From IMG/VR virus record IMGVR_UViG_3300036944_000561, positions 1-64,000 of that record: a stretch of DNA of 64,000 bases. One strand, written 5' to 3'. The position numbers and the translations under genes were made by a program. Source of the stretch: a virus. The notes beneath the pieces were generated by a model that was not told the origin of the DNA, did no database searches, and was given only the letters and a program-made list of their open reading frames with translations. Each line of letters starts with the position of its first letter. Within the stretch, counting starts at the first letter, position 1. This document shows, one piece after another, positions 1 to 64,000 of the stretch.

Positions 1-10
1 AACATTTTGG

Positions 11-892
11 GTGATGGCTGGTAGAACAGATGTCAAGGGATATTTGGAATTCTTTTTACCTCGTGCATTGAATTTCAGCGACGATGGTGTCAATTGGCGC
101 GGCGCATACGGCGGCCGAATTTATGAATACGGTCAAATGCAAGATGCGGTTGATGCCTTCATTGAAGACGGGGCATTTACCCGGCGGTGTGTCATCGCTA
201 TCTATGATCCTTCCAAAGATTCCAAAGACTCTTTGATGGCCAAGTACTCCATCACCAACACCAAAGATTTGCCATGTAATGACTTCATTCAATTTTGGTC
301 TGACGGTGAAGACATTATGATGGACGTGTATCAGCGTTCTGGTGATATTTTCTGGGGAACAGGTTCTATTAATTTGTATGAATTTGCATTCTTACAAGAA
401 TGTTTTGTTGCTTTGGTCAATACCCGGTCTGAGAAGAAATATGGGTTGGGTTCATATCGTCAAATGACAACCAATCTTCATTTTTACCCTCAGAATGTCG
501 GTACACAAGCTGAAGACATTTGTTCAGGATATCAATGGCAAAGTGATATTCCCCCATACGATGAAGTGATGGGCGGAATTGATATCGGTCCAATAAACGA
601 TACCGAAACCCTCAAAAATTTCTTTCAAGATTGTGTAATGTCATTCACTCGTCTACAGAACAGGATGAAAGATAATTACGTCTTAGATGTATTCAAAAAA
701 TATGAAATTCCAGCGAGCCATAAAAATACCTTATGGGTTGTTGCTTCAACAATTGAAACATATATTTATTCAAAAGTGTTTGTCGACGAACCCAAATGTA
801 GTATGGAAGAAGGTTTCTTCCGATATCATGAGCCTCTTCTCGAAAGTATTAGAAATTGTAAATTCACCAATTTTGAGATAGAGGATATCTGA
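11..892 (+). CDS. Thymidylate synthase-family enzyme, probable dUMP hydroxymethylase (may start before the window)
   Basis: Catalytic PC in KDLPCN, QRSGDIFWGTGSINLYEF motif with the Asn of dUMP-specific members, NLHFY motif; adjacent to dNMP kinase and dUTPase. Confidence 0.75.
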   Translation: MMAGRTDVKGYLEFFLPRALNFSDDGVNWRGAYGGRIYEYGQMQDAVDAFIEDGAFTRRCVIAIYDPSKDSKDSLMAKYSITNTKDLPCNDFIQFWSDGEDIMMDVYQRSGDIFWGTGSINLYEFAFLQECFVALVNTRSEKKYGLGSYRQMTTNLHFYPQNVGTQAEDICSGYQWQSDIPPYDEVMGGIDIGPINDTETLKNFFQDCVMSFTRLQNRMKDNYVLDVFKKYEIPASHKNTLWVVASTIETYIYSKVFVDEPKCSMEEGFFRYHEPLLESIRNCKFTNFEIEDI

Positions 893-894
893 TC

Positions 895-1485
895 ATGGCT
901 CTCGTAGTAGTATTGACAGGATTGAAAAGATCTGGAAAAGATTATATGCTCAAGCGAGCGCAAGAAGCCTTTGATCTGAGGGGGGTAGAAGTGATTCGTC
1001 TCTCCTTTTCTGATCAATTGAGGGAAATATGTCATTATATTTTCCCGTGGCTTCCAGCGGATATCGAGGAGTCTATCAAGGATGTTCCGTTTGACCATCC
1101 AAAGAATATTCATCGCCTCACTCCTAGAGAAATTTGGAAACGGGTAGCGGACGACAACACCGGCATTTGTTCAATACAACCTGAAGTATTGGTTGACTTT
1201 TTCAACGAGAAATATTCTCAAATTCTAGACGATGATGAAGACCATCGGGTGTATATCATTTCAGATTTAAGAAAATTGTCTGAATACGAATTGGTAAAGA
1301 CAGCACAATTCCCAATTATTCGTATCACCGATCCGGCGTATAATGGACCCATTGATGATGTTGAGAAATTGATTCCATTGTTCGAAGTTGAAGCAGAAGT
1401 TGAAAACCACTTCGAAGAAAAATCAGTATTACAATTTCTCACCATCTTGGAAAAGGTTATCAATGAGAGATACAAACATGAATGA
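895..1485 (+). CDS. Deoxynucleoside monophosphate kinase (T4 gp1-like)
   Basis: N-terminal P-loop LTGLKRSGKD, SFSDQLREI, TPREIW and IISDLR motifs. Confidence 0.85.
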   Translation: MALVVVLTGLKRSGKDYMLKRAQEAFDLRGVEVIRLSFSDQLREICHYIFPWLPADIEESIKDVPFDHPKNIHRLTPREIWKRVADDNTGICSIQPEVLVDFFNEKYSQILDDDEDHRVYIISDLRKLSEYELVKTAQFPIIRITDPAYNGPIDDVEKLIPLFEVEAEVENHFEEKSVLQFLTILEKVINERYKHE

Positions 1486-2191
1486 ACAATTAGAATTACA
1501 ACCCATGACATTCTTTGAAGAAATCGAAACATACTGTGCTGATATCCTGGTTCATCAAGCATCGCTCAATGAACTATACAATAAAGATTGGAAATCTATC
1601 AGCATTCATTCTGTTGTTTTTGCGGTCAAAGAAGAATTGGTTGAAATGAACCGGGAACTAACCCACATTTGGAAGTTTTGGGGATCCAAGAAAGCAAACT
1701 ACTCTAATGCGTTGGAAGAATTCATCGACGTATTACATTTTTCAGCATTTATGGTGTTGTTGAATGAAGACGTTTTGTCCCGTCCGTATCAGAAACCGTA
1801 TATCAACGGGGTATTCAAAGATTTTTCTGCCGAATCTTTGTGTTCTACTTTGGCTGTAGGCAATAGATCAAAGGAATTGATTCTTCTTAATCGCATCAAT
1901 ACTGCTGCCGAAACTCTCAAGAGTACATTCCCCCGGTTCGATTGCACTCTCCCATTCTTGTTCTTGTTTGGTTGTGTATTCTTTGACATGACACCTTCAC
2001 AAATGTATGTTGGATATCTTTTCAAGAACAACAAGAACAAGAACAGAACATTGAAAGGGGCTACTGTCAAAGATATTGATAAAACTTCCGAGATGAGCGT
2101 CTACCAGTACCTGCAATCATCCAATATAGTCTTTGAAACAGAGGAAGAGTATAATCTCAGGATGGTTACATTAGAGGGAAGGAAATACTGA
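1478..2191 (+). CDS. Dimeric all-alpha dUTPase/dCTPase
   Basis: AVKEELVEM...IWKFW...ALEEFIDVLHF motifs; start moved to ATG 1478, which overlaps the upstream stop. Confidence 0.8.
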   Translation: MNEQLELQPMTFFEEIETYCADILVHQASLNELYNKDWKSISIHSVVFAVKEELVEMNRELTHIWKFWGSKKANYSNALEEFIDVLHFSAFMVLLNEDVLSRPYQKPYINGVFKDFSAESLCSTLAVGNRSKELILLNRINTAAETLKSTFPRFDCTLPFLFLFGCVFFDMTPSQMYVGYLFKNNKNKNRTLKGATVKDIDKTSEMSVYQYLQSSNIVFETEEEYNLRMVTLEGRKY

Positions 2192-2715
2192 TGTTTATAG
2201 CGAATTTAGGACATATTTCAGAAGAGAGCATTGAAGCCATCAAATCTACTATCAAAGTCTCTCATAATTTTCAAAAAGACTTAGATAAAAATGTGTTGCT
2301 GGTCAGCTTCTCCCCGGCTATCTACAAAGAATTGTACAATGGATTGTACAACCTTGCGATAGATGTGAAATATCCTTCTGATCTTCATACCGGAAAGATT
2401 ACTTGTTGGAATACCAAGGATGATGGAACTTCATTAGAATTTCATCCCGAATTTCAACTTCTGCACGAAATATTATATCTGAATGAAAGTGTTGCCAATA
2501 TGACTCAGATCATCAATGAACAAGGCAAGCTGGTTATTCAGATGTCAAGGGATGTTTCGGGTATGACCAAAGAAGTCAAGACATTAAAAGAATTCATCGT
2601 AAATAACACTCACCAACGAAGTGTGATGGTTGATTTAGTTGACCAGATCAATGCTCGTTTTAAACGCATGGGTGTAGAACCAATCGATTTCCAATATGAG
2701 TATAGGGAGCAATAA
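2191..2715 (+). CDS. Hypothetical protein
   Basis: 174-aa ORF coupled to both neighbours. Confidence 0.7.
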   Translation: MFIANLGHISEESIEAIKSTIKVSHNFQKDLDKNVLLVSFSPAIYKELYNGLYNLAIDVKYPSDLHTGKITCWNTKDDGTSLEFHPEFQLLHEILYLNESVANMTQIINEQGKLVIQMSRDVSGMTKEVKTLKEFIVNNTHQRSVMVDLVDQINARFKRMGVEPIDFQYEYREQ

Positions 2716-3804
2716 ATGGCCTCTTTGACAGATAAAATTTTGAAACTTGCCCAAAAGAATAACAAGAATCCAGTTTCTGTTTTGAAAGAATCTGGTTTCA
2801 TCAAAAAGGAAGTATTGGCTAAACTTCCTGTCCCTATTCTGAACATTGCTCATTCTGGTAATGTTGAAGGTGAAGACGCTGGTATAACGTTTGGGTCTCA
2901 CCAGATCCTAGGTGAATCAAAAACTTTCAAGACATTGTTCGGCATCATCCAGGTCAAAGCATTCATGGATGCGTACAAGGATTCAACGTGCGTCTTCATT
3001 GATTCAGAATTCGGGGCGAATGAAGATTATTGGAAAGCCTGTGAAATCGACATGAATCGGGTAATTCATATTCCTGTTCGTAGTGTTGAAGAAATGATGA
3101 ACGTGGTCATTCCTATTCTCGAAGAAACAGATGTTTCTGATAACGTTGTCTTCTTCGTCGACTCTGTTGGTCAATTGGGTTCTAAGAAAGAACTTGAAAA
3201 TTCGATGACGGGTGAAGCTGGCAAGCAAGACTTTACTCGTGCGAAGAGTCTGAACTCATTCTGGCGTCTCGCCATTCCTGCAATCAATCTCGCAAAGGTT
3301 CCATTCTTTTGGATTGGTGGTATCTATGACACAACAGACCAATACAATCCGCTATCAATCAGCGGTGGTAAGAAGGGTGAACTCGGCTCAGACACCATTT
3401 GGTTGATCACCAAGTCAAAGAACAAAGAAACCGTGAAAAACGAAGTCACAGGAAAATCCAAAGAAGAACAGACTGGTTGGGTCTTCAACATTAAGATTTA
3501 CAAATCTCGTTTTGTTGTAGAAGGTTCGGTCTTCCCTGTATGTGTAAGATATGACGGGGGTGTTGACAAATATTATGGTATATTAGATATTGCTAGGGAA
3601 GTCGGTGCTGTTGATATGCCCAGCAATGGTTGGTACTGCCGTACAGAATTGATCGGGTATATTGATGACAAAAAGGTTCAAAAATCATCAATGGACTCAG
3701 AATGGTTTGAAAGTATTATCAAGAATGAAGAATTTCAAACTCTTGTTCGAAAGAAATATATGCTGACCAACGAAAACTTGTTAGCGAGCAAAGACGAACA
3801 GTGA
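2716..3804 (+). CDS. uvsX: RecA-like recombinase UvsX
   Basis: GESKTFKT P-loop, FIDSEFG, FFVDSVGQL, ISGGKKG motifs. Confidence 0.93.
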   Translation: MASLTDKILKLAQKNNKNPVSVLKESGFIKKEVLAKLPVPILNIAHSGNVEGEDAGITFGSHQILGESKTFKTLFGIIQVKAFMDAYKDSTCVFIDSEFGANEDYWKACEIDMNRVIHIPVRSVEEMMNVVIPILEETDVSDNVVFFVDSVGQLGSKKELENSMTGEAGKQDFTRAKSLNSFWRLAIPAINLAKVPFFWIGGIYDTTDQYNPLSISGGKKGELGSDTIWLITKSKNKETVKNEVTGKSKEEQTGWVFNIKIYKSRFVVEGSVFPVCVRYDGGVDKYYGILDIAREVGAVDMPSNGWYCRTELIGYIDDKKVQKSSMDSEWFESIIKNEEFQTLVRKKYMLTNENLLASKDEQ

Positions 3805-3812
3805 TAGTATTT

Positions 3813-3841
3813 TGGAGACTCTATAACAGAGTCTCCTTTTC
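3813..3841 (+). terminator. Rho-independent terminator after uvsX
   Basis: GGAGACTCT-ATAAC-AGAGTCTCC followed by TTTT. Confidence 0.7.
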
Positions 3842-3859
3842 AAAGATTGGTGAAGTATA

Positions 3860-5287
3860 ATGCTGATTCAAGATTTAATTCTCAACCAATTTCTTCATAA
3901 TGAAGATTTCTTTCACAAAGCTCTTCCGCATATAAAGAATGAATATTTCGAAGGTGAACCCGAACGAGTAGTGTTTGGGTTGATTGATTCGTATGCTCAG
4001 AAATATAACAGTCGTCCAACTGCTGAAGCCATCGCCATCCTAGCGGAAGAATCAAAGATTCCTGAAGGCATCTGGGAAAAAGTGATTGATTTAGTCGGTA
4101 TGTTAGAAACCCCTGCCGAACCCCAGAACTATAAATGGCTGTTATCGCAAACTGAGCAATGGATGAGGGATCGTGCTTGCTATAACGTGATAATGGATGC
4201 GGTAAACATATACAGCAATAAGAATCGCCGTCAGGAGCTCTCAACCATACCAGAATTGTTGGCCGAGGCTACTATTGTTGGATTTGATGATGACCTTGGT
4301 GAGATCTACTGGGAAATGGCCGGAGAACATTATGATTATATGCATAGTGAACAAACCAGGATCCCGTTTACAGTTGAAATTCTGAACAAGATTACCAATG
4401 GGGGAGTTTGGAGAAAATGTCTGTGTGCTCTCACTGCTGGTATCAACGTCGGAAAAACAACAGGATTGATCGATTTAGCTGCTCAATATGCCTCTCAAGG
4501 GTATGACGTCATCTACTTCACCTTCGAAGTTCAGCAACACGGTATTAGACACAGAATGGACTGTAGGGTACTTGATAGAGACTTTCAGACTGTTGAAGCT
4601 TTACCAAGACATCAATATCTGGCCATGATTGAAAATATGCGGAAGAAGGGCTGGGGAAATATCTTCATCAAGGAATATCCAAGCGGGGGCGCTCATGCTG
4701 GGCATTGCCGGGCATATGTCAAAGATTTGATGAAGCGGAAGAATGTGAAACCTACAGTCTTGTTGTTTGACTATATTGGCGAAATGGCAAGCGAACGGCT
4801 CCCGGTAGCCATGATCGGTAAATCCGATTTGTATCAAGGCTCTATCGCCAGGGAATTGAGATCGTTAGCATTCGAATTTGATTGCGCTGGGTGGACTGCT
4901 ACACAGTTTCAACGTGGTATGCAAAACACCAAAGACATGGATCTTTCTGGGAACGCTGATTCCATTACTGTTCCAAAGGTCTTAGATTTACAAATTGGTC
5001 TTGCCGTCCCTGATGAATATGCTGCTCTGAATCAAGCTTGGGGAACGGTCATGAAAAACCGTTTTGCTAACAAGAACAAAATGAAGAATTTCTTGATAGG
5101 ACTGAACCAAGATTTTCAGAAACTGTTTGATGTTGATCCAGAGCTACAGACATTTGCAGCGGGTGAGCTGAACACTGATAACATCGGGGATTCCGATAAA
5201 GTTGAAAGTGTACCGGGTGCGCCTAAGACGTCTATTAGAAAGTCTCAGAAACTTGACAGAGAATCTGTGAACAAATTAGTTTTTTGA
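3860..5287 (+). CDS. 41: Replicative DnaB-like helicase (T4 gp41-like)
   Basis: AGINVGKT Walker A, FIKEYPSGGAHAGH, LLFDY, WTATQFQR, MKNRF. Confidence 0.93.
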   Translation: MLIQDLILNQFLHNEDFFHKALPHIKNEYFEGEPERVVFGLIDSYAQKYNSRPTAEAIAILAEESKIPEGIWEKVIDLVGMLETPAEPQNYKWLLSQTEQWMRDRACYNVIMDAVNIYSNKNRRQELSTIPELLAEATIVGFDDDLGEIYWEMAGEHYDYMHSEQTRIPFTVEILNKITNGGVWRKCLCALTAGINVGKTTGLIDLAAQYASQGYDVIYFTFEVQQHGIRHRMDCRVLDRDFQTVEALPRHQYLAMIENMRKKGWGNIFIKEYPSGGAHAGHCRAYVKDLMKRKNVKPTVLLFDYIGEMASERLPVAMIGKSDLYQGSIARELRSLAFEFDCAGWTATQFQRGMQNTKDMDLSGNADSITVPKVLDLQIGLAVPDEYAALNQAWGTVMKNRFANKNKMKNFLIGLNQDFQKLFDVDPELQTFAAGELNTDNIGDSDKVESVPGAPKTSIRKSQKLDRESVNKLVF

Positions 5288-5367
5288 TTGAAAAATTTGC
5301 CCATATAATTACTGGTGCAATGTAAAATGACAATTTGTGTATATTATCTTGAAAAAGGAAATCGTGT

Positions 5368-5625
5368 ATGAACAAAAGTGAATTGATTGAAGCCGTAGCA
5401 ACCAAAGCAGATGTTTCGAAAGCTACCGTTAACAGAACTCTTGATGCCCTGGCCGAAGTGTTGAAAGAAACCTTGGTTAAACCTGGCGATAAAGTTCGTA
5501 TCCTGGGCGTGGCTTCTTTTGAAGTCAAACACCAAGAAGCTCGAACTGCTCGAAATCCGTTGAATGGTGAAACTGTCCAAGTTGCCGCCAAAGATGTCGT
5601 AAAAGCAAAATCATTGGTGAAATAA
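5368..5625 (+). CDS. HU-family DNA-binding protein
   Basis: MNKSELIEAVATKADVSKA start; GVASFEVKHQEARTARNPLNGETVQVAAK arm. Confidence 0.92.
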   Translation: MNKSELIEAVATKADVSKATVNRTLDALAEVLKETLVKPGDKVRILGVASFEVKHQEARTARNPLNGETVQVAAKDVVKAKSLVK

Positions 5626-5984
5626 TGAGAATTCGAGTCGGACACCCTCTATTTGAAAAACTTGCCGGTGAACTACGGAACCACCTCGGTGGTAAAATGG
5701 TTGTTCATGATTGCACGGACTTTTCTGAAAATGATGTCCGTTCAAAGATAGAAAGTGAATCACCTGCGAGGAAAGAAGTTCTCTCAGTAGATTTATTGCG
5801 GTCTGAATATTCAATTTTTGCTGAAACACATTTCTGTGTTGCGAGAATCACCAATCGCGATGATCTTTATTTTGCAATTGATGTTTCAATTGATGACTCT
5901 GGTGACAATGTTTTTGAACAAGTTCATTTCAGAGAAATCGATGGTGAAGAAGAATTGGAAAAGATCAAAGAATTTCTCGATTGA
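5625..5984 (+). CDS. Hypothetical protein
   Basis: 119-aa ORF whose start overlaps the HU stop. Confidence 0.65.
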   Translation: MRIRVGHPLFEKLAGELRNHLGGKMVVHDCTDFSENDVRSKIESESPARKEVLSVDLLRSEYSIFAETHFCVARITNRDDLYFAIDVSIDDSGDNVFEQVHFREIDGEEELEKIKEFLD

Positions 5985-5999
5985 GTTACTTCTAAGTTG

Positions 6000-6027
6000 A
6001 AAAGACCGCCAATTTGGCGGTCTTTTT
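6000..6027. terminator. Rho-independent terminator (symmetric)
   Basis: AAAAGACCGCCAA-T-TTGGCGGTCTTTTT inverted repeat. Confidence 0.85.
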
Positions 6028-6054
6028 GTTATTGAAACTTTTACCCAGTAAAAT
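6026..6054 (+). promoter_or_regulatory. Candidate sigma70-type promoter for rIIA
   Basis: TTGTTA-17 bp-TAAAAT. Confidence 0.45.
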
Positions 6055-6085
6055 AAAGCAATTTCTTTGATTTCAAAAAGGTATC

Positions 6086-8959
6086 GTGATGGAATTACAC
6101 AATCAAGAACGCATCATTTCTTCCGGCAATAGCGGCAAACACTTTGATGTAGAGTCCAACGGGATTTTGTTTCAGACTTTAACATCTACCCTGTACAAAG
6201 ATAAACCCAGAGCAGTTGTTCGTGAAGAAATTGCCAACTGTGTTGATGCCCATAGGATGCGTGATGAACTCTTCAGAGATTGTTACAATTTCGAAACAAA
6301 AGAAATCACAGATCATAGAAAATTTCAAGAATTGGTGGATGCTGGTTATTCTGTTCCCGGTACTCCATGGGAAATCCATCTCCCTACAGAAATTGAACCT
6401 TGGCTGATTTTCAAAGATTGCGGTATTGGACTAACACCTGACAGTGTAATCGGAAAAATACAATACGATGAAGCTGGCACTGCTATTATCATCGATGGTA
6501 AACCACTGAGGCAAGGGGGAGTGTATACCACTCTATTCGGCTCAGACAAGCGTCAAAACAATCTCACAATAGGATCGTATGGTTTAGGGTGTAAGTCCCC
6601 CTATTCTATCTCTGATACGTTTACGGTCAATTGTATTGTCGGGGGTAAGAAACATTCTTATCTCATGTATATGGATGAAAGTAGAACCCCGTCAGTAGAA
6701 TGGTTGACTGAAGGAGAAACATTAGAAGAAATGATGGGAGACGGTCGTCCCGAATTGGTGAATGAACCCAATGGAGTAGAAGTTAGAATCGAGGGGATAG
6801 AATATAGAATCTTCGATAAATTGAAACTTGCCGCATCTGAAATTCTACAGACATTTCCTCAAGAAGAACAACCTATCATCAACTCCGGGATGTTTTCATT
6901 CCGGCCAATGGAAGTTGAACCATTCACCGAACATACAATGTTAGTCAAGAATGCTCACTATGGGTCTTTATTCTATAATCAGATAGTTGTCAATACCGGG
7001 GGTGTAATTTATCCGGTAGACCAAGAGAAATATTCCGAATTTGAAATATCCGAAGTTGTTTTGAATTATCTCAAGGGTAGAGGAACATTGATGATCAATA
7101 TGCCGTTGGGTAGCGTAGGCATTCCTCCATCACGAGAAGAAATTTCATACGATAAGAAGACTGTAGACAATATCTCTACTGTTATCAAAGAAGTTTCAAC
7201 ACTGGTCGATAATAAGATCAAAGAAATTATATCCCAAATCAGTTTGAAAAATAATTCCATTGGAAGATATTGGCCGGTGTACCAAGAACTTTCAAAAATC
7301 TTCGGGCACTCTGAAGCTTCTAACATCATAGAACAAGAATATAGAAAAAGAGAAACTGAACTCAAACAAGCTGGATTATTTTTCGATAAATCCGATAGCG
7401 GAAACTCTTTCGGGATTTCTTTAGAATTAGGTAAATTGCGATATGGTCAAGATTTCAGAGTATATCACAGAGGTTTTAACAAACGATACACTTCTGAAAA
7501 AGAATCTTCTCATGTATCTACTGGGTACATGAGAAATCCACGATTAGTATTGAACAAATACACCTTTGAAAATTCTATGATTGTTTTGCTGGACAATAAC
7601 TTTGCAAAATCTACTATCATCAGTCGATTGAATGGTGTTTGGGAAACGTCAGTCAAATACATTTATATTTTTGGTGTTGATAAAGAAATAGTTCAACCCA
7701 ACTCTGTATCGGATATGGTTAAGAAACTTTCTGATATATACGAATGTGAGGTGTTGTTGTCATCACAAATATGCGACAAATATGAAGATTATAAATCCCA
7801 GAACAAATTAACGCGAGCCAGTACTGAAGAAGTTGTTAGAAATGTGCGAATCATTGATCCTTTCGATTCAACTTCTGCTGCTTGTAAGGAATCACCACAT
7901 TCCGGTAATATGCCCGACATTTTCTTTGAGAATGGTTTGGAAGAATTCAAAAATCCTATCACTTTCATATCTTATGAAGAATGGGAGAAATATGAAAATT
8001 CTTCAGGATGGTACAGTAGAAATTCTAAAGTGAAACTTCAACTAGCATTTTTAGAACTTGATATGGACCGTTTGTATATTGTCAAGGGAACAAGAACAGT
8101 TTCTGCTAAGATGTTCAGGGATTCAGAAGACACCCGGGAAATCACCTCAGAGATTATCAACAATGCAATAGAAACCAGAAATTCGATGTTGTTGAAGGAA
8201 CTATGGCCATCCTCGGATTTATCTAGATTTTGTCTAAAGGAATATTGTAGAACAAACCAGCATTCAGACGGATTTGATTATATTAACAAATATTCTGATA
8301 TCCTTAGAAGAGTTGGAGGACAATCAGTTTTGGAACTGGCTGTCATCTCTTGGGCAACGTATCAAGAAGAAGAGTACAAAAGTGCTGGTCAATTGTATTA
8401 TGAATTAAAATGTTTGACTCCAGAGCAATATAACCGAGTTGTTTCATTCTTTGATCTATTTGACATAGATGTTCCTGCGTTGTATGCTAAATTTGAAGAA
8501 ATTTCAATATTGTTTTCAGATGATAATATTGATGAATCATACGCGATGATCAAATATGCATCTGATAGTCATTTCAGAAGTTTGTCCGGAATACAAGTGT
8601 TGCAAAAGTGTGGATTCGAAGTGACTTCTAAATTATGTCAACTGGCTGAAGACTTTTTGAAAATGATGACAATCATGTATCATCCAACCTTTAAAGAAAT
8701 TAAAGAAAAATTGGAAACCATCGACGAAAAATTGATATCTTGTGTTTCTATCGATCATGATGCTATCTATAATCGGATATCGAAATATGTAAGCAAAGTT
8801 CTGAAAGAATTAGACAATCCTCTTATTGCCAAGCAATGTCAACAAGAAATAGAAAATTCTATAAGAACAAAACAACGTTTTTGTTCAATGTTACGATTTG
8901 ATTTAGAACCGAAATTAAGAACAACTTCTGAGAGTCTATTGAAAACTCTAAGCATATAA
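6086..8959 (+). CDS. rIIA: rIIA protein (N-terminal GHKL/HATPase domain)
   Basis: LFQTLTSTLYKDKPRAVVREEIANCVDAH, KDCGIGL, GSYGLGCKSP; directly upstream of rIIB. Confidence 0.9.
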   Translation: MMELHNQERIISSGNSGKHFDVESNGILFQTLTSTLYKDKPRAVVREEIANCVDAHRMRDELFRDCYNFETKEITDHRKFQELVDAGYSVPGTPWEIHLPTEIEPWLIFKDCGIGLTPDSVIGKIQYDEAGTAIIIDGKPLRQGGVYTTLFGSDKRQNNLTIGSYGLGCKSPYSISDTFTVNCIVGGKKHSYLMYMDESRTPSVEWLTEGETLEEMMGDGRPELVNEPNGVEVRIEGIEYRIFDKLKLAASEILQTFPQEEQPIINSGMFSFRPMEVEPFTEHTMLVKNAHYGSLFYNQIVVNTGGVIYPVDQEKYSEFEISEVVLNYLKGRGTLMINMPLGSVGIPPSREEISYDKKTVDNISTVIKEVSTLVDNKIKEIISQISLKNNSIGRYWPVYQELSKIFGHSEASNIIEQEYRKRETELKQAGLFFDKSDSGNSFGISLELGKLRYGQDFRVYHRGFNKRYTSEKESSHVSTGYMRNPRLVLNKYTFENSMIVLLDNNFAKSTIISRLNGVWETSVKYIYIFGVDKEIVQPNSVSDMVKKLSDIYECEVLLSSQICDKYEDYKSQNKLTRASTEEVVRNVRIIDPFDSTSAACKESPHSGNMPDIFFENGLEEFKNPITFISYEEWEKYENSSGWYSRNSKVKLQLAFLELDMDRLYIVKGTRTVSAKMFRDSEDTREITSEIINNAIETRNSMLLKELWPSSDLSRFCLKEYCRTNQHSDGFDYINKYSDILRRVGGQSVLELAVISWATYQEEEYKSAGQLYYELKCLTPEQYNRVVSFFDLFDIDVPALYAKFEEISILFSDDNIDESYAMIKYASDSHFRSLSGIQVLQKCGFEVTSKLCQLAEDFLKMMTIMYHPTFKEIKEKLETIDEKLISCVSIDHDAIYNRISKYVSKVLKELDNPLIAKQCQQEIENSIRTKQRFCSMLRFDLEPKLRTTSESLLKTLSI

Positions 8960-8988
8960 TTATCCCAATTTCATAGGAGGACAAGAAC

Positions 8989-10467
8989 ATGGGCATAAAT
9001 TACGAAGAACTGACAAAACAGATAACTTCTGAATGTCAGGGAATGTCAATCAATGCAATTTCCAAGAAATTGGGAGTCAGTCGAGCCACTGTCAAAAAAG
9101 CCTTGGAAAAGATACATGAAAACGCGTACGAACAAGATGATACCGTTGAAGAAGTTGAGCAAGAAGTCACCATTACGTCAACTGACAACGGTTGCGTATC
9201 TTATACCCCGGCCAAACGAGCACCGGCAGTTGTGGGGGATATATTTGAATGGGGTAAGAACAGAGATATCCTAGCCATTGTCACCAGAGTTGAAGTAGAG
9301 TCAAAGGTTCTCTGGTTCGCTAGAATTAAATTTCAAAATAATCGAATTCAACAGACTGATGCCGTGACCATGTGCAAATTTAGCGGTTGGCGAAAGAAGA
9401 AAGCACAATTCTTAAAATCGAATGTTGATCTTGAACGTGCTCAGAAAATGGCAGTTGAAAAAACCAGTTATGATCTGAAAGATGTACAAAGATCCCTTGG
9501 TCCAAACTTTGAGAATACTTGGCTGGACATTTTTAGCGAAGAATTGAAACCTATAGAAGGTGTGGAAGAAACCCCCGACGAAATTGTGGTGAAAATCCAA
9601 TCAAGCGCCAAAAAGAAACTCGAAACAATCCCTGAACCAGTGAAATGCCCATATCGATTGATTGTTTCAGAACGATCTATAACCATTTTTCCGACAAAGT
9701 CACAATCATTGGTAGTAACGTCAGACCAGGGCGATATCTTCACCAATGCTCTTGAATGTGTGAATTCAAATGACTGGGATGCATTGTTATCAGTCATGAA
9801 AAACCGAACAGAATCTTCTGATAACATTAAGAAGTTCTTGAAAGAATTTGGGTTTGAATTCAAGGCCGGATTTGTAGAGATGGTCAATAATACCGGAAAG
9901 ATTAAACTGAATGGGTTGGATGTCATTCTTAAACGAATGGAAAACTATTCCAAGAAAGGAAATCCGGAAGGTGTTCGTGGTCTGTGTCGGTTCATTGATA
10001 AGATTACTGAAAACCCAGATCAGGAAGTTATTGACAAGGTGGTCGAGTTTGTTAGGTATTCTGATATCGAAATTGATTCAGACGGCGATCTGATTTGTTA
10101 CAAAGTAGTTGATGCCAATTACAAAGATGCGTACACCCGGAAATTGGACAACAGTCCTGGGTCATTGGTTAAGATGAAGCGTCTTCTTATCGATACTGAT
10201 TCTAACAAGACTTGTTCTCAGGGTCTTCATGTTTGTTCGTTGGGGTATGTCCCGAAATATGGTTCAGCGGCCAAAATTGACAGTTATGGTTCAAGATTGG
10301 TGACATGTAAGTTGAATCCTACCAACATCGTTACTATTCCGAATGATTATAATGGTAAGAAGATTCGGTGTTGTGAATATCTGGTTCTCAAAGATGTGAC
10401 ATCCGATTATCGGTCTGGAAAACTCAAAGCAGATCATGCTGGAGCGTTTTCTTCTAAGAAAGAATGA
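8989..10467 (+). CDS. rIIB: rIIB protein with N-terminal HTH
   Basis: YKVVDANYKDAY...TCSQGLHVCS...IVTIPNDYNGKKIRCCEYLV; HTH SINAISKKLGVSRATV. Confidence 0.9.
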   Translation: MGINYEELTKQITSECQGMSINAISKKLGVSRATVKKALEKIHENAYEQDDTVEEVEQEVTITSTDNGCVSYTPAKRAPAVVGDIFEWGKNRDILAIVTRVEVESKVLWFARIKFQNNRIQQTDAVTMCKFSGWRKKKAQFLKSNVDLERAQKMAVEKTSYDLKDVQRSLGPNFENTWLDIFSEELKPIEGVEETPDEIVVKIQSSAKKKLETIPEPVKCPYRLIVSERSITIFPTKSQSLVVTSDQGDIFTNALECVNSNDWDALLSVMKNRTESSDNIKKFLKEFGFEFKAGFVEMVNNTGKIKLNGLDVILKRMENYSKKGNPEGVRGLCRFIDKITENPDQEVIDKVVEFVRYSDIEIDSDGDLICYKVVDANYKDAYTRKLDNSPGSLVKMKRLLIDTDSNKTCSQGLHVCSLGYVPKYGSAAKIDSYGSRLVTCKLNPTNIVTIPNDYNGKKIRCCEYLVLKDVTSDYRSGKLKADHAGAFSSKKE

Positions 10468-10474
10468 TGTACAT

Positions 10475-10504
10475 AGAACCCGGCTAATTTCAGCCGGGTT
10501 CTCT
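10475..10504 (+). terminator. Terminator after rIIB
   Basis: AGAACCCGGCT-AATTTC-AGCCGGGTTCT stem followed by pyrimidines. Confidence 0.7.
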
Positions 10505-10506
10505 TC

Positions 10507-10514
10507 TATAAATA
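10507..10514 (+). promoter_or_regulatory. T4-type late promoter
   Basis: Exact TATAAATA about 40 nt upstream of ATG 10556. Confidence 0.8.
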
Positions 10515-10555
10515 GTCCTTGTAATGTACTAACATTCTTTTATGAGGACACAATC

Positions 10556-10981
10556 ATGGTCAAGTTACCAAAAGCTGCGCTCCCGAAACCTATTGTCAAA
10601 GGTCTGACTGTTTTTGCAACGGATAAGGGTTGGGTCGGGGTTGATTCTAAAGGTCGTAGAGAAATTCTGGTTCACATCAAAGATCTGGACAAATATTTCC
10701 CAAATGATGTTGAAGGATCTGTTTCTGTTGTAGATGAAGAACCTGTCCAGGAATCCATCAAAACTGAAGAACCCCAATCTTTGTTAGAAGACGAATTTTC
10801 AGATCTATCTGAAAATGTAGAACCCAAAGAGATCAAAGAAGATGGTCCACTCACTCTCGAAAAACTCAATAGCATGGATTGGGCAGAGTTGAAGAAACTG
10901 GGTGCCGACAATGAAGTGACCGGGCGTTCAAGAGATACATTGGTTGAAAAATTAGCAGAAGTGTTGGGGTTAAAGGAGTAG
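10556..10981 (+). CDS. Late-expressed T4-like hypothetical protein with acidic linker and small helical C-terminal domain
   Basis: GAGGA RBS before ATG 10556; FATDKGWVG N-terminus; LNSMDWAELKKLG...SRDTLVEKL C-terminus. Confidence 0.6.
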   Translation: MVKLPKAALPKPIVKGLTVFATDKGWVGVDSKGRREILVHIKDLDKYFPNDVEGSVSVVDEEPVQESIKTEEPQSLLEDEFSDLSENVEPKEIKEDGPLTLEKLNSMDWAELKKLGADNEVTGRSRDTLVEKLAEVLGLKE

Positions 10982-10985
10982 AACG

Positions 10986-11369
10986 ATGTCAGGGACAATA
11001 GATAAACCGTTGTTGGTGAGTTCATACCTCAGCAAATTTGTCACCGAACGAGAGCTTCTGGATGATTCTCTAAGGGTGACACGTCTTTGTTCCCTGTTAT
11101 CTAAAGACGAAATTGACACCAAATCAGCATTCAATCAACTCATCATATTATTGAATGTTATGGATGTTCCAGGAACTTTTTCATTATTAGAAACCAAAAT
11201 GGGTATCAATGATGAAGAAAAATTGGAACGATTATATTCGTTTTGTAATGCTTGCGGAATCCTCGAATATAAGTTACCATCAAACGAAGAGTTGGAACAA
11301 TTGTTCTTGGATACTATGAAAGAGGTGCCCCATTATGCAAAAATTTTCAAGTCTTTTCGAAGATGGTGA
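10986..11369 (+). CDS. Conserved T4-like hypothetical protein
   Basis: 127 aa, AAGGAG RBS, FNQLIILLNV segment resembling a conserved T4-like family. Confidence 0.6.
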   Translation: MSGTIDKPLLVSSYLSKFVTERELLDDSLRVTRLCSLLSKDEIDTKSAFNQLIILLNVMDVPGTFSLLETKMGINDEEKLERLYSFCNACGILEYKLPSNEELEQLFLDTMKEVPHYAKIFKSFRRW

Positions 11370-11508
11370 AGTTGCAGCTCCCGCTGCTACCGGAGATGCA
11401 GCAGAAGCCCCAACCAATTCAACTGAAGACATGGCCACTACTGGCTACGGAATTCGAAAGATAAAGAAACGATTCGAAGAACGTGATGAAGAAACCGAGG
11501 AAGAATGA
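11335..11508 (+). CDS. Small acidic protein (57 aa, absent from the ORF track)
   Basis: GAGGTG RBS, then MQKFSSLFEDGEVAAPAATGDAAEAPTNSTED...EETEEE*. Confidence 0.55.
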   Translation: MQKFSSLFEDGEVAAPAATGDAAEAPTNSTEDMATTGYGIRKIKKRFEERDEETEEE

Positions 11509-11577
11509 TTCCTCGGTTTTGTTATGAGGAGAATTACAGTATAATCAAAGGTAATTCATCAAAGGACATTTTGAAAA

Positions 11578-13476
11578 ATGCGCGACACCAACAAACTCTA
11601 TAAAAAACTAGACCATATTCAACATATCCTATTGCGACCAGAACGATATTTGGGGTCTACACGCGAAACAACTGAAGACACTTGGCTTATTAATCAAGAC
11701 ACCAATTCAATTTTCAATTCAAATGTCACCTATCGTCCGGTGTTGTTAAAGTTGTTTGATGAAATTATCATCAACTCAGTTGATTTTTCAAAAACTCCCG
11801 AAGGTTCACACCTAGACACCATCAATGTAAATGTGAGTTGGTTTACAGGAAACATTTCGGTTGAAGATAACGGGGGTATTCCCGTTGTTCATCATAAGGA
11901 TTATCCAGATGGTTGGTTGCCCGATATGTTATTCGGGGAATTGTTCTCATCTTCAAACTATAATGAAAACGATGAAGAATATGCTAACGCCGATGGGGGT
12001 GGTCAGAATGGTGAAGGTGCCAGCCTGGTCAACGTGTTCTCTAAGACTTTCAAAGTCGTGACATGTGACGGAAAGAACCGATACGAACGTGTCTGGCGAA
12101 ACAATATGGACAAAGATAGTACCCCCGCAACTATTCGCCCTGGTAAGAAGAAAGGAACCACTATTTCGTTCATTCCCGATTTTTCAAGATTCCACAATAA
12201 TCCGACTAGAATGTCCCGCATGGACGAAGCCATGATCATTCGCCGGGTGTATGAAGTGGCTGCTTGCAATCCGCAACTGAATATCAATCTGAATGGTAAG
12301 CCCGTGAAGATCAATTCATTCAAAGATTTTGCTGGATTCTTCAATTGTACTTCTATCGAGGAAACAGAAGATTGGTCTGTCGGCATTTTCAAAGCTGACC
12401 AATTTACTCATCACAGCTATGTCAACTCAATACACACCACAGTCGGTGGTTCGCATATTGATTATGTCGCTGATAAGATTATCAGCTATGTTAGACCAAA
12501 GCTGAAACGAGCATACAAAGTCGATTATAAACCGGGTGTCATCAAAGGGATATTGGGGTTGGTGATTATTTCCAAGATTCAATTTCCAAGATTCAGCACC
12601 CAGACCAAGACAGACCTCACCACCAAGGTTTCAGAATTTGGAACTTCGTGGGAACCGTCTAAGAAGTTCCTAGACAAATGCGCTATATCCATTGTTGACT
12701 GGATGAAAGATTATCACCAATCGGTCATTGAAAAAGAAGAAGATAAGGCTTTAGACGAAGCCGAGAAAGAAGCCAAAGCCACACCATACTACCATATCCC
12801 CAAATATGAGCGAGCAACGTCTCAGGATCGTTCTAAGTGTGTTCTGTTCCTCACTGAAGGTGACTCTGCTGCCAAGCCAATACTAGCCGCCAGGAATACA
12901 AAGATTCACGGGGTGTTTCCTCTCAGAGGAAAATTACTGAATGTGATTTCTGCTAGTAAAAAAGAAATCGGTTCCTCAGCTGAAATTCAATCTATCATGG
13001 CTATCATGCAAGGCTTGAGCATTCGAAATGGTGTTGATTTCAAAAAACTGAGATATCAAGAAGTGGTCGTTTCTACTGACGCCGATGTCGATGGTCTTCA
13101 TATTCGTGGATTGGTTTGTGCGGCATTTATGAATCTCTGGCCAGAATTTATCATGGAAGGTCGTTTGAAATATTTGGTCACCCCGGTGGTCGTTGCCAAG
13201 AAGGGGAAACAACGGTTCGAATATTTCAAAGAAAAAGATTTTGAAGAGGCTCTCCATAATGGAATGAAATTTGACCGAGTGAAGTATCTCAAAGGTCTTG
13301 GGTCTAATGACGCAGAAGCATTTTCGGAATATCTTAACAATCCAAAATATAAAATGTCATTTACTTATGACGATTTGGCCGATATAAGTATGGACTTGGC
13401 ATTTAATAAGAAACGAGCAGAAGATCGTAAACCACTATTCGACACATTGAGCATGGTCGATGTTGAGGAATTGTAA
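11578..13476 (+). CDS. 39: DNA topoisomerase II large subunit (gp39 and gp60 as one ORF)
   Basis: HILLRPERYLGS, GGQNGEGASLVN, LTEGDSA, FPLRGK, TDADVDGLHI, KGLGS. Confidence 0.95.
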   Translation: MRDTNKLYKKLDHIQHILLRPERYLGSTRETTEDTWLINQDTNSIFNSNVTYRPVLLKLFDEIIINSVDFSKTPEGSHLDTINVNVSWFTGNISVEDNGGIPVVHHKDYPDGWLPDMLFGELFSSSNYNENDEEYANADGGGQNGEGASLVNVFSKTFKVVTCDGKNRYERVWRNNMDKDSTPATIRPGKKKGTTISFIPDFSRFHNNPTRMSRMDEAMIIRRVYEVAACNPQLNINLNGKPVKINSFKDFAGFFNCTSIEETEDWSVGIFKADQFTHHSYVNSIHTTVGGSHIDYVADKIISYVRPKLKRAYKVDYKPGVIKGILGLVIISKIQFPRFSTQTKTDLTTKVSEFGTSWEPSKKFLDKCAISIVDWMKDYHQSVIEKEEDKALDEAEKEAKATPYYHIPKYERATSQDRSKCVLFLTEGDSAAKPILAARNTKIHGVFPLRGKLLNVISASKKEIGSSAEIQSIMAIMQGLSIRNGVDFKKLRYQEVVVSTDADVDGLHIRGLVCAAFMNLWPEFIMEGRLKYLVTPVVVAKKGKQRFEYFKEKDFEEALHNGMKFDRVKYLKGLGSNDAEAFSEYLNNPKYKMSFTYDDLADISMDLAFNKKRAEDRKPLFDTLSMVDVEEL

Positions 13477-13478
13477 TA

Positions 13479-14000
13479 ATGATAAACTTTCTAAAGAAAT
13501 TGAATTTTCTTGATAATCTGAATGAAATTTCAGAAGTTGATGAATCTCGTCGTAGAGTGATCAAAGGAGCATTGGCGCTTGCTGCTCTAGCGGCAATCCC
13601 CATTAATCCAGTAACAGAAATCGAAAAATCTGATTACGACAGATTTATGAAAATGGTCAATGATGGTCTCATAGAAGGAATGACATTCTACCTGGACAGA
13701 TCTATTGTTCTAGAAGGGTTTGACAAATTAAGGATTGATAAATGCCACTTCATCTTACTTAAAGGATTTGAAGGAAAAGGAGTGTTTGAAAGAAATAAAA
13801 ATTCTAAATGTTTTGTTGAAGTCAATAATTCAATTTTTGATACCTCAAATGTTCCTGGTGGTGGTGTTCCTGTATTATATCAGGAATATAATCATATTGG
13901 GACACCATCATTTCACAACGTATGGGCTAAAGGACAATTTTCCCCTTATCAAACTTCATATCTAGAATCAACAAAATCAAAATATTCCTTGGATGTGTAA
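13479..14000 (+). CDS. Hypothetical protein with twin-arginine signal-like N-terminus
   Basis: ESRRRVIKGALALAALAAIP segment. Confidence 0.6.
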   Translation: MINFLKKLNFLDNLNEISEVDESRRRVIKGALALAALAAIPINPVTEIEKSDYDRFMKMVNDGLIEGMTFYLDRSIVLEGFDKLRIDKCHFILLKGFEGKGVFERNKNSKCFVEVNNSIFDTSNVPGGGVPVLYQEYNHIGTPSFHNVWAKGQFSPYQTSYLESTKSKYSLDV

Positions 14001-15335
14001 ATGAATATCAGCGATTATGTAAAGGAAGACTGGCTGCTATTCAGTAGCCAGAACAACCTTCGGTCTTTACCATCTTTCAAAGACGGGCAAATCACCACCA
14101 CCAGAAAATTGTTGTTTGCGTTAAAGAATCAAAAAGATTTCGAAGTGGTGGAGCGTCTTGGACTTCACGCGGCAGCCGCTACCGCCTACAAAAATGGTGG
14201 AGCATCAATTTCAAATTCATTGGCTGGTATGGTCAAATCCTACCCGGGAACCAATAACGTCCCGATGTTTGACGGTGAAGGTCAGTTCGGTACAGCTATT
14301 GACAATGATGCCTCAGAAGTTCGTTACATTTCAGCAAAAATTTCTGAAAACTTTCGTGATTGGTTTAGAAAAGAAGATGATGATATATATCCACGCCGAA
14401 TCAGCCGAGGAGACACATTAGAGTATCTTTGGATGGCTCCAGTTGCTCCCCTGAGCCTTGTGAACGGATCTTTCGGGATTGGAACCGGGTATGCCGCTAA
14501 TATCTACCAACATCACCCATTGGACGTCATAGAAGCCGTTATAGCAATCCTAGAAACCGGTGTGTCTAATCCTCTTGTTCCGTGTTGGATTGGTTGGAAA
14601 GGTAAAATTGAAAAAGCTGATGATTCTGAAAGAAAGTTCTTCGCCACAGGTACATTCGAACGAGTAAATGCCACCACTCTTAGAATCACTGAATTGCCCC
14701 CAATGTACACAAGCACCAGTTATACCAGTTCAGTGTTAGTTCCTCTTCTACAGAAAGCTGAGACGGTCTTATCATTCAGCAACGACAGCAACAAGTTCAA
14801 TGGTTGGGATATCACGGTCAATTTCAAACGAGGAACCCTTTCATCAATGACTGATGAAGAAGTGATCAATCTTCTTCAAATCAGAAAATCTTTCAGTCAT
14901 GTCCTATTTGGTTGGGGATTTGATGATAAGATTAAGGGATATGATTCCGTTGATGAAATCTTGTTTGATTGGGTAATGTGGCGTGTTGATTTGTATCGGG
15001 TTCGTAAAAATTATTTGTTGAACAAATTTATTCAAGATATTAAATGGACTGAATTGAAACTCAAAGTTTTTCAATCTTGTATTGAGGCCGGGAAATTTAT
15101 CGAATCTGTGATTAAGAATCATGTTACAGAAGCAGGTTATACTGAAAAAGAATTCAATACACTTATGGATACCCCTGTTCGGTCGGTCACTGATAAGGGG
15201 ATTGAAAAACTGAAGAATGTTCTGTTGACATTGAAAAAAGAACAAAAACTTCTTCAAGCAAAGAATCCAGAAGATATCATGCTGTCAGAACTCAAAGAAC
15301 TCAAAGCAACGGTTTCTATTAAATATCCAAGATAG
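14001..15335 (+). CDS. 52: DNA topoisomerase II medium subunit (gp52)
   Basis: RSLPSFKDG, GEGQFG, SEVRYI (catalytic Tyr), LVNGSFGIGTGYA. Confidence 0.95.
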   Translation: MNISDYVKEDWLLFSSQNNLRSLPSFKDGQITTTRKLLFALKNQKDFEVVERLGLHAAAATAYKNGGASISNSLAGMVKSYPGTNNVPMFDGEGQFGTAIDNDASEVRYISAKISENFRDWFRKEDDDIYPRRISRGDTLEYLWMAPVAPLSLVNGSFGIGTGYAANIYQHHPLDVIEAVIAILETGVSNPLVPCWIGWKGKIEKADDSERKFFATGTFERVNATTLRITELPPMYTSTSYTSSVLVPLLQKAETVLSFSNDSNKFNGWDITVNFKRGTLSSMTDEEVINLLQIRKSFSHVLFGWGFDDKIKGYDSVDEILFDWVMWRVDLYRVRKNYLLNKFIQDIKWTELKLKVFQSCIEAGKFIESVIKNHVTEAGYTEKEFNTLMDTPVRSVTDKGIEKLKNVLLTLKKEQKLLQAKNPEDIMLSELKELKATVSIKYPR

Positions 15336-15365
15336 ATCTATTTTTCAATTAGTGGAGACTCTGAT

Positions 15366-15746
15366 ATGAGCGTTTACATTACAAAAGATGGTCCACAAGT
15401 AGGGGACATGGAGCTGAAGACCTTTGATGATCTTCCTAAAACTGTTCAGGAACTGATTTCTGCCGTTGATGATGCATTGCCAGAAGATTACAACTTGTGG
15501 GAATTGGAAGGTGATGAATCCGTTTATTTTTCAAAAGAAGGGTACGAAGACGAAGCGATTGCTGAAGTTCGATTCGCAACTCCTCGTGAAGAAGGTTACA
15601 ACGAAAACGGTCCGAAGATCGTATTGATCATGGTGTATAGCGGTCCAGATTTGGATAATAAGACATTATGGTTTGATCCTAAGAAAGCAGTTGATGCAGC
15701 GGTCAAACAAATCAATCAACGATTCAAGATTCCTCAAGAGGAATAA
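15366..15746 (+). CDS. Acidic hypothetical protein
   Basis: 126-aa ORF with GGAG RBS, followed by a terminator. Confidence 0.65.
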   Translation: MSVYITKDGPQVGDMELKTFDDLPKTVQELISAVDDALPEDYNLWELEGDESVYFSKEGYEDEAIAEVRFATPREEGYNENGPKIVLIMVYSGPDLDNKTLWFDPKKAVDAAVKQINQRFKIPQEE

Positions 15747-15747
15747 C

Positions 15748-15774
15748 AAAAAGGAGCCAAATCGGCTCCTTTTT
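15748..15774. terminator. Bidirectional terminator, identical to 59811-59837
   Basis: AAAAAGGAGCC-AAATC-GGCTCCTTTTT between convergent genes. Confidence 0.9.
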
Positions 15775-15779
15775 CATTT

Positions 15780-17594
15780 TTACCAGTTTGGCACCAATTC
15801 CCTTTGCGGGTATGTTTGCATTTCTCTCTTCACCACAGTAGTCGAAGAAGTGGTTGTCACCGGAGCATTGACTTGCACTTGTGCAGGAGCAACGGATTGT
15901 CCACTCTGGTCAGCAGGCATCATAACTTGTGATGTTCCATTTCTATCGGCTGCTCCATATCGGGCTTGAGCTGCTCTTCTTAATGCTTCAATTTTTGGAT
16001 CTCCATATGCTCCATTCTTGTTCAGCAAATCTTCCAACGGGGGAACCTTCTGAACATATTCTTGTCCAGGATATGTCACATTCGCTGGTTGAATCACTGG
16101 TTCTTCGTCCCCTAGACCCATTGATTTTTTGATGCTTTCAATCTTTTCTGCAATCTTATCACCAATTCCTAGAATACCTAGGTCTTGTGCTTTTTCCTTG
16201 ATAGTATCAAGGAAGGATGTCAACATATTGCTGAAGAATGATTTTATCGAATCTATGATTGATGTCACCAATGTTGTAACACCGTTCTTGGCTACTTCAA
16301 CACCGTTCACAAAGGCGTCTGGTATAGATGATACAAAGTCACCAATGGTCTTCTTTGCATCTTCAAATTTGGTTGTGAGGGTATCTATCGCCGAACCAAC
16401 AAAGTCACCAACAGCTGAGGTAATTTTACCGGGTAGGTCTAAAGCTACCAGGTCACCCCATGCTCCAACAAACATTTTGTAGATGTTATCGAACATCATC
16501 CCCGGGATGTCGACCAGTTTTGTGTCTAATGTGATACCACCGAACACCTGAGAAATCTTATCAGCTATCCACCCAAACGCATCACGAATCGGTTCATATA
16601 TGATTTTCAAATAACTCAAGACAATGTCTTGAAATTCGATAAGTTTCTTCTCGGCTGCTCCACGAATATCAGATTTGTTTCCGGTGAATTTTTCAACCAA
16701 CCAATCTACGGGTGCCAGAAATGTTGAAAGTAGATGTACAGCAGCATAGCGGATTTTATCGAACATATTGATATCCTTTCCGAAAAACTTGTCGGCTCCC
16801 ATGAATCCTTCATACAATTCATAAGCAGCACCAATCACCAACCCAATAGGTCCAAGAAGACGCGTGAATAATCCTCCAACCTTAGAAAGCATTCCGACAA
16901 TACCCCCGGCTCCCACTCCACCAATAATCCCTGCCAGAGTGCTTCCTATTCCCTTGACCATCCCCATTGCGCTACCCAATATGCTCATCAATAGCCCTTT
17001 CTCCTGAACAGCTAACATTTTCTTCAACAATGAGTTGGTCTTATCGTTGCCCTGAGTTGGAGCGGCAACTGTTTCTTTGTCTAGTTTCTGAAGATTAGAC
17101 AATTCATTGCTGCTGGTTTGATCCTGGTATGATCTTGAAATAATCTTAATTTCTTCCAAAATATCTGAAAGAATATCGTTCTGTTTGTCAACACCTTCCA
17201 ATGTTTGTTGTGTGGTCTCCTTGGGGGCAAGATTTTCTTTCATTCCTTCAAGTTCACCCAACAATTTTGAAATTTCTTGTTTCCGTTGGTCATCCGCATC
17301 ACTCAACAATTTTGTGATGGGTGATGTCAATTTAGAAAACACATCAAGCCCGACTCTGAATATTGGGTTGGCATTGATGATCGAACGAACCACTTCGTTC
17401 GGTTTTGGAAATTTACTAGCAATTGAAGAAGCGGTTCCTTTTGCGGCCAATGCAGCCAGCATTTTGGGATCCACTTTGTTTTTGGCTTCTTCTTGTTTCA
17501 AACGAGATATAAATTTCTCAAGATCTTGATTGGTGATACCTTTTTCACGATCTTTTTGGATCTGAGTAGCGATTTGCTTTAGATCATCAGCCAT
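15780..17594 (-). CDS. Baseplate hub / tape-measure protein (gp29-like)
   Basis: 604 aa, helical with Gly/hydrophobic central region (GGLFTRLLGPIGLVIG); adjacent to gp27/53/48. Confidence 0.7.
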   Translation of the reverse strand: MADDLKQIATQIQKDREKGITNQDLEKFISRLKQEEAKNKVDPKMLAALAAKGTASSIASKFPKPNEVVRSIINANPIFRVGLDVFSKLTSPITKLLSDADDQRKQEISKLLGELEGMKENLAPKETTQQTLEGVDKQNDILSDILEEIKIISRSYQDQTSSNELSNLQKLDKETVAAPTQGNDKTNSLLKKMLAVQEKGLLMSILGSAMGMVKGIGSTLAGIIGGVGAGGIVGMLSKVGGLFTRLLGPIGLVIGAAYELYEGFMGADKFFGKDINMFDKIRYAAVHLLSTFLAPVDWLVEKFTGNKSDIRGAAEKKLIEFQDIVLSYLKIIYEPIRDAFGWIADKISQVFGGITLDTKLVDIPGMMFDNIYKMFVGAWGDLVALDLPGKITSAVGDFVGSAIDTLTTKFEDAKKTIGDFVSSIPDAFVNGVEVAKNGVTTLVTSIIDSIKSFFSNMLTSFLDTIKEKAQDLGILGIGDKIAEKIESIKKSMGLGDEEPVIQPANVTYPGQEYVQKVPPLEDLLNKNGAYGDPKIEALRRAAQARYGAADRNGTSQVMMPADQSGQSVAPAQVQVNAPVTTTSSTTVVKREMQTYPQRELVPNW

Positions 17595-18792
17595 TGTTGT
17601 TTACCTCATTCAGATATGACTCTAATGACAATCCCCAATATAGACGATACTCTGATGGTCTAATGGTGTGCTTTAGAGAAGTCACAACAAATTTTCCATT
17701 GATATATTTTTCTGGTATTGTTCCTGACTTGGTAGTCTGTGGTTGTAGACCCAACAGGTTCAATTCAACGACAACTCCAAGCCTCATTTGGTCATCGCCA
17801 GATGTTAGGATTGTGACCGGGGACATACCCAATGAATGATTCAACGCATCTCTATTGAAAATATTTAATTGAGAATTGTCAAACTTTTTCAACAAGAATG
17901 AATATCCGTCTTGGCTTATTTCTTCCAACCAAGGTTTACCGGGGTTCAATGTAGGAACAGAATTCGAATAATCTTTGTAACTTTTCAAACTCTCCGACAT
18001 CGTTTTCGATAGAGGGGAATAAACTTGTTCGGTTTTTCCCATCAATCCTTTTCGACGATATTCTAGAGAATCCTTGCAGTTTGGATTGAATTCCATGCTA
18101 AGAATATTTCGGAATTCCTTTTCAAAATCTTCTTCGGTGTTTTGTGGTTGATGTATCAGTTTAACTTTCGAATCAGATGATAAAATTTTAGACCAGGAAG
18201 AAAAGTTCATTCCGTCTAAATCTTCAAATACACAAAATGGCATGTTGTCACTGGAACGAGCACGGTTAGCCATCCATTGCAGATTCTCTATAACAGAATA
18301 TGTTCTCGGGACAGCGATATTGATCAATCCTGTGCTAGCATCCGCATAGAATTGTTTGTCCAATCCCAATTCTTCATACAATTTCTTTGCAGCCACAGAA
18401 TATTGAGTGTTATATCCTCTAGATAAATTAGAGCCAAGTAGATGATACATGGTATCAGAAATCAATTCTAATTTGACAATCGCCGCCTGATTGGCTTCTG
18501 GTTCTCTTTCATTCTGTTGTGAAACTCTGAACAATTGTTCACTAAAATCTTGATATCGAGGAGACCTCCAACGAATGAAAACTTTTTCACCGCCAATAAT
18601 CGGTCCATTGTTGGCAACGTTAATGGTGTCATGAAAAATAATGTTCCCGGTAATTCCCATTCCTCGGATATTTACAAAGATGTTCATTTCAACGAACATG
18701 TTCATCAAATCAATGATTTCACCAGATACTAATTCCAGTCTAACAGCATTTATCTCTACCGTGTTATCACGCGAAAATCCAGGCTTGCTCAT
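17587..18792 (-). CDS. Baseplate hub protein (gp27-like)
   Basis: FVEMNIFVNI...GIT-GNIIFHDT, GPIIGGEKV, FCVFEDLDG, YINGKFVVTSLKH. Confidence 0.75.
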   Translation of the reverse strand: MSKPGFSRDNTVEINAVRLELVSGEIIDLMNMFVEMNIFVNIRGMGITGNIIFHDTINVANNGPIIGGEKVFIRWRSPRYQDFSEQLFRVSQQNEREPEANQAAIVKLELISDTMYHLLGSNLSRGYNTQYSVAAKKLYEELGLDKQFYADASTGLINIAVPRTYSVIENLQWMANRARSSDNMPFCVFEDLDGMNFSSWSKILSSDSKVKLIHQPQNTEEDFEKEFRNILSMEFNPNCKDSLEYRRKGLMGKTEQVYSPLSKTMSESLKSYKDYSNSVPTLNPGKPWLEEISQDGYSFLLKKFDNSQLNIFNRDALNHSLGMSPVTILTSGDDQMRLGVVVELNLLGLQPQTTKSGTIPEKYINGKFVVTSLKHTIRPSEYRLYWGLSLESYLNEVNNNG

Positions 18793-19337
18793 TTCAAAGC
18801 CTCCCGGAACGCAGAAACAAAATCTTCAATCAAATCTGGATCAACCAATTTGATTTTTCGTTTGACTTCATTTTGCATTTCCAACAATTCTAATTGTGTG
18901 ATAGGGGTAAGAGTGAACAAATTGACAATTTCGGCATCAGTAGGTGTAACGTCATCGTATCCCTGATTGAAACGGATGCCTCCAATATCAACCTGGTTCC
19001 CATCTGGGTCTGCGTATGCAACCACAGCATTCAGTTCAGCATCGGTGTATTCCCGCTGTGCTCTTTCGTATAATGTGGTGTAAGAAAGAGGCCAATCATT
19101 GACAACATTAGTCATATCGTTGATGACGAGAATAGTCCAATACAAATTGTGGTCGTCATACAAACGCTCAGCGATATCTCGAGGAGTTTCTTCGTCTCGT
19201 ATTTGATAATCCAAAAACAATGATTTTTGCAATTTGGTTGCAGTTGAAATATTCACGTTGGCTGCAATGTTGGTCACAAGGTATTCTACCCCGTCTATGT
19301 TGTAATATCGCCGTGGGAGCATTTTCAAAATATCCAT
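18789..19337 (-). CDS. 53: Baseplate wedge protein gp53
   Basis: YQIRDEETPRDIAERLYDDHNLYWTILVINDM...DWP. Confidence 0.9.
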   Translation of the reverse strand: MDILKMLPRRYYNIDGVEYLVTNIAANVNISTATKLQKSLFLDYQIRDEETPRDIAERLYDDHNLYWTILVINDMTNVVNDWPLSYTTLYERAQREYTDAELNAVVAYADPDGNQVDIGGIRFNQGYDDVTPTDAEIVNLFTLTPITQLELLEMQNEVKRKIKLVDPDLIEDFVSAFREALK

Positions 19338-20308
19338 TAGAATGACTCCTCTGCTGATTCGAAATCGGTCTTGCGTAATGGAGCCAATTCTTGGAAAGAC
19401 AAGGATAAAGATCTAGCAACAGATGAATGATCCGGGTGGACAGCATAACCACCAACAGATGGATTGTCGGTACATCCAACCAACGCGCAAGTATTCACCC
19501 GGTGCAACCAGACATTTCGTTTGGCTTCACCTTCTTCAATCTTCATAAATGTGATATCGAAGGTAGAAGGATACAAGAAATATGATGAATCATTTTTTCT
19601 ATATTTGAATTCTGGGTGCATATGAAATTTCAGTCTTCTGAATATTTCAGAAACCACTCTGCTTTCATAATTGTTCCGGGGAGTAAATTTGAATTCGAAA
19701 GTGTGGTCACGATTCTTCACCCCTTTGTACAGAACTTCTTGGAAGGGGTTCTGGATAGTCCCGGTGTACAATTCTGCTGTTTGTTTTGCGTTGAACCCGG
19801 TCAAAGATTCAACTGCTCCGGCAATAGTGTTTTTCAGACCTTCTTTCAAAGAGTTTCCAACATCTCTTAGAGTGTTTTGGTCGAATGTTGCTATTTCACG
19901 TGCAAATTTCGCAGCCATACCCAATTCCACAACGTTCCATTCAACCCCGTATTGAGCTGAGACGCTTTCAGGCATTGCTAGAATGATCGATTCCTTTGAT
20001 CTGATATAGCGGCCACCCCCGCTAATCTGATTTTGTATCGTGTACCCTCGGCTGTAGAATAGGGGCTGTTTCGTGTTCCCGCTGACTACACTTGATGAAG
20101 AATTTTCGATTACCTGATTACTATCTTGATAACTAGATCCGGCCAATCGGTTGATATTAATAAGCATGAAATGACCTGTACCGACCGAAAACAGATTCGT
20201 TGGATACATAATCTGAGCAACATTACGCAAATCAGACTGATCATTGTTCAGCTTGCTGTATTTTGCTTTTGTTGAGCTGGTAGCCATACTAGATATTCCT
20301 ATAGACAT
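19337..20308 (-). CDS. 48: Baseplate tail-tube cap gp48
   Basis: NPFQEVLYKGVKNRDHTFEFKFTPRN, YFLYPSTFDI. Confidence 0.88.
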   Translation of the reverse strand: MSIGISSMATSSTKAKYSKLNNDQSDLRNVAQIMYPTNLFSVGTGHFMLININRLAGSSYQDSNQVIENSSSSVVSGNTKQPLFYSRGYTIQNQISGGGRYIRSKESIILAMPESVSAQYGVEWNVVELGMAAKFAREIATFDQNTLRDVGNSLKEGLKNTIAGAVESLTGFNAKQTAELYTGTIQNPFQEVLYKGVKNRDHTFEFKFTPRNNYESRVVSEIFRRLKFHMHPEFKYRKNDSSYFLYPSTFDITFMKIEEGEAKRNVWLHRVNTCALVGCTDNPSVGGYAVHPDHSSVARSLSLSFQELAPLRKTDFESAEESF

Positions 20309-20316
20309 ATTGTTTT

Positions 20317-20323
20317 TATTTAG
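20317..20323 (-). promoter_or_regulatory. Late promoter (CTAAATA) for the gp48 operon
   Basis: TATTTAG on + strand just upstream of the gp48 start. Confidence 0.6.
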
Positions 20324-20336
20324 ACGAGTTCATATT

Positions 20337-20939
20337 ATGGGTCAGTTATATCAAGGTCGCTATCACGTTAAGAATCCCGAAAAATATAAAGGGAACGTTC
20401 ACGATGTGATTTTCAGAAGCAGTTGGGAATATCGGGCGATGATCTTCTGTGACATGACACCTGCGATCAAATATTGGTCGTCAGAAGAGACAGTCATCCC
20501 GTATATCTCACCCCTTGACGGAAGACGCCATCGGTATTTCATGGATCTAACCATTTGGACGCAACAGGAAGACGGAACATTGAAATGTTGCTTGGTTGAA
20601 ATTAAACCATATGATCAAACTCAGCCACCCAAAAAGAAACAAGGTAAGAGGAATGACCGATTTGCACAAGAAGTGGCCACATATTCGGTGAACCAAGCCA
20701 AGTGGGAATATGCTAGAGCATTCTGCGAAAAGAACGGATATAATTTCATCATATGGACTGAAAAGGAACTTCTTCCAGACATCAACGAAAATGTCAAAGA
20801 GTTGAAATCACAACGCCAATATGAAGAGAAAATGAAAAAAGCCTTTCGGAAGAAAAAGGATCCCAAGTTACAGATTCTTGCAAGACATTTGGAGCTTCGT
20901 GTTAAAAAGAATTTTATCAACGACAAAAATAAGGTATGA
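20337..20939 (+). CDS. 4: Head completion nuclease gp4
   Basis: YQGRYHVKNPEKYKG, FRSSWE, WSSEETVIPYISPLDG, RYFMD, LVEIKP, NQAKW. Confidence 0.93.
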   Translation: MGQLYQGRYHVKNPEKYKGNVHDVIFRSSWEYRAMIFCDMTPAIKYWSSEETVIPYISPLDGRRHRYFMDLTIWTQQEDGTLKCCLVEIKPYDQTQPPKKKQGKRNDRFAQEVATYSVNQAKWEYARAFCEKNGYNFIIWTEKELLPDINENVKELKSQRQYEEKMKKAFRKKKDPKLQILARHLELRVKKNFINDKNKV

Positions 20940-20969
20940 TGCATCCATTACAACTAATGGGATTTCATC

Positions 20970-21302
20970 ATGTACTATATCTTCACAGGTTCTACAGGGA
21001 ACGCATTCATGTTTCTGAAGAATACCTATCCAAAAGTAATTGAATCAACCTCAGATATTTCAGAAGCTCTTCAAATTCATAATTTTAATGAAGCCATAGA
21101 TTTATGTAAGAAAGAACACGTTGTTCACAAGTTCTTCTACAACGAACAACCCCCAATAGTTCGCCCAATTGGGATTGCAGTTGTTGATGGCTCTATCGAT
21201 AGTGAAGATTTCAGAGGTTATACCGGGAACATAACACGTAGGACTATACAAGATGCTGGTTCAAATTTCCAACAATTCATCAAGTATGCAATCTATGAAT
21301 GA
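20970..21302 (+). CDS. Hypothetical protein
   Basis: 110-aa ORF. Confidence 0.55.
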   Translation: MYYIFTGSTGNAFMFLKNTYPKVIESTSDISEALQIHNFNEAIDLCKKEHVVHKFFYNEQPPIVRPIGIAVVDGSIDSEDFRGYTGNITRRTIQDAGSNFQQFIKYAIYE

Positions 21303-21431
21303 TAAAATTGTTCAATTGAAACTTGGATATGTTGAGTTTAAATTCAATCTAAGAACAGCTTGTCACCAGAAGAAGTCCAGGAATTCATGGAAGTCCTAGG
21401 AAAATTTTTGGCGAGCAGAACAAGGATACCC

Positions 21432-21494
21432 TTTACTTCTTAACAGTAAAACAATATAATGGCTCCGATAGCTAACTGAACCCAAGAGGATACC
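21432..21494 (+). promoter_or_regulatory. Early promoter module (repeat family)
   Basis: TTTACT-17-TATAAT, then AACCCAAGAGGATA RBS box. Confidence 0.8.
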
Positions 21495-21665
21495 ATGAAA
21501 GCTAAAACGAAAAATCTCACATTAGACGATTTCATCTCAGATTATCAATGTATGGTTGTTCGAGGAATACATCGCAACAAGAAATATATTGAAAAATACA
21601 TCTCTTCATATTACACCCATATCTCCAAGGAAGTTCATTCTTGGTTAGAGGTTCATCATGGATAA
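21495..21665 (+). CDS. Small hypothetical protein (56 aa, absent from the ORF track)
   Basis: AGAGGA RBS and promoter upstream; MKAKTKNLTLDDFISDY...EVHHG*. Confidence 0.6.
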   Translation: MKAKTKNLTLDDFISDYQCMVVRGIHRNKKYIEKYISSYYTHISKEVHSWLEVHHG

Positions 21666-21963
21666 CATCAAACGAGAACAAAAGCACTTTTTAGAAAAGA
21701 TTAAAGCGCAACTTCCACACTTATCTTCTTCATTGACGGATAGTGAGATGTGGTTTTTATCTCAGAAGTGTGCAAACAAATTCACGCATATTGCTAGAGT
21801 TTGCAAGAAAATTTCTAGAACATCTTTCAAAATCAAAGATGTTACTGGGGACAAACAAATTTTCAAAGAAGCCAGTTTGTTAACAGACAAAGAATACCAA
21901 GTAAAAATTACTCTCGACTCCAATGGAAAAACATACCTTATTTCGTTTGATGTGGAGTTGTAG
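21658..21963 (+). CDS. Hypothetical protein
   Basis: 101-aa ORF overlapping the upstream gene. Confidence 0.55.
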   Translation: MDNIKREQKHFLEKIKAQLPHLSSSLTDSEMWFLSQKCANKFTHIARVCKKISRTSFKIKDVTGDKQIFKEASLLTDKEYQVKITLDSNGKTYLISFDVEL

Positions 21964-21995
21964 AATGACTGTTTCAATCAATATTTCGAGAAATA

Positions 21996-22418
21996 ATGAC
22001 CATGACAATACCAATAGCTCCAAACACCCTGAGCGGGGATGAAATAGAATTCTTAAAGAATGTTCCAACAAACAAGAACATTACTTCGAAATCAACAGGT
22101 CAAATTTTCAATTTGATCTCTAAAGGATTTTTGTTGGAAATTGGAGATAAATTATTTTGTAGAACCCCAAAAGGTGATAATTTTATTCAGAAGTATAAGA
22201 TCAATGAACAATGTTTTATTGATCATGGATACTCTTCTATAAAATGTATAGAATCAGAATTGTTAGGCTATTCAATGTGTTCTATCTTTGAAGTCGATAC
22301 AGACATTGGACGTGTCACAAGTTACGCTATCAACGGCGTCATATATGCTAGAAAAATTGATTACGAAAATAGGATTTTTGAAATTTTCAACTCTTATAAT
22401 GATCCAAGGGGTGTTTGA
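21996..22418 (+). CDS. Hypothetical protein
   Basis: 140-aa ORF. Confidence 0.55.
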   Translation: MTMTIPIAPNTLSGDEIEFLKNVPTNKNITSKSTGQIFNLISKGFLLEIGDKLFCRTPKGDNFIQKYKINEQCFIDHGYSSIKCIESELLGYSMCSIFEVDTDIGRVTSYAINGVIYARKIDYENRIFEIFNSYNDPRGV

Positions 22419-22777
22419 TGTCTATCTTTCAGTGTGAAAATTGTGGTTGTGCTGAGAATACCGTGTACGGTGAAGCATTTTATGACCCCAAATGGTTTGA
22501 TTGGACAGGAATAGAAGAACGCAAGGGATTGAAGTTGTGTTCTGCTTGTTCTCCGACTTCGTTTTCTGAAGGTACACCAACCAAATGGAAAGGGAAGTGG
22601 CACAATCAATACCCGAGAATCTTTCTAGAGAAAGGAATGTGGAAGACAAATGGGGTTGGGAATCTAGAACATATAGATCTACATGTCACCAATTATTGGG
22701 ATTTTGCGTTAAACAAAGAAGTTACAGAATACAATTATTCTGGGCATTCATTAATAGATGATGGAGAAACCAAATGA
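22415..22777 (+). CDS. Cys-rich probable zinc-binding hypothetical protein
   Basis: CENCGC and CSAC pairs; ATGA overlaps with neighbours. Confidence 0.65.
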   Translation: MMSIFQCENCGCAENTVYGEAFYDPKWFDWTGIEERKGLKLCSACSPTSFSEGTPTKWKGKWHNQYPRIFLEKGMWKTNGVGNLEHIDLHVTNYWDFALNKEVTEYNYSGHSLIDDGETK

Positions 22778-23037
22778 AATTTGTATTGTTATTAGTCGTT
22801 GTTTGTGTGTTGTCTGGTTGTGCTGACGATGTCCCGTATCAGATTACAACCCAAATAGAACCAGTCGGATTCTGGTATGGGTTGTGGCATGGGATGATAG
22901 CGCCATTCTCATTCTTGGTTTCACTGTTTGATGATAATGTAGCTGTCTATGCCGTTTACAATAACGGCGGATGGTATAATTTTGGATTTGTACTGGGCAT
23001 TGCATCACTTTCCGGTTCTAGTAGTAGCGGAAAATAA
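22774..23037 (+). CDS. Putative membrane lipoprotein
   Basis: Lipobox LSGC after a hydrophobic signal; further hydrophobic segments GFWYGLWHGMIAPFSFLVSLF and WYNFGFVLG. Confidence 0.7.
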   Translation: MKFVLLLVVVCVLSGCADDVPYQITTQIEPVGFWYGLWHGMIAPFSFLVSLFDDNVAVYAVYNNGGWYNFGFVLGIASLSGSSSSGK

Positions 23038-23039
23038 AA

Positions 23040-23109
23040 GTTTACTTCTTCAATAATCCGCGTATAATGGTTGACAGTTGATTGAAACTTGCCCCTAGAG
23101 GATACAACC
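23040..23109 (+). promoter_or_regulatory. Early promoter module (repeat family)
   Basis: GTTTACT-16-TATAAT-GGTT, then CCCCTAGAGGATA RBS box. Confidence 0.85.
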
Positions 23110-24309
23110 ATGGCTTCAACAAACGCTCCCCGCAAAGAACTTTTCGCTATCATGTCTGGCGAGAAGAATGCAATGTACACTCTCCGTCATTATGAGATTA
23201 TCTATTACTCTGTAGGAAATATCCCAGTTTATGGTTGGGTGTATATATGCAACTTGTCAATCGACAAAGAACGCGCCCTTGAAAAAGCTTCAGAAGTTTC
23301 TGGTCTCCCAGCAAAAGACATCGAATTTTATGCTGATAAACTGAACGCTTATGAAACCGGAGGAAATGGTGGCGGCGGTCAAAAACTGTCTGACGAAGAG
23401 ATTGCTAAACGTCGTGAAGAATATGAAGCTGAAAAACAAAAGAAATTCGAAACTGAGAAGACAATGGCTCAGAATGGTTATTGGCCATTCCCCGGAAACG
23501 ATTACAATAAACCAATCATCAATCATTTAACCCGTTCATCTTTGGATTGGTGGGCTAAAAATGAATTCGAAGCAGGAAGCATAGCAGAGTATGTACAGGA
23601 ATATGTCATCAATAATCTGACTAGATTTATCCTTCCAGACGTTAAAGCCTCTGCGGATTGAGTCGGTGAGCAGATTGGTAATCGTGTAACAATCGACGCC
23701 ACTGTGATCCGCTCAAGCGGTTTCAGAAGGGCTTCTGCCTATTCTTACAATGGTGCTGAATGGGTAACCATTACAACCCTGGTCACCGACAAAGGTCAGA
23801 TGGTGACCGTATTCTCAACATCATTTTATTCAAGTGTTGGTTCACGGTTGAAATTCAAAGCTACTGTCAAGGATTTCACACAATTTGAAGGAATGAACCA
23901 AACCATCGTTCAACGGGTGAAGGTTATTGAAGAAACTGATGATGAAGAAGAGTTCAGAAACGTCCAGGATTATGCTCGTTCGAAGCATGATTTACATCAC
24001 GCAATGAAAACTTTGGTCACCCAATGTCTTTCGGATATCGACCGCCGTAATGAATTTATCTCAGATTACAAAGAAGATTTGGAAAAGGCTGATGATGCTA
24101 ATCAGGATTTCTTCAACAAACTCATACGACATGAATATGATAAGATCTTAGAACTGAGAATAATTATCGAAGAACTCAAATTATTCAAACATGAAAAACT
24201 TGAAAGAGAAATCGAACGATTTGAAATGTGCAAGAAACAACTGGTTGAAGCCGGGTTCAAAGACTATGAAATCCCAGTTGTTAATGAAAATGGTTTACTT
24301 CTTTTCTGA
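23110..24309 (+). pseudogene. Single early gene interrupted by one in-frame TGA at 23659-23661
   Basis: ORFs 23089-23661 and 23704-24309 share a frame with no other stop between them; junction reads SAD*VGEQIGNRVTI. Confidence 0.7.
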
Positions 24310-24722
24310 ACCGTTCTCTTATAATCTTTTAAAAGGATGTCCCCATGGCATCCTTTTGGTTTACAACAACAGACCAAATCATGATTCCTAAGAGCAAGCA
24401 TCTCAGCGTCTGTTACTACACCCGTCAAGCGAATCACCGTCCAATATTCTTCAAAGCATTCTAGGACTTCTGAGCGCGTGAGAGACCCGCCTCTAAGGGC
24501 ATATCTCAAGGCAACTTTTAAACATTCGGTCTCCCCCGGTAATCCAATCTGGTTTGCAATAATAGATCTGACTTCTCGTATTGTAAGAACCGAACCAATC
24601 TTGAAAGGATTTGAAAATTTGGAAGGCCTCATGATAGATACCCGAGGCCGGGTAGAAGTATTGTCTGGAGATTTGTAATTCAGAATCCTGGGAGAATCAT
24701 TCTGAAACAGAAGTTTGCTCAT
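24264..24722 (-). CDS. DUF4326-like protein
   Basis: RPSKFSNPF and DLVCCCKPKGCHGDIL motifs. Confidence 0.8.
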   Translation of the reverse strand: MSKLLFQNDSPRILNYKSPDNTSTRPRVSIMRPSKFSNPFKIGSVLTIREVRSIIANQIGLPGETECLKVALRYALRGGSLTRSEVLECFEEYWTVIRLTGVVTDAEMLALRNHDLVCCCKPKGCHGDILLKDYKRTVQKRSKPFSLTTGIS

Positions 24723-24916
24723 GATACGTGAACTCTTACCTCTTTGTTACCAGCCCCGGTGAATTTATATGTTTGTCCTTTCTGAAGTTCGCGAGGGGTC
24801 TTTTTCTTATCGACGCCTTTGACTCCCATACTTTTCAACTTCATAACCAAATCTTCACCGTTAGAAGAACTCATACGAACATCAGACCCTTCACGCTGAA
24901 TAACAAAGTTTGCCAT
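24719..24916 (-). CDS. Small basic hypothetical protein
   Basis: 65 aa, overlapping the DUF4326 start. Confidence 0.55.
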   Translation of the reverse strand: MANFVIQREGSDVRMSSSNGEDLVMKLKSMGVKGVDKKKTPRELQKGQTYKFTGAGNKEVRVHVS

Positions 24917-24940
24917 CTACCAATCTCCAAAAGTATTTTC

Positions 24941-25555
24941 TCAGTTATTATAACCGAGTCTTCTTAATGAAAAACCAACAATGGGTTCATATCCCTGATT
25001 CATCAAAGAGAATACACTGGTGTCGGAGAGATTCAATATTAACGTCTCACCTGGCTCTATGGTGTATTCTTTCAATTCGTGTCCCAAACCAATGCTGTTT
25101 TCAACCCACACATTATTCATTTTTAATTTAATTTCACCATGAGTATCATTCGAAAGTTTTATTTGAACCGTGACCGTGAAATTTCCACCTTCAAGATTCT
25201 TGGATTGCTCTTGTATGTCTTTCAGGGTATCCGTTCTCAAAAATAAAATGAGAGTATCGTTTTTACCATAGTAAAATCCAAACCGAGATTCTTTTACCGA
25301 AGTGACGTCTGGATACTTTACTACCGGCAATTTGTAATGTACTTCTTTTTCTTTCTTACAAACAGAGTTCCAAACATATGTTCCTCTCCAATATTCACAT
25401 CCCGAACTGACTCCATATATCTTCACAGTTATTTCGTCAGACTTTTGTTTCAAAAATGTGCTAAGAGGAACTTCAGATTCCACCTGTATTTTACAAGAAC
25501 ATATCACTATCGAAAAAGCCATGATGAAAATCATTTTCATCATTTTCATCATCAT
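24941..25555 (-). CDS. Putative lipoprotein
   Basis: MKMIFIMAFSIVICSC signal peptide ending in a lipobox-like Cys. Confidence 0.6.
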   Translation of the reverse strand: MMMKMMKMIFIMAFSIVICSCKIQVESEVPLSTFLKQKSDEITVKIYGVSSGCEYWRGTYVWNSVCKKEKEVHYKLPVVKYPDVTSVKESRFGFYYGKNDTLILFLRTDTLKDIQEQSKNLEGGNFTVTVQIKLSNDTHGEIKLKMNNVWVENSIGLGHELKEYTIEPGETLILNLSDTSVFSLMNQGYEPIVGFSLRRLGYNN

Positions 25556-25573
25556 GTAATCTCAGTTACTCAG

Positions 25574-25602
25574 TTAAATAATCATTACTGTTTGTATTTA
25601 TA
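25574..25602. promoter_or_regulatory. Paired late promoters on opposite strands
   Basis: TTAAATA (+) at 25574-25580 and TATAAATA (-) at 25595-25602. Confidence 0.6.
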
Positions 25603-25612
25603 TTCAGAGATT

Positions 25613-26134
25613 ATGGCCATGGGCGAAATTCTTAGCAATTATCAACAAAATGATGCATCTAGCGACAGTTGGTTGTTGATTCTTCCGTTTGGAGATCTTA
25701 GACTGATTGCAAGAAAAACCACGGATTTCGATATGCCGGGGGTGAATGCAGAAGGAACAATCGGTCCCAGATTTGGGGGAGTTGCAACATTCAACGTTTC
25801 TTCTGACACAGTATATTTCGATCCAGTAGTTTTCACTTTCATCGTCGATGAAAATTACAAGAACTACAATGCGATGTTAGCAAGGATATTGAGAACTCCG
25901 AAAATGGAAATGGAAGAAGTATATTTTCAATTCACCGTCGTTCCTCTAAGCAATACCAAAAAGGATATGAACGTATCCTACACCTATCTTGATGCAACAT
26001 TGAGCAACCTTTCTACTGTTAGTCTAGACACTACCGCTGGAGTGAAAACTCTTACATGCACCGCCACCTTTAAATTCGGTGGAATGATACTTATGGAAAA
26101 CGGTCAGGTTATAGTAGATACCACTCAGTTATAG
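25613..26134 (+). CDS. 3: Tail tube terminator / tail completion protein gp3
   Basis: FDMPGV...DTVYFDPVVFTFIVDENYKNY...LSNLSTVSLD; real start 25613. Confidence 0.85.
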   Translation: MAMGEILSNYQQNDASSDSWLLILPFGDLRLIARKTTDFDMPGVNAEGTIGPRFGGVATFNVSSDTVYFDPVVFTFIVDENYKNYNAMLARILRTPKMEMEEVYFQFTVVPLSNTKKDMNVSYTYLDATLSNLSTVSLDTTAGVKTLTCTATFKFGGMILMENGQVIVDTTQL

Positions 26135-26142
26135 AGATTGAA

Positions 26143-26619
26143 TTGATGGAAACAATAGACGGACAAGTTGAATTACCACAACACCAAACAATAGAAGAAT
26201 TGACAGACATTTGTGATAAATGGTTGGCCCTGGAAGATACAATACATTTAGACTCTTATGCTAAAGAACAAAGTTCAATTTACTTCAAGGTTCAACGGTT
26301 GTTGGCGGTTGAAACAAATGCTCTTGATTTCTTCAACCAGAAACTACTATCAACAGAACTTCAGTTGAGAAGATATTATGATGGAAAATTCCCTCCATCG
26401 GTGTATCGCGAGCGTCCTTTGAAATATCCCCCATCCAATCAAAAGGAATTAGATCTTTGTGTCAAATGTGACCCAATGTATCACCAAATTGATTTGGAAT
26501 GCACCAAAGCCAAAAGACGAGTAGAATTTCTTGAAAACGTGTTATGGCGTATCAAGGAACGAGGGAGCGAAATTCGTACCATCATGGATTGGCGCAAATA
26601 TATCGAGGCTGGTATCTAA
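26143..26619 (+). CDS. uvsY: Recombination mediator UvsY
   Basis: LRRYYDG...V..DP...RVEFLENVLWRIKERGSEIRTIMDWRKY; position upstream of uvsW. Confidence 0.8.
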   Translation: MMETIDGQVELPQHQTIEELTDICDKWLALEDTIHLDSYAKEQSSIYFKVQRLLAVETNALDFFNQKLLSTELQLRRYYDGKFPPSVYRERPLKYPPSNQKELDLCVKCDPMYHQIDLECTKAKRRVEFLENVLWRIKERGSEIRTIMDWRKYIEAGI

Positions 26620-27326
26620 TGGCAGGTCTGAGCGTCTTTGACGGTAAATTCCAATGGGTTCGACCTCAAATCCCGACAGGCAACATCACCAGTCGGGATA
26701 CTCCTAATGGTAGGATCTATACAGATGAATCCGGAACAGAATATTGGTCAATGACCACCATGTTAGGTATGACAGAAGATGATCATGATTGGTATGAAAA
26801 ATGGGTGGAACGAGTTGGATTAGAATATGCTGAACAAGAATCTACCCGCTGTTGCGACAGAGGTGAAAAGATTCATCTTGCTTCTGAGATGTATGTTAGG
26901 AATTATCCTTTTGAAGAATGTGTTGAAGCAGCAGGAGAATATCGAAGATTATTCATTCAACTCAAGCGAGCATTAGATACTGGACTAGGAAAGGTCTATG
27001 GAGCAGAACTTCCGGTCTTCAGCAAGATTATGAAAGTCGGTGGAAGGCTCGACTTATGTGCTGAATGGAAGGGAGAATTGGCTCTTATAGACTACAAAGG
27101 CTCTAATTTTATTAAAACTCGTTCAGATACAACAAGTTATCGTCACCAACTTTGCGGATATTCGTTAGCGATTGAAGAAATGCATAGTATAAAGGCAAAG
27201 AAACTTATTAACATTATTGCTAATGAAAAATCTCCTATGCCAACAATCATTATCACCGATAGAAAGGATGTTATCAAGGAATTTGCTGAAAGAATCAAGA
27301 AATTTCATAAGATAATCAATTGTTAA
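26619..27326 (+). CDS. PD-(D/E)XK exonuclease
   Basis: WSMTTML, RGEKIH, GGRLDL, IDYKGS, QLCGY. Confidence 0.85.
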   Translation: MAGLSVFDGKFQWVRPQIPTGNITSRDTPNGRIYTDESGTEYWSMTTMLGMTEDDHDWYEKWVERVGLEYAEQESTRCCDRGEKIHLASEMYVRNYPFEECVEAAGEYRRLFIQLKRALDTGLGKVYGAELPVFSKIMKVGGRLDLCAEWKGELALIDYKGSNFIKTRSDTTSYRHQLCGYSLAIEEMHSIKAKKLINIIANEKSPMPTIIITDRKDVIKEFAERIKKFHKIINC

Positions 27327-27360
27327 ATATAGGGTAATTCATATTTTATGAGACCCAACA

Positions 27361-28896
27361 ATGTACAGTGTTTACATAGAAAAGACAAATAACAACATTG
27401 CAACTGTCTATTCTGATGAATCTTGTGTTCATGAGGAACTGTACGATCGTTTCAAAGTCGACGACCCTTCATATCGCCCAAACAATTTTTCAAAGTATGA
27501 TGGGAAGATTCGTCTCTATGATAAGACCACAGGACATTTTGACGCCGGGTTACTTCATAGGGTTCTTCCAACACTGAAGAATTACAAAGTTGAAGTCGAC
27601 AAGAATTTCAACAATTTCAGACATATAACCGATAAAGAACTTCATGAATGGATTGATGAATTAAATCTCCCGTTCACCCCTCATGAATATCAATTCAGAA
27701 TTGTAAGAGATTTTATCAAATATCGCCGTCTAACAGCGTTAGCAGATACCGGAGCGGGTAAGTCCCTGGTCATCTATATCATCTGCAGATTCCTTTCTGA
27801 GGTCCAAGACGGCCATGTTCTAGTGTTGGTTCCACGTATCCAGTTAGTCTCACAACTATACGACAACTTCAAAGAATATGGCTGGACAGAATGTAACCGA
27901 AATGTTCAACAAATTGTTTCAGGTAAACCGAAAAACGTTCACCGACCCATCGTTATTTCTACATGGCAATCCCTCCAGGATATGGGTTCTGATTATTTCG
28001 ACCCTTTCACTTCTGTTATTTGTGATGAAGTTCATGGAGCGTCAGCTAAAAAGCAAACCAAGATCATCAAGAACTGTCGTAATGCAACAGATCGCCTCGG
28101 ACTAACAGGAACACTAAATGGAACCGAATTGCATCAATACCAAGTTGAAGGATTGTTTGGAGCAACTCGCCAATATGTTGAAACTCAGGAATTGAAAGAT
28201 TTGGGTCAAGCATCTCAAACTCAGATCTACATGACCACCATTCGTTACCCTTCAATAGACAATATAAGACTCTCCAAATTAGACTATGAAGGAACTATTC
28301 AATATCTTCTTAAGCACCCAGGTAGGATGAAATATATTGCAAAACTTGCCAAAATGAGATCAGATAACAATGAAAATTCTCTAGTGATATTTGAGCGAGT
28401 TGAAAAGGGGTTGTTGGAATTCAAGAAATATCTTGAAGATATGGGGGTTGGAGACCGGGTTAGAATCATCGAAGGTAGCGTGAAACTCGATGATCGTAGA
28501 GAAATCACTGTAGATTTGGAAAAAGATGGTGGATATATCCTCATAGCAACCTGGGGAACACTGTCTACCGGGATATCAATCAAACGCCTACACAATTTGT
28601 TCTTGGCTTCTAGCACCAAGGGATTGATCCGAGTGTTACAGACTCTAGGAAGAATGCTTCGTATTCACGAGTTCAAAACAGTAGCAAGAATTATCGACTT
28701 TGTCGACGACTATAGAAAATCTCCTTCAGCCAATTGCTACTATATTGAACATTCAAAAGAAAGATACAAATATTACAAAATGAAAAAACATGATGTGAAA
28801 TTTGTCAAAGCTGAAATTGGAGAATCTGTTGAGCGTGAAACTTATGAAGATATTCTTCGTGATTCTGAGAGAAGGAAAGCCAACCGTTCTGATTAA
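27361..28896 (+). CDS. uvsW: UvsW helicase
   Basis: ADTGAGKS, STWQS, DEVHG, GLTGTL, LQTLGRMLR. Confidence 0.95.
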   Translation: MYSVYIEKTNNNIATVYSDESCVHEELYDRFKVDDPSYRPNNFSKYDGKIRLYDKTTGHFDAGLLHRVLPTLKNYKVEVDKNFNNFRHITDKELHEWIDELNLPFTPHEYQFRIVRDFIKYRRLTALADTGAGKSLVIYIICRFLSEVQDGHVLVLVPRIQLVSQLYDNFKEYGWTECNRNVQQIVSGKPKNVHRPIVISTWQSLQDMGSDYFDPFTSVICDEVHGASAKKQTKIIKNCRNATDRLGLTGTLNGTELHQYQVEGLFGATRQYVETQELKDLGQASQTQIYMTTIRYPSIDNIRLSKLDYEGTIQYLLKHPGRMKYIAKLAKMRSDNNENSLVIFERVEKGLLEFKKYLEDMGVGDRVRIIEGSVKLDDRREITVDLEKDGGYILIATWGTLSTGISIKRLHNLFLASSTKGLIRVLQTLGRMLRIHEFKTVARIIDFVDDYRKSPSANCYYIEHSKERYKYYKMKKHDVKFVKAEIGESVERETYEDILRDSERRKANRSD

Positions 28897-28955
28897 TCTG
28901 ATCTATTAAAATCATTTTCGGGCAAACCACGGGGTTTAGGGTACTATCAAAACCA

Positions 28956-29285
28956 TTATGAAAAAACCACTTTTTTAAAACTTTTTAAAATAAATTTTAT
29001 TTCACCTGCCCAGTTGACAAGGTACTCCACAGAAAATATGAGAGTATTTGGGTCTACACTATTCTGATAACACCACACCCCAAATTCATAAGTGGGAAAA
29101 TTCATTTTTACAAAGTTCTTAACTTCTTCAATCTCCATTGCTTCGAAATTGTAGACGTCGTTGTCACAATAAGGAACAATGATTTTCTTTTCCAATTTAA
29201 AAAAGAATGTATTGTATCTTGGGATTGAAAACGTATTGTTCATCCAAGCCTGAAACATAGCTGAGATTTCTTTTAAATCTATCAT
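28956..29285 (-). CDS. Hypothetical protein, AT-rich, opposite strand
   Basis: 109-aa ORF filling an otherwise empty gap. Confidence 0.5.
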   Translation of the reverse strand: MIDLKEISAMFQAWMNNTFSIPRYNTFFFKLEKKIIVPYCDNDVYNFEAMEIEEVKNFVKMNFPTYEFGVWCYQNSVDPNTLIFSVEYLVNWAGEIKFILKSFKKVVFS

Positions 29286-29352
29286 GTTTAATTACTATTG
29301 AATAAAAATGCGATATCCTTATGATATCTAGTACAGTTTCAGAGGTAAAATA

Positions 29353-29778
29353 ATGTCCAAATTCGAAGATTTCGTTTCATTGATACAAGCCACAAAAATA
29401 GAAGTCACTAAAATTGAAGAGCCTTATGTGTTCACGCATTGCGGTATCTTCCAACTGGATTTGGTGAAAAATTCTATTGGATTTGCCCCGGTTTCATTCT
29501 TGACTGCTGAACTTTCTTCAATCCTAACAGCCACTCTTGCAAAAATGGCGGTGACTTTAGGATATGAACATAGTATTGTTCCGATGAAGGCTGTATATCC
29601 GACCGACAATTCTTATACAGTATTTGAAACCGATCCCGTCAAAGTTGAAGAATTAAACCGCAACACAATGAAAACCATGTATGGTTCCTCAGGAATTGAA
29701 ACAACAGAAGATTCTTCAACCATTGTTACGAAACCAATCAATAGAACACAACGCAAAAAAGACAAAACTCGCATATGA
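29353..29778 (+). CDS. Hypothetical protein
   Basis: AGAGGT RBS; candidate TTGAAT-16-TATGAT promoter at 29298-29325. Confidence 0.65.
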   Translation: MSKFEDFVSLIQATKIEVTKIEEPYVFTHCGIFQLDLVKNSIGFAPVSFLTAELSSILTATLAKMAVTLGYEHSIVPMKAVYPTDNSYTVFETDPVKVEELNRNTMKTMYGSSGIETTEDSSTIVTKPINRTQRKKDKTRI

Positions 29779-29810
29779 TCTTGAACGTACATCAGGAGGA
29801 GTTCGAGTAG

Positions 29811-30122
29811 ATGAATGACTTGCTACAAATCATCAATCAAGAATGTTTGGAAGTTGGACTTCCTTGTATTTCTGAAGATAAAATATCTTCAGAAGGTAAT
29901 GGAGTAGAATGCTTGGATATAACTCCTCATTTCCTCCTCTATAAGGATCATCAGCAACTTTATTTTTGCGCGGGTGCAACGGGCGAGAGTACCAAACAAA
30001 TCTTGGCTGCATTAATTATAGGACGTTCCAGCGTTAAAGCTGGATTGCCTTTGTTTATGGGAACCCCATTCTTATTGAATGACGGAAATATTCAATTTTT
30101 AACAGGTGAAGAAGATGCTTGA
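29811..30122 (+). CDS. Hypothetical protein
   Basis: 103 aa with AGGAGG upstream. Confidence 0.6.
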   Translation: MNDLLQIINQECLEVGLPCISEDKISSEGNGVECLDITPHFLLYKDHQQLYFCAGATGESTKQILAALIIGRSSVKAGLPLFMGTPFLLNDGNIQFLTGEEDA

Positions 30123-30252
30123 CTTAGAATGTTTTGAATGTGGTTTTGTGGCCAAAATTGATGCTGATGAAGATATTGTAGAATATTGCCCTTGTTGTGC
30201 TTCTACAGACATTGAATTAACCAATGATGAGGCCAATCCCGAAGAGGAATAG
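30115..30252 (+). CDS. Small zinc-ribbon protein (45 aa, absent from the ORF track)
   Basis: MLDLECFECG...YCPCCASTD...EEE*. Confidence 0.6.
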   Translation: MLDLECFECGFVAKIDADEDIVEYCPCCASTDIELTNDEANPEEE

Positions 30253-30256
30253 TTCA

Positions 30257-30264
30257 TATAAATA
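30257..30264 (+). promoter_or_regulatory. T4-type late promoter
   Basis: Exact TATAAATA upstream of the RuvC-like gene. Confidence 0.75.
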
Positions 30265-30293
30265 CCGGCATAATGTTTATATGGGATTTTCTC

Positions 30294-30896
30294 ATGATTT
30301 ATGCCGGTATAGATTTCTCAATGTCCAGTCCTTCAATATGTATCTGGAACAGTTCTACCCCTCTAAAATTCTCCAATTGCTTGTTCTTCAATTATGGTAC
30401 TTGGTCAAGATGTAAAGAATTGACCGGGATGCACCAAAATATCAGTATTCTAAAACAACCTTCATATTCATGTAATGAAGAACGATTTAAAAATATCGCT
30501 GATTGGGGTGAAGCCGTTCTTAGAAAATTCGGTGTCCAATCCGCCGCCATTGAAGGTTACAGCTATGGATCCAAAGGTAGTGTATTTGAGATAGGAGAAG
30601 CTACAGGAGCATTCAAACAAAGACTGTTCGTTATGAAAATTCCTTTCAACATTATCGAACCTAAAACGGCAAAGAAACATAACAGCGGAAACGGAAATGC
30701 TGGGAAGGATGTCCTGTATAATGCATTTACAACGCAAGAAGAAGTTTTTATTGAAAGTGTTCTCGGGTATGATTTAATTGACAATGAGGCGGTCATCAGG
30801 AAGCTTGAAACTCCATGGGAGTTGAAGCCAGTAGATGATATCATCGACTCATATTTTATTATGAAATGTCATCCAGACATTATAGGACTCAAATAA
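30294..30896 (+). CDS. RuvC-like Holliday junction resolvase
   Basis: YAGIDFSMSSP, AAIEGYSY, FEIGEATG, GNAGK, DDIIDSY. Confidence 0.85.
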   Translation: MIYAGIDFSMSSPSICIWNSSTPLKFSNCLFFNYGTWSRCKELTGMHQNISILKQPSYSCNEERFKNIADWGEAVLRKFGVQSAAIEGYSYGSKGSVFEIGEATGAFKQRLFVMKIPFNIIEPKTAKKHNSGNGNAGKDVLYNAFTTQEEVFIESVLGYDLIDNEAVIRKLETPWELKPVDDIIDSYFIMKCHPDIIGLK

Positions 30897-31159
30897 TGGC
30901 AGACTTTCCATTGATATTTGCTAACAGCCCATTTGAAACATTTATTGTGGAAGAATTGAAACTCGGTGTAGATGATCCAGAAGTTCTTCTACAAGAAGCT
31001 CGTGAAAAGTTTAAAGGTTCTGCTATCGATCTTCATAATATCCAAGCCGTGATGCGTTCCTTTGACCGGGGAACATATAGCAAGATGGAAAAAGAAATTT
31101 TAGATCGCAGGGCAAAAGAGAAAGCAGAACAAGAAAAGGAGAAAGAAAATGAAGACTGA
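30896..31159 (+). CDS. Hypothetical protein
   Basis: Start overlaps the RuvC-like stop (TAATG). Confidence 0.6.
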   Translation: MADFPLIFANSPFETFIVEELKLGVDDPEVLLQEAREKFKGSAIDLHNIQAVMRSFDRGTYSKMEKEILDRRAKEKAEQEKEKENED

Positions 31160-31436
31160 AATCATTTCGTTCTTCAATGAATATTCAATTTGGATATTTT
31201 CAATATTGGTTGCCAATATGACAGCATTGGTTATCCGGTATGGGATACAGATACTGACAATCGTAGTTTTGCGAGCTATTTCAATTTTCATTCTGGCAAG
31301 CGATCGTGACACGTTCACGGCATTAAGAAATAACGTGTTTGCCGATATTGAAAAGTTGCCAGCGGTGACATTTAGATTTTTCATATATTCTATCTTCAAT
31401 GCCTTATTGTGGTTGTCTATCTGTATCTATTATTAA
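31149..31436 (+). CDS. Small membrane protein
   Basis: Two or three hydrophobic segments in 95 aa. Confidence 0.6.
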   Translation: MKTEIISFFNEYSIWIFSILVANMTALVIRYGIQILTIVVLRAISIFILASDRDTFTALRNNVFADIEKLPAVTFRFFIYSIFNALLWLSICIYY

Positions 31437-31446
31437 GGACTGAACA

Positions 31447-31695
31447 ATGCCGTTATACAATTATCATTGTGATTCTTGCAATCATGATTTTGATAAACTC
31501 AAGAGAGTTGACGCCCGGTATGAGCCATGTCAGGATGCTTGCCCGAATTGCGGGGTATTTCACGTCCAATTGGTGATCGGTGCTCCTATGATCGTTTCAG
31601 GCGTTTCTGTAAAGGATAAAAGACCGGACGGTTGGAAAGATGTTCTTGGTAATATCAAGAAAGGTGCAGGAAAAACATCGACCATTGATGTATGA
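31447..31695 (+). CDS. FmdB-family zinc-ribbon protein
   Basis: MPLYNYHCDSC...CPNCG...PDGWKDVLGNIKK. Confidence 0.85.
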   Translation: MPLYNYHCDSCNHDFDKLKRVDARYEPCQDACPNCGVFHVQLVIGAPMIVSGVSVKDKRPDGWKDVLGNIKKGAGKTSTIDV

Positions 31696-31704
31696 GGCCA
31701 GATT

Positions 31705-31932
31705 ATGAAAATCATCGTTACTCCGGAACTCATCACCAATGAAGTGATAGAAACCGTTAGAAATGAAAAGTGTAATCTTTTATCTGCTCTTGAAACGGTG
31801 TTAGATAATCATGAAATCGAAATGGAGGATTGTGCTCCATTTATCACCCCGGCTCTACAAGCCAAATTAGAAGCGGAAGCTCAGGAATTACACTTGTTGA
31901 AGGAGAAGAATCGCACTAAAAAACTTTTTTGA
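31705..31932 (+). CDS. 33: Late transcription co-activator gp33
   Basis: LLSALETVLDNHEIE...ITPALQAKLEAEA..LHLLK; lies immediately before gp32. Confidence 0.75.
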   Translation: MKIIVTPELITNEVIETVRNEKCNLLSALETVLDNHEIEMEDCAPFITPALQAKLEAEAQELHLLKEKNRTKKLF

Positions 31933-31995
31933 TTGAATGAATGTTAAATACCATATGTATGTCCGATATTGACAAACAACTCAGAGGTAAAATCT

Positions 31996-33027
31996 ATGTC
32001 CAGTTTAATGGATCGCATGAAAAAGAATCGCGGTAAAACTGCCGAAGCCATCAAATCATCAATCAAGTCTGGTGGTTTTCAAAAAGATGAACGAATTTGG
32101 AAATATGGGTATGTGAAACACCCAACCAAAAAAGACAAAAAGGGCAATGCCTTGGTCTATTCCAATTCTGTGATTCGCTTCCTTCCAATATCTTTTGCTG
32201 ATTACAGAAAATCAGATGCTGGTGAATTGCCTGATGATGCGGTACTGACTCCAGTAGTTTGTGTCAAGTCTCATAATTTCAAAGGTCCAAATGGTGACCA
32301 GTATCGTGAATTGTGTCGTCAAACACTGGGCGAAGAATGTCCTGTCAATGAACACGATCGTCCATTGTGGGATAAATGGAAGGAAATGGGTAAGCCAGAC
32401 AACGATATGAAAAAGACATTAGTCGGTCGTATCGCTTCTGACGAATATTATGCCAACATCCTGGTAATCAAGGATGAAGCAGTACCCGAAAACGAAGGTA
32501 AAGTGTTCCTGTTCAAATTTGGCCGCGCAATCAACAAGATGATTGACGAGGCGTTTGATCCAGCAAATCCAACTCGGCCTTCATTCGACCCGTTCGACCC
32601 GTATACAGGCAAAGATCTGAATTTGTGGTTTGAAGGAGAAAATCGCAAATTTGGTAGCTTTGAAGGTTTAGTGCCAGTAGACATTCCAAAAGAAAGTACC
32701 TGGATTGACTCTCAACTGTGTGGCGGTGACGATGCCAAGATTGAAGAACTTCTTGAACAGGCGTATAGCTTACAAGATTTCATCAATCCGAACCAATTCA
32801 AGTCGTATGAACAATTGAAAGAACGATTGAAAGTAGTTCTCGGTCTGTCTGATGAAGAAGGGTTCAAAGAACCAGATACCCCAGTGGTGTCTCAATCTAA
32901 TTCAGCAGCTCCGGATACTTCTGTTCATGAAAATGACACCCCAGAGCAGAAAGCATCACCGACCGAAGAAGTTTCCGATGATGACATGGATGAATTCGCT
33001 CGAATGTTAGCAGAGCAGAGCATGTAA
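31996..33027 (+). CDS. 32: Single-stranded DNA-binding protein gp32
   Basis: DERIW, VIRFLP, CRQTLGEECPV, YANILVIKD, GKVFLFKFG, acidic tail. Confidence 0.93.
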   Translation: MSSLMDRMKKNRGKTAEAIKSSIKSGGFQKDERIWKYGYVKHPTKKDKKGNALVYSNSVIRFLPISFADYRKSDAGELPDDAVLTPVVCVKSHNFKGPNGDQYRELCRQTLGEECPVNEHDRPLWDKWKEMGKPDNDMKKTLVGRIASDEYYANILVIKDEAVPENEGKVFLFKFGRAINKMIDEAFDPANPTRPSFDPFDPYTGKDLNLWFEGENRKFGSFEGLVPVDIPKESTWIDSQLCGGDDAKIEELLEQAYSLQDFINPNQFKSYEQLKERLKVVLGLSDEEGFKEPDTPVVSQSNSAAPDTSVHENDTPEQKASPTEEVSDDDMDEFARMLAEQSM

Positions 33028-33032
33028 GATCA

Positions 33033-33058
33033 AAAAGAGCCTCAAGTGAGGCTCTTTT
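33033..33058. terminator. Bidirectional terminator
   Basis: AAAAGAGCCTC-AAGT-GAGGCTCTTTT between convergent genes. Confidence 0.88.
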
Positions 33059-33061
33059 CTT

Positions 33062-33991
33062 TTACAACAATCCATCAATCAAATTGGTCAATGATTGTTT
33101 GACATCACTCACAACATTAGTCGAAGTGTTGACCATGGTTTTCAATTTTCCGCCAGCCTTTGTCATTTCTGCAGCACTAAATCCAGATGATTGAGTCACA
33201 ACCGAGTTGATTGTAGAATATAGAGCAGCCGCTTCTCCGGTAAAGTTCCCTGCTTGAGCCTGCATCAATAACATACGAGTTGAATATGCTGCTTGTTCAA
33301 TATTTCCTGTTGTCAATCCTTCTACAATACCACCAATTGAACCAGGAAGAACCGATTGATTGGTATCTGTTATCGTACCTGTATCAACTCTCAAGAAAGC
33401 GAATGAAACATCCATGGAAGAACCTAGATCTGAAGACATTTTGTTCAATTGAATAGAACCATATGTCACCGGGTATGCTTCTATGATTTTGACCGCATAT
33501 ACGACGTTGTCCTGTTGATCTAGAGCGGATATTTCTACATCAACCATATAGTCCTCAGCATAACCAACCATTCGGCTCTGCTCGTTCACCTGAATAGCTT
33601 TCCAGCGATCAAAAATTTGTTTGACTAAGAAATCTTTTGGAACTTGGAATGTAAAGTTTAAGAAATCACGTTCAAGACCACTCACATATTTGAACGTGTT
33701 CCCGTTAATTTTCATTTCTTCAGTGGCAAGTTGCGTTCCCGGGAGATCGGTGGCTCTACAATAGAAATCTATCGAATGGTCGCCTTTGGAATTCATCCCT
33801 AATGCTATCAGACCATAATTGATAGCAGAACTCGCCCATGTTGGTATGATTCCGTTGTTGGTAGAGCTCTGGTTGTCGAGGAATGCTGCAACATCCTTTG
33901 GGAGAGGAATAGAAACTTTGAATCGGTTTACCCGATGAAGACCATACCGAATAAAATTGGCCTTCGTTTTTTCATATAGTTCGCCAGCCAT
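33062..33991 (-). CDS. 54: Baseplate tail-tube initiator gp54
   Basis: GLHRVNRFKV, CRATDLPG, IFDRW, EAYPVTYGSIQL; start set at MAGEL. Confidence 0.8.
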   Translation of the reverse strand: MAGELYEKTKANFIRYGLHRVNRFKVSIPLPKDVAAFLDNQSSTNNGIIPTWASSAINYGLIALGMNSKGDHSIDFYCRATDLPGTQLATEEMKINGNTFKYVSGLERDFLNFTFQVPKDFLVKQIFDRWKAIQVNEQSRMVGYAEDYMVDVEISALDQQDNVVYAVKIIEAYPVTYGSIQLNKMSSDLGSSMDVSFAFLRVDTGTITDTNQSVLPGSIGGIVEGLTTGNIEQAAYSTRMLLMQAQAGNFTGEAAALYSTINSVVTQSSGFSAAEMTKAGGKLKTMVNTSTNVVSDVKQSLTNLIDGLL

Positions 33992-34042
33992 TATAATTCC
34001 ACCGATTAAATAAAATAGACTCTTCATATTTAGGATTTGTAG

Positions 34043-34732
34043 ATGGCTTCCATTGATGACGATATCGAACAAGGATTGATTTTAGATACCGAAAAAGATG
34101 GTCCAGAGATTGTTCGTCGGTACATTAAGAAGTATCGGGAATATTTCGGACCAAATGCCAAACGAAACATTGCGCGTTCCAACAAATGGTTCATGCGCCG
34201 GGTGAGTCGCGACAATAAAATATCGAAAGACCGAGCATTCTTTCAGTTTATGGAAAGTTTCAACAAAAGAGGCTTCAAAGATAGAGGTTTAATCGGAAGA
34301 ATGTTCTTGTTCAAATATGAAGCCAAATGGGGTGAAGTCCTTCCAGTTTGGGATAGGAACCCATTGGTCTTTTTCTTCGGATCCTTCGTAGGAAATGGAG
34401 AATACGGTGAAAATGGAGTTCTTTATCTTCAGGGAATCGCGGTGCACTACCTTCCAGCTGCGCTTAGATTGAAATTGTTTACTGCTCTTTTGAGATTCAA
34501 CAATGACACAGCTTTGCGAGAAAAATCTAAATTGAAACTCAGTTGGCAGATTTTGAAAGGATTCTCACAAAGTGAACTAGCCAAGCATTGCGTTAAGACA
34601 TATCGAGCCGATCACATACAATCAAGATTGATCGAAATCAATAGTAGATATTGGGAAATAGTTTTATTTCTCAACTTACAAAATTTCGCGAAAGGGAGCA
34701 ATTCTCTGGCTTGGAAGGGTGTTAAGAAGTAG
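34043..34732 (+). CDS. 2: DNA end protector protein gp2
   Basis: IGRMFLFKYEAK, LPVWDRNPLVF, GIAVHYLP...LR, CVKTYRADHIQS. Confidence 0.92.
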   Translation: MASIDDDIEQGLILDTEKDGPEIVRRYIKKYREYFGPNAKRNIARSNKWFMRRVSRDNKISKDRAFFQFMESFNKRGFKDRGLIGRMFLFKYEAKWGEVLPVWDRNPLVFFFGSFVGNGEYGENGVLYLQGIAVHYLPAALRLKLFTALLRFNNDTALREKSKLKLSWQILKGFSQSELAKHCVKTYRADHIQSRLIEINSRYWEIVLFLNLQNFAKGSNSLAWKGVKK

Positions 34733-34733
34733 C

Positions 34734-34793
34734 TTTACTTCCTTTTCAAATCATATTATCATGGTACGCAATTCAACCCAAGAGGATAGTACC
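34734..34793 (+). promoter_or_regulatory. Early promoter module (repeat family)
   Basis: TTTACT-17-TATCAT-GGT, then AACCCAAGAGGATA RBS box. Confidence 0.75.
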
Positions 34794-35240
34794 ATGATCA
34801 TCAACAACATAATTTCAACTCAAACTCATATCGAAACAGAACTCCAACGCATTCTGATATCTACTGCTGCTCTTCATTTCGTAACCGAAGAAGACGAGAT
34901 TTCTCAACGGATGAAGCATGCGATATATTCTGATTTTCCAGTTTTGAAAAAATGGGCTGGAATAATTTTCGAAGCCGCTAACTGGGGACAAGCGTATATA
35001 CAGTTTAATGATTCTAACGAATATCTAAAATTCTCCGAATCTGAAGACAAGGAACAAATCTGCGAATTTCTAAACCAACTGGGATTCGTTTCCATTTGTG
35101 AGGCATTGACGACAAAAACTTTTGTAATCTATGCCACTCCTTCTTATACTATACGTCATAAGGCAAAAGATTTTGATTTGTTTGAAAAACTTACTGACAA
35201 ACAGTATATTGAGCATTTTGGTATAATGAAATGGGCATAA
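34794..35240 (+). CDS. Early hypothetical protein
   Basis: ATG after the conserved RBS box; 148 aa. Confidence 0.65.
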   Translation: MIINNIISTQTHIETELQRILISTAALHFVTEEDEISQRMKHAIYSDFPVLKKWAGIIFEAANWGQAYIQFNDSNEYLKFSESEDKEQICEFLNQLGFVSICEALTTKTFVIYATPSYTIRHKAKDFDLFEKLTDKQYIEHFGIMKWA

Positions 35241-35243
35241 TTT

Positions 35244-35468
35244 ATGGACTGTAATTGTGGGGGCATTATTTCAACCACTCATGAAGTAATGACTTCGGCT
35301 GAAGCCAATGAGAAATTTCCCGGACAACGAACCAACATTCCCCAAGGATACAAAAAGATGTTGGTTCGTTGGGGTGTTTGCAATTGTTGTACTCGCCTGG
35401 GATTATATATCAATCCGTTGGTCAAGGGTGAGAAAACCAGATCAATTTTCAACTTTGTAAAAAGGTAA
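35244..35468 (+). CDS. Small Cys-containing hypothetical protein
   Basis: CNC and CNCC motifs in 74 aa. Confidence 0.5.
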   Translation: MDCNCGGIISTTHEVMTSAEANEKFPGQRTNIPQGYKKMLVRWGVCNCCTRLGLYINPLVKGEKTRSIFNFVKR

Positions 35469-35474
35469 TCGATT

Positions 35475-36911
35475 ATGTCAGATTTCGTCTACACTGCAAT
35501 AAAGACCATTCAAGAAGCCAAAGGAAAGGAAAAACTCACCTTTGTTAGAAGTTTGGTTGAAACTTCTTCCCCAGAAGATATCGAAGAACTGAAAACATAT
35601 CTCAAATATGTCTATGGAACAGAAAACTGGTATCAGACTCAACTCAACATTCCTAAAGCGGGTGAAACCAAATCGAACAATTTGTTCGCAATGGGTAAGA
35701 AGAAACTGACCGTCAATCAGGCCATCGAAGAATTCTTATCGGGAACTCGCCGGGGAAATACCGGGGCTTCTCGGCTTTCTGAGATCGCTTCTCGCTGTAC
35801 CGATGACAATCAGCGTGAATTGTTACAGCTGGCACTTTGGCATGACCTGAAGGCAGGATTCGCTCCAAAGAGCATCAATAAAGTTTTTGACAATCTGATT
35901 TTCATTCCACCATATCAAAGACTTTCAACATTAGACAAAGGGAATCACTGGGGATGGGACTGGACGACAGGCGTCGCCGTTCAGAACAAAGAAGATTGCA
36001 TGTTTGGGAATTTGATTTTGAGACGGAAAGGAAATAGTGCCCTCTATAGCAGAAACTTCAATCTGATTGATTCAGAATCCATCAAATCATTGACCAAATA
36101 TTCTGAAGTTTTCTGTAATGAAGTGTATGGTGGTGACGTGGTGGTGATGGGTGAATTGATCGTGTTAGACCCTGAAGGAAAACCATATTCCCGTGAACAA
36201 AACAACGGATACATCAACGGGGTAATCCAGACTGGCGAAGAATTACCAGAAGGAACAAAACTGACTATGAAATGTTGGGATTGTGTTCCATATACGGACT
36301 TCATTGCTGGTCGGTGTGAAATTGATTACAAAACCCGTTTGGGCGATCTACAGTGTGCTTTGGAAATGTCTGGTGGTAATGAACTTCAGATGGTATACAC
36401 CGAAATCGCTCATTGTATTGAAGATGTTCGTTCGTTGTTTTCGAAGGTTGTTAGTGGCCGGGGTGAAGGGGTGGTCATCAAGAACCCTTGGGGAATTTGG
36501 GAAAATTGTGATGCCGGGCATGTTGATGCAGTGAAAGTGAAAGTTCAAATGGACTCTGTTGAACTGAAAATTGTTGGCATCAACGAAGCCGACGAAAAAT
36601 CTCGCCATGTCGGGACATTTGCCAGCTTACAATGTGAATCTGAAGATGGGTTGGTGGTGACTGGGGTAGCTGGGATGACTGATGCCATGCGTGATGAAAT
36701 AAATTCCCATCGTGATTACTATATGGGAAAAGTTATTTCAGCTCGTTGCAATGGTATCCAGTACAATCCTCAGGCACCCCATTCTCTATATTTTGCTCAA
36801 TTTGTAGAAGTTCGAACAGATAAAACAGTGGCCGATACTTTTGAAAGAATCGAATCTATTCAGAAGTCGGCAATCGAAAGCAAGATTATGAGCAAGGAGA
36901 ACGGGAAATAA
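35475..36911 (+). CDS. 30: ATP-dependent DNA ligase (gp30-like)
   Basis: QNKEDCM (motif I), GELIV, WDCV, EGVVIK, KVK, OB-fold C-terminus. Confidence 0.92.
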   Translation: MSDFVYTAIKTIQEAKGKEKLTFVRSLVETSSPEDIEELKTYLKYVYGTENWYQTQLNIPKAGETKSNNLFAMGKKKLTVNQAIEEFLSGTRRGNTGASRLSEIASRCTDDNQRELLQLALWHDLKAGFAPKSINKVFDNLIFIPPYQRLSTLDKGNHWGWDWTTGVAVQNKEDCMFGNLILRRKGNSALYSRNFNLIDSESIKSLTKYSEVFCNEVYGGDVVVMGELIVLDPEGKPYSREQNNGYINGVIQTGEELPEGTKLTMKCWDCVPYTDFIAGRCEIDYKTRLGDLQCALEMSGGNELQMVYTEIAHCIEDVRSLFSKVVSGRGEGVVIKNPWGIWENCDAGHVDAVKVKVQMDSVELKIVGINEADEKSRHVGTFASLQCESEDGLVVTGVAGMTDAMRDEINSHRDYYMGKVISARCNGIQYNPQAPHSLYFAQFVEVRTDKTVADTFERIESIQKSAIESKIMSKENGK

Positions 36912-36914
36912 CAG

Positions 36915-37424
36915 ATGAACATCTTCCGTAAACAACAACGTCAACAAGCGTTGAAGAATATTGAAATTTCTTCGGATGATATGTTGGACCTCTATCGGCT
37001 GTACAAGTCGATAGAGTTATATCTCATCGGTGATTACGATTATCTGAAATACAAACGATTGAAGAATCTAACAAAAGATTCATTCGCAAAGGAATCGGGT
37101 GACCTGAAGCTGGCGGTTCGTGCCTTGAGCCTTTCTCATCGACGTTCAGACCAATTATTATCAATGCAACGGTGTATCTTAGTGGCTTTGCATTATCTAG
37201 TGCGAGACACTCCTAGGGAAAAGACTGCTAGGTGCACCATTTACGATTTCAATAATGTAAGTGGGAGTTCAATTTTTATCAACAACTTCCCGGTCAATGA
37301 AATTTTCATAGTGGAAAACATTGACATTATGTCATTCGAATTTGGCGTGGTTCAAAAAGCCGAACTCCTTTGCACATGGGTGAAGTCTTTCGACAAAACG
37401 ACGAATGAAAATTTCTTCAAATAA
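36915..37424 (+). CDS. Helicase loader gp59-like
   Basis: LYRLYKSIELYLIGDYDYLKYK resembles the gp59 N-terminus; shorter than T4 gp59. Confidence 0.6.
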   Translation: MNIFRKQQRQQALKNIEISSDDMLDLYRLYKSIELYLIGDYDYLKYKRLKNLTKDSFAKESGDLKLAVRALSLSHRRSDQLLSMQRCILVALHYLVRDTPREKTARCTIYDFNNVSGSSIFINNFPVNEIFIVENIDIMSFEFGVVQKAELLCTWVKSFDKTTNENFFK

Positions 37425-37426
37425 TA

Positions 37427-37480
37427 GTTTACTTGACTTTCAAAAAGATTATAATGGTTTCCATTGAGGCAGCATCACCG
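37427..37480 (+). promoter_or_regulatory. Early promoter module lacking RBS and ORF
   Basis: GTTTACTTGACTTTCAAAAAGATTATAATGGTTTCCATTGAGGCA, near-identical to 43425-43469. Confidence 0.85.
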
Positions 37481-37495
37481 ACTTTTGTATTCCAG

Positions 37496-37520
37496 AAAGC
37501 CTCTATCGAGAGGCTTTTCC
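37496..37520 (+). terminator. Rho-independent terminator
   Basis: AAAGCCTCT-ATCG-AGAGGCTTT followed by TCCTTTT. Confidence 0.8.
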
Positions 37521-37574
37521 TTTTCTTTAAATAGTGAATAATACCTCATTATGTACACTTCAGAAGGAACCATC

Positions 37575-39491
37575 ATGAACGAATTATCTAAGATTGAAGC
37601 TCTTGTCGAAGAGTTTGCACCTTTGAAGAATTTTGGCTTTACTCTCAGCGAAGCCTTCAACGGCGAAACATATCCATTGGATGAGAAGATTATGAAATCC
37701 CCGACGGATATTCAATATATTTTCTCTGACGAAGAAGGTCAAAAATATCGCCTTCAAGTCATGACGTCTCCAAAATTTGGTAAAGGTGTTGCGAAAATCT
37801 ATGTTGGTAAAAATGTGTCTGGTCGGACCTATAAAGATAAGATCGACAAATTCACCAATGCGCCAAAAATGATCGCTACTATTCTGAAGTTGTTTGACGA
37901 CCATCTTCGTACACCAGAAGGTATGAAACTCAATGGTTTCATCATCGACTTATCTGGGGCTGCCGCTGTTCGAGCCGTTCCATTGATGAAGAAAGTTATC
38001 AATTCCACACTTCGTTCAAAAGTGAAAATCGCAGCTGACTTTGACCCGGTACAAGGTCGTCGATATATTTGGGCATACAAATCAACTTTGACTGCTGGTC
38101 AAGTATTCAATGGTGTTGGTTCCGAAGGTGCCCCGTGGTGGGAAAAGGGCGAAAAGAAAGAAGATTCGGCTGTAGAACAGAAATCTAAAAAAGACAAACA
38201 GATAACCCAAAACAATACTACAACCCAATTGAAAGATGTAATCGAAATTGCAAACGCAATAACAGACGAGATAAATTCTAGTCAAGATTTCTCATCGGTA
38301 AAAATTGGTTCAAATGTTTCTTCGAAAAAAGTCCCGGTAAATTCAGAACATAACAAATTCGCTATCAATTTTATTATAGCCGGAGTAACAGTACATTCAG
38401 TTGATGTAGAATTCACAGCAACTGATGCCCATGCTTGGTTCAAAGATAGCGAAATAAAGAAAATTACAAAAGATGCCGTGAAAGCCTCTCAACCATTTTT
38501 ATTGAAAATAAAAGAACGAAAAAATACAGAATTTCTTGAAACAAGAAAGAAACTGTATGACGAAGCGATCCCCGGGATTGAAGAATATCTGAATAAGCTG
38601 TATCCAGATCATAACATTTCTGTCAAATATGATAGAAGATTTAATGATCCGAAAGATGATATGTACACTGCTACGATAACTGTAGACGGGAAAGAATTTG
38701 CAAATACTGTCATTTTCATTTCATATCCTGCTTCATCCAATGGTTCTGCTGCTCAGTTGTCTCTAGAGAAAGCGGGGATACGAAATATTCCTAAGATTAA
38801 AAATGATGCGACCGGGGAAGGAAAAATAAAATCGGATATTCAGAAAACAAATGGAAATTCCGGTAAAACGTTGTCCTCCTCAGCGATCATCGCATTTTTC
38901 TTGAATTCAAATAGTCTAGATGTTTCGAAAAAGATTACCGAAAGTCTTCTTTCTTCCGGATTCAAAAATATTCATTTTGGAACTTCGAATGGTTCATCTA
39001 AAGTTTTAGAATCAACGACAAAGGCTGGATCTATTTTCAGAGTATCTAGTTCTCTAACTTGCACCATATCTTCTTTTGATAAAAAGATTAATTTAGGTCC
39101 TTATGATGTAGATTTTAGAAATACTTTTAAAGATTTCTATGAAGGTTCAGCTTGGTTTGATTATATCGACCCAGCGTATATTCTTCCTGAATATTTGAAA
39201 AAGGTTGCTAATAAATATGGGGTAGAATTTGTCAGTATTAGCGTGTTGAATGATATTGACTGGATGTTCAGAATGAAGTTCAAGGTCGACAACAGAGAGG
39301 CGATATTAAATTTTGGAGGCCAAAGTGACTTAGAATTGTATTTTGATTTTACTGGTAGTAAAGCATGGACTTCCCGCAGCTTTTTTGGTTCTGGTAATCC
39401 GGCAGATGACATACCTCATTTCTTTAGAGACACCCTTCCGGAACTTCTTGTATCCGCTTATGAGCAAGCGGGTATTACTCCAGGAACATAG
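37575..39491 (+). CDS. Probable virion-internal protein: conserved N-terminal domain plus variable C-terminal region
   Basis: TLSEAF gp21-type site; TTTAAATA late element at 37526-37533; N-terminus recalls Ackermannviridae/Alt-like head proteins (recognition only). Confidence 0.55.
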   Translation: MNELSKIEALVEEFAPLKNFGFTLSEAFNGETYPLDEKIMKSPTDIQYIFSDEEGQKYRLQVMTSPKFGKGVAKIYVGKNVSGRTYKDKIDKFTNAPKMIATILKLFDDHLRTPEGMKLNGFIIDLSGAAAVRAVPLMKKVINSTLRSKVKIAADFDPVQGRRYIWAYKSTLTAGQVFNGVGSEGAPWWEKGEKKEDSAVEQKSKKDKQITQNNTTTQLKDVIEIANAITDEINSSQDFSSVKIGSNVSSKKVPVNSEHNKFAINFIIAGVTVHSVDVEFTATDAHAWFKDSEIKKITKDAVKASQPFLLKIKERKNTEFLETRKKLYDEAIPGIEEYLNKLYPDHNISVKYDRRFNDPKDDMYTATITVDGKEFANTVIFISYPASSNGSAAQLSLEKAGIRNIPKIKNDATGEGKIKSDIQKTNGNSGKTLSSSAIIAFFLNSNSLDVSKKITESLLSSGFKNIHFGTSNGSSKVLESTTKAGSIFRVSSSLTCTISSFDKKINLGPYDVDFRNTFKDFYEGSAWFDYIDPAYILPEYLKKVANKYGVEFVSISVLNDIDWMFRMKFKVDNREAILNFGGQSDLELYFDFTGSKAWTSRSFFGSGNPADDIPHFFRDTLPELLVSAYEQAGITPGT

Positions 39492-39508
39492 TAGTTTATA
39501 ATTGATTT

Positions 39509-39540
39509 AAACCCCTCAATTTTCAGAGGGGTTTCTTTTT
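39509..39540 (+). terminator. Rho-independent terminator
   Basis: AAACCCCTC-8 nt-GAGGGGTTT followed by CTTTTT. Confidence 0.85.
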
Positions 39541-39580
39541 GAATAAATACTTCTATTGGTAACAATGAGAGGTACATGAA

Positions 39581-40285
39581 ATGTCTACTGTAGATAAACC
39601 GAAAGGAATACGAAACAACAACCCCGGCAATATTGAATGGGGTAGTCCTTGGCAGGGGTTGCTTCCAGATGATCAACGGACTGATAAACGTTTTTGCCAA
39701 TTTGAAACCGCTATTGATGGTATTCGCGCTATCGCTCGTACGCTGATCACCTATCAGGACAAGCGCAAAGCCGCAGATGGAAGCAAGATTGATTCTATTC
39801 AAGAAATTATAGAACGCTGGGCACCCCCTTCAGATCACAATCCAACCAGAGAATATGCAAAAGGTATAGCATATTTGATTGATGGGGTAGGGGTAGACGA
39901 TGAAGTAATCGATGTTCACACTTATGAACATCTGAAGCCAATCGTAGAGGGTATTATTCGTCACGAAAATGGAAAAGGTCCATTGAAAAATGACAATTCC
40001 TGGTATAGTAAAGAAATCATTGATGAAGCATTGCGTCGTGCTGGGGTAGTTCCTAAGAAGAAGCCCGTTGTTACCACCGAGACAACCGCTGCCGTCGGCA
40101 TTTCTAGCGTGGGTGTAGCTCAGGTGGCTGATTATGTGCCTCAGGTGATAGATGCCGTCAAAGGAGCAGACAGCCATCTTAGCAGCGGGAATATAGTACA
40201 GATTACAATCGGTGTTGTGATGATTGGTTTAGCAATTTTCTTGGCGTATAGTCGATACAAGAAATCTCAAGCGGGGATGTCATAA
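39581..40285 (+). CDS. Endolysin / lytic muramidase-like protein with C-terminal membrane segment
   Basis: GIRNNNPGNI, RFCQF, GIRAIARTLITY, IIERWAP motifs; hydrophobic tail VQITIGVVMIGLAIFLAY. Confidence 0.8.
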   Translation: MSTVDKPKGIRNNNPGNIEWGSPWQGLLPDDQRTDKRFCQFETAIDGIRAIARTLITYQDKRKAADGSKIDSIQEIIERWAPPSDHNPTREYAKGIAYLIDGVGVDDEVIDVHTYEHLKPIVEGIIRHENGKGPLKNDNSWYSKEIIDEALRRAGVVPKKKPVVTTETTAAVGISSVGVAQVADYVPQVIDAVKGADSHLSSGNIVQITIGVVMIGLAIFLAYSRYKKSQAGMS

Positions 40286-40545
40286 TGCTCTTGATTTTCA
40301 AAAAGGTTAAAATGTGGTTGGTTGGATTGCTCTTGGCAGCAGGGGCAATCCTAGGGTTCTATTTCAAAGGTCGTTCTGATGGTTCTTCGGCAAAAGAAAA
40401 AGAACATTCATTAGACACTCTCAAAGCAAAAGAGGATGTGATCAATGCAAAGAAACAAGCTCAAGATGAAGTCAGCAATCTTGGTAGCGGGGGCAGTGCT
40501 GATAAGTTGCGTTCTGACTGGGTGCGTGACGACTCAGACAAGTGA
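40285..40545 (+). CDS. Inner-membrane spanin (Rz-like)
   Basis: N-terminal TM WLVGLLLAAGAILGFYF, coiled region, LRSDWVRD end. Confidence 0.75.
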   Translation: MLLIFKKVKMWLVGLLLAAGAILGFYFKGRSDGSSAKEKEHSLDTLKAKEDVINAKKQAQDEVSNLGSGGSADKLRSDWVRDDSDK

Positions 40546-40693
40546 GACCCCGGCTTTTTGTGATGCCGCTAGTCCGATATACATTTCGAAAGATGATGTG
40601 CTGACAGACAAAACAGCAGACCAAATCCTACTACACAATCTTGTTGGTAAAGAATTGTGTGGTTGGGGTAAAGATCAGAAAGCCACCAAATAG
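40466..40693 (+). CDS. Outer-membrane spanin (Rz1-like lipoprotein)
   Basis: Overlaps the i-spanin in another frame; lipobox LTGC; FC...PIY...D.LT..TA.QIL.HN. Confidence 0.8.
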   Translation: MKSAILVAGAVLISCVLTGCVTTQTSETPAFCDAASPIYISKDDVLTDKTADQILLHNLVGKELCGWGKDQKATK

Positions 40694-40703
40694 GTGGCTT
40701 TTT
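40679..40703 (+). terminator. Terminator after the lysis cassette
   Basis: AAAGCCACC-AAATA-GGTGGCTTT followed by T-run. Confidence 0.8.
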
Positions 40704-40757
40704 CTTATACTAATATCGTAGTAAACTGTTTCAAATTTGGTCAAAGGAATAGGAACA

Positions 40758-40961
40758 ATGGTTGAAATGTGCAAGATTGTAGAGACTGATGCTTTTTGTA
40801 GAGATTATCCGGATGAACGATTCCTGAATCTTCCTCCTATGTCGAAGGAAAGATGTGAAAGAATTTGTTCAATCATCAATGCGGCCATGACGGAACATTG
40901 CGATCGATATTGGAAAACTGTTCCGAAAGATTATGTGTTAGAACCGGGATTTGAACCATAA
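40758..40961 (+). CDS. Small hypothetical protein
   Basis: AGGA RBS; 67 aa. Confidence 0.6.
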   Translation: MVEMCKIVETDAFCRDYPDERFLNLPPMSKERCERICSIINAAMTEHCDRYWKTVPKDYVLEPGFEP

Positions 40962-41554
40962 TGACAAGACGATATTTCAAATCACCCTTCACGCATTCTG
41001 AATTGATAGACATCATGGCTCAAAAATGTGTCAGTCAATTCGGTTGCGGGTTGGTTCTCAAAGAACCCAAATCGATGAAGTTGAATTTCGTCCCTGACAT
41101 TTTTGCTGTCAAGAAAGAAGGAGTGACATTTCAATTCGAAATCAAAGTCAGCGTCGATGATTGGAGAAAGGATAGAACCAAACACCATAGGATCAATCAT
41201 CATGAAGATGTTGGTCGATTTCGGTATTATGTTGTTCCGTATGGGATGTTTGGCAGAAATAGGTTCTTTCCTGCTCAAGAAATCAACGGGGTGAATTGGG
41301 GACTGATACAGATAGACAAAGGTGGGCAAATGCATGTTGAAATGGGTCCATCGCCATACAAGGCTCTGAGAAAGTTTTCAAATGGAGAATTTTCAGAATT
41401 TGAATGCACTGCCAACACATCAGCCGAAATGGAATTGGTCTATTCGTATTATCGAAAATTAGTAATGAACACCACAGACGATAACATTAGTTCTATATCG
41501 AATGTGCAGTACAATAGAGAAGATGTACAAGAATTTTGTAGACGAGTGAGATAA
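40961..41554 (+). CDS. PD-(D/E)XK (MmcB-like) nuclease-fold protein
   Basis: PD...FEIKVS..DW.KD..K.HR...G.FRYYVVP. Confidence 0.65.
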   Translation: MTRRYFKSPFTHSELIDIMAQKCVSQFGCGLVLKEPKSMKLNFVPDIFAVKKEGVTFQFEIKVSVDDWRKDRTKHHRINHHEDVGRFRYYVVPYGMFGRNRFFPAQEINGVNWGLIQIDKGGQMHVEMGPSPYKALRKFSNGEFSEFECTANTSAEMELVYSYYRKLVMNTTDDNISSISNVQYNREDVQEFCRRVR

Positions 41555-41563
41555 GGCGAAATT

Positions 41564-41761
41564 ATGTCAGATTTTGTTAAACGGTTAGAGCAGGAACACC
41601 AAGATTTAAATGAAAAGATTGAAAAATTAATATCTTTTTCAAAAACCGACAAATTTTCTGAACTACCTTTGATAGAACAGAAAATGTTACTGGATCAATT
41701 GAAATATATGTCGCGATACGCCGGAACATTACATTTGCGGTGTATATATTATAGATCATAA
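41564..41761 (+). CDS. Small coiled-coil phage protein (crAss001_48-like)
   Basis: RLEQEHQDLNEKIEKL...EQKMLLDQLKYMSRYAGTLHLR. Confidence 0.65.
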   Translation: MSDFVKRLEQEHQDLNEKIEKLISFSKTDKFSELPLIEQKMLLDQLKYMSRYAGTLHLRCIYYRS

Positions 41762-41774
41762 CAGGATACAAATC

Positions 41775-42836
41775 ATGCCGATGTGGTTGGACAAACAATA
41801 TATCGATCGGATTCGATTTAATCTGGCTGGGTTTGTTTGGAGATCTCAAAATGTCGCAAATTTTCGTTGTCCTCTGTGCGGGGATTCTCAGAGAAATTTA
41901 CGAAAAAAGCGCGGATTCTTCTTTGCTGATCATGATCATGATTGCATGAGATGGGCTTGTCACAACTGTCATGAAAAGAATGGTTGGTCTTTTGGGTTTT
42001 GGCTCAAAGATTTCGATCCTTCTTTGTATAAGGAATATCAACTAGAACTTTTCAAAGAAAGCGGACAGTCTATTTCTTCAAATCGTGAACCAGAGTGGAG
42101 GCCACCAAAGATTACTAGGACGCAACCTCTTCAAATCAAGAAATCTCACGAACTCCCTAGAGCTATTCTAGAGCACGCAACTCCCATCAGTATGCTACCG
42201 CCTGACCATATGGTCGTTCGCTATGCAGAATCCCGGAGACTCCCTGAGAAAGCAAAATCTATTCTTTGTTACACCGATGATTATAGATCACTGGTTGAAC
42301 ATCTTGATATAGAGAATGTTGATGCAATTGAAAAGTTGCCCCAGGATGCCCGGTTGATCATTCCGTTGTTGACCGAAAATTGGGAACTCATGGGTGTACA
42401 GGGAAGAGCATTAGACAAAAATTCTTTTCAACGGTATATCACCAACAAGATAAAAGAACATTATCCAAAATTGTTTGGGCTTCATTCTTTGAACAAAAAG
42501 AAGCCAATCCTGGTAGTTGAAGGTCCAATAGATTCTATGTTCCTGGGTAATGCTGTTGCCACAGCCGATTCGAATCTTCTCAGTTACGAAGCCGGGACAG
42601 TATATGTACCTGACAACCAATACAGAAACCGAGAAATCTGCAACATCGTTGAACACATCATCGATTCTGGCAAAAATATTTGCATTTTTCCGAAAGACTT
42701 AGAACACTTCAAAGACATTAATGACATGGTCATGTATGGGAACATTTCTCCGACAGATATCATGAAAATTATCGCTTCAAACACTTTCAACGGATTAAAG
42801 GCCAAAATGGTCTGGGCTACCCGGCGAGGAATTTGA
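41775..42836 (+). CDS. 61: DNA primase gp61
   Basis: NFRCPLCGDS, CHNC zinc finger, QGRAL, VVEGPIDSMF, KDINDM. Confidence 0.95.
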   Translation: MPMWLDKQYIDRIRFNLAGFVWRSQNVANFRCPLCGDSQRNLRKKRGFFFADHDHDCMRWACHNCHEKNGWSFGFWLKDFDPSLYKEYQLELFKESGQSISSNREPEWRPPKITRTQPLQIKKSHELPRAILEHATPISMLPPDHMVVRYAESRRLPEKAKSILCYTDDYRSLVEHLDIENVDAIEKLPQDARLIIPLLTENWELMGVQGRALDKNSFQRYITNKIKEHYPKLFGLHSLNKKKPILVVEGPIDSMFLGNAVATADSNLLSYEAGTVYVPDNQYRNREICNIVEHIIDSGKNICIFPKDLEHFKDINDMVMYGNISPTDIMKIIASNTFNGLKAKMVWATRRGI

Positions 42837-42857
42837 ACCAAAACCCCATTTTATTCT

Positions 42858-43406
42858 ATGAGAAATTGTAGTATCCTGTATCAAAATTCATCATATCCTA
42901 AAGAACGGACTCTGAAGCCTTTATTTGCATATGAGACTGAACACAAAGACTATCATTTCAATCTTTGTGCTGATGACAATAAACGGTATGTTTCAGACTA
43001 CTTCAAGAAGATTCGAAAAGAAGCGATGAAACTTCGCCAGGGAAATACGTGGTACACTGTAACATTTGAGTTAGATGAAAACGATAAGTTGATTATATTA
43101 GTTGATCAACGGATGATGAAAGGTAAGCCAAAAATAAAAGTGATCAATGATTTATTTGTAAATCCTTGTATCTATATTGATGTTGACAAACAAGATATGG
43201 GTGGATCAGAGATGATCGCAGCCGGGTGTAGTAAACGTCGTTCAAATCTAGAAGGTTTACGAAAAATGACTCTAGGTGGGAAGAAATTGAAACCTTTGTT
43301 GAGAAAGGCAAAAATTATCAAAGAAATGTATTGTGAGCAATTGAAAGAATTGCTGATTTTTGATAGGAACCGATGGGTTCATGATGACATTGTTGGGGAT
43401 GAGTGA
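42858..43406 (+). CDS. Hypothetical protein (start uncertain)
   Basis: 182-aa ORF. Confidence 0.55.
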   Translation: MRNCSILYQNSSYPKERTLKPLFAYETEHKDYHFNLCADDNKRYVSDYFKKIRKEAMKLRQGNTWYTVTFELDENDKLIILVDQRMMKGKPKIKVINDLFVNPCIYIDVDKQDMGGSEMIAAGCSKRRSNLEGLRKMTLGGKKLKPLLRKAKIIKEMYCEQLKELLIFDRNRWVHDDIVGDE

Positions 43407-43410
43407 AATA

Positions 43411-43498
43411 TTTTTCAAAAAGTGGTTTACTTGACTTTCAAAAAGCGTATAATGGTTTCCAATGAGGCAATATCGCCTGACCCTTAGAGGATACGAAA
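43411..43498 (+). promoter_or_regulatory. Early promoter module (repeat family) with leader hairpin and RBS
   Basis: TTTACT-16-TATAAT-GGTTTCCA; AGGC-AATATC-GCCT hairpin; CCCTTAGAGGATA. Confidence 0.9.
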
Positions 43499-44053
43499 AT
43501 GAAAATAACAGAATTAAAAAATGCTCCAGAATGGTTGAAAAACGCTGTTGTTGAAAATGAAAATGTTGAGATAGATATTTACGGCAATATTATTTGGAAA
43601 TCAGGTATTTGGAAATCAGGTACTTGGGAATCAGGTACTTGGGTATCAGGTACTTGGGAATCAGGTATTTGGAAATTGGGTCTTTGGGAATCAGGTACTT
43701 GGGAATCAGGTCTTTGGAAATCAGGTACATGGGTAGATGGTACTTGGAAATCGGGCACTTGGAAATTAGGCACTTGGAAATCAGGTACTTGGGAATATGG
43801 TACTTGGGAATCAGGTACTTGGGAATATGGTACTTGGAAAGGTGGTGAAAGTGCACTGAAATCGAAATACACCCCATTTATTAATTTCGATCTTTCTGTT
43901 TCAATTGGTTGTAAGACTATGACAATTGAAGACTGGGTGGAATGGTTTGAAAATTCTACAGAAGAATTCGAAACACCGAGAAATACCCCAGAATTCAAAA
44001 TGATTCGAGCACATTTTTACGCTGTTAAGGCATACGTGGAGGCCATGGAATGA
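43499..44053 (+). CDS. Early protein with tandem G-[TIL]-W-x-x pentapeptide repeats
   Basis: GTWES-type units in the translation, downstream of the promoter module. Confidence 0.8.
   Translation: MKITELKNAPEWLKNAVVENENVEIDIYGNIIWKSGIWKSGTWESGTWVSGTWESGIWKLGLWESGTWESGLWKSGTWVDGTWKSGTWKLGTWKSGTWEYGTWESGTWEYGTWKGGESALKSKYTPFINFDLSVSIGCKTMTIEDWVEWFENSTEEFETPRNTPEFKMIRAHFYAVKAYVEAME
43589..43843 (+). repeat. 15-nt coding tandem repeat, about 17 units (consensus GGTACTTGGGAATCA)
   Basis: Visible in the DNA; 16 G-x-W-x-x units plus a degenerate first unit. Confidence 0.95.
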
Positions 44054-44463
44054 AACAAACAACCCTTGCAGAACTTGGTATGAAGTCGAGTCGTTGTCCA
44101 ATAACCAATGAATTGGCTCCAAATTGTACCAGAAGAAGATTTGATAATTTTCATATAAGTTATGCGCGATATATACAAGAATATGGGTGTGATACCACGG
44201 CCATTGTATTGGATGACCGGGTATTTTTGATTCTGAATGGCTACCATGCGCCGGATTTGATAGAAGCCGCCGAAACAAGAGGAATTGATGGGTGCATTGA
44301 CATTTTTGTTGAACGAATCAGCCAGGTCAACAAACTTAGTGAGCATCTAATGGCGGTTGGAATTGAAAATGATCCTTTTCAATTATACCAAACAACCCTT
44401 GAAGTGATTGGTCTTGATAATATTGAAAAGATTAAGAATGCAGTGAAAAATCAGACAGTATAA
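44050..44463 (+). CDS. Hypothetical protein coupled to the repeat protein
   Basis: ATGA overlap at 44050-44053; YGCDTTAIV...FLILNGYH. Confidence 0.7.
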   Translation: MKQTTLAELGMKSSRCPITNELAPNCTRRRFDNFHISYARYIQEYGCDTTAIVLDDRVFLILNGYHAPDLIEAAETRGIDGCIDIFVERISQVNKLSEHLMAVGIENDPFQLYQTTLEVIGLDNIEKIKNAVKNQTV

Positions 44464-44498
44464 TTATCGATATCAATAATGAATCTAATCTATCAACC

Positions 44499-46178
44499 AT
44501 GACAAAGAGATTCACAACACAACAATTCATCGAAAGGGCAAGAACATTACACGGAAACAAATATGATTATTCTAAAGTTGAATATGTCAATAATTCGACT
44601 CCTGTTGTAATTTCTTGCCCGGTTCATGGAGACTTTGAACAAAGACCGATGGATCATTTCAATGGAAATGGTTGCCGTAAATGTTCTATTGAGTCCAGAA
44701 ACAAAAATGATCTAGCAAAAAGAAAGGCTAAATTCATCCAAGATTCCTTGAAAATTCACGGGAACAAATATGATTATTCGAAAGTCGACTACACCAACAA
44801 TGAAAAATTGGTGACAATCATATGCCCGGTGCACGGAGAATTCGAACAATCACCCGGTGCGCATACCTCTGGAAAGGGGTGTAAACAATGTGGAATTGAA
44901 AAATGTATTGAATCTCGTTTCGAACGAAAGAAGATAGAGATATTCAGAAAGTTTAAAGAAGTCCACGGTTCGAAGTATGACTATTCGAAATCCGTCTACA
45001 TTTCAGAAACAACAAAAATGGAAATTGTTTGTCCTGTTCACGGAGTATTTCTTCAATCACCCGGCGCTCATCGTGCTGGACAGGGGTGCAGGAAATGTGC
45101 CGATGAGATGAGAGCAAACAATAAAACGATTGCCGCCATATCAACTCTAAAACAGAGATGTCTTGAAGTTCATTCTAACAAGTATTCATACCCCAACTTC
45201 GAACATTTGCAGAAGGTTGATCAACAGATTGAAATCATTTGTCCTATCCATGGATCATTTTCTCAATATGTCTACAATCATCTAGCGGGAGCCGGGTGCC
45301 CCAAATGTTCTAACACTGGACCATCAAAACCAGAGTTGGAAATTTATGAATTTATCAATTCTTTTTCTCCAAATCTTGTTGAATTGTCAAACAGAACCAT
45401 TTTAGACGGAAAAGAGATAGACATATTTTCAAAAACAAAGAATGTTGGATTTGAATTCGATGGAATTTATTGGCATTCTTCAGACTGTATTGAAACCGAT
45501 TCGTATTATTCAAAAAGGCATTTAGAAAAGACTCGCAATTGTGAAAGGAAGGGGATCCGGCTTTATCACATTTTTGAAAACGAATGGAATATGAAAAAGG
45601 ACATATGGAAATCTGTAATATTGAATTCTTTGAATCTAACCCCTGACAGAATTTATGCTCGGCAATGTAAGGTTGTAGAAGTGCCTTTAGAGGATGCGAT
45701 GGAGTTCATGACACGAACTCACCTTCAGGGAGCTATCGGCTCTCAGATTCGCTTAGGATTAGAATACAGCGGTGTTCTGGTAAGCCTTATGACCTTTGGT
45801 AAACCAAGATTCGACAAACACCATGAATATGAGTTGTTGAGATTCAGCAATGAACTGTTTCTGAATGTTGTCGGGGGAGCAAGCAAATTGTTGTCTCATT
45901 TCAAAAGAACCTATGGAACCTCTATAATTTCGTATGCTAATCGCAGATGGTCTAATGGTAATTTGTATGAGAAATTGGGATTTTCATTGGATCATCTTAC
46001 CGCGCCCGGATACTACTATACAAAAGGCGGAACGATATTGCATCGTCATTCATTCATGAAACACAAGCTAGAACACATGTTGAAAGAATTTGATCCAAAT
46101 TTATCAGAATATCAAAACATGTACAATAATGGATATAAGAGAATTTGGGATTGCGGTCAAATGGTGTATGTATTATGA
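44499..46178 (+). mobile_element. Hef-like homing endonuclease: four zinc-ribbon repeats, PD-(D/E)XK core, C-terminal domain
   Basis: 4x YDYSK..Y...CP.HG.F.Q...H..G.GC..C; EIDIF...FEFDGIYWHS...IFENEW; GGASKLL, IWDCG. Confidence 0.75.
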
Positions 46179-46186
46179 AGATAGTC

Positions 46187-46193
46187 CTAAATA
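46187..46193 (+). promoter_or_regulatory. Late promoter (CTAAATA) for the HNH gene
   Basis: CTAAATA between the two endonuclease genes. Confidence 0.6.
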
Positions 46194-46262
46194 CTGTTGA
46201 GATTATAGTTGGTAGCTATGATCTCACAAACCCAAGTTCAGCACAACTCGGAGACCAGTATT

Positions 46263-46973
46263 ATGGACTATCACAAAGTATATAATCATCTAGTTTCATA
46301 CCGAAAATCAAATCGTCCCAAAAGAAAATATACCGAATCACACCACATTCTCCCTAGGTGTATGGGTGGCTCAGATATTGGAAAGAATCTAGTGATCCTC
46401 ACTGCCAGGGAACATTTCATTGCTCATCGACTACTGACCAAAATATACCCCGAACAAGGCAAACTCAAACAAGCCATGTTCCTCATGGTGAACCTGACAA
46501 GATATGCTGGATGTGTGAACTCAAGAGTATTTGAATATGCGAAGGAGCAAGCGGCTGGGGTGTATTCAAAAGAATCTTTGAAACATTGGAAAGACCCAAC
46601 GTTCAGAAAGAAGACGTGTAAAGCTATATCAGATGGATATAAAAATCCAGATGCTTTCTGTAATACTGAAGAGTCTAGAGAAAATAGAAGACAAGCGATG
46701 ATGCAATTTCATAAGAATAATGTTCTAAGACCTTGGCAAGCACCAAAGGCTACACCAACCAAACATTTGTGGGGACTTGCTCAATCATTTTATGAAATGT
46801 CTAAGTTCAATCCAAATGTTGTTGGGAAGCCTATGGGTGCAACTCGATTCAATACCAGGTATGGCGGTGGGAAGAATGTTAGGATCTTTTGGAGGATGGA
46901 ACAGATGTTCAAGGAAGGTTGGGTGCCGATTGAGGATGAGTTGTGGCTAGAGGATTTTAGTGATTCTATGTAA
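46263..46973 (+). mobile_element. HNH homing endonuclease (MobE-like)
   Basis: YTESHHILPRCMGGSD...NLVILTAREHFIAHRLLTKIY; GGAG RBS before ATG 46263. Confidence 0.85.
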
Positions 46974-46974
46974 C

Positions 46975-47002
46975 AAAAAGACCCGCAGAAGCGGGTCTTT
47001 TT
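46975..47002. terminator. Bidirectional terminator
   Basis: AAAAAGACCCGC-AGAA-GCGGGTCTTTTT between the HNH gene and gp23. Confidence 0.9.
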
Positions 47003-47018
47003 CATGTCTAAGTGGTTG

Positions 47019-48401
47019 TTAACCAAGTAAACTTTTGAACGCGATTTTTCGAAAGTACGAGTTACTGTTGGCAACGATACCGTCAGAGGTCACGGCGGTT
47101 TGTGGAGATTGGCCTACAGGGATCTGTACGAATGGGTTAGCCACAACACCATAACGAGTCTTGAACGCCATGCGGGGTTGGAATGAATCCTGACCTGTTG
47201 CACGGAACATTTCTAACGGCACGTATGGGCAATAGAAGTAACCAGCATCCAGTTGGTTCAGACCTTTGAACGCCACAGTAGCATAGTTGATTGAACCAGC
47301 ATATGGATCAATGAACACCTGCATACCGTTAGCCAGTACGCCAGCGAATGACTGGGCAGTTGGATCAACGGTCAGAGTGCGGTTCTGAGCCAGGGCAGGA
47401 GAATAGTCCAGCATACCAGCCATTACCAGGGCAGAAGCAACGTTCGGATGACACAGAACTTTGTTACCTTTACCACGACGAGTTTCAACGGCAATGCGGT
47501 TGGCTTCAACTTCCAGGATAAACATCAGATATTTCCAACGTTCCAGATCCCAACGACCACCAACATCATTCGCCATGTCGATCACACCAGTACCAGCACC
47601 GAACTGATCAGCCTTGACAGCGGAAACGTTCATATGGCGAATCATTTCACGGTTGATTTCAGCACCGATTTCGGTTACCATCACGTCAGCCAGGATGCTG
47701 TCAACGTCTTCACCATGAACAGCCATCATGTCCTGGCGTAATTCCTGTGAGTAGTCAGCATACAGACCACGGGACTTGGCAGAAACTTGGGCTTTCTGAA
47801 TGGTGATACCAACACGAGACCAGCTGCCAGTAGCACCCAGCAATTCAGCAGCGGCTGTTGACATACCTTTACCCGCTACAGTGGCAGTCGCATCACCAGT
47901 GCCGCCTTCAACTTCCAACACAGTGAAACCGGATGGATCACCAGCAGCGGCAGTAGTTGTGTCACCTGAGTAAGCTGAGTCAGCTTCGCTCATGAACAGT
48001 TCTGGTTTGGTTTCGTTATCTCCGGCACCAGCATCAGCACCCTTACGAGCACGCAATGCGAAGATCTGACCGTCTGGAGCTGGGAGAGGCTGAACACCGA
48101 AGAATTCGTTGGCGATGTTGATAGGAGCCAGACGTTTCGCCATTGCGATCAGTACAGGTGCCCAACGGCCAGCGGTAGAAGTGGCGTTGCCGATTGCGTT
48201 ATCAGCTTCGTTCAAAGTTGATTCGCTGATGCCATCATAGCCCAGGTTTTCACGGTTCCATGCGCTCTGGTTTTCCAACAGACGGATGGTGATGTCTTCT
48301 GGAGTCAGACCACGTGAAACACTGTCTTCACCTTCGATGACAGGGGTCCATTTCTTGCGCATTGATTCAGTCACAAGACCTTTGGTATTTGCTTTAGCCA
48401 T
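47019..48401 (-). CDS. 23: Major capsid protein gp23
   Basis: GVQPL..PDGQIFALR, AKSRGLYADYSQELRQD..AVHG.D, GYFYCPYVPL, FQPRMAFKTRYG. Confidence 0.97.
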   Translation of the reverse strand: MAKANTKGLVTESMRKKWTPVIEGEDSVSRGLTPEDITIRLLENQSAWNRENLGYDGISESTLNEADNAIGNATSTAGRWAPVLIAMAKRLAPINIANEFFGVQPLPAPDGQIFALRARKGADAGAGDNETKPELFMSEADSAYSGDTTTAAAGDPSGFTVLEVEGGTGDATATVAGKGMSTAAAELLGATGSWSRVGITIQKAQVSAKSRGLYADYSQELRQDMMAVHGEDVDSILADVMVTEIGAEINREMIRHMNVSAVKADQFGAGTGVIDMANDVGGRWDLERWKYLMFILEVEANRIAVETRRGKGNKVLCHPNVASALVMAGMLDYSPALAQNRTLTVDPTAQSFAGVLANGMQVFIDPYAGSINYATVAFKGLNQLDAGYFYCPYVPLEMFRATGQDSFQPRMAFKTRYGVVANPFVQIPVGQSPQTAVTSDGIVANSNSYFRKIAFKSLLG

Positions 48402-48439
48402 TTTCATTTTCTCCTGAAAATTTTATTTCGAGTCAAAAC

Positions 48440-48446
48440 TATTTAG
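48440..48446 (-). promoter_or_regulatory. Late promoter (CTAAATA) for gene 23
   Basis: TATTTAG on + strand; same element at 34027, 49362, 50561, 55403 and 61175. Confidence 0.75.
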
Positions 48447-48469
48447 TGAAAAAGATTTTTCGTTTGAAA

Positions 48470-49333
48470 TTATTTGATCAATCCCAAGCGACGGAGGTTG
48501 TTGACAGCTGACTCACCAATTTTCTTGGCTTCTTCAGATTCTTCGTCTTCTTCCTCTTCATCTTCGTCATCCATGTCGCCATTTTCTTTGATGTTCATGG
48601 GGTAATCTTTGTCGGTTCCGTCAACAAATTCTTCACCCATTGTGCCGTCAGGATTCTGCTTTGACTTTCTAGGTTTGCCGTCATCGAACAGATCGTCTTC
48701 TTCGACTTTCGATTTTTCAACGATTACACGATAACCTTCACAGAGTTCTTTGAAGGATGTTTCATCTTCAAAGGCGGCTTTCATACAACGTTCCATCAGT
48801 CTACCAGCAGACACGGCAGTCATTCCTTTAGAAACAGACTCCACGATGGCTTTCTTCTTCATCTTGGTCAGTTCTTCGGTGATAGACACACTATGGCTCA
48901 AAGCGTCATTCAGACGGCTGCGAGTGGTGGCCAATTGACTTTCGAGCAGATCCAATTTGCTTTCTTCACCTTCTGGGATAGTGACGTTGAATTTTTTAGC
49001 AGATTCAACGATGCTTGCCATGAAGACTTGAGACAACTGATTGATTGCTTCATTCTGAATACCAATAGAATTTTTGTTAGCCCAATCAATGACAGTCATG
49101 CTCAGGAACTGGTCAAATTTTTCAGCAATGACTTTGGCAGCAGCTTCTGAATTGTAAGCGGCGGCTTCGGCCAATTGTTCACGAAGATCACCAATTTCTT
49201 CGTTCAATCCAGAAGTGGCTTCGTCGATTCTGGATTGAACCTTTTCTTCAACGGCTGCTTCGAAAATCGGTTTCATTTTGGCGATCAGACTTTCATTCAA
49301 GCCGTCAACACCTTCAAAAATTTTCTCAAACAT
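48470..49333 (-). CDS. 22: Prohead core scaffold gp22
   Basis: IFEAAVEEKV..., coiled-coil, acidic tail; lies between genes 21 and 23. Confidence 0.85.
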   Translation of the reverse strand: MFEKIFEGVDGLNESLIAKMKPIFEAAVEEKVQSRIDEATSGLNEEIGDLREQLAEAAAYNSEAAAKVIAEKFDQFLSMTVIDWANKNSIGIQNEAINQLSQVFMASIVESAKKFNVTIPEGEESKLDLLESQLATTRSRLNDALSHSVSITEELTKMKKKAIVESVSKGMTAVSAGRLMERCMKAAFEDETSFKELCEGYRVIVEKSKVEEDDLFDDGKPRKSKQNPDGTMGEEFVDGTDKDYPMNIKENGDMDDEDEEEEDEESEEAKKIGESAVNNLRRLGLIK

Positions 49334-49378
49334 GATGTTGCTCCAAATGTTAACGTGAAAATATTTAGCGATTGAAAT

Positions 49379-50020
49379 TTATAGTCTGTTCAACGCCATT
49401 TTAAACCGACGAATTAATTCTTCGTCATTGCTGTTTTCGCGGATAAATGTATCCGCTTTGCGCCCATCAACACTGACAGGACGCCATACACCATTTTCAC
49501 AAATCCATTCTACAGATTCATGAATAGCATTTACATAACAAGCCTGACCAGAAGGACGATCAACTGTATCAACAGCAGTGATCATATACCCTGGGCGGAC
49601 ATGGTCACCCCTGACTTCACCCAAACCACGAGTTGAAACCCCCAGGTTGTACCCGGCTTCAACCAATGATCTTAGAATCTGTCCTTTGGGATTGTTCAAC
49701 ACTTCAGCGCGACCGACCGCTAGACTTTTATCCCATGTCAACGGGGTATGGATCATGGTTGCGGCTTCACTAAGTTTTGGAAATGGATATTCTGGATGTT
49801 CAACTTCACCAATTGCACGGCGATCTTGGATATAATCCCGATTGTATGCCTCAACAGCAGGGATACCCACGGTGTCCATATCATAGATACGACCGTTACG
49901 GTTTTTGGAGTTACACATCACCATTGGACCTTCAAGATACAGTTTTCGTCCAGACTCAGTGTTCTCTGTCAAAACGTCCAACTGCAGGTCACCATGATAA
50001 TTGTCAGACAAAAACTTCAT
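49379..50020 (-). CDS. 21: Prohead protease gp21
   Basis: NRNGRIY, AIGEVEHP, LGVSTRGLG, VDTVDRPS. Confidence 0.95.
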   Translation of the reverse strand: MKFLSDNYHGDLQLDVLTENTESGRKLYLEGPMVMCNSKNRNGRIYDMDTVGIPAVEAYNRDYIQDRRAIGEVEHPEYPFPKLSEAATMIHTPLTWDKSLAVGRAEVLNNPKGQILRSLVEAGYNLGVSTRGLGEVRGDHVRPGYMITAVDTVDRPSGQACYVNAIHESVEWICENGVWRPVSVDGRKADTFIRENSNDEELIRRFKMALNRL

Positions 50021-50031
50021 ATCATTTCTCC

Positions 50032-50322
50032 TTACAGTCCATATGATTTACGACGAGCCATGGCTTTGCGCTGTTTCCGTGCTATCCGGTTCCATTGCCC
50101 GACTTTCTTCTTGTTTCCGCGGATTGCGCCCTTTTTGCGAGAAATTTTCTCTTTGGCTCCAATCTTCACACAAGAAGAACCATCCGGAGACGGTTTATAT
50201 CCTGACGGGCATTTCTTGACTTTGCGTTTTTCGCCACTGGCTCTGACTTTGATTTTGTATGCTTCATCCAACTCAACGATAGAACCTTCGTTGATCAGTG
50301 GCATAGCGATTTTGTTTTCCAT
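50032..50322 (-). CDS. Prohead core protein gp68-like (basic)
   Basis: KVRASGEKRKVKKC...RKQRKAMARRKSYGL; located upstream of gene 21. Confidence 0.8.
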   Translation of the reverse strand: MENKIAMPLINEGSIVELDEAYKIKVRASGEKRKVKKCPSGYKPSPDGSSCVKIGAKEKISRKKGAIRGNKKKVGQWNRIARKQRKAMARRKSYGL

Positions 50323-50324
50323 GA

Positions 50325-50531
50325 TTACTCCTCCTCGTCCTCATCATCGAATGCTTCATCATCACATTCATGAGTTTGAGGAGCAACCATTGCAGAAAGA
50401 ATGTGAGATTTTACGTCATCGATCACACCGTCAGCCCGGTCATTCAATTCATTTTCAATCAGTTCTTGTGCTTGGCTCAGATCATTAGAACCCAGAGCAG
50501 CTACAATCTGATGTACACGTGCGTTTGCCAT
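50325..50531 (-). CDS. Prohead core protein gp67-like (acidic)
   Basis: Short helical protein with D/E-rich tail between portal and gp68. Confidence 0.7.
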   Translation of the reverse strand: MANARVHQIVAALGSNDLSQAQELIENELNDRADGVIDDVKSHILSAMVAPQTHECDDEAFDDEDEEE

Positions 50532-50563
50532 GTTGAGGCCTCCTAATAAAATTTCAAAAGTAT

Positions 50564-51028
50564 TTAGCCGATATCCAAATCTAGAAATTTCTTATGCTTT
50601 TTGAAATATTCGATATCACCAGAAGGAATCATATCTCCATCCATGACAAGAACGTTTCCATCTAATTGAAGATCGTATGAAGCAACACCATCAATATAAA
50701 TGGTAACAGTCTTATCCTTTCCAACCGCCTTGTATTTGCTCTTAGATGCATCAACGAATTTTGCGAATTTTGCAGCAGCTTTGAGAATATCTTCACCCGC
50801 CTTTACTGGATAGTACAGTCTATATCCATATCCAGATTTTGGTTCATATTTGATAACCCCGATGCTAGTGTTGACCGACGTCTGACCTTCGCAAATACTT
50901 TTCAAAATTGATTCGGTTATAGTCGCTTTGATGTTTTCGCTTCTTTTGTTGAGTTCTGCTTCTATAAGTTCCTGAGCACTTTCTAAATTATTTGTCATCA
51001 GTGCTTCAACAATTTGTTCAACTGACAT
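50564..51028 (-). CDS. gp67-like leader fused to an unknown Lys-rich domain
   Basis: Residues 3-29 are 18/27 identical to the adjacent gp67-like protein. Confidence 0.75.
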   Translation of the reverse strand: MSVEQIVEALMTNNLESAQELIEAELNKRSENIKATITESILKSICEGQTSVNTSIGVIKYEPKSGYGYRLYYPVKAGEDILKAAAKFAKFVDASKSKYKAVGKDKTVTIYIDGVASYDLQLDGNVLVMDGDMIPSGDIEYFKKHKKFLDLDIG

Positions 51029-51029
51029 T

Positions 51030-52739
51030 TCATTTCTCCTCAGGGATTTGGTCTGGTTCTTCAGCAGCGGGATAATTCAAACTACCCGGTTGAGGTTCTG
51101 GTTGTTCCGGGGGAGTTTCCGGTTCTTCAAAACCACCTTGTCCCGTTTCATCTTCCTTTTTCATTTGGAGTGGGGATTCTCCGATATCGTCGTAAAGACC
51201 AGCTTTCTTCTCTTCAGCAATTTGTTTTTCTTCTTGTTCGATTTCTTCATCAGACAACCGGAGGATGTTTTTCTTGATGGTTTGAATAGAGAAAATTTTG
51301 CCAACATACGGTTCGGCCTCACGCATTGCATTGATACGACCCATCATGAGTTCAGTTTCTTGTTGTTCAGCAACATAAGAATCCGCTGCATAGTCATATC
51401 CAATTTTGTCTTTGATTTCTTCCCATTCATCGGAATTAACAATCTTTTTCTGAATGAGTTCGACTTTCAATATTTGCTTAAGAATGGCATTAAAACGTTT
51501 CTTGACACGCCCGGTATGTCTGTTGAATTTCCATTCCTCACGAGTGATCTGCGCCAAATCGGATCCACCGATATTCACCATCGCATCTGGTGATTGGCGA
51601 GTGGTTGGAATTTTCAAAGAACGATACAATTTATCTCTGAAATATTGAATATGATTGACTTCACCAATGTTTCTTCCGGCTTCAAGATTTTGAATTTCTG
51701 TGGCTTGCTGACCATCACGCCGGGGCAACCAATAGTCTTCTACCATTGAGATGTTGGTCTTGTTTCGATCAATGTCCCCGGTTTCAGTGTTGTAGTTCAA
51801 TTTCGTTTTGAACTTTTCCATCATTTTGACGATGTATTCTTCTGCTGATTTCTTAGGTAGATCTCCAACGTCTAGAAGGAATGCTCTCTTGTCAATTGCG
51901 CGAGTGATGGAATATATCACATTACCATCTTCAACCGTTTTCAGGTTGTTTGCAGGCTTTACAGCTGGCTCTAGAAAGCCGACTGATGATCTACCATCCG
52001 AAGTGTACATCCCTGCATCTGAAAATGCGACGGATTCAAACGGAAGTTCTAGAATTTTGTTTTGATTGATGCTCATCACCCAGGTATTCACCCCGGATTG
52101 ACTGGTCGCAGTCGAATCATACAAATATGTTTTGCGTTCACTCTTGACAATTTCAATATTGTCTTTGTGTTCGGTTTCAACCAAAGTCACCGGGCGAATA
52201 GCAACCGGGTCAAGACAAACCAATTTCTTGATCCCTTTACCCTTTTCGTCCAAGATGATCTGATAACCACGACGACCATCAACATAGAATTGTCTGAAGA
52301 CTTCGTATGCATTATCTTCAAGATCCATCAATCGACTAATCTTATCATGAGCCTCACGGATCTTATCTTTAATGCTTTCAGAAAGTTCAAGACGATCTAA
52401 GTTTATAGCAATCGGGCTTTCATCACCTTCGTTTGTGATAATGTCATTAATCACATGATCAATGGCTTCGTCGACTTCAACATAGTATTGCATATTCCTA
52501 TATGTTAGAATACGAATCGACATTCGCTTGGCATTGGCTTCTGAATTCGGAATAACAGAAGTCAGAACACCTCCACCAATCACATAAGTTTCAGTTCCGT
52601 CTAAGGAAGTTGTGATCTGATTATTCTGAGAAAGATCTTCAACTGGGGTTTCCTGACCATCCCACGGAACTACAGACTTTCCGCCGAATATACCACCCAT
52701 GAAGCTCTCAAGAATAAACGATAATTTTTTATCTGCCAT
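51030..52739 (-). CDS. 20: Portal protein gp20
   Basis: FRQFYVDGR, YSITRAIDKRAFLLDVGDLP, EDYWLPRRDG, LKIPTTR. Confidence 0.96.
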   Translation of the reverse strand: MADKKLSFILESFMGGIFGGKSVVPWDGQETPVEDLSQNNQITTSLDGTETYVIGGGVLTSVIPNSEANAKRMSIRILTYRNMQYYVEVDEAIDHVINDIITNEGDESPIAINLDRLELSESIKDKIREAHDKISRLMDLEDNAYEVFRQFYVDGRRGYQIILDEKGKGIKKLVCLDPVAIRPVTLVETEHKDNIEIVKSERKTYLYDSTATSQSGVNTWVMSINQNKILELPFESVAFSDAGMYTSDGRSSVGFLEPAVKPANNLKTVEDGNVIYSITRAIDKRAFLLDVGDLPKKSAEEYIVKMMEKFKTKLNYNTETGDIDRNKTNISMVEDYWLPRRDGQQATEIQNLEAGRNIGEVNHIQYFRDKLYRSLKIPTTRQSPDAMVNIGGSDLAQITREEWKFNRHTGRVKKRFNAILKQILKVELIQKKIVNSDEWEEIKDKIGYDYAADSYVAEQQETELMMGRINAMREAEPYVGKIFSIQTIKKNILRLSDEEIEQEEKQIAEEKKAGLYDDIGESPLQMKKEDETGQGGFEEPETPPEQPEPQPGSLNYPAAEEPDQIPEEK

Positions 52740-52783
52740 CTTGATAATTCCTGAATAACATTTGTTTCTATTTAAGCAAAAAG

Positions 52784-52807
52784 AAAGGGGACATTTCAGT
52801 CCCCTTT
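52784..52807 (-). terminator. Terminator after gene 19
   Basis: AAAGGGGAC-ATTTCA-GTCCCCTTT; followed on the minus strand by CTTAAATA (52776-52769). Confidence 0.8.
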
Positions 52808-52824
52808 TCTATCAAGCGTATCGC

Positions 52825-53358
52825 TTATCGAGCGGTTGCCCCCTGGCAGTTGAAATACCGCAGAGTCACCGTGAATTGGCTGTAACTGTCTTGAGCAGTT
52901 TGGTCAAGTGTCAATTCCCCTACTTCTTGAGGCCATGCATCTTGAAGTCTGTAGGTCTTGACTACTGCATCATTCTTGTCAAGCAATTCCAATTCGACAT
53001 CTTGGAACAAGTTCACAAATTCATCGGCTGCAGTGTTAGACTGTGATCCGTTGAATTGTTCCTGCCAAGCTTCGAATAAGCTATGATGGAAATCATCTTC
53101 AACACCCAGGAATGTAAGAGGGAACGGTTCCCATTTACGATCACCTGGTTCCGGAAATTCACGGCCACCCCAAGGCAACATCACTTCACCCAAAGTGAAC
53201 TTTGGGGTCTGAGTTGAAATTGCCAGAATGGAAGCATCCTGAGTTTGAGTTGAAGAAGTCACCGCAGCGGGGAACGCTAAATTCACCCGCCAGCGATATT
53301 GACGCCCCACGTTGCCATGGCGTTGTAAGGCACTTCTAAATCCTGCGATTGATGGCAT
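52825..53358 (-). CDS. 19: Tail tube protein gp19
   Basis: RQYRWRV, PWGGREFPEPGDRKW, DAWPQEVGELTLD. Confidence 0.93.
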   Translation of the reverse strand: MPSIAGFRSALQRHGNVGRQYRWRVNLAFPAAVTSSTQTQDASILAISTQTPKFTLGEVMLPWGGREFPEPGDRKWEPFPLTFLGVEDDFHHSLFEAWQEQFNGSQSNTAADEFVNLFQDVELELLDKNDAVVKTYRLQDAWPQEVGELTLDQTAQDSYSQFTVTLRYFNCQGATAR

Positions 53359-53374
53359 TTATCATTCCTCCAAA

Positions 53375-55366
53375 TTATGCGCTGTATGCGCCTTCAAGCT
53401 CAGAAAATTCCATATCTGGACGAAGCGCAACAAAATCAAGCAGAACCCAATCTATCACATACTGCGGCTTGATCCAAATACCTGCAACGAACTTGTTCTC
53501 CACGAGAACCTGAGCATCATTGTTGGTTTCATCACACTTCACCCGGTAATCAAGGATTTCTCCAGATTCTTTCTTCTTGCGGAGATACGGTTCTACAGAC
53601 AGTCTGAAAGACGCCTGAGTAAAGGTGTCATTGTTCTCACCCAACACATACTTGGCAGTGTCTGAAATGTTGACTTCGGCTTCGATGAAAACACCACGAG
53701 TTGGCAATCTAGAAAATGCTGATTTCTTGGAGAGACCAGTTTTCTCACCCATGAGGATGATGCCTTCTTTTTCGGTCACAATTGAGTTGATGCCCAGTTC
53801 GTTGTAAACTTCAGAACGTTCATCATCGTTTGCAGACCAAGCCATTTTCTTATAGCCGAGATATTTCCCACGGTTATAGAATGCAGGGGATTTGCCGATA
53901 CCAGCATTAGAAATGGATCGGAACCAGAGACCAGCGGTGCCACCACAACAAGGAATCCAACGATAGACATTGTTATAACTGTCGTAAACATAACCCCAGT
54001 TATCATCCATAAAGAAATATGAATTATCCCGGAGCAATTCGTTGTTTCTCCAATTACGAAGAACGCTCATTTTGGTCTTTCGACTTGCAGAACGGAACTC
54101 GGCAGGAGGGGAAACGAATGTTACTGAAGTGCGTTTTGAAACACTCAAGTCAATAGCAGCTTGAGTATATTCAAGCAGTTGACCTTGTCCGATCAATGCC
54201 AGGAACTGATTGGTCTTCACGTTCAGAATGTCATAACAGCTCTGGTAATCAGCATCACCAGCCCCGTCTGAACCGTTACGTAATTGGATGAACCCGGTAG
54301 GAACAGAAGTTCCAAACGCTGGACCACAACCAATCCATGAAGAATTCGGGTTCACATAGTCAACATAATACGCAGTTGAACCATCAAACTTCTTAGCACC
54401 TTCGATAATGCTCAGGTGTTCGAAGCTTTCCAAATATGAACCATAATCGGTGATAACAACCGGAGTAGCAGTTACAGCTGTGAATGCGGTGCCAGCTGAA
54501 GCATACCAAGTTGCTGTACCCATATCGGTGTAGAATTCAACTTCGATGTCAGCAGTTCCGGTCAAACGAATGGCACGGATATTGTTCAGACGTTTCTTGC
54601 TTGAAGAAATTTCTTCGTTGAATTGACGAACCAATTCAGTCACCAATTCAGTATCATCAGTCGGTGCCACTAGAGCATTAGGCCATTGAAGCAAAATACG
54701 TGATGTGCCTGTCTGATTACCCAGATAGATACCATCCTGAGCATCACCTGGCCAGGTGATAGACAATGTCACACGATCCGGGAAATCGGTCGGTGTAGTG
54801 CCGCTCAGAGCGCCTGTTTCATCAAAAACAAACAGGTGGTATGTCTCATCAGCAGTCAGATCACTCTTGTCATTCAACAAAGTGTAGAGATATGCAAGAC
54901 CAGACCGAAATCCATCAGCATAATCTTGTTTTGCGGTAGCCAGGTCAGTCGAATCCATTACATAGGTGTTCAGATTGTTTCCTAGCGCACCAGGATACCG
55001 AGCGAAAATTTCATTGTTTCCTGCGTAATCTTCAAGATCTTGAGCATTCTTAACAGTCATTGCATCACCAGTAGTTGGGATGGCGTTCAATGCTCCAGGT
55101 TTAAGAGCACGACAAACCATTGCTGATTTGCTATAACGGAAGAAGTCAGCCATCACCAAAAAGTCCAGATATTGAGTGGTGGTTGGCTTCCAGAAATTGG
55201 AAACAAGTCCGGTTTCCCCGCTTGAAATTCTGACAGGATTTTCTGCTTCACCCCACGCAAACTCACCGACAAGAGCAGCAAGCTGTGTGAGGCCAGAAGT
55301 AGTCGCCAATGTCAGATCGGTTTCAGTCCATTGAACCGATGGAGCGACAATAAATGAATCAGCCAT
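53375..55366 (-). CDS. 18: Tail sheath protein gp18
   Basis: PSVQWTETDLT, GEFAWG, SPAFYNRG, GEKT, FSRLPTR, GENNDTFT. Confidence 0.95.
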   Translation of the reverse strand: MADSFIVAPSVQWTETDLTLATTSGLTQLAALVGEFAWGEAENPVRISSGETGLVSNFWKPTTTQYLDFLVMADFFRYSKSAMVCRALKPGALNAIPTTGDAMTVKNAQDLEDYAGNNEIFARYPGALGNNLNTYVMDSTDLATAKQDYADGFRSGLAYLYTLLNDKSDLTADETYHLFVFDETGALSGTTPTDFPDRVTLSITWPGDAQDGIYLGNQTGTSRILLQWPNALVAPTDDTELVTELVRQFNEEISSSKKRLNNIRAIRLTGTADIEVEFYTDMGTATWYASAGTAFTAVTATPVVITDYGSYLESFEHLSIIEGAKKFDGSTAYYVDYVNPNSSWIGCGPAFGTSVPTGFIQLRNGSDGAGDADYQSCYDILNVKTNQFLALIGQGQLLEYTQAAIDLSVSKRTSVTFVSPPAEFRSASRKTKMSVLRNWRNNELLRDNSYFFMDDNWGYVYDSYNNVYRWIPCCGGTAGLWFRSISNAGIGKSPAFYNRGKYLGYKKMAWSANDDERSEVYNELGINSIVTEKEGIILMGEKTGLSKKSAFSRLPTRGVFIEAEVNISDTAKYVLGENNDTFTQASFRLSVEPYLRKKKESGEILDYRVKCDETNNDAQVLVENKFVAGIWIKPQYVIDWVLLDFVALRPDMEFSELEGAYSA

Positions 55367-55414
55367 GATTTTCTCCAGTTGATTTGCTTTGTAAACTTCA
55401 TTTATTTAGTCTCA

Positions 55415-57145
55415 TCAGTTGCGCATCCAATCTTCTATAGATTGACCGGATGTTTCTGGTGTTAAGACTGAAATACCTGATGTTGAAACTTCTGTTTCGA
55501 CTTCGTTGTTCGTACCCCCAACCAGAGGAAGTTTGAAAGAACCTTCATCAGTGGCTTTGTTGTACAATTCAGTTGAAACATTTCGTCCAAATTCGTCAAT
55601 GAACCATTGTTGCTTATACAACCAGGAAGCAATCACCAATGTCATCACAGTATCGTCGTGACAACCGTTGTCTGCTTGATATTTGTCGTCTTTGAGAATG
55701 AAGTTTCCCAACTCATAAATGGTTTCAAGATCTTTGACTTCCATCAATCCATTTTCGAGCATTGATTTCATGTTAGAACAGCCCACTGAGCGTGTTCGTT
55801 TGGTTGTTCTAATACCGGGCTTAGAACCCTTTCCGCCAATTTTCAATAATCCGGTCTTTTTGTCAAGTCCTGTTTTGAGAACATTTTCATATTCAAGATC
55901 ATAATAAAGAACAGTAATCGCCTGACCACCCATATCATTATTGATCTCTGGTATCACATAGCAACTACCATAAGCCTCACACATTGAAACAATGACATGC
56001 GGAAACAACAACGGAGAAATTTCATTGTTACGATATATTGCGGCAGTTGAATATGGATATGAAGATACATCCATAATACGACAAACAGAATAATCATCAC
56101 CTGTACCACCTCCAACATCAACGATGGCGATGTATTTCCGATTTTCTTCATATCTTCTGTAGATCTTGGTCCATTCATCGGGTTCTTCTAATGGACTTGT
56201 GGACACCATATTTTCAAGAGTTTTGGTATTGACCAGAGTTCCAACAGATCCAACGAAAGAACATTCAAATTCTTGTTTGAAACGGGCTTCCCCCAGTTTC
56301 TTGATTTGTTTGGCTTTCCAATCTGGATCTTTGCAATATGTAGGCACTTTATCCCATGTAACCTGAATTCTATGAAATCCGTTTGTATCCCCGTTCTCAT
56401 CTGGTTCAGCTTCCTTCCACAACTTATAAAACAACCCTCGTTGTCCTTTGGGGGTAGAGGTTATGATAACTTTGGAAGTTTCTGATTGTGATATAGCCGG
56501 GAAAGTAGATTCCCAAAACTCCATATCATTTTCAATGTGCGCTGCCTCATCCACATATAGGACTGCGCATGACCTACCCCTGATGGAGTCTGAAGATGTT
56601 GCATACGCTACGATTTTTGATCCATTATCAAATTCGACTTCAGTAGAACCATATTTTACGACACCAGGGGATAGGAAAAATGGCATATCCAATAATGCTT
56701 TCCTCACCCTAGCAAGAATCTCTATGGCTTGTTTTTCTTTATTCGCAAGAACAAAAATTTCTTTGTGTGGATGAAAAATTAGATACCATAACAAATAACA
56801 ACCAACTGTTGTAGACTTACCACTTTGACGTGATTGATTGTCAATTACAAAGCGATGTTCATTGAACGCATATAATAGCTCTTCCTGATATTCAAAAGGT
56901 TCAAAGAGAATGAAGCCCTTATCGATCGATGTGATTTTGTAGTAATTTTCAGCGAAATATACAGGATCTTCAGCACAACGCATGTACTCGATTTCTTGTT
57001 CCAGTGTCAACTCAATCTCTATTCCCTCGTTTTTCAACTTCTTCGAACGAGGAAATGTCTGATGAACATTGAGTTGCTGATCTGGTATCTTGAAACCAGT
57101 TTTCAGCGGAATTAGTTCAATCTTCCTGGGTTGTGGTGTCGCCAT
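55415..57145 (-). CDS. 17: Terminase large subunit gp17
   Basis: SRQSGKST, IRGRS, YVDEAAH, ITSTPKG, QEFEC, DVGGG, HDDTVM. Confidence 0.96.
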   Translation of the reverse strand: MATPQPRKIELIPLKTGFKIPDQQLNVHQTFPRSKKLKNEGIEIELTLEQEIEYMRCAEDPVYFAENYYKITSIDKGFILFEPFEYQEELLYAFNEHRFVIDNQSRQSGKSTTVGCYLLWYLIFHPHKEIFVLANKEKQAIEILARVRKALLDMPFFLSPGVVKYGSTEVEFDNGSKIVAYATSSDSIRGRSCAVLYVDEAAHIENDMEFWESTFPAISQSETSKVIITSTPKGQRGLFYKLWKEAEPDENGDTNGFHRIQVTWDKVPTYCKDPDWKAKQIKKLGEARFKQEFECSFVGSVGTLVNTKTLENMVSTSPLEEPDEWTKIYRRYEENRKYIAIVDVGGGTGDDYSVCRIMDVSSYPYSTAAIYRNNEISPLLFPHVIVSMCEAYGSCYVIPEINNDMGGQAITVLYYDLEYENVLKTGLDKKTGLLKIGGKGSKPGIRTTKRTRSVGCSNMKSMLENGLMEVKDLETIYELGNFILKDDKYQADNGCHDDTVMTLVIASWLYKQQWFIDEFGRNVSTELYNKATDEGSFKLPLVGGTNNEVETEVSTSGISVLTPETSGQSIEDWMRN

Positions 57146-57821
57146 CTTCTTGATTCTCTACTTCTGAAAATTCAGCTTCAACCGCGTTCAGTCTTTCTTG
57201 CTCTAAGCGATCAAGTTCCCTGGCGCGATCTGCAATTTCTGATGTATCCAATTCTTGTTTCTTTTCTTTTGCTTGACGGATGACTTCGAGAATATTTTTG
57301 CTTGTTGGTCTTGGCTGAGTTGAAACTCTGACAACGTTTCCATCAGCGTCTTTTACTTCAACTGACAATCCATCGCCATGTCCCGGTTCTTCTTTCGGTA
57401 TTGGAGGAGGGAGCGTACGAGTCTTGGCTCTGGTTTCTGCAGCAGCCCTATTGATATCCATCAGGTCTTTGTTAAGGCCTCTCATGTTGGTTAACAGAGC
57501 GTTGAAAGTGTCATATGCTCTGGGGTGTTGTGTAGCGACCGCGATAGAGCAAACATTCTTCAACATGGTCAAAGAAATTTCTTGAAGAGCATACGTGAAA
57601 TTTCTTGATCTTGCATAATCTGTTTGAATATCTGAAGAATCTTCATCCTCTATTTTCGTCTCTTTTTCACTGAGTTCAAAGCTAGGCATTTCGCCTTGCA
57701 ATTCTTCTAACATTTCGCTTTCATCACCATCCGTGATTTCTTGCATAGTCTTCGATGTTGCATCACCAAGACTCTGAACCTGTGCCAGCGTTTCTAACAA
57801 TTTATCATTGATGTCTTTCAT
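57117..57821 (-). CDS. 16: Terminase small subunit gp16
   Basis: DY..SR, HPRAYDTF..LL; overlaps the gp17 start. Confidence 0.85.
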   Translation of the reverse strand: MKDINDKLLETLAQVQSLGDATSKTMQEITDGDESEMLEELQGEMPSFELSEKETKIEDEDSSDIQTDYARSRNFTYALQEISLTMLKNVCSIAVATQHPRAYDTFNALLTNMRGLNKDLMDINRAAAETRAKTRTLPPPIPKEEPGHGDGLSVEVKDADGNVVRVSTQPRPTSKNILEVIRQAKEKKQELDTSEIADRARELDRLEQERLNAVEAEFSEVENQEDGDTTTQED

Positions 57822-58621
57822 TATTCATATCCTGGTCTAATCCAATCACCGGAACCGATTACGATGAAGTCTGTGTCAGCATCCTCAACATAAGCTCCTT
57901 CTTCGTTAGTTAATGGAAGATTTGCATGGAACCGGGTAGTCACTTCAACGGGTTCATAATATGTCGACCAACGTTGTTCTGGAGAAGTTTCAGTAGCACC
58001 AGTGGAAAGATATATGTCAACTTCCTTGATGATATTGACTCCACCGCTATCAGCTAAATTCCGCCCGTAGAAATATCCACCTTCGATTCTTATATTGAAT
58101 GTCAGATCATAGTAGTTGGGTTCTTCACCTGTACCCTCGAATGAATCTACAAAATCATAAGATGTTAGATAGATTTTCAAATTCTCTACCAATGCTTCCA
58201 TTGCAGTGCCAGAATCGTCAGCAGTGATCTTGATATCATATGTCGGCCAAAACATGCACAATGCTTGTTCTTGTATTTGAAACATTGTGTCCTGTTTCTT
58301 TACACGAATGCACCATTCGAAGTCAAGAAAAACAGGAATCTTCATTCTGCTGATAGCTGAACCATATACTTCGGTCAGATTTCGATTCTGTTGTTTCTCG
58401 GTGTTGACTTCGAACCCAGTAAATTTCAATGTTTGCTTGGGGATAGTGTCGGTAGAATAGGTGACAGAGTCTTGATTTCTCAGACCACCCATATATTCTA
58501 ACGGGACACGAATGGTTTTACCTTCTGTGGAGATTTGGAGTTCTGATAACAGAAGACCCAATAATTGTCCATATCGACGAACTCGTTCACCATAGAAATA
58601 ATTGTTCAAAGGACCAGCCAT
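57821..58621 (-). CDS. 15: Tail sheath stabilizer gp15
   Basis: YFYGERVRRY, IRVPLEY, QIQEQAL..F.P, YDLTF. Confidence 0.85.
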   Translation of the reverse strand: MAGPLNNYFYGERVRRYGQLLGLLLSELQISTEGKTIRVPLEYMGGLRNQDSVTYSTDTIPKQTLKFTGFEVNTEKQQNRNLTEVYGSAISRMKIPVFLDFEWCIRVKKQDTMFQIQEQALCMFWPTYDIKITADDSGTAMEALVENLKIYLTSYDFVDSFEGTGEEPNYYDLTFNIRIEGGYFYGRNLADSGGVNIIKEVDIYLSTGATETSPEQRWSTYYEPVEVTTRFHANLPLTNEEGAYVEDADTDFIVIGSGDWIRPGYE

Positions 58622-58623
58622 GA

Positions 58624-59259
58624 TTAATCCCTCGTTTCAACAATGCTTGATGACACCGGAGCGGTTTTGACTTCATCTCGTTTATCGCGAGGATCTTCTG
58701 ACCGGGTAACGGTAGCATCATCTGGATCAACAGTATCAACCACTGTTTCAAGATCATCAATTTCTTGAATACCTGTATCGAAGTCTTCATGACCATATTT
58801 GAATTTCACTACTCTGACCCGCCACACCCGGTTGACACCGACTTGTCTGAAATCTTCATCTTGTAATCGTTTTTGGACTTCATAAAATTGTTGTGTATAC
58901 GGAACATACACCAAATCACCCGGTGTCGGTTCTGTTCGCAGTCCAACCATTTCTTCTGCGAATCTTGCTTGAGAATACATCAACGTTGCAGTGTCCTCAA
59001 ACCCAAATCCACCAAATTTTGAAAACAAATCACCTTCACCGTTGAAATTAGTGATAGATTCTAGATAGAATTCAAGACTTTTCGCATCTTTGAAATTGTT
59101 GAATTCTGCTTCATTGAACATTTCGATTTCATCAACCAATTCTCTAACAATATAATATGCGTCAACGCCACGTTGCTGAATAAACTCAGTAACAAGGTCA
59201 GAAATCAGCTTCTGTTCCCCGGCATGGCTGAAATGGTTAAAATATTGACTGGTTGCCAT
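58624..59259 (-). CDS. 14: Neck protein gp14
   Basis: EQKLISDLVTEFIQQRGVD, EGDLFSKFG, PTPGDLVYVP. Confidence 0.93.
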   Translation of the reverse strand: MATSQYFNHFSHAGEQKLISDLVTEFIQQRGVDAYYIVRELVDEIEMFNEAEFNNFKDAKSLEFYLESITNFNGEGDLFSKFGGFGFEDTATLMYSQARFAEEMVGLRTEPTPGDLVYVPYTQQFYEVQKRLQDEDFRQVGVNRVWRVRVVKFKYGHEDFDTGIQEIDDLETVVDTVDPDDATVTRSEDPRDKRDEVKTAPVSSSIVETRD

Positions 59260-59289
59260 TGTGGTATCCCCTAGTCTAATCAATACCAG

Positions 59290-59297
59290 TATTTATA
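59290..59297 (-). promoter_or_regulatory. Late promoter TATAAATA for gene 14
   Basis: TATTTATA on + strand. Confidence 0.8.
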
Positions 59298-59310
59298 GCC
59301 GTAAATTATT

Positions 59311-59395
59311 TTTCAAAAAGGCTTTACTTGAATTTTCAAAAGCGTATACTGGTTTCCATGGGGCAATAACGCCTAACCCTTAGAGGATAGAAATC
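59311..59395 (+). promoter_or_regulatory. Early promoter module (repeat family) with leader hairpin and RBS
   Basis: TTTACT-16-TATACT-GGTTTCCA; GGC-AATAAC-GCC; CCCTTAGAGGATA. Confidence 0.88.
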
Positions 59396-59797
59396 ATGAA
59401 ATATACCACATACCGCCCAACTCGCCTGTTCGATGTTCTTTCTAACGACGGTTCTCACGCCGCCAATGCATTATTCTACGCTCGTCGTTGTGCATTCGAT
59501 GAAGCAACAACACAACGTGCATTGACTGCTTCCATTGTGATGATCAATGAAGGTTGGATGGTTCCGGCTGCTGTAGTTGAAGCGACCGACCTTGACGATT
59601 TCTTCGATAAATCAAACACTATCAATCAATTGTGGACTGAAAACGACGAAGTGACTTTGCTGGCCGATCCGAATGAAGTTCGATTTTCTTCAACTTCTGT
59701 CGGTGACATTGTTAAAGATGAGAACGGAAACTGGTTCATGGTTGAAGATTTCGGGTTCAAAGATATCACCGAAATCATGAAAGAACTTGAAAAATAA
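59396..59797 (+). CDS. Early accessory protein (YodL-like SVGDIV motif) inserted in the neck operon
   Basis: DLDDFFDKSN...W.EN...SSTSVGDIVKDENGNWFMV..FGF. Confidence 0.7.
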   Translation: MKYTTYRPTRLFDVLSNDGSHAANALFYARRCAFDEATTQRALTASIVMINEGWMVPAAVVEATDLDDFFDKSNTINQLWTENDEVTLLADPNEVRFSSTSVGDIVKDENGNWFMVEDFGFKDITEIMKELEK

Positions 59798-59810
59798 AAC
59801 AACTGAATTG

Positions 59811-59837
59811 AAAAAGGAGCCAAATCGGCTCCTTTTT
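59811..59837. terminator. Bidirectional terminator, identical to 15748-15774
   Basis: AAAAAGGAGCCAAATCGGCTCCTTTTT. Confidence 0.9.
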
Positions 59838-59838
59838 C

Positions 59839-60588
59839 TTATCCTACGAAAAAGTCGATGGGTTCCTGATGTCCTTTCTTCAACTGATCTTCAAGTTCAC
59901 GAATTTCTTCTTTCGCCTCTTGAAGCATCTGAGCACCATTGAGTTCAACACCGCCTGGTAGTCTTACGCCTTGTAATTTGTTCAGTACATTTCCCCAACG
60001 TTCTTTGATTTTAGCCGTCGCGTAATCTTTGAGCCAAAAATCATTCCAAGCATATTCGTTCCCCGTATCCCTTGGGTCTATTCGTTTGTAAGTTTGGAAT
60101 GCTAAAACTTCCCCGGCATTGACTTTGAACAAAAGTTCAATTTCTTTGTGGTATTTTGAAAACTTGAAAGGAAATACTTCACTGAGTACAACACTCAAAT
60201 CAGCTAGACGTTGCATCATCACAGTAAAATCTTGAAGACTGGTCTGTGCCCAACCTCCGGTCACTGGTGATGTGATTGCCGCTCCGGCTTGCCAAGCATA
60301 TGTATCAAATCGGCCACCGTATATGGATGAGCCGGGTGAAATCACTTTTACGACGTCATCTACACCTTCTGGCACTGTGATTTTACGTGTGGCTGCTGTG
60401 ACATCATCAGGGAAAGTGTATGTTAGGAAATATTCTTCAGAACCATCGCGATGATATTCTACAAATTTCAGAATAGCATCTTCTATCGCATCAGTAATCT
60501 GAGTATCGTCCAAGTTGATTTGGATGACGGGTGAACCCAGTTTCCTAAGACAATAATCCTTGAATTCTGTAATAGTAGTTATCGACAT
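59839..60588 (-). CDS. 13: Neck protein gp13
   Basis: DYCLRKLGSPVIQINLDD.Q..D, WLKDYATAKIKERWG, LPGGVELNG. Confidence 0.94.
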   Translation of the reverse strand: MSITTITEFKDYCLRKLGSPVIQINLDDTQITDAIEDAILKFVEYHRDGSEEYFLTYTFPDDVTAATRKITVPEGVDDVVKVISPGSSIYGGRFDTYAWQAGAAITSPVTGGWAQTSLQDFTVMMQRLADLSVVLSEVFPFKFSKYHKEIELLFKVNAGEVLAFQTYKRIDPRDTGNEYAWNDFWLKDYATAKIKERWGNVLNKLQGVRLPGGVELNGAQMLQEAKEEIRELEDQLKKGHQEPIDFFVG

Positions 60589-60923
60589 TGACTAATATCC
60601 CCCTTGGAACCCAGAACATAACGAATACACCGCATGTCTTCGTTCATTTCGTCCCAAGCCTTGGCTCTTTCTTCGAATCGTGAACTAAAGTTTGTAAATT
60701 CACGAGCCATAACAGCTTGGTTTTTGTCTAGGGAGTTGAATTTATTGTAAAGATCTTCAATCTTTTGATTCTGGCTGACCTGAGTATCTGCGATCGTCTT
60801 GATATCATTTTTAGCGCCACCCAACATGAAAGCAATGGTGACAGCCGTTGTAATAGCAGATACCAGAACTGGGGTGAGAGTTGACACCCAGTTGACTGAT
60901 GGGGTTGCTGTTTCAGTTGACAT
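60579..60923 (-). CDS. Single-TM coiled-coil protein (holin candidate)
   Basis: TM LTPVLVSAITTAVTIAFMLG followed by a heptad region. Confidence 0.55.
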   Translation of the reverse strand: MSTETATPSVNWVSTLTPVLVSAITTAVTIAFMLGGAKNDIKTIADTQVSQNQKIEDLYNKFNSLDKNQAVMAREFTNFSSRFEERAKAWDEMNEDMRCIRYVLGSKGDISQCR

Positions 60924-60925
60924 GA

Positions 60926-61132
60926 TTAATTTCCTTTGATTTGGTCTTGTAAGGAAGAAACCCAATCTCGGAGAACTGCCAACTCATCTTCCAGATCAGT
61001 AACTTTTTGTGCATTCTTTCTTGCATTTAGAAATGCGGTATACCCCTTGTTGTTGGTGTTAACGAGAACACCAGGGGAAGTCGCTTTTCTGACCAAATGA
61101 GTATGTCCGAGGACTTTTAAATTCTGTGCCAT
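60926..61132 (-). CDS. Small conserved late protein
   Basis: LKVLGHTHLVR...NTN...C-terminal coiled-coil; AAGGAG RBS. Confidence 0.65.
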   Translation of the reverse strand: MAQNLKVLGHTHLVRKATSPGVLVNTNNKGYTAFLNARKNAQKVTDLEDELAVLRDWVSSLQDQIKGN

Positions 61133-61184
61133 TTCTTTACTCCTTCCTCAGAAGGACTTTACCCTTCTGAGGAATATTTAGTGA

Positions 61185-64000
61185 TCAAGCTAGAATCACA
61201 CCCCGAATGTCTTTTAATGCCGGAGGATTCGTTCTAGAGCCTGTGAGCGTCACTTTATACCGTACCCCAATGAACTCAGATTGATCTGGCAAGTCATATT
61301 CATTTTCTACGAATGTGCTACCATTCAACAATGGTGAGTTAGGATTGATTTCAATCCAATCACTTTCGACGTCAGTTAACGTTTTCATGTAGAATTTCAT
61401 GCTTGCTCCGCTAGGCAACAAAGATGAAATGAAGAATTTAGCTGATGTTGAAGGGTTGTCAAGGTAAACATCTCTTGAAACCATCGACATCAATTCTTCA
61501 GTTTGGTCAACATAATAGGCGCTCAAGGTAGCACAGAAGCCATGTAAGTCTAATTGTGGACTCAGGTAGCTTGATGCTTGTATCGTTACACGAATCGAAA
61601 AATCTGTTGTGTCATACAATGAACCTTCTTCTGGGACGAGAGTATCACTTCCCGGGATGAATTCAGTCCACCCAGCCAATGCTCTGGTTCCTGCTAGACG
61701 ATAATTGTATTCAAATTTGATACTGGTCCCATCGTATACAGAATAATCAGCAGCAACGTTGACTAAGTCGATCAAATTACGAGCAACCGAATATGCTGAA
61801 GAACCTCCAAATGATCCGGTAGAAGTTGCATCAGAAGTCAGTGTAATTTTCACGGTGTTGAAATCAACCACTTCTGTTACCTGATGTGATTTATTCAACT
61901 GTGCAGTGGTGAACCCAGCTCCCGCTTCCAACCCACTTAGGGTGATTGTATCACCGGATTGTGTTCCGTGAAACTCGGTGTAAACTTCAACCACAGCACT
62001 ACCAGAAGTTGCTGTTAGCGGGTTGGATTTCAGTGATCTGATTTGCGCCCCCTGTGTTGGCTTGAATGTTATGGTCTGTTCCGCAGTATTGAACACACTG
62101 CGATAGGCTTTGAATTTCAAATCCTGCAACTGCTGAGGAGACCATGTTGAGCCATTGGATGAAGTAAAGAACACTCCAGTATGTGGCTGGGTTGAAACAG
62201 TGTTTGCGCTGTTGATTACCTTTTCACCCATCTGGGCAATGTATACATTGTATTCTTGGGTATTAGCCAAGATGACAATCGCATACTCCCCACCATCCTT
62301 GAGATAAACAGCAGGAGCAAAGGTGAACGTTGTAGCGACGTTTGCGCTGATACTGGTGTTCACTTGAGAGGGATTCAACGTTACCCGGCCAATCACATCA
62401 TGAGTTGGAAGACCGTTTTCCATTTCTCGAATTTCAAGAGTAACTGGAATTGATTTTGCTTTTGTTGCAAAAAACAAATCAATTTTTTCAAGAAACAATC
62501 CGCCCGCATGATCAACCGTAAATGATTGAGCAATTGGATCGACTTCCTGATATTCGATTTCTGTACGAGTAGTCACCCCAAGAACACGAGTCTGAACAGT
62601 GGTTCGTTGTTTGACAACCGCTGTACCACCAGATTGGAAGCTGGCGTTAGCAAAGGTAGAACGAAGATTAGAATCGCTCACGTTGGTAGCATTGTCACAC
62701 AATACAAATGCGCTGGTTCCAGTACTGAATTTCATAGCTGATGTGTTCGGAACTCTGAAAACCCCACTCACATTACCAGCAGAATCCGTTACCAATGAAC
62801 CCCCGTATGTACCATTGGTTGGCTTGGTATATGCGCTGACATTGCGGTTTGAAAACCAAGGATACACCCGTGTCAATGGTCTCAATCCCTTTGCACTAAA
62901 TGCAATTTCGATTGAGCGCATATATGGGATCAATTCTGTTTTGACAGTCGCTTCAGAAGTGGTAGAAGTAGTCCATTCTGTGAAGGATGTGATTGTCGCT
63001 ACTCTGGACTGGCTGGTATTAAACCGAAATGTGCCATTATTCAGTCTAGACCATTTCCCGTAAACAACACCCGCTTTAGCAGAACCTCTAGTGTTCTCAG
63101 TTACATTGATAATCTTATCTCGATTGTATATAGTGTCGACCCAAAAATCGCGAGAAGGGGAAAGACTGATGAATCCAGCCCAACTGAATACGGCATACGG
63201 GTTCACATTTATACTTCTTGTCGCATAAGGTTGGCTTGCGAATACGGCGGCAGTCCCGGTGGAAGCAGAAATCATGCTATCCAAATTCTTACCGCCAGAC
63301 ACATATTGCATATTCAAACCAATGGTGTCTACCAATGGACGAAGTCTACCTGCTTGGTCGTCTATAGAAGCAAAAGTTTCAGCATCATCAGTGTTGACTA
63401 GTCTGAAGTCAATGAAAGGATCAGCCAAAATACCATTTTTAAAACGGTCATTCCCTGTGTCTGGATCGATCACTTGGATGCTATTGGCGTCCATCTCTAA
63501 CAATGAAAGCGACGTGTAATATTCAACATTTTCAATACGTTTTTCTAGATTTCCGATATCTTTCATCGTGTATCGTTTATTGGATACAGAAAATTGAAGA
63601 ATATCGTTTGTTGAAAATGTCCATGAAGGGAGATAGAAGTCAATTAACTTCATAGCATTTTCTGGGAGGTCTGGTAAATCAGGAGTCTGAGAAGAAACAC
63701 CCAACGCGACACCAAAATCTCCATCAGAATTCACATACAATGAAGTGTATCTGGGTAGATAAAATTCGATGTCGGCCAACAATGTTGAAGATGGGCTGGC
63801 AATATAGGCCACAGTGTACTGACTTCCATTATACGACTTTCTGAAGTCGATACAATCCCTCAAGTCATACACATTACCAACACTGTCGGTGTAAGAAGGA
63901 ATATCACCGTATGAAGCATCTGTATAACTGTCCACACAGAAATAGTCTCCGGCACTGTGCGCATAATATGAATATTCTACAGAAATGGTTCCATCTGCCA
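61185..64000 (-). CDS. VrlC/DUF4815-like large virion structural protein (5' end beyond the window)
   Basis: RYTMKDIGNLEKRIENVEYYTSLSLLE, RFKNGILADPF, DPIAQSF, GVFFTSSNGSTW; frame stays open to the window edge. Confidence 0.85.
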   Translation of the reverse strand, partial: ADGTISVEYSYYAHSAGDYFCVDSYTDASYGDIPSYTDSVGNVYDLRDCIDFRKSYNGSQYTVAYIASPSSTLLADIEFYLPRYTSLYVNSDGDFGVALGVSSQTPDLPDLPENAMKLIDFYLPSWTFSTNDILQFSVSNKRYTMKDIGNLEKRIENVEYYTSLSLLEMDANSIQVIDPDTGNDRFKNGILADPFIDFRLVNTDDAETFASIDDQAGRLRPLVDTIGLNMQYVSGGKNLDSMISASTGTAAVFASQPYATRSINVNPYAVFSWAGFISLSPSRDFWVDTIYNRDKIINVTENTRGSAKAGVVYGKWSRLNNGTFRFNTSQSRVATITSFTEWTTSTTSEATVKTELIPYMRSIEIAFSAKGLRPLTRVYPWFSNRNVSAYTKPTNGTYGGSLVTDSAGNVSGVFRVPNTSAMKFSTGTSAFVLCDNATNVSDSNLRSTFANASFQSGGTAVVKQRTTVQTRVLGVTTRTEIEYQEVDPIAQSFTVDHAGGLFLEKIDLFFATKAKSIPVTLEIREMENGLPTHDVIGRVTLNPSQVNTSISANVATTFTFAPAVYLKDGGEYAIVILANTQEYNVYIAQMGEKVINSANTVSTQPHTGVFFTSSNGSTWSPQQLQDLKFKAYRSVFNTAEQTITFKPTQGAQIRSLKSNPLTATSGSAVVEVYTEFHGTQSGDTITLSGLEAGAGFTTAQLNKSHQVTEVVDFNTVKITLTSDATSTGSFGGSSAYSVARNLIDLVNVAADYSVYDGTSIKFEYNYRLAGTRALAGWTEFIPGSDTLVPEEGSLYDTTDFSIRVTIQASSYLSPQLDLHGFCATLSAYYVDQTEELMSMVSRDVYLDNPSTSAKFFISSLLPSGASMKFYMKTLTDVESDWIEINPNSPLLNGSTFVENEYDLPDQSEFIGVRYKVTLTGSRTNPPALKDIRGVILA

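Follow-up and report, generated by a model that had tools for sequence, protein, structure and literature searches.

A probable long-form gp67 prohead core protein with a predicted C-terminal domain in Tedavirus-like phages

Results

A second gp67-like gene next to the portal gene

We analysed a stretch of 64,000 nt (from here: the window), positions 1 to 64,000 of the IMG/VR virus record IMGVR_UViG_3300036944_000561. The parent record is a virus contig of 128.5 kb that is rated 85% complete. The window carries a T4-type head module of tightly packed genes, and the whole module lies on the minus strand (Table 1). The portal protein is closest to those of the Aeromonas phages phiA8-29 (Ackermannviridae, Tedavirus; about 62-65% identity) and TSW001 (62%), and reaches about 40-42% with those of Ackermannviridae infecting Vibrio, Serratia and Erwinia.

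The stop codon of the portal gene is followed after a single base by the ATG of a 154-codon gene, ORF154 (protein P0001, from here: gp67L), which is preceded by GAGGAG. The next gene, encoding the 68-aa protein P0002 (from here: gp67S), has the sequence TAGGAGG upstream. Late-promoter-like and terminator-like sites were sought between the genes of the block from portal to capsid; the block lacks TATAAATA, and no promoter or terminator within it was convincing.

Table 1. Features of the head module and of gp67L. Positions refer to the window.
Feature	Position	Strand	Evidence
Terminase large subunit	55415-57145	minus	Position and product length; the phiA8-29 gene at this place is annotated as terminase large subunit
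Tail sheath	53375-55366	minus	Position; 65% identity to the phiA8-29 tail sheath
Tail tube	52825-53358	minus	Position; 66% identity to the phiA8-29 tail tube
Portal, gp20-type	51030-52739	minus	Pfam Portal_T4, 4.6e-143
ORF154 (gp67L, P0001), 154 aa	50564-51028	minus	Open reading frame and translation
gp67L leader, residues 1-47	50888-51028	minus	Two predicted helices, 3-11 and 15-46; homology to the helix of gp67
Junction I-C-E47|G48, predicted gp21-type cleavage site	50885-50896	minus	Conserved motif in the linker
Predicted C-terminal alpha/beta domain, residues 48-154	50567-50887	minus	AF2 model
gp67S (P0002), 68 aa, short gp67 paralogue (helix and acidic tail)	50325-50531	minus	phrog_1064 match
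gp68-like small prohead core protein, 96 aa	50032-50322	minus	phrog_3503 'head scaffolding protein', 8e-26
Prohead protease, gp21-type	49379-50020	minus	Pfam Peptidase_S77, 7.6e-20; 65% identity to the phiA8-29 protease
Scaffold, gp22-type	48470-49333	minus	Pfam T4_CASP, 3.7e-27; 18 (I/L)xE motifs
Major capsid protein, gp23	47019-48407	minus	Pfam Gp23, 8e-123, match begins at residue 81

A preliminary description of this DNA, made from the letters alone, had noticed a 154-aa ORF between the portal gene and a gp67-like gene, and had pointed out the likeness between the starts of the two products. The recount gave the same 18 of 27 identical positions, and in a single BLASTP comparison residues 3-50 of ORF154 aligned with residues 6-53 of gp67S at 22 of 48 identical positions (E 2e-11). 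The motifs I-T-E39 and I-C-E47 in ORF154 and the acidic tail of its neighbour (ECDDEAFDDEDEEE, at the C-terminus of gp67S) are likewise all present. In gp67S the motif LIE26 is retained and the junction Glu is gone.

Searching all six frames of the 128.5-kb record yielded exactly two copies of the helix and no third one. The DNA of the two copies is well diverged and their silent positions are largely different; the duplication is thus old, with the likeness kept at the protein level. A complex prediction for the leader (residues 1-50) together with gp67S (residues 1-55) gave a score of 0.05, which we do not count for or against a contact.

Links of both proteins to gp67

gp67S matches the family phrog_1064 (1.9e-5), to which T4 gp67 itself belongs (1.7e-30), and the leader of gp67L matches phrog_4097 only (2.7e-4). 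The link between these two families is provided by short proteins of the Ackermannviridae: the protein of phiMAM1 (YP_007349036) matches phrog_4097 at 1.5e-25, and both this protein and that of VAP7 (YP_009845809) also match phrog_1064. In an hhalign comparison the long-form family described below aligned with eight short Ackermannviridae proteins over 54 columns (Prob 95.9%, E 5e-9). The direct alignment of gp67L to T4 gp67 was weak (E 0.022), and neither gp67L nor gp67S matched the Pfam family GP67 (PF17634). Hence, the assignment of gp67L to the gp67 family rests on the intermediates and on synteny.

With regard to synteny, the T4 gene order is 20, 67, 68, 21, and that of the window is portal, ORF154, the 68-aa ORF, the gp68-like gene and Peptidase_S77. 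T4 gp67 and gp67L further have in common an N-terminal helix of approximately 45 residues with the pattern (I/V)-(V/I)-E-A-(L/I)-x-x-N-(D/N)-L-x-x-A, followed immediately by an (I/L)xE|G motif (residues 46-47; L-I-E|G in T4). They differ in what follows, an acidic tail of 34 residues in T4 and a predicted folded domain of 107 aa in gp67L, and in copy number, with one gp67 gene in T4 and two paralogues in the window phage. The acidic tail and the phrog_1064 match are common to T4 gp67 and gp67S, but gp67S lacks the junction Glu.

The short Ackermannviridae proteins (phrog_4097) occupy the same slot and possess a helix homologous to that of gp67L, but unlike the latter they end a few residues past the helix and have no C-terminal domain. 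Their database records call them hypothetical, and the homology to gp67 is unrecognised there. In the literature and records we did not find this mini-gene annotated as gp67, and a proteomics paper on a Vi01-like phage lists a 'prohead core protein' without it.

The long form is conserved as a family

Beyond the window we found 15 full-length relatives of gp67L, namely the proteins of phiA8-29 and TSW001, one from an IMG/VR contig (L005/L008, 165 aa) and 12 metagenomic cluster representatives. In phiA8-29 (YP_009833140) and TSW001 (XYO05855), which belong to Tedavirus, the gene directly after the portal gene encodes in each case a 154-aa 'hypothetical protein', 30% (E 6e-14) and 27% identical to gp67L, respectively, over the full length. 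The metagenomic relatives were recovered by an exhaustive phmmer search of 1.84 billion cluster representatives; they are 149-275 aa long and 27-42% identical to gp67L. For several of them the encoding contig measures 142-149 kb, and one carries the label of an Aeromonas popoffii MAG. The alignment of 13 sequences, extended by phiA8-29 and TSW001, revealed the hallmarks of the long form, all of which are present in gp67L: the invariant residues A18, L26, G57, Y99 and F142 and a C-terminal F-K-K-x-G-like motif.

Other search strategies returned little. A tblastn search with P0001 against 50,697 phage records at an E-value of 1e-3 gave nothing; this search missed the phiA8-29 and TSW001 orthologs, which were found through synteny. 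Megablast of the region returned nothing, a word-index protein search only the query itself, and searches for related loci among viral and genome contigs, using the fusion protein or its relatives, were also empty. In the phmmer output, strong-looking matches to giant proteins of 1,200-4,300 aa with Big_9/cadherin repeats were composed of many weak stretches, and were rejected as the product of beta-strand composition, not homology.

Searches with an alignment of the protease led to 38 viral, 4 metagenome and 1 genome loci. The slot between portal and gp68 was read in 27 of the viral loci (L008-L034) and in two further loci (L047 and L051), and among these the only carriers of the long form were those already known. 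In all three relatives with a readable locus (3 of 15: phiA8-29, TSW001 and the IMG/VR contig) the long form is the sole gene between portal and gp68. At about 30 further loci of the Ackermannviridae type this place is taken by a single short form of 48-58 aa; these loci lie on viral contigs L010-L033, on a metagenome contig and on a contig of a Glaciecola MAG. Among the loci read, the two forms occur together only in the window.

The same position in relatives, with the long form replacing the short one, bears on whether ORF154 is a head protein at all. An unrelated insertion after the portal gene, with a helix that resembles gp67 by chance or composition, would agree with the absence of a family annotation in any library and with the missing direct match to Pfam GP67. 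Yet it would have to account for this position, for the BLASTP match to gp67S, for the hhalign match to the short forms and for a start codon one base past the portal stop behind GAGGAG, and we regard it as highly improbable.

The preliminary description had gone further in proposing that a duplicated core-protein helix was reused in this phage as an address tag for a novel effector. This part finds no support in the family: helix and domain are conserved together, and where the locus could be read in relatives, the fusion is the only gp67-like gene. It had also suggested to look in related phages for the same leader in front of different C-termini. Instead, the same domain follows in all 16 family members, the only deviation being a C-terminal extension in two of them, and the leader is on no other protein of the genome; a portable tag is thus likewise unsupported. 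This comes close to an ordinary structural subunit that is invariant across the clade, the finding which the preliminary description had named as speaking against its proposal, in so far as helix and domain are conserved as a family at loci with a single copy. Such conservation points to a variant of the head core and not to a newly captured effector. From these comparisons, gp67L is probably the long-form gp67 that characterises a Tedavirus-like branch within the Ackermannviridae-type phages.

A candidate protease site separates the helix from the domain

The structure of gp67L was modelled with AF2 on the 13-sequence alignment (overall pLDDT 85.7). The model is in agreement with a gp67-type core helix as the N-terminal 47 residues followed by a folded domain of 107 aa, as had been supposed. 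The only low-confidence stretch between helix and domain covers residues 41-50, over which the pLDDT falls to a mean of 63.

In T4, the protease gp21 cuts after (L/I)-x-E (PMC9958956, PMC9026906). The leader of gp67L contains four motifs of this kind or close to it, IVE8, LIE23, ITE39 and ICE47, and residues 48-154 have no (I/L)xE. Across the family, the leaders contain 46 (I/L)xE motifs compared to 21.4 expected from shuffles, an approximately twofold enrichment that is descriptive only because the leader sequences are related. The Glu at the junction (E47) shows almost no variation among the 13 aligned members; the P3 position is hydrophobic (I, L, V, M or F), and the residue after the Glu is S, A or G. 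A second site, aligned with ITE39, is less conserved. Since E47 is conserved within an otherwise variable and flexible linker, it looks like a protease site. Judged by motif and model, the junction fits a gp21-type cleavage that would free the C-terminal domain; the protease-type site that had been postulated here is thus upheld at the level of the motif.

Two further observations concern processing sites in these phages. In the two longest family members, of 224 and 275 aa, the exact point at which the additional C-terminal extension begins is again marked by a pair of (L/I)xE motifs: L-D-E with I-D-E in one protein, L-D-E with I-T-E in the other. Such an arrangement hints at modules that are separated by protease sites. 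Moreover, the expected propeptide boundary of the window's capsid protein reads L-N-E67|A, and the position aligned with it in the phiA8-29 protein reads L-T-E|A.

The C-terminal domain

The C-terminal domain is predicted as a compact alpha/beta structure of seven strands and two helices, with a pLDDT >90 over most of its length. A Foldseek comparison, which the preliminary description had proposed for this domain, gave nothing below E 0.1 in the PDB (best E 0.13). In BFVD the matches were limited to the phiA8-29 ortholog (E 7e-8) and one viral protein of 151 aa (TM 0.57). The ESM Atlas contributed only assorted DUFs at TM 0.43-0.57, and the VIA-align search was dominated by the helix. At the sequence level, a profile search of the PDB identified no relative of the domain, and Pfam, NCBIfam and PHROGs contained no family for it, with only sub-threshold noise in the former two. 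According to these model- and profile-based searches the domain is without a detectable known fold or family; we do not claim a new fold.

The conserved positions within the domain are G57, A85, F88, A89, D93, Y99 and F142, which look structural rather than catalytic. The Lys-rich, basic character that had been emphasized holds for the window protein in a mild form (15 Lys and 1 Arg versus 14 Asp/Glu in residues 48-154, pI 8.7). It is not a property of the family, in which the pI of the domain ranges from 4.1 to 8.7 with the window protein as the most basic member, and a conserved basic charge was rejected on these grounds. The phiA8-29 and TSW001 orthologs, which are the same in length, architecture and locus, differ from the window in that their C-domains are acidic (pI 4.6), their junction reads V-L-E|S and a short acid-tailed copy is missing from the head module.

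We also considered a depletion of (I/L)xE as a sign of protease resistance. It fails family-wide, with 17 motifs observed in the C-domains versus 12.3 expected and up to three in individual orthologs, and the domain could therefore also be degraded. This touches the possibility that the domain is purely morphogenetic, a spacer or a contact to portal, shell or gp68 that would be degraded or expelled at maturation and have no later part. The one to three motifs inside the domain of orthologs would suit such a fate, as would the conserved position and sole copy of the gene in relatives and the lack of catalytic-looking conserved polar residues, and the T4 core proteins gp22, gp67 and gp68 are broken down to peptides (PMC9958956). 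On the other side, the domain in the window has no such motif, and those of the orthologs would lie within predicted helices or strands of a confidently folded domain. Furthermore, most Ackermannviridae build similar heads with a short form of 48-58 aa, which makes the domain dispensable for the basic architecture, and for a part that would have to fit conserved partners the sequence is very poorly conserved. A purely morphogenetic domain is in our estimation rather unlikely.

gp67L is the fastest-evolving protein of the head module

When the proteins of the module were compared between the window and phiA8-29 and between phiA8-29 and TSW001, gp67L was the most divergent in both cases (Table 2). 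Its leader and its domain diverge about equally.

Table 2. Amino acid identity of head and tail proteins between related phages.
Protein	Window vs phiA8-29	phiA8-29 vs TSW001
Capsid (gp23)	81%	96%
gp68	73%	97%
Tail tube	66%	92%
Protease	65%	92%
Tail sheath	65%	87%
Portal	about 62-65%	88%
Scaffold (gp22)	48%	90%
gp67L	30%	75%

This divergence is compatible with a scaffold-like protein under weak constraint and also with a host-facing protein under diversifying pressure. Such pressure would be expected if the gp67 helix served merely as an address tag and the released C-domain were ejected with the DNA to block a host defence, in the manner of T4 IPI, which is injected and inhibits GmrSD (PMC9958956). 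That gp67L evolves far faster than all of its neighbours (30% compared to 48-81%, and 75% compared to 87-97%) speaks in favour of such a function, together with the conserved cleavage-type junction in front of a folded passenger domain. The variable pI and the mostly core-type conserved residues would suit a binding protein under diversifying pressure, and an acid-tailed core copy that is separate from the cargo copy, as in the window phage, would suit specialisation. However, fast evolution is also typical of scaffold-type proteins, and gp22 is the second fastest in the module. The family has one and the same cargo domain, with no unrelated cargo behind the leader and no leader on another protein of the genome. 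As the sole gp67 homologue in relatives, the long form presumably does the core job itself, and the searches of PDB, BFVD, VIA-align and ESM Atlas gave no similarity to a known anti-defence protein or fold. We therefore consider an effector of this kind improbable.

Origin of the short paralogue

The helix of gp67S is 42% identical to that of ORF154 and 36% to that of another long form (P0020), 12-29% to those of the short Ackermannviridae forms and 22% to that of T4 gp67. The start M-x-N-x-R is common to gp67S and the long-form family. In a maximum likelihood tree of 24 leaders (58 columns) gp67S was placed inside the long-form clade with a support of 94/90, a deciding branch that is below the star threshold of the tool; resolution within the long-form clade is poor, and the two window copies were not resolved as sisters. 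The only close homologue of gp67S found elsewhere was a fragment from what is essentially this very phage.

The nesting of the gp67S helix among the leaders of the long form makes the acid-tailed copy probably the later one. The direction of the duplication is then the reverse of what had been assumed, with the neighbour likelier to be derived: the 5' part of a long-form gene is the probable source of gp67S. The likeliest history is that a short gp67 gained the C-domain at the base of the clade, and that later, in the lineage of the window phage, the 5' part was duplicated and acquired an acidic tail. In an alternative history an ancestor had both copies and the short one was lost in the relatives. 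gp67S may have taken over the function of the acid tail of T4 gp67.

Discussion

To our knowledge, few parts of T4-type heads are as poorly understood as gp67, and what is known of it is limited to a small helical core protein with an acidic tail, which is cleaved at maturation. In the literature we found no description of a gp67 homologue with a folded passenger domain, and no virion proteome for the Tedavirus-like clade, the TSW001 paper included.

The T4 core contains about 340 copies of gp67; this protein is cleaved into fragments, and the peptides that result are believed to exit the head (PMC9958956, PMC9026906). Starting from the homology, the synteny, the conserved family with its motif and the domain model described above, we infer by analogy how gp67L would enter the core, be cleaved and be retained. 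By analogy with T4 gp67, residues 1-47, the gp67 helix, would integrate gp67L into the scaffolding core during its assembly on the portal. Once activated, the gp21-type protease would cut the helix at several (I/L)xE sites and the junction at I-C-E47|G48. The latter cut would free the predicted alpha/beta domain of 107 residues inside the capsid. Being folded and of about 12 kDa, this domain is probably too large for the exit route of small peptides in T4, and would most likely stay in the head as an internal protein. On balance, we favour this reading, in which gp67L is the gp67 of its clade, with a helix that leads into the core, cleavage at E47 and within the helix, and a 12-kDa domain that is freed and probably stays.

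A comparison with the T4 internal proteins IPI, IPII, IPIII and Alt and their capsid targeting sequence (CTS) illustrates the logic. In these proteins an N-terminal segment leads into the core, and the cut by gp21 after (L/I)xE releases the remainder (PMC9958956); in gp67L a motif of this kind lies between the leader and the predicted domain. [quoted passage not shown] Furthermore, the CTS is found on several otherwise unrelated proteins, in contrast to the single conserved cargo domain behind the leader in all 16 members of the gp67L family. There is no sequence similarity between the T4 internal proteins and gp67L.

The parallel could extend to function. The long-form gp67 would then be this clade's counterpart of the T4 internal proteins, with hundreds of 12-kDa domains carried into the head, freed and ejected against a host defence, and the window phage would have split the core and cargo jobs between its two copies. 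We give this scenario a slim chance. If it were true, the gp67 helix would be a second natural module for delivery into capsids, distinct from the 10-residue CTS of T4.

Our results identify the mini-gene that follows the portal gene in Ackermannviridae-type phages, so far unannotated, as a gp67 homologue. If the domain is only an accessory of the scaffold, the result is an improved annotation for a small phage clade. In one branch of these phages, a folded domain appears to have been attached behind a conserved protease-type site, and a core subunit would thereby double as a carrier. The presence of both forms side by side in one phage constitutes a natural experiment that could separate the core function from the passenger function. 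Should the domain be both retained and ejected, gp67L would represent a new class of internal head protein, and its leader a longer, ready-made capsid-loading tag for phage engineering.

Remote relatives and modular extensions of ORF154

Two members of the family of ORF154, the 154-aa long-form gp67-type core protein, carry a further C-terminal extension beyond the common domain. In these metagenomic relatives, P0014 (224 aa) and P0025 (275 aa), the extensions are mutually divergent, and no Pfam family was found for either. The extension boundary is marked by paired (L/I)xE motifs of the type recognized by gp21-like prohead proteases, LDE152/IDE157 in P0014 and LDE151/ITE158 in P0025. Judged from these sequences, the layout looks as if modules had been strung together with protease sites between them.

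The search of BFVD with the AF2 model of ORF154 yielded the 151-aa viral protein A0A7R8RBA5 (TM 0.57, rmsd 2.4 over 116 columns at just 14% identity), which may be a more distant family member from another phage group. Giant surface proteins with Big_9/cadherin repeats (1,200-4,300 aa; P0010, P0016, P0018 and others) matched ORF154 at up to 2.7e-17. Each match is made of 4 to 16 weak stretches, and beta-strand composition is probably their source; a remote link between the C-domain and Ig-like repeats is the less likely explanation.

Capsid propeptide and surroundings of the head module

The capsid protein of the window contains L-N-E67/A at residues 65-68, shortly before its Pfam Gp23 match (from residue 81), and the capsid protein of the related Aeromonas phage phiA8-29 has L-T-E/A at the aligned position. 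This is likely the propeptide cleavage site; the predicted cut after E67 is close to that in T4, the propeptide of which comprises 65 residues.

The end of the capsid gene is faced by two plus-strand genes (see table). In the 559-aa protein, a repeat unit H-G-x-K-Y-D-Y-S-K-V ... C-P-x-H-G ... C-x-x-C occurs four times ahead of a GIY-YIG-like region, and the HNH-like motif of the 254-aa protein reads H-H-I-L-P-R. By these motifs both look like homing endonucleases, and phiA8-29 likewise has a homing endonuclease directly after its capsid gene. Upstream of the portal gene, a hairpin may form a transcript boundary ahead of the head-assembly block.

Features in and around the head modules of the window and its relatives
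Feature	Location	Strand	Remark
559-aa protein gene	44499-46178	+	repeats and GIY-YIG-like region
254-aa protein gene	46209-46973	+	HNH-like motif
Capsid gene	47019-48407	-	
Hairpin	52784-52807	-	9 bp, G+C-rich, then T-run; between tail tube and portal genes
Homing endonuclease gene in relative	L001 4667-5371		
Homing endonuclease gene in relative	L003 4468-5922		
Homing endonuclease gene in relative	L004 4143-5292		

In the three relatives' loci, homing endonuclease genes occur at varying positions near the genes for tail tube and portal; no such gene is present in this part of the window. For homing endonuclease insertions, the head module seems to be a hotspot.
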